Shown: positions 1 through 32,818 of the stretch, in pieces
Position numbering within the stretch: the stretch's first letter is position 1
Layout: the number at the start of each line of letters is the position of its first letter
Assembly (NCBI GenBank): GCA_009937385.1
Contig: JAACFL010000002.1
Span: 1 to 32,818 of the forward strand
Origin: Gammaproteobacteria bacterium
GTDB lineage: Bacteria; Pseudomonadota; Gammaproteobacteria; QNFN01
Direction of reading: 5' to 3'
DNA: 32,818 bases
The notes under the pieces: generated by a model
Databases searched by the model: none
What the model was told of the DNA's origin: nothing
What the model saw: only the letters and a program-made list of their open reading frames with translations
Translations under genes and position numbers: made by a program

Positions 1-470
1 AGGCCCAGGCGCGACAGGCGCACGCCGTTCTCGGCCCAGCGCGGGACCTTGAATACATTGACGACGATGATGCCGGCGATGATGCCGAGCACCACGTAGT
101 TCAGGCCCAGGACCTGGTGAAGGTACTTGTCACCCATGATTGGACCCAAGCCCTTGGACAGCACCGCGACGAACGGGGCCACGTACCAGCGCACCAGCAT
201 GGCGATCATGAAGATGAAGATCGCGCCGGCGACCGTGGAGAGGTAGTAGTCGAGGTTGCCCTCGACGTGCTTGCCGAACAGGTGCCAGAGGCCTACCGCG
301 ACCGCGATGCCACCGAAGATGTAGGAAAGCGTGGTGATCTCCCAGACCATCTTCTTGATGTTCAGGGCCTCGATCAGGCCGGACTGGATCCCGGTACCGG
401 CGGTCGCGCCGATGACCAATAGAACGACCCCCATGATCAGCAGGGCCGGGTGCTTGTGGGTGTAGACCAT
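1..470 (-). CDS. YeiH-like putative sulfate exporter family membrane protein (only the 5' part is in the window; runs off the left edge)
   Basis: Not in the ORF track; I translated it manually from the ATG at 470, which follows a GAGGAG SD: MVYTHKHPALLIMGVVLLVIGATAG...LGLNYVVLGIIAGIIVVNVFKVPRWAENGVRLSRLG. It has several hydrophobic helices and no stop before base 1. The family call rests on recalled similarity of the LNYVVLGII...N..P.W..NGV segment. Confidence 0.7.
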   Translation of the reverse strand, partial: MVYTHKHPALLIMGVVLLVIGATAGTGIQSGLIEALNIKKMVWEITTLSYIFGGIAVAVGLWHLFGKHVEGNLDYYLSTVAGAIFIFMIAMLVRWYVAPFVAVLSKGLGPIMGDKYLHQVLGLNYVVLGIIAGIIVVNVFKVPRWAENGVRLSRLG

Positions 471-550
471 TGACGCGGTTCTCCTCTGGTGGTGGAAAGG
501 GACGGTCGGCTACATTGGCCGCCGGTTCTTTTTTACGTATTAGTAGGGTC

Positions 551-577
551 AAACGTTCGGCTGATACGGATTATTCC
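551..577 (-). promoter_or_regulatory. ECF-sigma-type promoter (GGAATA-N16-CGTTT) upstream of the YeiH-like gene
   Basis: The minus strand reads GGAATA ATCCGTATCAGCCGAA CGTTT about 80 nt upstream of the ATG. This matches the general ECF GGAA(C/T)...CGTT pattern, and an ECF sigma gene lies just upstream on the same strand. Confidence 0.55.
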
Positions 578-743
578 CCGGTCGTGTGCAGGGTCATCGC
601 CGGATTGACCTATGGCATCTCGTGGAGAGGTGGGAGCGATGGCGTGACCTGACCGGACAGGAGTCGAGCCGAGACGCCCAGGAAATGGGGAGTGGGGCGT
701 GAGCGTTTGCCAGCAGGTCCAGGAGATCGCCGAGGGTGGGCGA

Positions 744-1505
744 TCAGGCCAGGCAGGGCTCCGCGCCACTGCGTGCTTCCTCGAGTGCCAGCACCCCGGC
801 GGGATCGAGCGGGAGCCGGGCTCGCGTCAGTCGATGCACGACCCTGGCAATCCCGGCCAGGCGGCTCGGGTCCATGCTTGGGGCGATCAGGTAGAACGAC
901 ACCCCGCCGGAGGCCCAGTGCCAGGCCGCAGCAGCGTCGAGGTCGAGGGAGCCTAGTGGCTTGTCATGACTTCCAGGCCTGGAAAAGACCACCAGGCTGA
1001 CAGCACAGCCACGTGGGCCCTGGTAACCCACGTGCAGTCCACGACCGCCACGCAGGCGTATCTGGCGCACCCCGCCAAAGGCCAGCTCGACCCGGGTCAG
1101 GTCGGGGACGTAGGCGAGTTGCAGGGAGTCGAAACCGACCTTGGTCATCGCATCGGGGTGGCCTTCCTCACGGGAGCTGGACCAGGTCTGGTGGAGTTCG
1201 AGCGCGAGCTGCGGTCCGGGCGCGGGACGGTGCAGCTCCGAATGCCAGGCAATGCCGAACAGGAGGCCGACCACGAGCGTGGCGGCGATCGCGGCGACAC
1301 GTAGGCCGTTGCGATGGCTGCACGGGAGCTTGCTGAGGGGACCAGGGTGGGGCGGGGCGGCTTGCGCGACAGAAGCCTTCAGCGCGGTCAGTGCGGCGAC
1401 TTCGCGCGCCAGCACCGGCTCGCGCGCGATCGCCTCGGCCACGTCGGCCGCCTCGTCGGGCGGCAGTTCACCGTCGACGTAGGCATTCAACTGCTCCCAG
1501 CGCAT
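744..1505 (-). CDS. Transmembrane anti-sigma factor
   Basis: N-terminal LNAYVDGELPP anti-sigma motif without the HxxxCxxC zinc ligands, one TM helix (VAAIAATLVVGLLFGIAW) and a C-terminal extracytoplasmic domain. Strong GAGGAG SD; starts 12 nt after the sigma stop. Confidence 0.85.
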   Translation of the reverse strand: MRWEQLNAYVDGELPPDEAADVAEAIAREPVLAREVAALTALKASVAQAAPPHPGPLSKLPCSHRNGLRVAAIAATLVVGLLFGIAWHSELHRPAPGPQLALELHQTWSSSREEGHPDAMTKVGFDSLQLAYVPDLTRVELAFGGVRQIRLRGGRGLHVGYQGPRGCAVSLVVFSRPGSHDKPLGSLDLDAAAAWHWASGGVSFYLIAPSMDPSRLAGIARVVHRLTRARLPLDPAGVLALEEARSGAEPCLA

Positions 1506-1517
1506 CCCTTCTCCTCC

Positions 1518-2093
1518 TCATCCACGTCGTACCAATCGCAGCCGCAGCGGGCTTATGGCTGGCTCCTCGAGAGCCTGCAGCATCCGCTTTCTGGCGCGGC
1601 TGACCCGGCTCATCACCGTCCCAATCGGGATCTCCAGCAGCTCCGCCACCTCCTTGTAGGTGAAGCCGGCCATGTCGACCAGTACCAGCACCTCGCGGTG
1701 ATCCGGAGCGATACGCGCCAGCCCCTCGCGCACAACGAGGCGGTTGAACAGTCGTTTCTCGATACTAGAAACGTCCGGATGCCATGCTTCATTCCCCGAG
1801 CTCGCATTGCCCTCTTCGAGGGCATCCCAGGAAACGGGCTGCCGGGCGCGGCGCCGACACTCGTCGACCCAAGTGTTGCGCAGGATGCGGAACAGCCAGG
1901 TGCGGTAGGCCAGCGCGTTGTCCGGCACGTTTTTCGCGCCCAAGGCCTTCAGGGCGCAAGCCTGCACGAGGTCGCCTGCTTCGTCGGGCCCACCGGCAAG
2001 GTGCAGCGCATAGGCGTAGAGCCGGTCGAGGTGCTCTTCGATCCGGCAGGCGGTCGTTTCATCATCAGGAGCGGGCGGTGGCTTGCCTGGCAT
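1518..2093 (-). CDS. ECF-family RNA polymerase sigma-70 factor
   Basis: Region 2 motifs (EAGDLVQ, WLFRILRNTWVD) and region 4 motif (FTYKEVAELLEIPIGTVMSRVSRAR); paired with an anti-sigma gene. Confidence 0.93.
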   Translation of the reverse strand: MPGKPPPAPDDETTACRIEEHLDRLYAYALHLAGGPDEAGDLVQACALKALGAKNVPDNALAYRTWLFRILRNTWVDECRRRARQPVSWDALEEGNASSGNEAWHPDVSSIEKRLFNRLVVREGLARIAPDHREVLVLVDMAGFTYKEVAELLEIPIGTVMSRVSRARKRMLQALEEPAISPLRLRLVRRG

Positions 2094-2144
2094 CCTGTTC
2101 CTCGTTTCGCCAGGGCGTCATTTCGATGGCGACGCCTCGTCGCC

Positions 2145-2174
2145 ACGATGCGCGCGACGCAGGTGGCCTGTCAA
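2145..2174 (-). promoter_or_regulatory. Putative sigma70 promoter of the ECF sigma gene (TTGACA-N18-CATCGT)
   Basis: Perfect -35 hexamer and a weak -10, about 50 nt upstream of the ATG at 2093. Confidence 0.35.
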
Positions 2175-2191
2175 CGCGCCAGATCAACGTT

Positions 2192-2701
2192 CTAGCGAGG
2201 TGGTGATGGGCGACGCAACAACACGTAGCAGGCTCCGGTACCGCCGTCGGCAGGTCGTGCGGGTGCGCTGTCGAGCACCTCGGGGTGTCGTTCCAGCCAG
2301 CCGGGAAGTGCGCGCCGCAGCACCCCGCCTTCGGCGCTGCCACGGCCAATGCCCGTGATCACCAGAACGCAGCGCCTCCCGGAGGCGTGTGCTCTGGCCA
2401 GGAAGGCGTCGAGTTGGGCATGGGCTTCGTCGCGGGTCAGGCCGTGAAGGTCGAGCGTCTCCTCGGGACGCAACTGGCCCCGCCGCAGCCTCTGACGGGT
2501 GCGCGCCTGGACACCGCTGCCGTCGGCGATCGGGCGTCGTGGACGCGTCGTGGGCGGTTCGACTGCGGTTACGGGTCGCGATCGCGGCTTGGTCGCCGGT
2601 GGCGTTGCGCGCGCTTCGCCCGCGAGCGGCGTGACGCCGCGCATCGCTTCGCGGAACAGCGCGCGTTCGGCGTCGTCGAGGCTTTTCCTGGGACGTTTCA
2701 C
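2192..2701 (-). CDS. Smr/MutS2 C-terminal domain endonuclease (SmrA/SmrB-like)
   Basis: N-terminal LFREAMRGVTPL, then LDLHGLT, VITGIG and GGTGACYVLLR motifs. I moved the start to the GTG at 2701 because the ORF-track extension overlaps surE and its promoter region. Confidence 0.88.
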   Translation of the reverse strand: MKRPRKSLDDAERALFREAMRGVTPLAGEARATPPATKPRSRPVTAVEPPTTRPRRPIADGSGVQARTRQRLRRGQLRPEETLDLHGLTRDEAHAQLDAFLARAHASGRRCVLVITGIGRGSAEGGVLRRALPGWLERHPEVLDSAPARPADGGTGACYVLLRRPSPPR

Positions 2702-2816
2702 ACTCTCGATTATCCCACGTTCGCGAGCGGCCGCGGCATGGCGAGGGTGGCTGGGGATTCGGTTATAGTACGCACGACCCGCGCGATTGCGCGGCCACGA
2801 CCGCGCCGAAAATCGA

Positions 2817-3572
2817 ATGCACATCCTGCTCAGTAACGACGACGGCTACCTCGCCGAGGGGCTCCGACGGCTCGCCGAGGCGCTGGCCGGGGTGGGCCGG
2901 TTGACCGTCGTCGCCCCGGACCGCAATCGCAGCGGGGCCAGTAACTCGCTGACCCTCGACGTCCCGCTGCGCATGCACCGGCTCGACGATGGCACCATTC
3001 GCGTCGACGGCACGCCGACCGACTGCGTGCACCTCGCCATCACTGGGCTGCTCGACGAGGAACCCGACATGGTGGTCTCGGGGATCAACTCCGGGCCGAA
3101 TCTCGGCGACGACGTGATCTATTCAGGAACCGTCGCCGCGGCGATGGAGGGGCGTTTCCTCGGGCTGCCGGCGATCGCCGTGTCGATGGGCAGCTACGAC
3201 GCCGAGCACTACGCCAGCGGCGTGCGCGCCACCCTGCAACTGGTCGATCAGCTGCAGAACGTTCCACTGCCAACGGACTCCATTCTCAACGTCAACGTCC
3301 CCGACCTGCCGTGGGAGCAGATCCGCGGCTTCCGCGCCACGCGACTCGGTCACCGTCACCGCGCCGAGCCGGTGGCGCGCAGCACCGATCCACGCGGACG
3401 CGAGATCTTCTGGATCGGCCCGGCCGGGCCGGAGCAGGACGCCGGTCCGGGCACCGACTTCGACGCGGTGCGCAATGGCTACGTGTCGGTCACGCCGCTG
3501 CAGGTCGACCTGACCCGCCACGCGGCACTCGACACGGTCGCGGCATGGCTCGATAGCGGAGCGCGCGCGTGA
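2817..3572 (+). CDS. surE: 5'/3'-nucleotidase SurE
   Basis: [50 protein letters not shown]; classic operon position. Confidence 0.97.
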
Positions 3573-4228
3573 ACGCCGGGCACAGCGGCATCGGCATGAC
3601 CTCGCTGCGCACCCGCGACCGCCTGGTCGCCCGGCTGCGCGAGGAGGGGATCCGCAACCCCGCGGTGCTGGAAGCGATCCGCGAGGTGCCGCGCCACCTG
3701 TTCGTCGACGAGGCGCTCGCGAGCCGCGCCTACGAGGACACCGCGCTGCCGATCGGTTTCGGCCAGACCATCTCGCAGCCCTACATCGTCGCACTGATGA
3801 CCGAGGCGGTGCTGGCCGAAGGATCACCGCAGAGCGTGCTCGAGGTCGGCACCGGTTCCGGCTACCAGGCCGTGGTGCTGTCGCGCCTGGTGCCGAAGGT
3901 CTACAGCGTCGAGCGGCACGCCAAGCTGCTGCAGCGGTCTCGTCAGCTGTTCCGTGAGCTGCGTATCTACAACATCAAGACCAACCTGAGCGACGGCAGC
4001 TGGGGCTGGCCGGGTCATGCGCCGTACGACGCGATCGTGGTCACCGCGGCGCCGCTCGAAGTGCCCCAGGCCCTGCTCGAGCAGCTCGCCGACGGCGGTC
4101 GTCTGGTGATCCCGGTCGGTGATCGCGGTGGCCAGGAACTGCGCGTGATCACGCGCAACGGCTACCGTTTCGAGGAGTCGCACCTGGCCTGGGTGAGCTT
4201 CGTGCCACTGGTGCCGGGGCGCAGCTGA
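3569..4228 (+). CDS. pcm: Protein-L-isoaspartate O-methyltransferase
   Basis: [34 protein letters not shown] and FVPLV motifs; GTGA overlap with the surE stop. Confidence 0.97.
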
Positions 4229-4229
4229 G

Positions 4230-4805
4230 ATGCGAATCTTCTCGGCACTCTACGAGCGGACGATGACCTGGGCCGCGCATCGCCATGCCCCCTGGTATCT
4301 GGGTGGCCTGAGTTTCGCCGAATCGTCGTTTTTCCCGATCCCGCCGGACGTGATGCTGGCGCCGATGAGCCTGGCACGCACCGACCGTGCGTGGTGGTAC
4401 GCGACGCTCACGACCGTGGCCTCGGTGGTCGGCGGCCTGTTCGGCTACCTGATCGGCATGCTGGCGATCGACGCGGTGTTGCCGTTGCTGGTCGATGCCG
4501 GCTACGGATCCCGCTACGACCAGGCCATCGCCTGGTTCGCCGAGTGGGGCGTCTGGGTGGTGTTCATCGCCGGCTTCTCACCGATTCCCTACAAGCTGTT
4601 CACCATCTCCGCCGGAGCCAGCGCCATGGCGCTGCTGCCGTTTACGATCGCCTCGCTGGTCGGGCGCGGCGCACGCTTCTTCATGGTTGCCGGCCTGATG
4701 CGCTGGGGTGGCGCGCCGATGGAGAAGCTCCTGCGCACCTACATCGACCGTCTCGGCTGGCTGGTGGTCTTTCTGGGCGTCGTCTATGTCCTGATCGCAC
4801 ACTGA
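4230..4805 (+). CDS. yqaA: YqaA/DedA family membrane protein
   Basis: SFAESSFFPIPPDVML and GFSPIPYKLFTI motifs; lies between pcm and nlpD. Confidence 0.9.
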   Translation: MRIFSALYERTMTWAAHRHAPWYLGGLSFAESSFFPIPPDVMLAPMSLARTDRAWWYATLTTVASVVGGLFGYLIGMLAIDAVLPLLVDAGYGSRYDQAIAWFAEWGVWVVFIAGFSPIPYKLFTISAGASAMALLPFTIASLVGRGARFFMVAGLMRWGGAPMEKLLRTYIDRLGWLVVFLGVVYVLIAH

Positions 4806-5650
4806 TGAAGCGCGCGCGCATCAATCTCCTGCCCATGCTCCTGGGCATCCTGCTGCTGACCGCCTGCGGTCCGCCACCCCCCGCCCCGGTCGCGAACCGC
4901 AGCAGTGGCGCGCCGCCGCCGCCAACCTCCTACACCGTGCGCCGAGGCGACACCCTCTACTCGATCGCCTGGCAGTACGGTCTCGATCACCGCCAGGTGG
5001 CGGTGTGGAACGGCATCGGCGCACCCTACACGATCTATCCCGGACAGCGACTCGCGATGCGCAAGCCGGCGGTGCCCGCGTCGCGGCCTCCACCGGCGCC
5101 GAGCCGGACGACGCAGGCAAGCAAGCCGGCACCGAAACCGGCCACGAAACCGAAAACCGTTTCGCCACCGCCCCGGACCGCCACGGCGAAACCGGCGCCG
5201 AGCAAGCCGGCCACCAGCGCACCCCGCAAGGCGCCGCGCAGCGACCCGGCGGCGCCGAGTGCGACCCGCAGCGTGGGTGGCGTCGCCTGGCGCTGGCCGA
5301 CGCGCGGTCGTCTCTATCGCACGTTCAATGCCAGCGACCCGACGCGCAAGGGCGTCGACATCGTCGGCAGCGAGGGGCAGTCGGTGTACGCTGCGTCGGG
5401 TGGCAAGGTGGTCTACAGCGGCAACGGCCTGGTCGGTTACGGCAACCTCATCATCATCAAGCACAACAACACCTACCTGAGCGCGTACGGACACAACCGT
5501 GAACTCCTCGTGGGTGAGGGTGACGACGTTGCTCCAGGGCAGTTGATTGCGAAAATGGGTCGGGTAGATAATGATCGGGCAATGTTGCACTTTGAAATTC
5601 GCCGCCAGGGAAAGCCGGTCGACCCATTGCGACTGCTGCCGAAGGGATGA
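4805..5650 (+). CDS. nlpD: LysM / M23 peptidase-like lipoprotein NlpD
   Basis: Start reassigned to the ATG at 4805 (TGATG overlap with yqaA). Lipobox LLLTAC, LysM domain (YTVRRGDTLYSIA), Pro/Ala/Lys linker and M23 domain (WRWPT, GYGNLIIIKH, LHFEIR); upstream of rpoS. Confidence 0.95.
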   Translation: MKRARINLLPMLLGILLLTACGPPPPAPVANRSSGAPPPPTSYTVRRGDTLYSIAWQYGLDHRQVAVWNGIGAPYTIYPGQRLAMRKPAVPASRPPPAPSRTTQASKPAPKPATKPKTVSPPPRTATAKPAPSKPATSAPRKAPRSDPAAPSATRSVGGVAWRWPTRGRLYRTFNASDPTRKGVDIVGSEGQSVYAASGGKVVYSGNGLVGYGNLIIIKHNNTYLSAYGHNRELLVGEGDDVAPGQLIAKMGRVDNDRAMLHFEIRRQGKPVDPLRLLPKG

Positions 5651-5752
5651 TGGTCAGCCCGTACGAGCTTTCCATCGTTCCCGAACCGCAGCCCAAAGGG
5701 TAGGACGAAGACGCACGTGATGTCCGATCACGAGGAGTCTAAGGAGCGGACG

Positions 5753-6745
5753 ATGCTAGGAGAGGACGATATGGAGAATCTCGCCGACCAGGAGGTCGAC
5801 CTCAACTATTCGGCTGAAGCCGACGCTGACACCGAAGACGCCAGTCCCGAGGTCGTGGACGAGGGACCGCGGACCTTTGCCAAGGAGTCCAAGCTGACCT
5901 CGAGCAGCAGTGCGCAGCTCGATGCCACGCGACTCTATCTCAACGAGATAGGTGCCTCGCCACTGCTCACCGCGGAGGAGGAGGTCTACTTCGCGCGGCG
6001 TGCGCAGAAGGGTGACGAGGCGTCGCGCAAGCGCATGATCGAGAGCAATCTGCGGCTGGTGGTGCGCATCGCGCGTCGCTACGTCAACCGCGGGCTCGCG
6101 CTGCTCGACCTGATCGAGGAGGGCAACCTCGGCCTGATACGCGCGGTCGAGAAGTTCGACCCCGAGCGCGGCTTCCGCTTCTCGACCTACGCCACCTGGT
6201 GGATCCGCCAGACCATCGAGCGCGCGATCATGAACCAGACGCGCACCGTGCGCCTGCCGATCCACGTGGTCAAGGAGATCAACGTCTACCTGCGCGCGGC
6301 CCGGCGCCTGGCGCAGAGCCTCGACCACGAGCCGACCATCGAGGAGATCGCCGAACTGCTCGACAAGCCGGTCGAGGAGGCGAAACGGATGATGGGTCTC
6401 AACGAGCGCGAGACCTCGGTCGATACGCCGCTTTCACGGGAGGTGGACAAGCCGCTCCTCGAGGCGATCCCCGACGAGACGCTGATCGACCCGTCCGACG
6501 CGCTGCAGGATCAGACCATGCACGACAAGCTCGAGGAGTGGCTCGGGCAGCTGACCGACAAGCAGCGCGAGGTGGTCGAGCGCCGCTTCGGACTGCACGG
6601 TTACGAGTCGGCGACCCTCGAGCAGGTCGGCAACGAGATCGGCGTCACCCGCGAACGGGTCCGGCAGATCCAGATGGACGCGCTGCAGCGGTTGCGCAAG
6701 ATCATGGAGAACACCGGCTACTCGGCGAGCACGCTGTTCAGGTGA
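5753..6745 (+). CDS. rpoS: RNA polymerase sigma factor RpoS
   Basis: [69 protein letters not shown] and TRERVRQIQ. The ATG at 5753 has AAGGAG 6 nt upstream; alternative starts are 5717 and 5720. Confidence 0.96.
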
Positions 6746-6792
6746 GCACCAGCGCAACTCAACCGGTGGATTCTTAACTCGGGCAGAGGTTT

Positions 6793-6855
6793 TTCGCGGC
6801 CTGGGGGCCGTTCCTACAGCTGCACGGCTCTGTAGGAGGCCCGCCCACGGGCCGA
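6793..6855. repeat. Back-to-back pair of GTAG-type REP-like palindromes
   Basis: Minus strand 6818-6793 reads TGTAGGA-ACGGCC-CCCA-GGCCGCGAA; plus strand 6831-6855 reads TGTAGGA-GGCCCG-CCCA-CGGGCC-GA. They share the TGTAGGA head, a GC stem and a CCCA loop, and lie between convergent genes. Confidence 0.7.
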
Positions 6856-6899
6856 TGGTGTTCCCACCTGTGACGGCCTGGTCGGGGCCAGGAATCGGA

Positions 6900-7271
6900 T
6901 CAGTCGATCAGCAGCGCGGCCACGACGCGGCGGCCATCCCCCATGAGCAGGTTGTAGGTCCGGCATGCGGCCGGGGTGTCCATCACCTCGACGCCGATGC
7001 CGCGCTGTTCCATCGGGCGCAGCAGCGCACGATCGGGAAAGCGCAGCCTCGCACCGACTCCGAGCAGCACCATCTCGGGTTCCAGTTCGACGAGTTGCAC
7101 CAGGTGCTCGGCCGTGAGTTCATCGACCGTGCGCGGCGACCAGTCGCGGATCAGCCGATCGGGTGCGACCACGCAGCTGCTCGCCAGTCGTTCACCGTTG
7201 ACCTGCACCATGCCGACGTCATGGGCGACGATGGTGAAGCCGCCCGGATCGAAATCCTGAACAAGTTGCAT
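6900..7271 (-). CDS. Mth938-like domain protein (DUF498; NDUFAF3/AAMDC family)
   Basis: PEMVLLGVG and GIGVEVMDTPAACRTYNLLMGDGRRVVAALL; start set at the ATG at 7271; divergent from alaC. Confidence 0.9.
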   Translation of the reverse strand: MQLVQDFDPGGFTIVAHDVGMVQVNGERLASSCVVAPDRLIRDWSPRTVDELTAEHLVQLVELEPEMVLLGVGARLRFPDRALLRPMEQRGIGVEVMDTPAACRTYNLLMGDGRRVVAALLID

Positions 7272-7315
7272 GGCGCCAAGATACCCGAAGCGGGCTGCGA
7301 GCGGTACCGCGTTCA

Positions 7316-7345
7316 TTGACAGTTTCGTCGCCGGTCCAGTAATGT
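7316..7345 (+). promoter_or_regulatory. Sigma70 promoter of the alaC-hom-thrC operon (TTGACA-N18-TAATGT)
   Basis: Perfect -35 and a TAnnnT -10, 48 nt upstream of the alaC start. Confidence 0.55.
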
Positions 7346-7393
7346 TGCCGGCTTGTTTTTCATCATTCCGGACGTCGGCGCAAGGTAATAAAA

Positions 7394-8584
7394 GTGAACG
7401 AAGAGTTCCGCAGAATCAGTCGGTTGCCGCCGTACGTCTTCAACATCACCACCGAGCTGAAGGCCCAGGCGCGCGCGCGCGGCGAGGACATCATCGACTT
7501 CGGCATGGGGAACCCGGACCAGCCGACACCGGAGCACATCGTCGCCAAGCTGGTCGAGGCGTCGCAGCGCAGCAATACGCACCGCTACTCGGCGTCGCGC
7601 GGCATCCCGCGCCTGCGCCGGGCGATCTGCAACTGGTACGGCGAGCGCTACGCCATCGAACTCGATCCGGAAAGCGAGGCGATCGTCACCATCGGCTCGA
7701 AGGAGGGGCTCGCGCACCTCGCGCTGGCCACCGTCGCCCCGGGTGACGCGGTGCTGGTGCCGAACCCGGCCTACCCGATCCATCCCTACGGCTTCGTGAT
7801 CGCCGGGGCCGACATCCACTACGTGCCGCTGGTGCCCGGCGTGGACTTCTTCGCGGAGCTCGAAAAGAGCATCCGCGACTCCTGGCCGGTGCCGAAGATG
7901 CTGGTGCTGAACTTCCCCGGCAATCCGACCACCCAGTGCGTCGATCTCGAGTTCTTCGAGAAGGTGGTCGAGATCGCGCGCGAGCACGGCATCTGGGTGA
8001 TCCACGACCTGGCCTACGCCGACATCGTCTTCGATGGCTACGTGGCCCCGTCGATACTGCAGGTGCCGGGCGCCAAGGAGATCGCGGTCGAATCGTTCTC
8101 GCTGTCCAAGAGCTACAACATGCCGGGCTGGCGCGTCGGCTTCATGTGCGGCAATCCGAAGCTGATCGCCGCGCTCGCGCGCATGAAGTCCTATCTCGAC
8201 TACGGCATGTTCACGCCGATCCAGGTCGCTGCGATCACCGCGCTGGAAGGGCCGCAGGAGTGCGTGGGCCAGATCCGCGACATGTACCGCTCGCGGCGCG
8301 ACGTGCTGTGCGACGGCCTCAATTCGGCCGGCTGGGAGGTCGAGAAGCCCAAGGCGACGATGTTCGTCTGGGCGCCCATCCCCGAAGCCTACCGCCACCT
8401 CGGCTCGCTGGAATTTTCGAAGCTGCTGATCCAGGAGGCCAAGGTTGCCGTGTCGCCAGGGATCGGTTTCGGCGAGTACGGCGACGATCACGTGCGCTTC
8501 GCGCTGATCGAAAACGAGCACCGCACCCGCCAGGCGGTACGTGGTCTGCGCTCCATGTTCCGCCGCGGCGTCGGCTCGGCCTGA
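7394..8584 (+). CDS. alaC: Alanine transaminase AlaC (class I PLP aminotransferase)
   Basis: [34 protein letters not shown] and the PLP lysine motif [14 protein letters not shown]; ends with ENEHRTRQA. Confidence 0.93.
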
Positions 8585-8595
8585 AGGAGAATGTC

Positions 8596-9912
8596 GTGAA
8601 TCCGGTCAATGTCGGCCTGCTGGGCCTCGGCACCGTAGGTGGCGGTACGGTCAACGTGCTGCTGCGAAACGCCGCGGAGATCAACCGCCGCGCGGGGCGT
8701 GGCATCCACGTCAGTCACGCCGCGGCGCGCCATCTCGACGCACCGCGCATCTGCCCGACCGACGGCATGCGCCTGACCGACGACCCGTTCGCGGTGGTGC
8801 GCGATCCCGACGTGGACATCGTCGTCGAGCTGATCGGTGGCTACGAACCGGCGCGCGAGCTGGTGCTCGAGGCGATCGCGCACGGTAAGCACGTGGTCAC
8901 CGCCAACAAGGCGCTGATCGCGCTGCACGGCAACGAGATCTTCGCCGCTGCGCAGGCGCAGGGCGTCGTGGTCGCGTTCGAGGCCGCGGTGGCCGGCGGC
9001 ATTCCGATCATCAAGGCGCTGCGCGAGGGGCTCGCGGCCAACCAGGTGCAGTGGGTCGCCGGCATCATCAACGGCACCGGCAACTTCATCCTGACCGAGA
9101 TGCGCGACAAGGGCCGCGATTTCGCCGACGTGCTTGCCGAGGCGCAGGAGCTTGGCTATGCCGAGGCCGATCCGACCTTCGACGTCGAGGGGATCGACGC
9201 CGCGCACAAGCTGACCATCCTGGCGTCGATCGCGTTCGGCATCCCGCTGCAGTTCGACAGCGCCTACACCGAGGGCATCACCCACGTCACCCGTGACGAC
9301 GTGGCCTACGCAGAGGAGCTCGGTTACCGCATCAAGCACCTCGGCATCGCGCGGCGCAACGACCAGGGCATCGAGCTGCGCGTGCATCCGACGCTGATCC
9401 CCGAGCGGCGCCTGATCGCCAACGTCGACGGGGTCATGAACGCGGTGCTGGTGATGGGCGACGCGGTCGGACCGACGCTCTACTACGGCGCCGGCGCGGG
9501 TGCCGAGCCGACCGCCTCCGCGGTGGTCGCCGACCTGATCGAGGTGACCCGGGTGCTGACCAGCGACCCGGAGAACCGCGTGCCGCACCTGGCGTTCCAG
9601 CCGGACGCGCTGGCCGACCTGGCGATCCTGCCGATCGATGCCGTGTCGTCGGCCTACTACCTGCGTCTGTTGGCCAAGGACAAGCCGGGCACGCTGGCCG
9701 ATGTCTCGCGCATCCTTGCCGATCGCGGCATCAGCATGGAGGCGATCCTGCAGAAGGAACCCGCCGCGGGCGCAACCGACGTGCCGGTCATCATCCTCAC
9801 CCAGCGCGTCCGCGAGGGCGAGGTCGACAGCGCGATCACCGCGATCGAGGCGCTCGACAGCATCAGCGCGCCGGTGACCCGCATCCGCGTCGAGCCGCTC
9901 GACGCACACTAG
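8596..9912 (+). CDS. hom: Homoserine dehydrogenase with C-terminal ACT domain
   Basis: GTG at 8596 after AAGGAG; GLLGLGTVGGG, VVTANKA, FEAAVAGGIPII, GIINGTGNFIL, GYAEADPTFDVEGIDAAHK and ACT motif DKPGTLA. Confidence 0.96.
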   Translation: MNPVNVGLLGLGTVGGGTVNVLLRNAAEINRRAGRGIHVSHAAARHLDAPRICPTDGMRLTDDPFAVVRDPDVDIVVELIGGYEPARELVLEAIAHGKHVVTANKALIALHGNEIFAAAQAQGVVVAFEAAVAGGIPIIKALREGLAANQVQWVAGIINGTGNFILTEMRDKGRDFADVLAEAQELGYAEADPTFDVEGIDAAHKLTILASIAFGIPLQFDSAYTEGITHVTRDDVAYAEELGYRIKHLGIARRNDQGIELRVHPTLIPERRLIANVDGVMNAVLVMGDAVGPTLYYGAGAGAEPTASAVVADLIEVTRVLTSDPENRVPHLAFQPDALADLAILPIDAVSSAYYLRLLAKDKPGTLADVSRILADRGISMEAILQKEPAAGATDVPVIILTQRVREGEVDSAITAIEALDSISAPVTRIRVEPLDAH

Positions 9913-9953
9913 GGGAGGGTGGTCCAGCGCAGAGGCCACGACAGGGGAGAACG

Positions 9954-11027
9954 ATGGGCAACCGCTATACAGGGCTGATCGACCGATACCGAGACTGGCT
10001 GCCGGTCGGTGACGACACCCGCATCATCAGCCTCAGCGAGGGCGCGACGCCGCTGATCCGGCTCAACAACCTGCCGCGTGACCTGCAGCGAGACGTCGAC
10101 CTGTACGTCAAGTACGAGGGTCTCAACCCGACCGGTTCATTCAAGGACCGCGGCATGACCATGGCGGTCACGCAGGCGGTCGCCGAGGGCAGCCAGGCGA
10201 TCATCTGTGCGTCGACCGGCAACACCTCGGCCGCGGCGGCGGCCTATGCCGCGCGTGCCGGGATCACCGCCTTCGTGCTGATTCCGGACGGCAAGATCGC
10301 GCTCGGCAAGCTCGCGCAGGCGATGATGCACGGCGCCATGGTGCTGCAGATCGAGGGCAACTTCGATGCCGGCATGCAGCTGGTCAAGGAGGTCGCCGAG
10401 GAGGCGCCCGTCACCATCGTCAACTCGATCAACCCCTACCGTCTGCAGGGGCAGAAGACCGCCGCGTTCGAGATCATCGACACCCTCGGCCGCGCGCCGG
10501 ACTACCACTGCCTCCCGGTCGGCAACGCCGGCAACATCTCGGCCTACTGGATGGGGTACAGCGAGTACCACGCGCGCGGCGTCGTCGGCCAGCGCCCCGT
10601 GATGTGCGGCTACCAGGCTTCGGGTGCGGCGCCGTTCCTGCGCGGTCACCCGGTCGAGAATCCCGAGACCGTCGCCACCGCGATCCGCATCGGCAACCCG
10701 CAGAGCTGGGACAAGGCGGTTGCCGCGCAAACGGAGTCGGGCGGCTGGTTCGACGAGTTCGACGACCCGCAGATCCTCAACGCACAGAAGCTGCTGGCCC
10801 AGCGCGAGGGCATCTTCTGCGAGCCGGCCTCGGCGATCTCGATCGCGGGCGCGATGAACGACATCTGCGCCGGGCGCATCCCCGAAGGCAGCACGGTGGT
10901 CTGCACGCTGACCGGTCACGGGCTCAAGGACCCCGACACCGCGATCGGCCAGTGCCAGGACGCGGTCTCCAAGGTTCCGGCCGAGCTGGGCGCCGTCAAG
11001 CGGGCGATCCTCGACCGCCTCGCCTGA
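9954..11027 (+). CDS. thrC: Threonine synthase
   Basis: EGLNPTGSFKDRG (PLP lysine), CASTGNTS, PVGNAGN and TGHGLKDP. Confidence 0.96.
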   Translation: MGNRYTGLIDRYRDWLPVGDDTRIISLSEGATPLIRLNNLPRDLQRDVDLYVKYEGLNPTGSFKDRGMTMAVTQAVAEGSQAIICASTGNTSAAAAAYAARAGITAFVLIPDGKIALGKLAQAMMHGAMVLQIEGNFDAGMQLVKEVAEEAPVTIVNSINPYRLQGQKTAAFEIIDTLGRAPDYHCLPVGNAGNISAYWMGYSEYHARGVVGQRPVMCGYQASGAAPFLRGHPVENPETVATAIRIGNPQSWDKAVAAQTESGGWFDEFDDPQILNAQKLLAQREGIFCEPASAISIAGAMNDICAGRIPEGSTVVCTLTGHGLKDPDTAIGQCQDAVSKVPAELGAVKRAILDRLA

Positions 11028-11034
11028 TCGCACG

Positions 11035-12774
11035 GTGCTCGGCGGCCACGTCACCATCCGTCGCCGGCCGGAGAGCGCGTCCGCATCCCTGTCGGATGAT
11101 CTGCACCCGGTGCTGCGCCGGGTGCTGGCGCGTCGCGAACTGCACGACTCCACCGACCTCGACCTGGCCCTCGAGCGGCTGCCCGATCCTGACGACCTGT
11201 ACGGCTGCCCGGAGGCGGCTGCCCGGTTGCAGCGGGCCCTCGACGAGCAGGCACGGATTCTCATCGTCGGTGATTACGATGCCGATGGGGCGACCAGCAG
11301 CGCCCTGGCGGTGCGCGCCCTGCGCCTGTTCGGCGCCGCACACGCCGATTACCTGGTACCGAACCGCTTCACCAGTGGCTACGGCCTGACCCCCGAGGTC
11401 GTGGAGCTGGCCGCGGCGCGCGAGCCCGGACTGCTGGTCACCGTGGACAACGGCATCAGCAGCCACGCGGGCGTGGCGGCGGCTCGTGCTGCCGGCATTG
11501 ACGTGATCGTCACCGACCACCACCTGCCGGGCGACCGCTTGCCTGCTGACTGCACGATCGTCAATCCACAGTGTGGGCCGGTGGACTATCCCGGCATCAA
11601 CCTCGCCGGGGTCGGCGTGATCTTCTACGTGATGCTGGCACTGCGCCGGCGCCTGCGGGAAGCCGGCTGGTTCACCGGCCGCGGCCTGCCCGAGCCGAAC
11701 CTCGCGGTGCTGCTGGACCTGGTCGCCCTTGGCACCGTGGCCGACGTCGCGCGCCTCGACCGGGTCAACCGTACGCTGGTCAGCCACGGCCTGAGGCGCC
11801 TGAGAAGTGGCGCTGGATGCGCCGGCATCGAGGCGCTGGCGCGCGTCGGCAAGCGCGATCCCCGGTTCCTGTCGGCGAGCGACCTCGGCTTCGCGGTGGG
11901 CCCGCGGCTCAACGCGGCGGGGCGCCTGGCCGACATGAGCCTCGGCGTGCGCTGCCTGCTCGAGGACGACCCGGCCCGCGCGCTCACGCAGGCCGGAGAA
12001 CTCGACGCCCTGAACCACGAACGGCGCGAGATCGAGCATGGCATGCGCGTCGAGGCCGAGGCGATGGTCGCCGACCTGGCCATCGATGGCGACCTGCCCG
12101 CGGCGCTCAGCCTGTTCGACCCGGGGTGGCACCAGGGCATCGTGGGCATCCTCGCCGGGCGCCTGAAGGAGCGCGTGCATCGCCCGGTGGTCGCCTTTGC
12201 TGCCGACGACAGCGGACGCCTCAAGGGATCGGCCCGCTCGGTTCCGGGCGTGCACGTGCGTGACGCGCTGCAGGCGATCGCCGACCGCGAGCCGGGGCTG
12301 ATTGAACGTTTCGGGGGCCACGCGATGGCGGCCGGCCTGACGCTCGAGGCCGGCGGGCTGGAACGTTTCTCCGAGGCATTCGCCGACGAAGTCGCCCTCC
12401 AGGTCGATCCGGCCAGCCTGCAGGGGGTGATCGTCACCGACGGTGCACTCGACTCCGACGAGCTGACGCTCGATACCGCGCGCGTGCTCGAAGATGCCGG
12501 CCCATGGGGGCAGGGATTCCCTGAGCCGCTGTTCGATGGGGCCTTTCAGCTGGTCGATGCACGGCCGATCGGCGAGGCGCACCTGCGCATGGAGCTGTTG
12601 CCCGAGCGCGGCCGTGCACCGGTCGAGGGGATCGCGTTCAACCTGCCGATGGGAAATCGACCTGAAAAAGGCGATACAATCAGTCTCGCGTACCGGGTGA
12701 CAGTTAATCGGTACCGCGAAGAACGGCTGCAGCTGGTGGTGGAACACTTGGCACCCGCTGCACGACCGGAATGA
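11035..12774 (+). CDS. recJ: Single-stranded-DNA-specific exonuclease RecJ
   Basis: GDYDADGATS, TVDNG, TDHH, LGTVADV, PRLNAAGR, GSARS and FGGHAMAAG. Confidence 0.96.
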   Translation: MLGGHVTIRRRPESASASLSDDLHPVLRRVLARRELHDSTDLDLALERLPDPDDLYGCPEAAARLQRALDEQARILIVGDYDADGATSSALAVRALRLFGAAHADYLVPNRFTSGYGLTPEVVELAAAREPGLLVTVDNGISSHAGVAAARAAGIDVIVTDHHLPGDRLPADCTIVNPQCGPVDYPGINLAGVGVIFYVMLALRRRLREAGWFTGRGLPEPNLAVLLDLVALGTVADVARLDRVNRTLVSHGLRRLRSGAGCAGIEALARVGKRDPRFLSASDLGFAVGPRLNAAGRLADMSLGVRCLLEDDPARALTQAGELDALNHERREIEHGMRVEAEAMVADLAIDGDLPAALSLFDPGWHQGIVGILAGRLKERVHRPVVAFAADDSGRLKGSARSVPGVHVRDALQAIADREPGLIERFGGHAMAAGLTLEAGGLERFSEAFADEVALQVDPASLQGVIVTDGALDSDELTLDTARVLEDAGPWGQGFPEPLFDGAFQLVDARPIGEAHLRMELLPERGRAPVEGIAFNLPMGNRPEKGDTISLAYRVTVNRYREERLQLVVEHLAPAARPE

Positions 12775-12792
12775 CACCGAAGGGAGATCTTG

Positions 12793-13836
12793 ATGAGCAA
12801 CGACACGCAGCTCGGCGTCGGCTTGTATATCGACGCCGCCAACATCCAGTACAACGGCGGCTGGGGCATGGCCTACGACGTCCTGCGGGAGTTCGCCTGC
12901 CGTGACGGCGGCATCCCGCTGCGCCTGAACAGCTACGTCACGTTCGACGCGGAGCGCGCGCGCCGCGACCATGGCTACCGCCACGGCGTCGAGCGTTTCC
13001 ACAACGCGATCCGCGACATGGGCTTCAAGGTGATCGTCAAGGAGGTCAAGCGCTACCGCGACGACGCCGGCAACACCTTCGCCAAGGCCAACGCCGACCT
13101 CGACATGGCGGTCGACGCGCTGATGCAGTCCGATGCGCTCGGTCGCGTGGTGCTCGCCACCGGCGACGGCGACTTCGTGCGCGTCGTCCAGGCGCTGCAG
13201 AACAAGGGCTGCCGCGTCGAGGTGATCGCCTTCGACAACGTCTCGGCGGCGCTGCGTCGCGAGGTCGATTTCTACCTTTCCGGATTCCTGATCCCGAACC
13301 TGCTGCCGTCGCGCGAAGGCCCCGACAGCCCGGCATGGGGTGGAAAGGGATCGGTCGTGCGCGGCGTCTGCTACCACTTCAATCGCGACGGCGGCTTCGG
13401 TTTCGTGCGTTACCTCAAGCGTGCCGACGGCAAACTGTGGATCACCGACACGCGACGTGACGACTCACCCTACGCGTCGGCCTTCTTCTCGATGGCCGAT
13501 GTCGACGACGGTGTCAGCCCCGATCAGATTCAACGCCAGGACACGGTGCTCGAGTTCCGCCTCGGCGAGTCGCAGGCCAAGGAGGGCGAACTGCAGGCGT
13601 TCCAGGTCAGCCTCGCGCAGGGCGTTGAGCGCGTGCGAGGCGCGGCACCTCAGGGCCGTGGGCAGCCGAACACGAACCGTGGAGAGGGGCGGCCGCCACG
13701 CGGCAACCAGGCCGCAGCGGGCGAACAGCCCCGGGAGGACGAGCCGAACGGCAACATGGTCGTCGATGTGCCTGCTGACGAAGAGGAGTTGCCCGAGGTC
13801 GACGGGAATCGCGTCGAGCCGGCAGGCACGCAGTAA
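12793..13836 (+). CDS. NYN (LabA/DUF88) PIN-like ribonuclease domain fused to a cold-shock-like OB domain and an acidic disordered tail
   Basis: YIDAANI, ADLDMAVD and ATGDGDF NYN acidic motifs; GVCYHFNRDGGFGFVR resembles the cold-shock RNP1 motif; GGGAG SD. Confidence 0.85.
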   Translation: MSNDTQLGVGLYIDAANIQYNGGWGMAYDVLREFACRDGGIPLRLNSYVTFDAERARRDHGYRHGVERFHNAIRDMGFKVIVKEVKRYRDDAGNTFAKANADLDMAVDALMQSDALGRVVLATGDGDFVRVVQALQNKGCRVEVIAFDNVSAALRREVDFYLSGFLIPNLLPSREGPDSPAWGGKGSVVRGVCYHFNRDGGFGFVRYLKRADGKLWITDTRRDDSPYASAFFSMADVDDGVSPDQIQRQDTVLEFRLGESQAKEGELQAFQVSLAQGVERVRGAAPQGRGQPNTNRGEGRPPRGNQAAAGEQPREDEPNGNMVVDVPADEEELPEVDGNRVEPAGTQ

Positions 13837-13843
13837 TCCGCTT

Positions 13844-14851
13844 TCAGCCCGGGTGCTGGCCCCGGCGCTGCCGGGAGGGGGAGTGCCCGGTCCAGCGGCG
13901 GAAAGTGCGCGCGAAGCTGCTCGGTTCCGAGAACCCCAGCAGGTAGGAGATCTCGGTGATCGACAGGCGCGGATTCGCGACGTACTGCAACGCCAGGTCG
14001 CGACGCACCGACTCGAGCAGTTCGCGGTAGGCGGTGCCCGCATCACGCAGCCGGCGCTGGAAAGTCCGCAGGCTGAGGTGCAGCGCCGTGGCGATCGACT
14101 CCTCGCTGAACCTTCCCGACGGCAGCTGGCGCAGGATCTCGGCCTTCGCGCGTCCTACCACGTCGTCGCGATCGAGCGCGGCGAGGTAGTTCGCGATCAT
14201 CGTCTCGGCACTGGTCAGCAGTTCCATGTTGGCGGTCGACAGCGGCCGTTCGAGTTCGGCGTGCGGCAGCACGAGTGCGTGATGTGGAGCGTCGTACTCG
14301 ATAGGGCAGGCAAGGAACTCGGCCAGCGGGGCGGTGCATCCGCTCTTCTGATGCGACAGCAACACGCGTCGCGGTGAAAAGTTCGCGTCGAGGCTCATCC
14401 GGCACAGCTTGACCAGAACCACGACAGCAGCGTGCACCGCCTCGTTCGGCGCCTGTGCGGACGGGTCGGACGGCTCGACCCTGAAACGGTACCCCTCGCG
14501 GGTGCGCTCCAGACGTGCGCATCCCGCCGTCGAGAGCAGGGCGAAGGCGTCGGCGAGGCGCCGGAACGCCTCGGCCAGCGTCGGGCTCGCGAACCAGGCG
14601 ATGCCGAGCGCATGCAGCGTGGTCGGATGCCAGTGGCGCGCGGCGGCGAGCCCGAAGCAGGGCGCGGTGCTGATCTTCGCGCCGGCATCCCAGACCTTCC
14701 CGAGGCGCGGCATCGAGATGCGGGCCCCGGCCTGGTGTAGCAGGTGCGGATCGATCCCGGCCTGACGGAACACGGAATCGGGATCGTGACCCTCCTGCTG
14801 CAGCGCCTTCCAGATCAGTAGCGGCCAGGAGGAGATGGTGGTGAAGCCCAT
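13844..14851 (-). CDS. AraC family transcriptional regulator (OruR-like N-terminal domain)
   Basis: C-terminal LHLSLRTFQRRL and ITEISYLLGFSEPSSFARTFRRWTG. Confidence 0.93.
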   Translation of the reverse strand: MGFTTISSWPLLIWKALQQEGHDPDSVFRQAGIDPHLLHQAGARISMPRLGKVWDAGAKISTAPCFGLAAARHWHPTTLHALGIAWFASPTLAEAFRRLADAFALLSTAGCARLERTREGYRFRVEPSDPSAQAPNEAVHAAVVVLVKLCRMSLDANFSPRRVLLSHQKSGCTAPLAEFLACPIEYDAPHHALVLPHAELERPLSTANMELLTSAETMIANYLAALDRDDVVGRAKAEILRQLPSGRFSEESIATALHLSLRTFQRRLRDAGTAYRELLESVRRDLALQYVANPRLSITEISYLLGFSEPSSFARTFRRWTGHSPSRQRRGQHPG

Positions 14852-14862
14852 GCAGTGGAATC

Positions 14863-15864
14863 TCAGAGCGCCTGGCGCACTGCGGTCGGCGAGGTGCCGT
14901 TCCAGCGCCGGAAGGAGCGGGCGAAGCTGCTCGGCTCCGAGAAGCCGAGCAGGTAGGAGATCTCGGTGATCGAGTAGCGCGGGTTGGCAAGGTACTTTCC
15001 GGCCAGGTCACGGCGCACGTCGTCGACCAGTTCACGGTAGACCGTGCCGTTGTCGCGCAGGCGGCGCTGGAACGTCCGCAGGCTCATGTTGAGCGCGCTC
15101 GCCACCGTCTCCTCGCTGGTCTTTCCGGAAGGCAGCTGGCGCATGATCTCGCCACGTGTGCGCGCGACGATGTCGCCGTGCTCCAGCCCTGACAGGTAGT
15201 CGGCGACGACCTTTTCCGAGCTGCTGAGCAGGTCGAGATTCGCCGTTGGCAAGGGTCGCTCGAGGTCGACCGTCGTGAACGACAACCCATAGCGCGGCTG
15301 CTCGTACTCGATGGCACAGCCGAAGTAGGCTTCCAGCGAGTCGGTGCAGCCGGTCTCGGCGTGTGCCAGGTGCATCGCTGCAGGTGCCAGGTGGCCGCCG
15401 ACGCAGAGCCGGGCCATGTCCAGCACCGTGGCCAGCGTCGCGTGCTGCTCCTCCACGTGTCCCGTGACGCTCTCATCGGCGAAGGTCCACGAGAAATGGT
15501 GGCCCGAAGGGATCGGTTCGAGGTGGAAGTGGGTCGCATCGGTGACCACCGTCGAGAAGCGCACGAAACGCTCGAAGGCCTCCATCAGGGTGTGGCTCGC
15601 GAGGCAGGCGATTCCCAGCGCGTGCAGGGTCGTCGGGTGCCAGTGGCGTGCCACCTCGAGTCCGAAGCAACCCTCCCCGGCACTGACTCTCGAGGCCTCG
15701 ATCCAGCAGCGCTCCAGCCGGCTTTCGGTGACCCGGGAACCGGCGTCACCGAGCAGCTGCGGATCGATGTCCGCCAAGTTGAAGACCGGGCGTGGATCGT
15801 GACCACCGTCCTCGAGGGCCCTCCAGATCAGAAGCGGCCATGAGGCCAGCGTGGTGAAACTCAC
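14863..15864 (-). CDS. AraC family transcriptional regulator (paralogue of the adjacent gene)
   Basis: LNMSLRTFQRRL and ITEISYLLGFSEPSSFARSFRRWNG; shares FTT..SWPLLIW.AL and ARHWHPTTLHALGIA with its neighbour. Confidence 0.93.
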   Translation of the reverse strand: MSFTTLASWPLLIWRALEDGGHDPRPVFNLADIDPQLLGDAGSRVTESRLERCWIEASRVSAGEGCFGLEVARHWHPTTLHALGIACLASHTLMEAFERFVRFSTVVTDATHFHLEPIPSGHHFSWTFADESVTGHVEEQHATLATVLDMARLCVGGHLAPAAMHLAHAETGCTDSLEAYFGCAIEYEQPRYGLSFTTVDLERPLPTANLDLLSSSEKVVADYLSGLEHGDIVARTRGEIMRQLPSGKTSEETVASALNMSLRTFQRRLRDNGTVYRELVDDVRRDLAGKYLANPRYSITEISYLLGFSEPSSFARSFRRWNGTSPTAVRQAL

Positions 15865-15927
15865 GTAATGCTCCGCGTCGGTCTGTCGCTGCCATTCAAT
15901 CTAAGTCCTCCGATATCCGGCGGCAAC

Positions 15928-15962
15928 TGGCACGTCGTGCATGGTGATTGGCGTGCCGTGCC
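15928..15962 (+). promoter_or_regulatory. Direct repeat with 21-bp period, candidate AraC operator
   Basis: TGGCACGTCGTGCA (15928) and TGGCGTGCCGTGCC (15949) are 10/14 identical and sit in the divergent intergenic region. Confidence 0.45.
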
Positions 15963-16025
15963 ACGTCATGCCCGGCGCCACCCCGTAGATTGGCGGCATC
16001 GAGAACCCCGGCCCGGACGAATGAC

Positions 16026-16229
16026 ATGAAAGACGACGAAAGGCAGCTGCTCGAAGAGGTCGACTTCTGGCTGCGACTGAACAACGACTACTTGCAGCGG
16101 CACGGCAAGGCCCCCACCCGTCGCATGCAGGAGGCGCTGTTCCACGCACTCGATCGCCTGCGATTCCTCGAGGATGGACGGCGTGACGACTGGCGTGCCA
16201 TCGACGAGCTCCCAGACACCCTGAACTGA
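16026..16229 (+). CDS. Small hypothetical helical protein (67 aa)
   Basis: MKDDERQLLEEVDFWLRLNNDY...RMQEALFHALDRLRFLE; protein-like composition, GC-rich third positions, divergent from the AraC pair. Confidence 0.65.
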   Translation: MKDDERQLLEEVDFWLRLNNDYLQRHGKAPTRRMQEALFHALDRLRFLEDGRRDDWRAIDELPDTLN

Positions 16230-16245
16230 AGTGAAGGGATCGATC

Positions 16246-16635
16246 ATGCAGCGCGATTTGATCGGCTACCTGGACCAGGCGATCGAGACGCTCGAGTCCC
16301 TGCTGAGACGGCAGATCGCCGAGTGTCGAAGCACCACGTCGCAACCGTGTTCGGTCAGTGGCTACGGTGAATCGCTCCCCAGTGGACTCGCACGGCTCCA
16401 GGCGCTGCGCCGTACCCGGCGTGTGATCGCGCGACGTCGGCCATTGGAAAGGCCGGACGCCTGCCGCCAGGAGGCGGCGCGCTATGCCGTGGGAGGTCCC
16501 GACTGGTGCGCGGTGCGAGGCAACGGCGGCTACAGCCGTCTGCGGCGCGAAGGATTCACGATCGCAGCCATGGACCTCGACGCCATCGTTTCACTGGCCG
16601 CCTACCGGAGGAAATCCAGACATCATGCGGCCTGA
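16246..16635 (+). CDS. Hypothetical protein
   Basis: ATG at 16246 after AAGGGA; amphipathic N-terminal helix and a C-terminal IVSLAAYRRK motif; no family recognised. Confidence 0.5.
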   Translation: MQRDLIGYLDQAIETLESLLRRQIAECRSTTSQPCSVSGYGESLPSGLARLQALRRTRRVIARRRPLERPDACRQEAARYAVGGPDWCAVRGNGGYSRLRREGFTIAAMDLDAIVSLAAYRRKSRHHAA

Positions 16636-16927
16636 TCTGGGAACGGTGCCGATTCCTGCACAAGCCGGCCCTGTTGGCGACGTGGTGCGCATCGTCGTGA
16701 ACCACGAGTCGTCGGTAACCGATGTCGAAGGAAACACCTGGCTCCCTTACCTGTTGCAGGGGGCCGACGGCGTCATCCGCAGGCTGGGCATGGTCCGTCG
16801 CGAGGCGCTGGGGTATTGCCACAACGGCGGCGATGCGGCTTCAGGTACGACTTGCCACGACCTTTCTGCCACACGACAACCCACACGAAAACAACGTGAT
16901 ATAGGCGTGCAACCGCGGGACTGCTAG
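16625..16927 (+). CDS. Possible hypothetical protein
   Basis: The ATG overlaps the end of the previous ORF. The N-terminal half looks beta-rich and protein-like; the 3' half looks non-coding. Confidence 0.25.
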   Translation: MRPDLGTVPIPAQAGPVGDVVRIVVNHESSVTDVEGNTWLPYLLQGADGVIRRLGMVRREALGYCHNGGDAASGTTCHDLSATRQPTRKQRDIGVQPRDC

Positions 16928-16959
16928 ACTGCCGGGAAGTGCAGTAGCAGGAGAGACCG

Positions 16960-17427
16960 ATGCATCGTCTGCTCGCCATCGCACTGTTGATCACCGCCTG
17001 CTGGCCGATTCTGGCGCTGGCGGACTACGATCGCGGCCTCGCCGCCTACCAGCGTGGAGACTTCACCCAGGCCCACAGCGAGTGGCTCGATGCCGCTCAG
17101 CAAGGCATGGCCCAGGCGCAGTATCGCCTTGCCGATCTCTACGAATCGGGTCTCGGCGTGAACCGTGATTTCCTCGAGGCCTCGAAGTGGTACCGACGTG
17201 CCGCGCGCCAGGGGCATACCATCTCCCAGCACATGATCGGGCTGACCTACGCCTACGGTCTCGGCGTGCCGCGTAACATGGTCGAGGCTTACATGTGGCT
17301 GGACCTGGCGGCCGCCAGCGGCGATCTCAACGCCGGTGCGCTGCGCGACAGCCTGGCCAGGGCGATGGAGCCCGATCAGCTGGCCGACGCGAGGAAGCTA
17401 TCCGAAAACTGGCAGCCTCAGCAGTAG
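16960..17427 (+). CDS. Secreted Sel1-repeat (TPR-like) protein
   Basis: Signal peptide ending ALA-D; repeats AQYRLADLYESGLGV, ASKWYRRAARQG and GLGVPRNMVEAYMW; AGGAG SD and a candidate extended -10 TGCTAGACT at 16922. Confidence 0.9.
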   Translation: MHRLLAIALLITACWPILALADYDRGLAAYQRGDFTQAHSEWLDAAQQGMAQAQYRLADLYESGLGVNRDFLEASKWYRRAARQGHTISQHMIGLTYAYGLGVPRNMVEAYMWLDLAAASGDLNAGALRDSLARAMEPDQLADARKLSENWQPQQ

Positions 17428-17442
17428 AATATCAATATAATC

Positions 17443-17475
17443 ATAAATATAAGAGCTATAGTTCATTATATTTAT
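17443..17475. repeat. AT-rich inverted repeat within a very low-GC intergenic island
   Basis: ATAAATATAA-GAGCTATAGTTCA-TTATATTTAT has perfect 10-bp arms; 17428-17487 contains only 9 G+C in 60 nt. Confidence 0.7.
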
Positions 17476-17532
17476 AATGTAATTTCAGCTCACCAGCACC
17501 ACCTGGGACACGTCAGGGCTGGTGCCTGATCG

Positions 17533-17943
17533 CTACTCTCCCTCCAGCCAGGCACCGTACCCCCGAAACAGCACCTTGACGTCTTCCCGACCGGCGATGC
17601 GCAGGGCCATGTGGGCCTTCGATGAAAGCATGCCGGTATCGCAGTAGAGAACGACGGGACGGTCGTCCGGGATCTCGCCACGGCGCGTCAGGATCTGTCG
17701 CCACTCGATGTTGATCGCCCCGGGGATGTGACCGGCCGCGAAGCGCTCCGGGCTGCGGGTGTCGATGAAAAGCACGCCGCCGAGTTCGACCGAGGCGAGT
17801 TGTCCTGCGGTGATCGTGCCGTCGGTGTACTGAGCGAAATCGAGGTACTCCTGGAGCGCGGCGATCTCCCGGGAGTCGTCCGCCACTCCGGCACCCGGCA
17901 ACAGAGAGGCCAGCAGCACGGAGACCGGAAGAATCCGTTTCAT
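17533..17943 (-). CDS. Exported single-domain rhodanese-like sulfurtransferase
   Basis: Signal peptide, FIDTRSPERFAAGHIPGAINI, active-site loop VLYCDTGMLS and a GYGAW C-terminus. Confidence 0.9.
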   Translation of the reverse strand: MKRILPVSVLLASLLPGAGVADDSREIAALQEYLDFAQYTDGTITAGQLASVELGGVLFIDTRSPERFAAGHIPGAINIEWRQILTRRGEIPDDRPVVLYCDTGMLSSKAHMALRIAGREDVKVLFRGYGAWLEGE

Positions 17944-18028
17944 CGTGCTGCTCTCAGTCCACCAAGCGTGTTTATCCGTCTGGACAGGCCGAGGTGGCGG
18001 CCGTGAGAAAGGCGTGGTGCGCCCGTGA

Positions 18029-18220
18029 TCAGTCCGTCGTACGGCGCTGTTCGGCTTTCAGCATGGCCTCGTTTAGATTCGACTGCGCGCGGTCCATGGT
18101 CTTCTCGGCCTGCTCCGCTTCCTGGGCCTTGAGTGTGGCCACGGTCGCGGCGGTGGTCGCGGTCTCCGCGCCGCATGCCGTGAGACCGAGAGCCAACGCC
18201 GCACAGATTAGAAGTCTCAT
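18029..18220 (-). CDS. Small lipoprotein (63 aa)
   Basis: MRLLICAALALGLTAC lipobox, strong AGGAGG SD, helical mature part; true start lies inside the ORF-track frame. Confidence 0.75.
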   Translation of the reverse strand: MRLLICAALALGLTACGAETATTAATVATLKAQEAEQAEKTMDRAQSNLNEAMLKAEQRRTTD

Positions 18221-18278
18221 CCCATACCTCCTGGAGTCATGCTGTGGCGGGCGCGTGACCGGAGGCCCGCGGAAACGG

Positions 18279-18554
18279 TCACATGCCGATCGAGAACATC
18301 TCGTCGAGGTCGTGGCGCGAAAAGGCGCGAAAGGACAGCATCGACTCGGTGTGGGTGATGCCCTCGAGCTTGACCATGTCGTGGGTGACCAGGTGGGCGA
18401 GGGCCTCGTTGTTCTCGACGCGCACGACCGCCACCAGGTCGTAGCGTCCGCTGACCGAGTAGACCTCGCTGATCCCGGACAGGTCGGCGAGTTGCTGGGC
18501 GAGATCGCCGATGTGGTGGCGGTCGGCATTGATCAGGATGATCGCGGTAACCAT
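18279..18554 (-). CDS. Stand-alone Lrp/AsnC ligand-binding (RAM) domain protein without HTH
   Basis: MVTAIILI...ISEVYSVSGRYDLVAVVRV...GITHTESML; 91 aa; GGAG SD. Confidence 0.88.
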   Translation of the reverse strand: MVTAIILINADRHHIGDLAQQLADLSGISEVYSVSGRYDLVAVVRVENNEALAHLVTHDMVKLEGITHTESMLSFRAFSRHDLDEMFSIGM

Positions 18555-18575
18555 CGCGGGTCTCCGTTGCGTTAA

Positions 18576-21119
18576 TCAGTGAATCGATTTCGGGCCGTTG
18601 CCCACGGTCTTTGGCTCGGGTGTGGCTTCGCCGACGATCGGTACCGGCGGCTCCTCGCCGTGCCGGTAGAGCGCCTGGCCCCAGGGAGATTCGATGTGCC
18701 ACTTGAGAAGGTCGAGGGCGCTCTGTGGACGGGAGATGTAGAAGCCCTGCGCGGTGTCGCAGCCCATCTCGATCAGCAGATCGATGGTCTCCTGGCTGTC
18801 GACGCCTTCGGCGATAACCTCGAGACCGAGACTGTGCGCGAGGTCGATCGTCGCCTTGACGATGGCGCGGTCCTCGGCGTTGGAGTCGAGATTGAGCACG
18901 AAGGACTTGTCGATCTTCACCTCGTCCACGGGCAGCCGTTTGAGGTAGGACATCGACGAGTAGCCGGTGCCGAAATCGTCGATCGACAGGCGGATGCCCA
19001 TGTCGCTGAGCTCGCGCAGCAGGTCCAGGACCCGCTCGGGATCGTCCATCATCGCGCTCTCGGTCACCTCCATCTCGATGCGCGACGGCTTGACGTTCCA
19101 CGCCTCGATCAGCTCGCGGATCTGGCCGAGCAAGTGGCGGTCCTGGAGATTCCACGCCGAGAGATTGATCGCGCTGACGATGTTCAGGCCCATCTCCTGC
19201 CAGCGGCTGACCTGGTCGAAGGCCGCGTTGAGCACCCACAGCGTCAGCGGACGGATCAGGCCGGTCTTTTCTGCCAGCGGCACGAACAGCTCGGGAGAGA
19301 TCAGGCCCATCTGCGGGTGATTCCAGCGGATCAGGCACTCGACGCTGGTCAGGCGGCGGTCGCGCAGCGATACCTTTGGCTGGAAGTTCAGCATCAGCTG
19401 GTCCTCGACGCTGAGCGCGGTGCGCAGGTCGCCGAGCAGTTTGAGGTCGCGCAGGCCGTGCTTGTTGAGGCTCGGATCGTAGACCGAGAATTCCATGCGC
19501 GTGCGGCGCACCGAGTGCAGCGCCACGTCGGCATGGCGCATCAGGGTATCGGCGTCGATGCCGTGTTCGGGGAACAGCGTGATCCCGAGCTGCGCCTTCA
19601 TGTGCAGCGGGTGACCGTCGAGGTAGAAGGTGCGGTCGAGGGCGTCGTGGACCTGGTGGGCCATCTCCTCGGCACTGGCACGGTCGCAGCTGGTCAGCAC
19701 GACGACGAAGACGTCGTCGCCGCTGCGCGCCACCATCTCGGTTTCGCCGACCCCCTTGACCAGCACGTCAGCCGCCTGCTGCAGGATCATGTCACCGAAG
19801 TAGTGACCCAGGGTGTTGTTGATCTCACGGATGCGGTCCAGGCCGACCATCAGCAACGCGAAGGACGCACTCTCTTTCTGGCTCTCGGTGATGACCTGGT
19901 CGAGGCGGTCGAAAAGCAGGTTGCGGTTCGGCAGCCCGGTCATGTCGTCGTAGTGGGCGAGGTACTCGAGTTCGGCGGTGCGCGAGCGGATGCGCTCCTC
20001 CAGCTCGTCGCCGTAGCGACCGAGGGCCTCCTCGGCCTCGCGACGTTCGTGGTTCTCGTCGCGCAGACGCTGTTCGGAGGTGACCAGGCGGCGGTTCAGG
20101 TAGAGGGTGTAGGCCGTCGTTGTGATCATCATCGCCAGCGCGATCGCGGCGAGCACCAGCCAGTGGCCGTGGTCGTCGATCAGGCTCGCCAGCGTGACAC
20201 GGTCGAACCCTGCGTAGGGCGGCGCACCGATGGTGCGCAGCAGCTCGTGCACCGGCTGGTAGTCAAGCGGGGTGTTCCACTCGATCGCCGCGTGGGTCAT
20301 GTCCGAGTCGGGATCGATGTCGAGCAGCGCGACCACGACCTGGCGTGCCAGCGTGTCGGGTGTATGGCGCAGCTTGGCCAGCGGCCACTCGGGGTAGAGC
20401 GCGGTGCTGTGCGCGACCGGGAAGAACGCGCTCTGACGGGGCTCGATGAACTTGAACTGCTCACGTTGCAGGTTGTCGTTGGCGCTCATCTGCTGCAGCA
20501 AGCCGGCGGGGAGCACGCCGGCGTCGGCGCGCCCCTCGAGCACTGCGTCGATCACCTCCCAGGTGTCGAATGCGGTGAAAAGGGTGCTGTAGTCGTCGTT
20601 GGCCACCAGCCCGGCTTTGCGCAGGGCATGCTCGGCCAGCCGCCAACCCGAGAACGAGTGCTCGTCCAGCGCCGCGATGCTGCCACCCTCGAGATCCTCG
20701 AAGTGACTCAGGTCGATCCGGTCGCTGCGGGTAAACAGCGTCGCGGAGAGCATGTTCAGGGCATGGCCATCGATCTTCGAGATCCTGGTCGCGATGCGCG
20801 TGATGCCGTTTTCGACTTCCAGTTCGACGTAGAGGCCGGGGTCGGTGATCACGAAGTCGAGGCTGGCAGCGCCTGTGTCCACGCCGCTCAGGGTGTTGCT
20901 GCGGGTCAGCGGGACCAGTTCGAAGTGGTAGTTGGGGAGGTGGCGGTTGAGGTGCCAGATGACTGGAGACCAGCGTTCGAGTTCGCGATCCGGGTTGCCC
21001 TGGAGCTGAACGCCGATGACCACGTCACGGTGGTCGCTCCAGCTCGCTGTCGCCGGCACCAGGCAGGCCAGCAGCAGGCACAGCAGTCGCGGCAGCTGTC
21101 CCAGCAGCGAACGCATCAT
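18576..21119 (-). CDS. Membrane c-di-GMP phosphodiesterase: periplasmic PBP-like (phosphonate-binding / TtrS-type) sensor, TM, degenerate GGDEF and EAL domains
   Basis: Signal peptide; STALYPEWPLA and WNTPLDYQPVHELL sensor motifs; GGDEF position reads GDDVF. EAL domain has ECLIRW, INLS, EVTES, DDFGTGYSS, KID, EGV and QG. Confidence 0.9.
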   Translation of the reverse strand: MMRSLLGQLPRLLCLLLACLVPATASWSDHRDVVIGVQLQGNPDRELERWSPVIWHLNRHLPNYHFELVPLTRSNTLSGVDTGAASLDFVITDPGLYVELEVENGITRIATRISKIDGHALNMLSATLFTRSDRIDLSHFEDLEGGSIAALDEHSFSGWRLAEHALRKAGLVANDDYSTLFTAFDTWEVIDAVLEGRADAGVLPAGLLQQMSANDNLQREQFKFIEPRQSAFFPVAHSTALYPEWPLAKLRHTPDTLARQVVVALLDIDPDSDMTHAAIEWNTPLDYQPVHELLRTIGAPPYAGFDRVTLASLIDDHGHWLVLAAIALAMMITTTAYTLYLNRRLVTSEQRLRDENHERREAEEALGRYGDELEERIRSRTAELEYLAHYDDMTGLPNRNLLFDRLDQVITESQKESASFALLMVGLDRIREINNTLGHYFGDMILQQAADVLVKGVGETEMVARSGDDVFVVVLTSCDRASAEEMAHQVHDALDRTFYLDGHPLHMKAQLGITLFPEHGIDADTLMRHADVALHSVRRTRMEFSVYDPSLNKHGLRDLKLLGDLRTALSVEDQLMLNFQPKVSLRDRRLTSVECLIRWNHPQMGLISPELFVPLAEKTGLIRPLTLWVLNAAFDQVSRWQEMGLNIVSAINLSAWNLQDRHLLGQIRELIEAWNVKPSRIEMEVTESAMMDDPERVLDLLRELSDMGIRLSIDDFGTGYSSMSYLKRLPVDEVKIDKSFVLNLDSNAEDRAIVKATIDLAHSLGLEVIAEGVDSQETIDLLIEMGCDTAQGFYISRPQSALDLLKWHIESPWGQALYRHGEEPPVPIVGEATPEPKTVGNGPKSIH

Positions 21120-23290
21120 GCCGCAGGCTCCACACGGTTACGGCCACCGTGTTTTGCTTTCAGCAGCGCCTCGTCGGCACGGCGCACCATCTCCACAGGG
21201 GACTGGATCGCCGGGTCGGGATAGGCGGCTGCCCCGATGCTGATGGTCACGCGCTCGCGGTCGAGCTGTGCGACCGTGGTGCCGATCAGGTTCTTGCGTA
21301 CCTTCTCGGCGGCGGTCATCGCCTGTTCGAGGTTGGTCTGCGGCAGCGCGACGGCGAAGGTGCTCTCACCGAAGCGGGCGACCAGGTCGGTCTTGCGAAC
21401 CGCCTTGTTCAGCACGCCGGCGACCGTCGTCAGCACCACGTCGGCCATGTGGTAGCCGAAGCGGTCGCTGAAGGCCCGGAAGTGGTCGATGTCGACCATC
21501 AGCAGCGAGAGATCGGTGCCGTAGCGCTGCGCATCGTTGAAGTGGGCTTCCAGCTTGTCGGTGAAATGGCCACGGTTGGCGGTGTTGGTCAGCGGATCGC
21601 GGGTCAGGAGGTCATCGATCCGGCGCTGCGAGGCGGCGTCGTTCAGGATGATCGCGACCTGGCGGGCCAGGTAGTCGAGCAGCACGCGCTCGTCGTCTGG
21701 CGTGGGCTTGGCGAACCCGAGCAGCAGCAGACCGAGCAGTTCGCCGCGGTAGAGCAGCGGGTAGTAGGCGAGGTGGCGCGGCATGACGCTGCCTACCCCG
21801 AGGTCCAGGGCCAGCTCGGTGCCCTTGTCGCCGACGTAGACGGTGCGGCTCTCGCGTTCGAGCGCGACCTGGCCCGGCAAGCCTTCGCCGATCTTGAGCG
21901 ATTCGAGGCCGTCGAGATCGAGAGCGTGGCTGGCGTAGGGCGTCAGCCGGTTGCTCCCTTCCTCGAGCAGGTAGATGACGCCCAGCATGCCGTTCGAGAT
22001 CTCGATGACCTTGTCCAGCGTCCCCTGCAGCAGCTTGTCGGAACTCATCGACAGATCGACCAGCGAGGAGAGCGTGGTGTACTGGGTCAGGCGCCGATCG
22101 CGACCGACCACGGCCTCGGCCATCCGGTTGAAGCCCGCGCCGAGCCTCTCGAACTCGTCACGGGTGATGATCTCGGTGCGCACGTCGTGAGCACCTTCGG
22201 CGAAGGCGTTCTGCGCGGCCACGATGGCGCGCAGTGGGCGCACGGTGTCGCGGTAGGCGAGGTAGGCGATGACCAGCGAGAGCAGGATGCCCAGGGCGAT
22301 GAAGCCGTAGACATGGCGCGTGTTCCGCGCGATGTGTGTGGTGATCTTGTCGTCGCTGAGCAGCAGTGCGAGGCCGCCGACCGACTGGTAGTCGCCGTTG
22401 AGGATCGGCTCGGCCAGCACGAGATTGCGCTGCGAGTTGATCTCGAGCTGTCCACTGAAGACCTGGCCACCCTCGATGGCCCGGTCGAGCCTGGAGTCGA
22501 GCAGGCTGCCGGGTGGCAGCGGCTCGTCTGGCAACCCGGCCGTGGCGATGACCTGGTCGCCCTGGAGCAACGCGACGTAGGTCCTCTCGATGGTCAGCTG
22601 ATTCTGGATCTGTTGCAGCAGCAACTGGTTGCCGTGCAGCAGCTTCACCCCGATCAGGGCGCCCTGGTCACTGACCGGAACGACGATGATCTGGGCAAGG
22701 ACCAGTGGTGGCAGCTCGGCATAACGCTGGGGATCTTCGCTGACGAACAGCGCACGCGGCAGCAGCTCGGTGGTGATCAGGTTCTCGCGCAGCGTACCCA
22801 GGGCACGGCCCAGGCCACTGCCGAAGTTGTAGTGATTGCCCAGCTCGCCCCGGATCCGGCCGCGCACCACCTGGTCGCGATCGATCGCAAACCAGAGGTC
22901 GACGAAGCTGAAGCGTCGCGCGTTGCGTTCGAGCAGGCGGTACAGACCGGCCGCGTCACGCTGCTGGAGATAGAGCGTGGTGCGGTCGTTGTCGGCGTCC
23001 TGGACCAGCGCGATGCGCACGTCTTCCAGGGGCCGCTGGTAGGCATTCCAGGCACTGCGCAGGTTGGCCTCCAGCGCTTGCGCGGTCTCGTTCTCAAGCG
23101 CGTCACGCATGGTCTGCTTGGTGATGGTCAGCAGGCCGGCCATCGGCACGAAGACGACGAGGGCGAAGGCAATCAGGGTCTTCCAGCCGAGCGACAGGTA
23201 GAAGCGCTGCGGCCCCCAGACGACGCGGAAGACGCTGTCTCGGCTGCTCACCTGGACCAGGACCCCTTGGTGGACTCCGCTGCAACGCAC
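21116..23290 (-). CDS. Membrane protein with periplasmic (Cache-like) sensor, HAMP, GAF and degenerate GGDEF domains
   Basis: Two TM helices, HAMP (DEFERLGAGFNRMA), GAF (GEGLPGQVA, PLLYRGELLGLL), DPLT and RKTDLVARFGESTF. Start uncertain; the GTG at 23251 is an alternative. Confidence 0.88.
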   Translation of the reverse strand: MRCSGVHQGVLVQVSSRDSVFRVVWGPQRFYLSLGWKTLIAFALVVFVPMAGLLTITKQTMRDALENETAQALEANLRSAWNAYQRPLEDVRIALVQDADNDRTTLYLQQRDAAGLYRLLERNARRFSFVDLWFAIDRDQVVRGRIRGELGNHYNFGSGLGRALGTLRENLITTELLPRALFVSEDPQRYAELPPLVLAQIIVVPVSDQGALIGVKLLHGNQLLLQQIQNQLTIERTYVALLQGDQVIATAGLPDEPLPPGSLLDSRLDRAIEGGQVFSGQLEINSQRNLVLAEPILNGDYQSVGGLALLLSDDKITTHIARNTRHVYGFIALGILLSLVIAYLAYRDTVRPLRAIVAAQNAFAEGAHDVRTEIITRDEFERLGAGFNRMAEAVVGRDRRLTQYTTLSSLVDLSMSSDKLLQGTLDKVIEISNGMLGVIYLLEEGSNRLTPYASHALDLDGLESLKIGEGLPGQVALERESRTVYVGDKGTELALDLGVGSVMPRHLAYYPLLYRGELLGLLLLGFAKPTPDDERVLLDYLARQVAIILNDAASQRRIDDLLTRDPLTNTANRGHFTDKLEAHFNDAQRYGTDLSLLMVDIDHFRAFSDRFGYHMADVVLTTVAGVLNKAVRKTDLVARFGESTFAVALPQTNLEQAMTAAEKVRKNLIGTTVAQLDRERVTISIGAAAYPDPAIQSPVEMVRRADEALLKAKHGGRNRVEPAA

Positions 23291-23371
23291 GCGAAGAATG
23301 CCCGACGTCAGAAGCGACGGGTAGAGATCATTCTAACTGCTGGTTTCGGATGCGGAAAGTCAGGTCGAACA

Positions 23372-23399
23372 TGCGGGGTGACCGGGCGGTCACCCCGCA
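23372..23399 (-). terminator. GC-rich hairpin downstream of the DUF2892 gene (terminator-like or RNA-stabilising)
   Basis: TGCGGGGTGACCG-GG-CGGTCACCCCGCA has perfect 13-bp arms; the U-tract is weak. Confidence 0.5.
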
Positions 23400-23424
23400 C
23401 GTCGAGGCGTCGCGGATGAACGGC

Positions 23425-23628
23425 TCAGGCGGCGCTCTTGGAGTCGTCGGCCTTGCAGGTGCGGATGCCGAACAGGGTGTAGGCCGGGCACCAGCGAAAC
23501 AGTCCGGTGGCCAGCGGTACCACCCCGATGTAACCCCAGACGGGGATGATGCCCATGACGGTGAGCGCGATCAGCGCGAGGCCGGCAACGATGCGCAGGA
23601 TCTGGTCGATACTACCAACGTTCTGCAT
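23425..23628 (-). CDS. DUF2892 (YgaP-like) small membrane protein
   Basis: MQNVGSIDQILRIVAG...PLATGLFRWCPAYTLFGIRTC; AGGAG SD; start reassigned to 23628. Confidence 0.9.
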   Translation of the reverse strand: MQNVGSIDQILRIVAGLALIALTVMGIIPVWGYIGVVPLATGLFRWCPAYTLFGIRTCKADDSKSAA

Positions 23629-23703
23629 GACGATTCTCCTGATTGGATGCACGGGGATGCGCCCCGGATAACGACCATTTGACCACGTGGCGCGGCCTGC
23701 TTC

Positions 23704-23719
23704 AGTAACCGGGGTCACA
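23704..23719 (-). promoter_or_regulatory. CRP/FNR-family box TGTGA-N6-TTACT
   Basis: The minus strand reads TGTGACCCCGGTTACT, 8/10 to TGTGA-N6-TCACA. It lies just after the Crp/Fnr stop and 75 nt upstream of the DUF2892 ATG. Confidence 0.55.
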
Positions 23720-23724
23720 CAGCC

Positions 23725-24393
23725 TCAGGAACCGGCGAGGTGGGCGAGGGCGTCGCGGTCGTGCAGTTCGATGCGGCCGCGGTGCAGGGCGACCAGGCCG
23801 CGGTGCTCGAAATCCTTGAGCAGGCGGCTGACCACCTCGCGGGCCGTACCGAGTTCGGTCGCGAGTTCCTGATGGGTGGCGTTGACCATGCCGTCACGGT
23901 CGGCCCCGTCGCGCAGGCGGGCGGCGAGGCGCAGGTCCATCCGCTCGAAAGCAACCTCCTCGACGAGCGTGATCAGGTCGGCGATGCGCCGGGCGTAGAC
24001 GGCGAAGACGAACTGGCGGAAACCGGTCGACCCTGCCAACAGCGCCTGGAACAGCGCGCCGGGCAGCGCGATGGCGCGCACCTCGGTCTCGGTGACGCCC
24101 TCGGCCGGGTAGCGCTCGCCGGCGAGAAGGCACGACGTGGTCAGGATGCAGGTCTGCCCGTCGCCGACGCGGTAGAGGGTGATCTCGCGGCCGTTGCTCG
24201 AGGTCTTCTGCACGCGCACCGAACCGTCGAGCACCAGCAGGTAGTTGGTGCAGGCGTCGCCGTCGTGGAACAGCGTGATCCCGGCCGGCAGCGTGACCGG
24301 GTGCGCCTCGGCGACGAGTCGATCGCGCGCGTCGGGCTCGAGCGCCGCGAGCTTCGGGAAGGCGTCGAGCCACGCGGCCGCGTCGTGCGGCAT
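23725..24393 (-). CDS. Crp/Fnr family transcriptional regulator
   Basis: cNMP-like domain (LFHDGD, GSVRV, GREITLYRV) and HTH THQELATELGTAREVVSRLLK; start reassigned to 24393. Confidence 0.92.
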   Translation of the reverse strand: MPHDAAAWLDAFPKLAALEPDARDRLVAEAHPVTLPAGITLFHDGDACTNYLLVLDGSVRVQKTSSNGREITLYRVGDGQTCILTTSCLLAGERYPAEGVTETEVRAIALPGALFQALLAGSTGFRQFVFAVYARRIADLITLVEEVAFERMDLRLAARLRDGADRDGMVNATHQELATELGTAREVVSRLLKDFEHRGLVALHRGRIELHDRDALAHLAGS

Positions 24394-24403
24394 GCCGGGC
24401 TGG

Positions 24404-25543
24404 TCAGGCGGCGGATTCGCCACGTTGGCTCGCGGCGAATCGCTGTTGCAGGTCGAGGCGCTTGAGGTAGGCATCCCTTGCGATCTGCACGTCCTCGAGG
24501 AACAGCGGCAACTCGTCGAAATGCAGAGCCTGGGGACCGTCCACCAGCGCCTTGCTCGGCTCGGGGTGGAAGTCAACCAGCACCATGTTGGCCCCGGCGA
24601 TCACCCCCTGCACCGTGGCATGCATGACGTCGAGGATGCCGTCGGGATCGGCGTCACGGGTGCCCACCGAGTGCGATGGGTCGACGCAGATCGGCATGCG
24701 TGTGAAGCGCTTGACCACCGGCACGTGGGTGAAGTCGACGAAGTTGCGGTGCGGGTCGCCGAGGTTGGACTTCATGCCGCGCAGGCAGAAGATCACGCGC
24801 TGGTTGCCCTCGCTGGCGAGGTACTCGGCAGCGTTCAGCGACTCCTCGAGGGTGATGCCGAAGCCGCGCTTGAGCAGGACCGGGTAGTCGCTCTGGCGTC
24901 CGACCTGCTTGAGCAGCTCGAAGTTCTGGATGTTGCGCGTGCCGATCTGCAGCATCACGCCGACCGGGTCGCCCGCCTCCTGCAGGGCCTCGTGGATCTC
25001 CACGACGTGGTCCTCGTGGGTGACCTCCATGGCGACCACCTGCATGCCGTACTTGCCGGCCAGCTCGAAGACGTAAGGCAGGCAGCTCTTGCCGTGGCCC
25101 TGGAACGAGTAGGGATTGGTGCGCGGCTTGTAGGCGCCCATGCGCGTGCAGACCTGGCCGTGGTCGCGCAGCACCGCGAGCATGCGCTCGACGTGCTCCG
25201 GGGTGTCGACGGCGCACAGCCCGGCGAACACCTGCAGCGTGTCCTGGCCGAAGCGCACGCCGCGATATTCCCAGGAGGTCGGGCGGCGATCGTTCTTGTG
25301 CCGGCCCAGCACGCGGTACTCGCGTGACACCCGGACCGCGCGCTCCACGCCTGGCAGGCTCGCCATGTCATCGAGGTCGAGCAGTGCGGTGTCGCCGATC
25401 AGGTAGACCTCGGTGACCATCTGCTGGGCCCCCTGCACGTGATGTACGCGCGCCTGGATGTTGGGCAGGTTGGCGAGGTGTTCCATCAGCTCGGCGTACG
25501 GTGTGCTGCCCGGCTCGAGGTTGGAGTCGAGGATCAGGATCAT
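24404..25543 (-). CDS. 3-deoxy-7-phosphoheptulonate (DAHP) synthase, type I-beta with N-terminal regulatory domain
   Basis: AGLCAVD, GAYKPRTNPYSFQG, QIGTRNIQNFELL, PVLLKRG, VDPSH and ALVDGPQAL; the ATG at 25543 overlaps the aguB stop. Confidence 0.9.
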   Translation of the reverse strand: MILILDSNLEPGSTPYAELMEHLANLPNIQARVHHVQGAQQMVTEVYLIGDTALLDLDDMASLPGVERAVRVSREYRVLGRHKNDRRPTSWEYRGVRFGQDTLQVFAGLCAVDTPEHVERMLAVLRDHGQVCTRMGAYKPRTNPYSFQGHGKSCLPYVFELAGKYGMQVVAMEVTHEDHVVEIHEALQEAGDPVGVMLQIGTRNIQNFELLKQVGRQSDYPVLLKRGFGITLEESLNAAEYLASEGNQRVIFCLRGMKSNLGDPHRNFVDFTHVPVVKRFTRMPICVDPSHSVGTRDADPDGILDVMHATVQGVIAGANMVLVDFHPEPSKALVDGPQALHFDELPLFLEDVQIARDAYLKRLDLQQRFAASQRGESAA

Positions 25544-26466
25544 GCTTGCGGGTCCTTGCCGGGTTGGGATTCGGGGTCGCGGTAACGGTGCAGGAGATCG
25601 GCGTAGGCGTCGATGCGACGGTCGCGCAGGAACGGCCAGATGCGCCGCAGCTCCTCGGTGCGGCCGAGCGGCAGGTCGACGACCAGCACCTCCGGGGCGT
25701 CGTCCGGGGCCTGGCCGAGCAGCTCGCCCTGCGGGCCGCAGGCAAAGCTGCTGCCCCAGAAGTCGATGCCCGGGCCACCGTTCGGATCGGGCTCGTGGCC
25801 GACGCGATTGCAGGCCAGCAGCGGCAGGTGATTGGCCACCGCGTGGCCGCGCTGCACGGCGATCCACGCCTCGCGCTGGCGCGTCTTTTCGTCGTCCGCG
25901 TCCGGTGGATGCCAGCCGATCGCGGTCGGGTAGAGCAGCAGCCTGGCGCCGGCGAGCGCCATCAGTCGCGCGGCCTCCGGGTACCACTGGTCCCAGCAGA
26001 CCAGGACGCCAAGCGGGCCGAGGCTGGTGTCGATCGGGCGGAAGCCCTGGTCGCCCGGAGTGAAGTAGAACTTCTCGTGAAAGCCCGGATCGTCGGGGAT
26101 GTGCATCTTGCGGTAGGTGCCGGCCAGGCTGCCGTCGCTGTCCAGCACCACGGCGGTGTTGTGGTAGATCCCCGCGGCACGGCGCTCGAACAGCGTCGTG
26201 ACGATCACCAGACCGAGTTCGGCGGCCAGCCGGCCCAGGTGTTGCGTGGTCGGGCCCGGGATCGGCTCGGCGAGGTCGAAGGTCTCGACCCGTTGCGCCT
26301 GGCAGAAGTAGCGCGACGGGTGAAGCTCCTGCAGCAGCACCAGCCGGGCGCCGGATGCGGCTGCCTCGCGCACCCCGGCATCGGCCGTTGCCAGGTTTCG
26401 AGCGAGCTCTTCGCTGGCGGCATGCTGCACCAGGGCGGCACGCAGGGTTTGCGGGGTGTCGTTCAC
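25540..26466 (-). CDS. aguB: N-carbamoylputrescine amidase (nitrilase superfamily)
   Basis: Catalytic E-K-C triad in LQELH, YRKMHIPDDPGFHEKFYF and VCWDQWYPE; WPFLRDRRIDAY; adjacent to agmatine deiminase; GTG start at 26466. Confidence 0.9.
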   Translation of the reverse strand: MNDTPQTLRAALVQHAASEELARNLATADAGVREAAASGARLVLLQELHPSRYFCQAQRVETFDLAEPIPGPTTQHLGRLAAELGLVIVTTLFERRAAGIYHNTAVVLDSDGSLAGTYRKMHIPDDPGFHEKFYFTPGDQGFRPIDTSLGPLGVLVCWDQWYPEAARLMALAGARLLLYPTAIGWHPPDADDEKTRQREAWIAVQRGHAVANHLPLLACNRVGHEPDPNGGPGIDFWGSSFACGPQGELLGQAPDDAPEVLVVDLPLGRTEELRRIWPFLRDRRIDAYADLLHRYRDPESQPGKDPQA

Positions 26467-26518
26467 GGCGTTTCGCTCGACGGGGGAGGGGGATGGTAGC
26501 ACCGGCGGGCCCGGCAGC

Positions 26519-27571
26519 TCATCCACCCAGGGGCAGTCCGGCCGGCATCTGCAGGGTGGCGCAGTGCAGGCTGCCATTCTCCTCGATCAGCGCGCGCGCT
26601 GGCACGCCGATCACCTCGCGGTCGGGGAAGGCGTCGGCGAGATGCCGCTGCGCGGTGGCATCGGCCGGGTCGCCGTAGACCGGGCACAGCACGGCGCCGT
26701 TGATGATGAGGAAGTTGGCGTAGGTCGCTGCCAGGCGCCGTCCGTCGTCGGCGTGCTGCGCGGTGGGCAGTGGCAACGGCACCAATCGGTAGGTGGCGCC
26801 GTCTGCGGTGCGCAGTGCGCGCAGTTGCTGCTCCAGGTCGTGCAACGAGGCGTGTGCCGGATCGGCACGATCCGGGCAGGTGACGTGGGCGATGGTGCGC
26901 GGATCGCAGAAGCGCACCAGCGTATCGACGTGGCCGTCGGTGTCGTCGCCCGGCAGCGGTTCCACCTCGAGCCAGATCACCCGCTGCAGGCCGAGCGCGG
27001 CCGCGAGACGGCTCTCGATGTCGGAGCGCTGGAGCCCCGGGTTGCGCGTGGCGCTGTCCAGGCAACCCGCGGTGGTCAGCAGCGAGCCGAGTCCGTCGCT
27101 TTCCAGCGCCCCCCCTTCGACCACCAGCGGCTCGCGACGCAGGTGCGTGCTGCCGAACAGTCCGCGCTCGTGCAGCAGCGCGGTCGCCAGGGCGTCGTGT
27201 GCGTGAGGGTACTTGCCGCCCCAGGCGTTGAAGGCGAAGTCGACCAGCTCGACATCACCGTCGCCGGCGACCGCCAGCGGACCGTAGTCGCGCACCCAGG
27301 TGTCGTCGGTGGGCAGGCATGCGAAGTGGAGCCGGGCTCCGGGGACTCCGGTGCCCTCGAGCCCGCCACGCACGTGGTCGCGGTGCGCCTGGTCGCGGCA
27401 GATCAGCAGCAGATCCTCGCGTTCGGCGATCGCGCGGGCCAGCGCGACGTAGTCGGATTCCGCGGCGGCCAGGCGTGGGCCCCAGTCGCTGTCGGCATGC
27501 GGCCAGGCGAGCAGCACGCCGGACTGCGGCGCCCACTCGGGAAGCAGGGTCGGCGCGGCGGGATCGCGCAT
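26519..27571 (-). CDS. aguA: Agmatine deiminase family protein
   Basis: PEWAPQ, DTWVRDYGP, FNAWGGK, EGGALE, DDTDGHVD, ATYANF and GSLHCAT (catalytic Cys); start reassigned to 27571. Confidence 0.9.
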   Translation of the reverse strand: MRDPAAPTLLPEWAPQSGVLLAWPHADSDWGPRLAAAESDYVALARAIAEREDLLLICRDQAHRDHVRGGLEGTGVPGARLHFACLPTDDTWVRDYGPLAVAGDGDVELVDFAFNAWGGKYPHAHDALATALLHERGLFGSTHLRREPLVVEGGALESDGLGSLLTTAGCLDSATRNPGLQRSDIESRLAAALGLQRVIWLEVEPLPGDDTDGHVDTLVRFCDPRTIAHVTCPDRADPAHASLHDLEQQLRALRTADGATYRLVPLPLPTAQHADDGRRLAATYANFLIINGAVLCPVYGDPADATAQRHLADAFPDREVIGVPARALIEENGSLHCATLQMPAGLPLGG

Positions 27572-27590
27572 CTTGAGGGTCCGGAAACGA

Positions 27591-27621
27591 CGACGCGCCC
27601 GTCTGGGCGACGGGCGCGTCG
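27591..27621 (-). terminator. Hairpin / putative intrinsic terminator
   Basis: CGACGCGCCCGTC-TGGGC-GACGGGCGCGTCG forms a 13-bp stem 11 nt after the stop of the 27633-27914 gene and is followed by TCGTTT on the minus strand. Confidence 0.55.
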
Positions 27622-27632
27622 GTCGTGGTGTC

Positions 27633-27914
27633 TTAGCGGTGGACGACGCTGTGCAGGACGAGGTCGTGCTCGAAGAACACGGTGTAGCCCTCGTAGACCC
27701 AGCGCGAGATGGGCGGTTCACCGACCGAGGAGACCTTCTCCTTGGGCTCGCCGAATCGCTGGGCGACCTGGTCCATGCTCATCCCGTTGCCCGGGACGAT
27801 GACCGATACCATCGGCTCGGTGGCTGACGGTCCCTGCTGGGTCGCTGTGGACTGCGCGTGGGCCGCCGAAGCGACCAGCAGCAGGACGAGGCAACAGAGC
27901 AGCTTTTTTGTCAT
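27633..27914 (-). CDS. Small secreted conserved protein (possibly SmpA/BamE-like fold)
   Basis: Signal peptide ending AHA-Q; GMSMDQVAQRFGEP...VGEPPISRWVY...TVFFE pattern; candidate extended -10 TGCTATAGT at 27955-27947. Confidence 0.8.
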   Translation of the reverse strand: MTKKLLCCLVLLLVASAAHAQSTATQQGPSATEPMVSVIVPGNGMSMDQVAQRFGEPKEKVSSVGEPPISRWVYEGYTVFFEHDLVLHSVVHR

Positions 27915-28119
27915 CTTTGTATCCCTGACGCTTGATTCCCAAAGAAACTATAGCACCTGCCACGGCCGTGCAGTAGGGGCCGAAGAACCCGCGATCGGGC
28001 GCTGGCCCGACCGAAAGGGATTCCCTTTGCTGCATAAGGATATAGCCAAACAGTCTTTCACTGGAGGGGGTTCTGGTCACTAGGATGCCTCCAACCCGAA
28101 ACCCGTCCCGGAGGCCAAA

Positions 28120-28599
28120 GTGAACCCCGAATCAACCATCCCGCCCGATCTCGTACTCGATGCCCGCGGTCACCGCTGCCCGCTGCCGGTGCTCCAGGCG
28201 ACCCGCGCCGCCGCGCGCCTGCCGCGCGGCGCACTGTTGCAGGTGATCTCGGACTGCCCCGGCGCGCATGCCGACCTGCAGGCCTGGGCGCGCCAGACCG
28301 GCCGCGAGCTGCTCGAGGTGACCGAAGACGGTGACGGTGGGCAGGCCTACCTGCTGCGCAACGGTGACCGCTGGTTGCCCAGTGCCGTCCTCGACATGCG
28401 TGGTCACCCGTGCCCCGCGCCGGTGATCGAGGCGGATCGGGCCCTGTCCGGCCTGGCCGATGGAAAGGTGCTCAAGTTGCTCGGCGACTGCCGCGGTTTC
28501 GCCGACGAGGTCGATACCTGGACGCGCAGCACCGGGCGCCGGCTGCTTGGCATCGTGCCGGGCCCGTCCGGCAGCTCGGTCTCCTACATCCAGGGCTGA
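28120..28599 (+). CDS. Tandem (two-domain) TusA/SirA-family sulfur carrier protein
   Basis: Two repeats, LDARGHRCPLPV and LDMRGHPCPAPV, each followed by a W.R.TG motif; GGAGG SD before the GTG. Confidence 0.88.
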   Translation: MNPESTIPPDLVLDARGHRCPLPVLQATRAAARLPRGALLQVISDCPGAHADLQAWARQTGRELLEVTEDGDGGQAYLLRNGDRWLPSAVLDMRGHPCPAPVIEADRALSGLADGKVLKLLGDCRGFADEVDTWTRSTGRRLLGIVPGPSGSSVSYIQG

Positions 28600-28611
28600 G
28601 CCAGGGCGCAC

Positions 28612-29406
28612 TCAGCGCGCGATTTGGCGGTCGATGGCTGCGCCCAGCTCGTCTGCTGCGCGGCGCCCGGCCTCGTCGAGTTCCACCTCGAGTGCGTCTG
28701 CGAGACGTCGCGCGGGTGCGGCGGACGGGCCGTCGCGTCCGGCCGTGAGCCGGGCCCACGCCAGCGCCTCGACCGGGTCGGGTTCGACCCCTTCACCGCT
28801 TGCGATCATCTGCGCCACGCCGAGCGCCGCGGTGGCATTGCCGAACAGCGCCGCGCGACGCAGCAGCGCATAGGCGCGCACCGGGTCGCGCTCGACACCG
28901 CGCCCCACGCGGTAGAGATGGCCGAGGTTGGCCAGCCCCTCGGGGACGTTCGCGGTGGCTGCCTTGTCGAACCAGGCTGCAGCGGCAGCCTCGTCGACGT
29001 CGACGCCACGACCCTGCACGAGCATCAGGCCGAGGTTCACCTGTGCGGCGTGCGAGCCCTGTTCGGCGGCACGCCGGTACCAGTCGACGGCCGCGAATGG
29101 ATCCTCGCGGGTGCCGAGCCCCCGGTCGTGGAGCACCCCCAGGCGGAACTGCGCATCGGCATCGCCACCCTCCGCAAGCGGCCGCCACGCTTCGAGCGCG
29201 GCCGCGAAGTCGCCGCGCCTTGCCGCGTCCTCGCCCCGTGCCGCGAGGCGTTCGGATTCGATCAAGGGCCACAACGCGAGCAGGCTCAGCGCGGCGATGA
29301 CCGCGTAGATCAGCAGCGTGACCCGTCGGTCGCCCTGGCGTGATCCCGGTCCTTGTGCCGCCGGCGGTTCGGACATGCTCTCTATACTCTGCGTCTCTTG
29401 GCGCAT
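28612..29406 (-). CDS. Membrane-anchored Sel1-repeat protein
   Basis: TM helix LLIYAVIAALSLLALW and repeats AQFRLGVLHDRGLG, AQVNLGLMLVQGRGV, NLGHLYRVGRGV; alternative start at 29376. Confidence 0.88.
   Translation of the reverse strand: MRQETQSIESMSEPPAAQGPGSRQGDRRVTLLIYAVIAALSLLALWPLIESERLAARGEDAARRGDFAAALEAWRPLAEGGDADAQFRLGVLHDRGLGTREDPFAAVDWYRRAAEQGSHAAQVNLGLMLVQGRGVDVDEAAAAAWFDKAATANVPEGLANLGHLYRVGRGVERDPVRAYALLRRAALFGNATAALGVAQMIASGEGVEPDPVEALAWARLTAGRDGPSAAPARRLADALEVELDEAGRRAADELGAAIDRQIAR
29382..29388 (+). promoter_or_regulatory. RpoS-type -10 element CTATACT upstream of the hydrolase
   Basis: Exact match to the E. coli sigmaS -13/-10 consensus, 66 nt upstream of the ATG at 29455; no -35 recognised. 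Confidence 0.3.
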
Positions 29407-29454
29407 GCAGGTCGTGCACTCATGTTAGCTTCAGGCGAGGAGGGCGGAGCGCCG

Positions 29455-30318
29455 ATGGCACCCGAGGAGCTGACTCTCGAAACCGCGTACCTGCGCCTGG
29501 CCGCGCAGCGCTGGCACGTCGGGGCGCCGCTGAAGGTGCTCGCGCTGCACGGCTGGCTCGACAACGCCGCGAGCTTCGCCACGCTCGCGCCGCGGCTCAC
29601 CGGCTGCGACCTGGTCGCCCTGGACCTGCCTGGTCACGGGCGCTCCGAGCATCGTCCTCCGGGCGTGCACTACCACTTCGTCGATTTCGTCCCGGACGTG
29701 CTCGCCGCGGCCGGGGCGCTGGGCTGGGCACGGTTCGCGATTCTCGGCCACTCGCTGGGCGCCGGCATCGGCTGCTTCGTCGCGGCGATCGCTCCCGGCG
29801 CCGTGACCGGGTTGGCGCTGGTCGAGGGGCTTGGCCCGTTGAGCGGCTCCCCGGACGACGATCCCGACCGGCTGGCCGAGGCGACGCGACAGATGGCCGC
29901 GCACGCGTTGCGTGAACCGCGCGTCTACCCCGACGTCGAGACCGCGGTCACGGCGAGGGTGCGGGCCGGCGGCGTGGGCAAGACGGGTGCGCGCCTGCTG
30001 GTCGAACGTGCGCTGCAGCCGACCGGGGGCGGCTTCGCATGGCGCAGCGACCCGCGCCTGCGCTACCGCTCGCCAATCTACCTCGACGAGGCGCAGGTGC
30101 TGGCGTTCCTCGCCCGGATCCGCTGCCCGGCGCAGCTGCTTACAGGGGCCGACGCGGAACTCGCGGCCCGGCCCGAATTCGCCGCGCGTTGCCGTGCCGT
30201 GCGTGGGCTCGACCACCGCGTGCTGCCCGGCGGTCATCACCTGCACCTCGATGACCCGGGGCAGGTCGTCGGACCGCTGACCTCGTTCCTGGAAGGGCTG
30301 GCCGACCCGGACGCCTGA
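29455..30318 (+). CDS. Alpha/beta fold serine hydrolase
   Basis: LHGWLDNAASF, DLPGHGRS, nucleophile motif GHSLG and His motif PGGHHLH; start reassigned to the ATG at 29455 after GGAG. Confidence 0.92.
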   Translation: MAPEELTLETAYLRLAAQRWHVGAPLKVLALHGWLDNAASFATLAPRLTGCDLVALDLPGHGRSEHRPPGVHYHFVDFVPDVLAAAGALGWARFAILGHSLGAGIGCFVAAIAPGAVTGLALVEGLGPLSGSPDDDPDRLAEATRQMAAHALREPRVYPDVETAVTARVRAGGVGKTGARLLVERALQPTGGGFAWRSDPRLRYRSPIYLDEAQVLAFLARIRCPAQLLTGADAELAARPEFAARCRAVRGLDHRVLPGGHHLHLDDPGQVVGPLTSFLEGLADPDA

Positions 30319-30323
30319 GCCGG

Positions 30324-31328
30324 TCAGGCGCTGTCGCGAAAGAACGCCAGCTGCGCGGCCTCGGGGATCTCCACGCCGGTCACCCGCGCCTGGCGCAGGA
30401 GATCCCAGAAATAGCGGTAGGAGGCGCGGTCCTGGAGCTCACCCTGGTACTGGATCGCGCCCCACGACTCGGCCTGGGCGGCGAGCAGGATCGCCGCGGC
30501 GTCCTGCACCTCGGCGTAATCGGGCTTCATCGCCTCGACGATCGGCTCGATCTGCGCCGGGTAGATGCTCCACATGCGCAGGAAACCGAACTCGGTGCGT
30601 GCGCGACGTGCGTCGCTGAACGTCGCCTCGCGGTTCTTGAGATCGAGCGAGACGTTGTGCGCGGGGACCAGGCCGTTGGCCAGCGCCGCGGCGACCAGTT
30701 CGGCCTTGGCACGCGCCAGCAGGCGGTGTTCGAACTGGCCCGGGCTGCGCATCGCCGCGGCCGGGATCGCGCCGTGATGGCTGCTGACGAAGTCCATCAG
30801 ACCGAAATCGATGACCCGCAGCCACGGGGCGGTCGCGATCTTCCACACGTCACGCAGTGCCCCGTGGGTCTCGACGAGGACGTGCACCGGGATCTCGCGT
30901 GACAGGCCGGCAGCCACGACGCGCTGCTGCAGGTAGTCGACGACCGTGAAGACCTGATCGGCCGCGGTCGGCTTGGGGATGGTGAGGTGGGCTATCCGCG
31001 CGCCGGCCCCGTCGACCAGGACGTCGATGTCGCGCTGCCAGTGTGGATGGCTCGGATCGTGAATGCGCACACCGGCCATGTCGAAGCGGTTGGCATCGCT
31101 GTTCAGTACGTCCGCCACCATCTGCGCGTGCTCCGCCTCGCGTCCGGACGGCGCGCCGTCCTCGCAATCGCACGTGACGTCGAAGATCGGGCCGAGCTCC
31201 TGCTGGAGCGCCAGTGCCTTGCGCATCAGTTTCTCGGTTCCGGCGTAGTGGTCACATGCGGTGATCACCGGAAAACGCTTCTCAGCGGTAAACAGGGCGT
31301 CTTCGGGATGTATCAAGGAACTATCCAT
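30324..31328 (-). CDS. HpcH/HpaI aldolase / citrate lyase beta (CitE-like) acyl-CoA lyase family protein
   Basis: DCEDGA, GVRIHD, IPK, LVETHGAL, DFGLMDF and WSIYPAQI. Confidence 0.88.
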   Translation of the reverse strand: MDSSLIHPEDALFTAEKRFPVITACDHYAGTEKLMRKALALQQELGPIFDVTCDCEDGAPSGREAEHAQMVADVLNSDANRFDMAGVRIHDPSHPHWQRDIDVLVDGAGARIAHLTIPKPTAADQVFTVVDYLQQRVVAAGLSREIPVHVLVETHGALRDVWKIATAPWLRVIDFGLMDFVSSHHGAIPAAAMRSPGQFEHRLLARAKAELVAAALANGLVPAHNVSLDLKNREATFSDARRARTEFGFLRMWSIYPAQIEPIVEAMKPDYAEVQDAAAILLAAQAESWGAIQYQGELQDRASYRYFWDLLRQARVTGVEIPEAAQLAFFRDSA

Positions 31329-31454
31329 AACATCATGTATTTAATAAGCATTAATCTGGATGCCGACTGAGGTGAGCGGCACCCCCCGGGGCAGCGAGTC
31401 TAACCGACGCCGCATCCGTTCGTCAGGCGTTTGCGTGATCGCGGTCAACCCATG

Positions 31455-31471
31455 ATATTGCAGCGCAACAT
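31455..31471. promoter_or_regulatory. Palindrome ATATTGC-N3-GCAACAT (TGC-N3-GCA core, PhaR-like)
   Basis: 6/7 inverted repeat in the divergent intergenic region between the CitE-like gene and the GT2 operon. Confidence 0.35.
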
Positions 31472-31526
31472 CCAAGCCACTAGCATTTGACTGTCTCGCC
31501 CAATTTGGGCGCCACGGGCTTGCAGC

Positions 31527-31709
31527 ATGGAATTCTGGCAGCAGTTGCTCCTCGGTGCGCTCGCGGTCGGTGCCCTCTGGCTGTTCCTGCCTTCGGCGAA
31601 GCGTGCGATGCGTGATGCACCGAGCGGCAGCTCTTCGGACTGGATGGGACTGCTGTTACCGATCGCCGCGGTCGTGGCGTTCGTCCTGTTGCTGATCGCC
31701 CTGATCTGA
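31527..31709 (+). CDS. Small two-TM membrane protein (60 aa)
   Basis: Two hydrophobic helices separated by AMRDAPSGSSSDW; the stop lies 1 nt before the GT2 start. Confidence 0.75.
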   Translation: MEFWQQLLLGALAVGALWLFLPSAKRAMRDAPSGSSSDWMGLLLPIAAVVAFVLLLIALI

Positions 31710-31710
31710 C

Positions 31711-32718
31711 ATGAACCGAACACACCCCCAGGTCTCCATACTGATGCCGGTCCGCGACGGCGGAGAGCACCTGCGCACTGCGGTCGACAGCATTCTCGGG
31801 CAGACCCTCGACGACATTGAACTGGTGTTGGTTGACGACGGATCCCGAGACGACGCGATCGCGCATCTCGATGCGATCGATGACGACCGGCTGCAGCGCT
31901 TCGCCAACCCGGGGCAAGGGATCGTCAGCGCGCTCAATTACGCGGCGTTCATGGCGCGTGGCGACTACATCGCGCGCATGGATTCCGACGACGTGGCGTT
32001 TCCCGAGCGCCTCGAGCGCCAGGTCGAACTCCTCGAGCGCGAGCCCGGCGTGGGCATCGTCGGCGCGGAGGTCGAGATCTTCGCCGAGGATGGCGTGGGG
32101 GAGGGGTATCGCCGCTACGAGCAGTGGGTCAATGGCCTGCGGTCGCCGGCGGACATCGCGCGCGAGATCTTCGTCGAAAGCCCGATTCCACATCCGACAG
32201 CGATGCTCTCGAGCCGACTGTTCAGGGCCCTCGGCGGGTATCGCGAAGTGGCCTGGGCCGAGGATTACGATCTCTGGCTTCGCGCCCACCTGCAGGGTGT
32301 GGGCATGGCCAAGCCGGACGGGGTGCTGCTGCAGTGGCGTGATCGTGAAGGGCGCCTGTCCCGGGCCGACAGCAGGTACACCGTCGAGCGCTTCCTGGAC
32401 GCCAAGGCGCACTACCTGGCCCGGTCACGACTGCGTAACAGGGCGGCCGTGATCTGGGGCGCCGCGCCGACCGGAGCACGCCTGCATGACGCGCTGGCAC
32501 GCGAGGGGGTCACCACGTCGGCATTCATCGATATCGACCCCAAGAAGATCGGGGGCCGCAAGCGTGGCTGCCCGGTGTTGCCGGCCGAGGCGGCTGCCGA
32601 GGTGGCGCCGGCGCTGATCATCGGCGCGGTGGGCTCGCGGGGTGCGCGGGCCAGCATCCGCACCGAGCTCGACGGTCACGGCATGGTGGAGGGTGAGGAT
32701 TACCTGTTCGCAGCGTGA
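31711..32718 (+). CDS. GT2 glycosyltransferase with C-terminal Rossmann-like domain (QTGAL/B3GNTL1-like layout)
   Basis: VSILMPVRD, VDDGSRD, DxD motif RMDSDD, HPT and AEDYDLW; C-terminal domain VIWGAAPTG, FIDIDPKKIG and EGEDYLF. Confidence 0.9.
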   Translation: MNRTHPQVSILMPVRDGGEHLRTAVDSILGQTLDDIELVLVDDGSRDDAIAHLDAIDDDRLQRFANPGQGIVSALNYAAFMARGDYIARMDSDDVAFPERLERQVELLEREPGVGIVGAEVEIFAEDGVGEGYRRYEQWVNGLRSPADIAREIFVESPIPHPTAMLSSRLFRALGGYREVAWAEDYDLWLRAHLQGVGMAKPDGVLLQWRDREGRLSRADSRYTVERFLDAKAHYLARSRLRNRAAVIWGAAPTGARLHDALAREGVTTSAFIDIDPKKIGGRKRGCPVLPAEAAAEVAPALIIGAVGSRGARASIRTELDGHGMVEGEDYLFAA

Positions 32719-32818
32719 TTTCGGTTCACTCACGTGGACAGTTAGACAGTTAGGCGTCCCTGGCTCCGCAGACGTATGTGAAATATATAAATAACATTAG
32801 TTAATTAAAGTAACACAC

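Follow-up and report, generated by a model that had tools for sequence, protein, structure and literature searches.

The locus raises the question of what a family 2 glycosyltransferase (GT2) does when its gene lies outside any polysaccharide cluster. We analyzed a stretch of 32,818 nucleotides of gammaproteobacterial DNA (the window), at the right end of which is the gene for such an enzyme, P0001. The first-pass annotation, comparing motifs, had likened P0001 to the eukaryotic enzyme QTGAL (B3GNTL1) and suggested that it might glycosylate tRNA or a nucleoside in the cytoplasm rather than serve the cell envelope.

QTGAL was reportedly first described by Zhao et al. (2023, Cell). The literature consulted treats glycosylated queuosine (galQ and manQ) as a modification of eukaryotic tRNA with a debated purpose, and dates the identification of its writers, QTGAL and QTMAN, to no earlier than 2023. 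According to PMC11755703, QTGAL is B3GNTL1 and galactosylates queuosine-34 (Q34) of tRNA-Tyr; PMC12518689 gives the product, galQ, as a beta-galactoside. The [M+H]+ of galQ and manQ is 572.2204 (quoted in PMC11705514). We found no report of glycosyl-Q in bacteria in the literature searched.

A soluble glycosyltransferase with an additional Rossmann-like domain

P0001 has two domains and no apparent membrane anchor. The N-terminal part matched PF00535 at 90.5 bits (Pfam cut-off 23.3) over residues 9-163. The AF2 model of the protein had a pLDDT of 96.3 and a pTM of 0.93, with the first GT-A strand at residues 8-14 and a beta-alpha-beta domain at residues 246-333 (DSSP). The protein lacks both a transmembrane segment and a signal: Kyte-Doolittle hydropathy averaged over 19 residues peaked at 1.64, at residue 289, and this most hydrophobic stretch is part of confidently modeled Rossmann strands and helices. 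The protein is acidic overall, with a pI of 5.2 (family median 6.8). The features are listed in Table 1.

Table 1. Features of the glycosyltransferase gene and the small ORF upstream, in window coordinates.
Feature	Position	Strand	Basis
60-aa small ORF with two hydrophobic segments	31527..31709	+	stop 1 nt before the glycosyltransferase start codon
Whole gene, soluble two-domain GT2 glycosyltransferase P0001, 335 aa	31711..32718, including stop codon	+	ATG ORF and translation
GT-A catalytic domain, residues 1-243	31711..32439	+	PF00535, E 1.5e-25; structure alignments
DxD-type metal/nucleotide-sugar motif, D91-S-D93-D94	31981..31992	+	invariance; alignment to K4CP DSDD
Family-specific motif I153-FVESPIPHPT-163, candidate acceptor-side loop (putative role)	32167..32199	+	conservation
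E184-D185-Y186-D187, candidate catalytic-base region of an inverting GT2	32260..32271	+	invariance; aligns to K4CP VDYD
Basic linker, residues 201-240, pI 10.4	32311..32430	+	computed charge and conservation
C-terminal small Rossmann-like domain, residues 242-335 (CoA_binding / PglD_N-like)	32434..32715	+	DSSP; structure and profile matches

The GT-A domain resembles those of solved enzymes that make polysaccharides or decorate teichoic acids. Foldseek matched K4CP, a chondroitin polymerase (E 1.8e-15), and in VIA-align both the second GT-A domain of K4CP (2z86_A, over model residues 1-243) and SpsA of B. subtilis (1h7l_A) aligned with a Z of 23.1; the DSDD and (E/V)DYD motifs of P0001 align with those of K4CP. 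The same fold was found in WrtF, heparosan synthase, TarP, and RmlT, the six enzymes together giving Z values of 20-23 and an rmsd of 2.6-3.7 A over 216-242 residues, and more loosely in TarS (Z 21.1, rmsd 5.2 A, 254 residues). All of these solved enzymes are just 15-24% identical to P0001, and they lack a C-terminal Rossmann-like domain in the arrangement found in P0001. They are also encoded in clusters for their polymers, whereas the P0001 locus is without one.

The C-terminal domain resembles the N-terminal domains of enzymes that act on sugar-nucleotides. Its structure aligned over 90 residues with the corresponding small Rossmann-like domain in 3nkl_B (Z 13.3, rmsd 1.9 A), and its sequence matched profiles of the VioB N-domain (E 2.9e-4), Rex (E 0.0012), and TIGR03570 (E 2e-4). 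The last of these (NeuD/PglB/VioB) scored 21 bits against a cut-off of 160.8 and matched residues 247-324 only, in a protein that ends at 335. PF02629 (CoA_binding) reached its cut-off in two homologs (P0075 and P0108). The fold and a GxGxxG-type motif are common to residues 242-335 and the N-domains of NeuD/PglD/VioB acetyltransferases and WbpM/PglF dehydratases (PglD_N, CoA_binding; 3nkl, 7txp); in P0001 the motif is G250-x-G252-x-x-G255, with an acidic D274 ending strand 2. The order of domains differs: the Rossmann-like domain of P0001 is C-terminal to GT-A, whereas in NeuD/PglD/WbpM types it is N-terminal to a left-handed beta-helix or an SDR domain. In those enzymes the small Rossmann-like domain binds the nucleotide part of the sugar-nucleotide. 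Among the matches listed in a profile search, no PDB chain matched the C-terminal domain alongside GT-A.

From these results we conclude that P0001 is a soluble GT2 GT-A domain joined to a small Rossmann-like domain. The claims of the first-pass annotation that the enzyme has neither a transmembrane segment nor a signal, and that it carries an extra C-terminal alpha/beta domain, were borne out.

A conserved family that is patchily distributed

The two-domain arrangement defines a large family. At E<=1e-30 it comprises 941 clusters at 50% identity, spread over many phyla, but patchily. Full-length homologs were 47-100% identical to P0001, and family relatives in the ESM Atlas had structural TM scores of 0.93-0.97 over 328-332 residues. 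We retrieved 585 relatives using two peptide patterns, one of them the IFVESPIPHPT peptide. Cultured carriers include Sorangium strains, Minicystis rosea DSM 24000, Anaeromyxobacter soli, Spiribacter halobius, and Inmirania thermothiophila. The gene was absent from a 100%-complete genome of the host's genus. Among 401 genomes of the phylum of one carrier, G001, the only full-length match was in G001 itself, and the other six matches ended at profile positions 215-237. We did not find a clean presence/absence indel; with the queries used, genome G454 had neither the glycosyltransferase gene nor the neighboring HpcH-like gene.

The motifs that had been likened to QTGAL are among the most conserved parts of the family. 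All six strings quoted in the first-pass annotation are present in P0001: RRYEQWVNGL (residues 134-143), IFVESPIPHPT (153-163), AEDYDL (183-188), AVIWGAAPTGARL (246-258), SAFIDIDPKKI (270-280), and EGEDYLF (327-333), and in an alignment of 40 family sequences (identity 48-87%) they sit in the most conserved blocks. Residues invariant in this alignment include W139, N141, E156, S157, P158, P160, P162, E184, D185, Y186, and D187, and also G250, F272, G281, and E327 toward the C terminus. D91, D93, and D94 were invariant in the 40 sequences and in 15 divergent members, and D185 was invariant across 79 sequences. In the basic linker, K201, R210, R215, R222, and K232 are conserved, and K201, W209, R215, and R222 are invariant in the 40 sequences. 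The candidate acceptor-side motifs are near-invariant across phyla whose envelopes are very unlike, and this points to a universal acceptor.

Existing annotation does not describe the full-length protein. No NCBIfam model reached its cut-off for P0001, and we found no curated full-length model; the closest was EpsE, which scored 99.3 bits where its cut-off is 450, and all 24 families listed were far below their cut-offs. Many members carry the JGI label 'glycosyltransferase involved in cell wall biosynthesis'. There are rare fusions, to TudS (PF04463) in P0215 and P0225 and to CYTH in P0363. These fused domains are nucleotide- or thionucleobase-related, and the fusions count in favor of an action on Q-tRNA.

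Phage relatives were considered and set aside. The ESM Atlas flagged a Uroviricota GT2 cluster, and a tblastn search of 50,697 phage records found 31 with a match, in each case to GT-A only (to residue 236 or earlier). None of the 50,697 records covered 80% of P0001, and no link to phage 7-deazaguanine systems emerged. In PADLOC-DB, no anti-phage family matched P0001 or the 60-aa small ORF at E<=0.01.

The neighborhood of the gene

The gene is not in a polysaccharide cluster, as had been noted in the first pass. A Pfam scan of the 33 ORFs in the window identified housekeeping and regulatory genes only. Among 80 genes lying next to the glycosyltransferase gene on the same strand, drawn from 59 loci of relatives, there were no glycosyltransferases, flippases, or polymerases, and the sugar-nucleotide pathway was represented by one epimerase and one GHMP kinase only. 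Three of the 80 were tRNA-related (AspRS-type, TtuA-like, and Leu/Phe-tRNA protein transferase), without enrichment. The neighbors were otherwise heterogeneous, including ArsS-like radical-SAM proteins (loci L007 and L016), DinB and FGE-sulfatase (in Sorangium), and thioesterases. The largest neighbor clusters were superfamily lumps or lineage-specific synteny, and no acceptor pathway recurred.

We found no regulatory or tRNA signal pointing to queuosine. Of the four tRNA genes found in 60 loci (Pro, Pro, Thr, and Trp), none had a GUN anticodon. Rfam, applied at its gathering thresholds, gave no RNA family near the gene, preQ1 riboswitches included, in the window or in 19 other loci; the single match was a piece of a group II intron, in L044. 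Positions 31200-32818 showed neither a consensus promoter nor a terminator.

The small ORF immediately upstream is a feature of the host lineage. Its 19-residue hydropathy maximum was 3.2. It is kept at the protein level upstream of the glycosyltransferase gene in relatives from the host's bacterial family, and among 78 other loci it was in only one, that of a close relative (L002). It is probably co-transcribed with the glycosyltransferase gene, in the host lineage only.

A probable relationship to eukaryotic QTGAL

The link to QTGAL comes from a comparison of protein features. We queried ESM Atlas features with a homolog, P0091, that is 55% identical to P0001, skipping ordinary bacterial multi-Pfam clusters. 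The top named cluster was eukaryotic and bears the B3GNTL1 name ('UDP-GlcNAc:betaGal beta-1,3-N-acetylglucosaminyltransferase-l...'), with a score of 0.98 and 202/256 features; the score is alignment-free and silent on the C-terminal domain. Sequence searches gave no eukaryotic match in what they returned. The matches listed in the search for homologs of near-equal length were all bacterial, with no eukaryotic names, and there were none among the 120 of 149 longer-protein matches listed for a 202-aa C-terminal fragment. A profile of 79 fragment sequences matched 11 longer proteins, none of them eukaryotic, and no eukaryotic sequence was among the 150 proteins listed, without names, in the exhaustive search. 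Going by the Atlas lead, eukaryotic B3GNTL1/QTGAL probably has its prokaryotic counterpart in this bacterial family. QTGAL is a GT2-type enzyme, as is P0001, and the route to its substrate (tgt and queA) is present in the host. QTGAL is eukaryotic, whereas P0001 is bacterial, and a C-terminal domain, donor, and tRNA specificity shared between them are conjecture.

The queuosine pathway in genomes that carry the gene

Genomes with a family member nearly always have the queuosine pathway. Of 85 family-positive genomes, 84 had QueA, and TGT was present in all 11 that were tested. The host has queA next to tgt (on G000:C203). The background frequency of QueA was also high, with 38/41 genomes in a sample of the host's class and 270/401 in the sample from the phylum of G001. 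Because QueA is already in 67-93% of genomes, its co-occurrence with the glycosyltransferase does no more than fail to refute a link to queuosine. In the first pass, homologs common in genomes lacking tgt had been named as a refutation; the check did not refute the idea, and it had little power. Where the glycosyltransferase gene and queA/tgt share one chromosome, we found no chromosomal linkage between them.

GluQRS (YadB) is the known bacterial decorator of Q34 and makes glutamyl-Q on tRNA-Asp. If P0001 acts on queuosine, both enzymes would act on the Q34 cyclopentenediol after TGT, QueA, and QueG, although their folds and chemistry are unrelated. We considered whether the two exclude one another, and rejected this: TIGR03838 scored over its cut-off in the host, in carriers, and in non-carriers in the 41-genome sample.

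A possible function and its alternatives

A plausible, tentative reading is that P0001 is a cytoplasmic inverting GT2 that glycosylates Q34 in tRNA, with donor, acceptor, and product assigned by inference. In the GT-A domain, D91, D93, and D94 would mediate binding of a UDP-hexose together with a divalent metal, and an acidic residue of the E184-D185-Y-D187 block would deprotonate the acceptor hydroxyl, a role proposed by analogy with GT2 enzymes. The ESPIPHPT loop, the basic linker (residues 201-240), and the C-terminal domain, whose GxGxxG and D274 may be a nucleotide-binding fingerprint, could together hold an acceptor that contains a nucleotide. The likeliest such acceptor would be the cyclopentenediol of queuosine-34 in a tRNA with a GUN anticodon, giving beta-hexosyl-Q. 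With the inverting mechanism of GT2 enzymes, a donor of the UDP-alpha-sugar type would yield a beta linkage, as in galQ. In favor of this reading are the soluble two-domain build kept over its full length across phyla, the Atlas lead, the Q pathway in the host and other carriers, and the lack of polysaccharide context. Several points count against Q-tRNA as the acceptor: the lack of linkage to Q genes, GUN tRNA genes, or riboswitches in the loci covered, the few tRNA-related neighbors (3 of 80), a co-occurrence with QueA that chance would give, a pI that is acidic, unlike that of many tRNA binders, best solved matches that are polysaccharide or teichoic-acid glycosyltransferases, the membrane ORF upstream in the host lineage, and the lack of bacterial glycosyl-Q in the literature searched.

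Some of the same observations would fit a soluble glycosyltransferase for another conserved cytoplasmic acceptor, whether a small molecule or cofactor that carries a nucleotide and is bound by the Rossmann-like domain, a nucleotide-sugar, a different RNA, or a protein, with any likeness to QTGAL being one of scaffold and not of substrate. The dinucleotide-binding fingerprint of the C-terminal domain and its resemblance to the N-domains of VioB/NeuD/PglD- and WbpM-type sugar-nucleotide enzymes are in keeping with such an acceptor, as are the acidic protein, the varied neighbors, the separation from Q genes, and the dispensability of the gene within a genus. We consider this slightly less likely than an action on Q-tRNA: the gene's neighborhoods show no recurring pathway for such an acceptor, the Atlas places eukaryotic proteins named B3GNTL1 as the nearest named relatives, and the literature consulted describes the function of QTGAL solely on Q-tRNA.

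That P0001 is instead an ordinary envelope GT2 (for LPS core, EPS, or a teichoic-like polymer), acting on a lipid-linked acceptor at the membrane and encoded away from its cluster, we consider improbable. The best partial matches (EpsE, TuaG, WcaA, K4CP, SpsA, TarP/TarS, RmlT, and WrtF) and the JGI label suggest an enzyme of this kind, and in the host lineage the small ORF with two transmembrane segments could serve as its membrane anchor. However, no curated model of an envelope glycosyltransferase reached its cut-off (EpsE NF053739, TuaG NF047683, WcaA TIGR04017, PgaC TIGR03937, and others), and the partial matches all end at about residue 240, missing the conserved C-terminal domain. The absence of glycosyltransferase, Wzx, and Wzy neighbors, from the window as from relatives' loci, and the near-invariance of acceptor-side motifs in phyla with unlike envelopes also argue against an envelope role, and the small ORF is limited to one bacterial family. 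Of the initial proposal of a cytoplasmic rather than an envelope enzyme, then, the cytoplasmic part is supported by a protein that is soluble, conserved over its full length, and encoded outside polysaccharide clusters, and tRNA is a candidate acceptor.

Taking Q-tRNA as the acceptor, some bacteria would carry hexosyl-queuosine made by this GT2-plus-Rossmann family, the family would be the prokaryotic source of QTGAL, and sugar-modified Q would have arisen in bacteria, not in eukaryotes, and be found in about 1% of species. We regard this wider scenario as speculative and rather unlikely. The phyla named for it are Myxococcota, Gemmatimonadota, Acidobacteriota, Gammaproteobacteria, Bacteroidota, and others.

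If glycosylation of queuosine by this family is correct, it predicts a new bacterial tRNA modification and gives an origin for QTGAL, and the bacteria that carry it would offer a simple and genetically tractable way to study the role of the sugar on Q. Even with a different acceptor, one characterized member would annotate thousands of entries that are now probably misnamed as 'cell wall biosynthesis' proteins.

Architecture of the glycosyltransferase

In the predicted structure, P0001, the 335-aa GT2 protein studied here, combines a GT-A glycosyltransferase fold with a small Rossmann-like domain. Pfam placed GT2 (PF00535, E 1.5e-25) at residues 9-163, and an AlphaFold2 model built with 40 homologues as input had a pLDDT of 96.3 and a pTM of 0.93. 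Residues 1-243 superposed on the GT-A enzyme K4CP (2z86_A; Z 23.1, rmsd 2.6 Å, 220 residues) and on SpsA (Z 23.1), and Foldseek agreed on this assignment. For residues 242-335 the superposition was on 3nkl_B, whose small Rossmann-like domain matched at Z 13.3 (rmsd 1.9 Å, 90 residues), bearing out the extra C-terminal alpha/beta domain proposed in the first-pass annotation. The six bacterial strings quoted there are all present in P0001 (residues 134-143, 153-163, 183-188, 246-258, 270-280 and 327-333). Among the matches listed by structure, sequence and profile searches, no PDB chain spanned both domains in the same arrangement. A CoA_binding match at residues 246-312 was sub-threshold in P0001 and reached the Pfam cut-off in the homologues P0075 and P0108. 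In NCBIfam, the C-terminal part resembled the N-domain of NeuD/PglB/VioB (E 2e-4), and no model came near its curated cut-off for P0001 (the best was EpsE, 99.3 bits versus 450).

The motifs D91-S-D93-D94 and E184-D185-Y-D187 were invariant in family alignments and align with the DSDD and VDYD of K4CP. The C-terminal domain retains G250-x-G252-x-x-G255 and the acidic D274 ending the second strand, which we take to be the classic nucleotide-binding fingerprint. The linker (residues 201-240) is basic (pI 10.4), with conserved K201, R210, R215, R222 and K232, although the whole protein is acidic (pI 5.2; family median 6.8). As modelled, P0001 is a soluble protein because its sole mildly hydrophobic 19-mer (KD 1.64, at residue 289) falls within Rossmann strands and helices, in keeping with the earlier view that it has no transmembrane segment.

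Probable relationship to QTGAL

The P0001 family is, quite probably, kin to QTGAL. QTGAL (formerly B3GNTL1) adds galactose to queuosine (Q) 34 of tRNA-Tyr (PMC11755703; PMC12313893), the homoallylic hydroxyl of the product's cyclopentene ring bears a beta-galactose (PMC12518689), and orthologues have been gained and lost across insects (PMC11705514). We queried the ESM Atlas with P0091, a 55% identical homologue, excluding clusters that carry the additional GT2 Pfam families characteristic of bacterial members. The top remaining cluster was 100% eukaryotic (commonest phylum Bacillariophyta) and auto-named 'putative UDP-GlcNAc:betaGal beta-1,3-N-acetylglucosaminyltransferase-l...'. It scored 0.98, with 202/256 shared features (the Atlas calibration places 170 or more with same-family matches), in an alignment-free comparison that is silent on the C-terminal domain. 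This is one independent lead for the likeness to B3GNTL1 proposed in the first-pass annotation.

Distribution and inheritance of the family

Relatives of P0001 were present in at least 585 GTDB species genomes. A word-indexed search gave 4196 matches among 8000 scored, and the 120 listed had 47-100% identity over at least 89% of the query. When the last 230 residues were used in an exhaustive profile search, 941 representatives of 50% clusters matched at E<=1e-30, rising to 4001 at E<=1e-10; among the 150 proteins listed, most were ~335 aa and matched up to their own C-terminus. Carriers include Gammaproteobacteria, Myxococcota, Gemmatimonadota, Acidobacteriota, Chloroflexota, Verrucomicrobiota, Bacteroidota, Nitrospirota and Thermodesulfobacteriota, among others.

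A 74-member tree mostly sorted by phylum (25 label changes; minimum 15, shuffled mean 46.7), and from this clustering the gene looks to be inherited mainly vertically inside phyla and transferred at times. Its distribution is patchy, and it can be dispensed with: 6/41 genomes sampled from the host's relatives had it (4/6 other genomes of the host's family versus 1/34 from other families), and one congeneric genome that is 100% complete has no copy.

N-terminal to the glycosyltransferase, P0215 and P0225 have a TudS/2-thiouracil desulfurase domain (PF04463) and P0363 has a CYTH domain; these rare fusions, three proteins that are possibly gene-call artefacts, hint weakly at nucleotide chemistry. 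P0289, P0305 and P0345 have N-terminal extensions of 170-400 aa that match no Pfam family. One family member is on a contig of an archaeon-labelled MAG (Nitrosopumilus sp., locus L061); that 3.9-Mb genome has bacterial-type QueA and TGT, which is more in line with mis-binning or a chimeric bin than with true archaeal membership.

Genomic context

The glycosyltransferase gene had no conserved partner in 81 loci whose crude ORF calls were clustered by BLAST. The largest neighbour clusters covered 19 loci (a superfamily lump that includes an ABC-ATPase) and 11 loci (UvrA-like synteny). We also scanned 80 same-strand genes within 200 nt, from 59 loci. Pfam gave a family for 57 (a housekeeping mix) and none for 23. 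Three of the 80 were tRNA-related, which is no enrichment. Sugar-related neighbours were three arabinofuranosidases, an amylase, a debranching-like enzyme, a 3-keto-disaccharide hydrolase, one epimerase and one GHMP kinase; no glycosyltransferase, flippase or polymerase was among the 80.

Features of the window and tRNA-related neighbours of the glycosyltransferase (GT) in relatives' loci
Sequence	Feature	Position	Strand	Basis or remark
Window	surE-pcm-(VTT membrane protein)-...-sigma-70-family arrangement	2787-6742		Pfam scan on either side of 4803-5716
Window	Two paralogous AraC-type regulators with arabinose-binding-like N-domains, in tandem	13847-15864	-	Pfam scan
Window	Rhodanese gene	17536-17943		
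Window	YgaP-like TM protein	23428-23718		
Window	Agmatine deiminase (PAD_porph) next to N-carbamoylputrescine amidase (CN_hydrolase)	25543-27721	-	ORF calls, Pfam
Window	159-aa protein, two TusA sulfurtransferase domains in tandem	28120-28596	+	Pfam scan
Window	60-aa ORF, two hydrophobic segments	31527-31709	+	Stop 1 nt ahead of GT start codon
Window	GT gene	31711..32718	+	ATG-started ORF, 335 aa, translated as P0001
L003	AspRS-type synthetase			Abuts GT
L006	Leu/Phe-tRNA protein transferase			GT neighbour
L062	TtuA-like PP-loop protein			GT neighbour

Because the window is an entire contig (G000:C187:1-32818), the assembly shows nothing past the downstream end of the gene; L002, the locus of the closest relative (87% identity), has a P-type ATPase after it, and an HpcH-like gene lies upstream in both. 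By Pfam, the window encodes surE, pcm, sigma factors, recJ, c-di-GMP enzymes, DAHP synthase and similar genes, besides agmatine deiminase with N-carbamoylputrescine amidase and the tandem-TusA protein. The same scan found no polysaccharide genes in the window, as the initial reading had it. The PAD_porph and CN_hydrolase neighbours make up a pair for producing putrescine from agmatine; as called, the two ORFs share ~56 nt (26522-26577), and therefore one of the two probably starts downstream of its called start.

The 60-aa ORF is kept at the protein level in family-level relatives (L002/L084, L085, L087 and partly L088), was not upstream of the glycosyltransferase in the other 77 loci checked, and had no match in Pfam or PADLOC. 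Its product is perhaps a membrane partner specific to this lineage, or perhaps unrelated. Upstream of the small ORF, the window and L002 share the conserved stretch TATATTGCAG.GCAACATC...GCACTAGCAT (~31450-31490), readable as TTGCAG-17 nt-TAGCAT, which a consensus promoter scan did not call.

In two gammaproteobacterial MAGs (L007 5118-6173; L016 8836-9906), a radical-SAM/DUF3641 protein, presumably the ArsS type of arsenosugar biosynthesis, directly precedes the homologue; P0001 scored only 33 bits against the arsenosugar glycosyltransferase model TIGR04283 (cut-off 182). In a PVC-group MAG (L044), an Rfam group II intron D1-D4-6 match (5350-5469, +, 70.3 bits) lies ~700 nt upstream of the homologue.

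Co-occurrence with the queuosine pathway

Nearly all of the 85 carriers counted encode QueA. Counting PF02547 matches over the cut-off, we found QueA in 50/50 and 29/30 genomes behind 80 loci, in the host (where queA and tgt are adjacent on contig C203) and in another four carriers (G452, G453, G456 and G487; G455 and G491 had identical matches and were counted once), for a total of 84/85. The sole miss (G513) is a 2.1-Mb MAG with a bacterial-type TGT, and TGT was found in 11/11 carriers tested. The pattern of homologues being common in genomes without tgt, which the first-pass annotation named as contrary evidence, thus did not appear, but the comparison has little power because QueA was also in 38/41 genomes of a sample of the host's class and 270/401 of a sample of another phylum (six unpublished genomes included).

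On the same complete chromosome, the gene and queA were tens of kilobases to megabases apart. GluQRS, the glutamyl-Q enzyme, coexists with the glycosyltransferase in genomes. No GUN tRNA genes were found near the glycosyltransferase gene, and a search of 20 sources at gathering thresholds gave no riboswitches.

Possible acceptors

We consider a conserved acceptor in the cytoplasm likelier than one in the envelope. An envelope role for P0001 seems improbable to us: the acceptor-side motifs and the soluble nucleotide-binding-type domain hardly vary between phyla whose envelopes differ greatly, which a variable-envelope explanation fits poorly, and the gene was never within a glycan cluster in the window or in 59 relatives' loci. 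That P0001 is a soluble glycosyltransferase acting on some other soluble acceptor we regard as possible, and as only slightly less likely than Q-tRNA glycosylation. Glycosylation of Q-tRNA by the family is possible, and we favour it tentatively; Q34-tRNA is the only concrete acceptor candidate because kinship to QTGAL is probable. The remaining probability belongs to readings beyond these three. Assignments to P0001 of a donor sugar, a target tRNA or functions for particular residues are putative.

In the openly accessible literature searched, we found no paper on B3GNTL1 homologues from bacteria or on glycosyl-Q in bacterial tRNA. If Q-tRNA is the acceptor, the family would represent a QTGAL-type enzyme in bacteria and a new bacterial tRNA modification.
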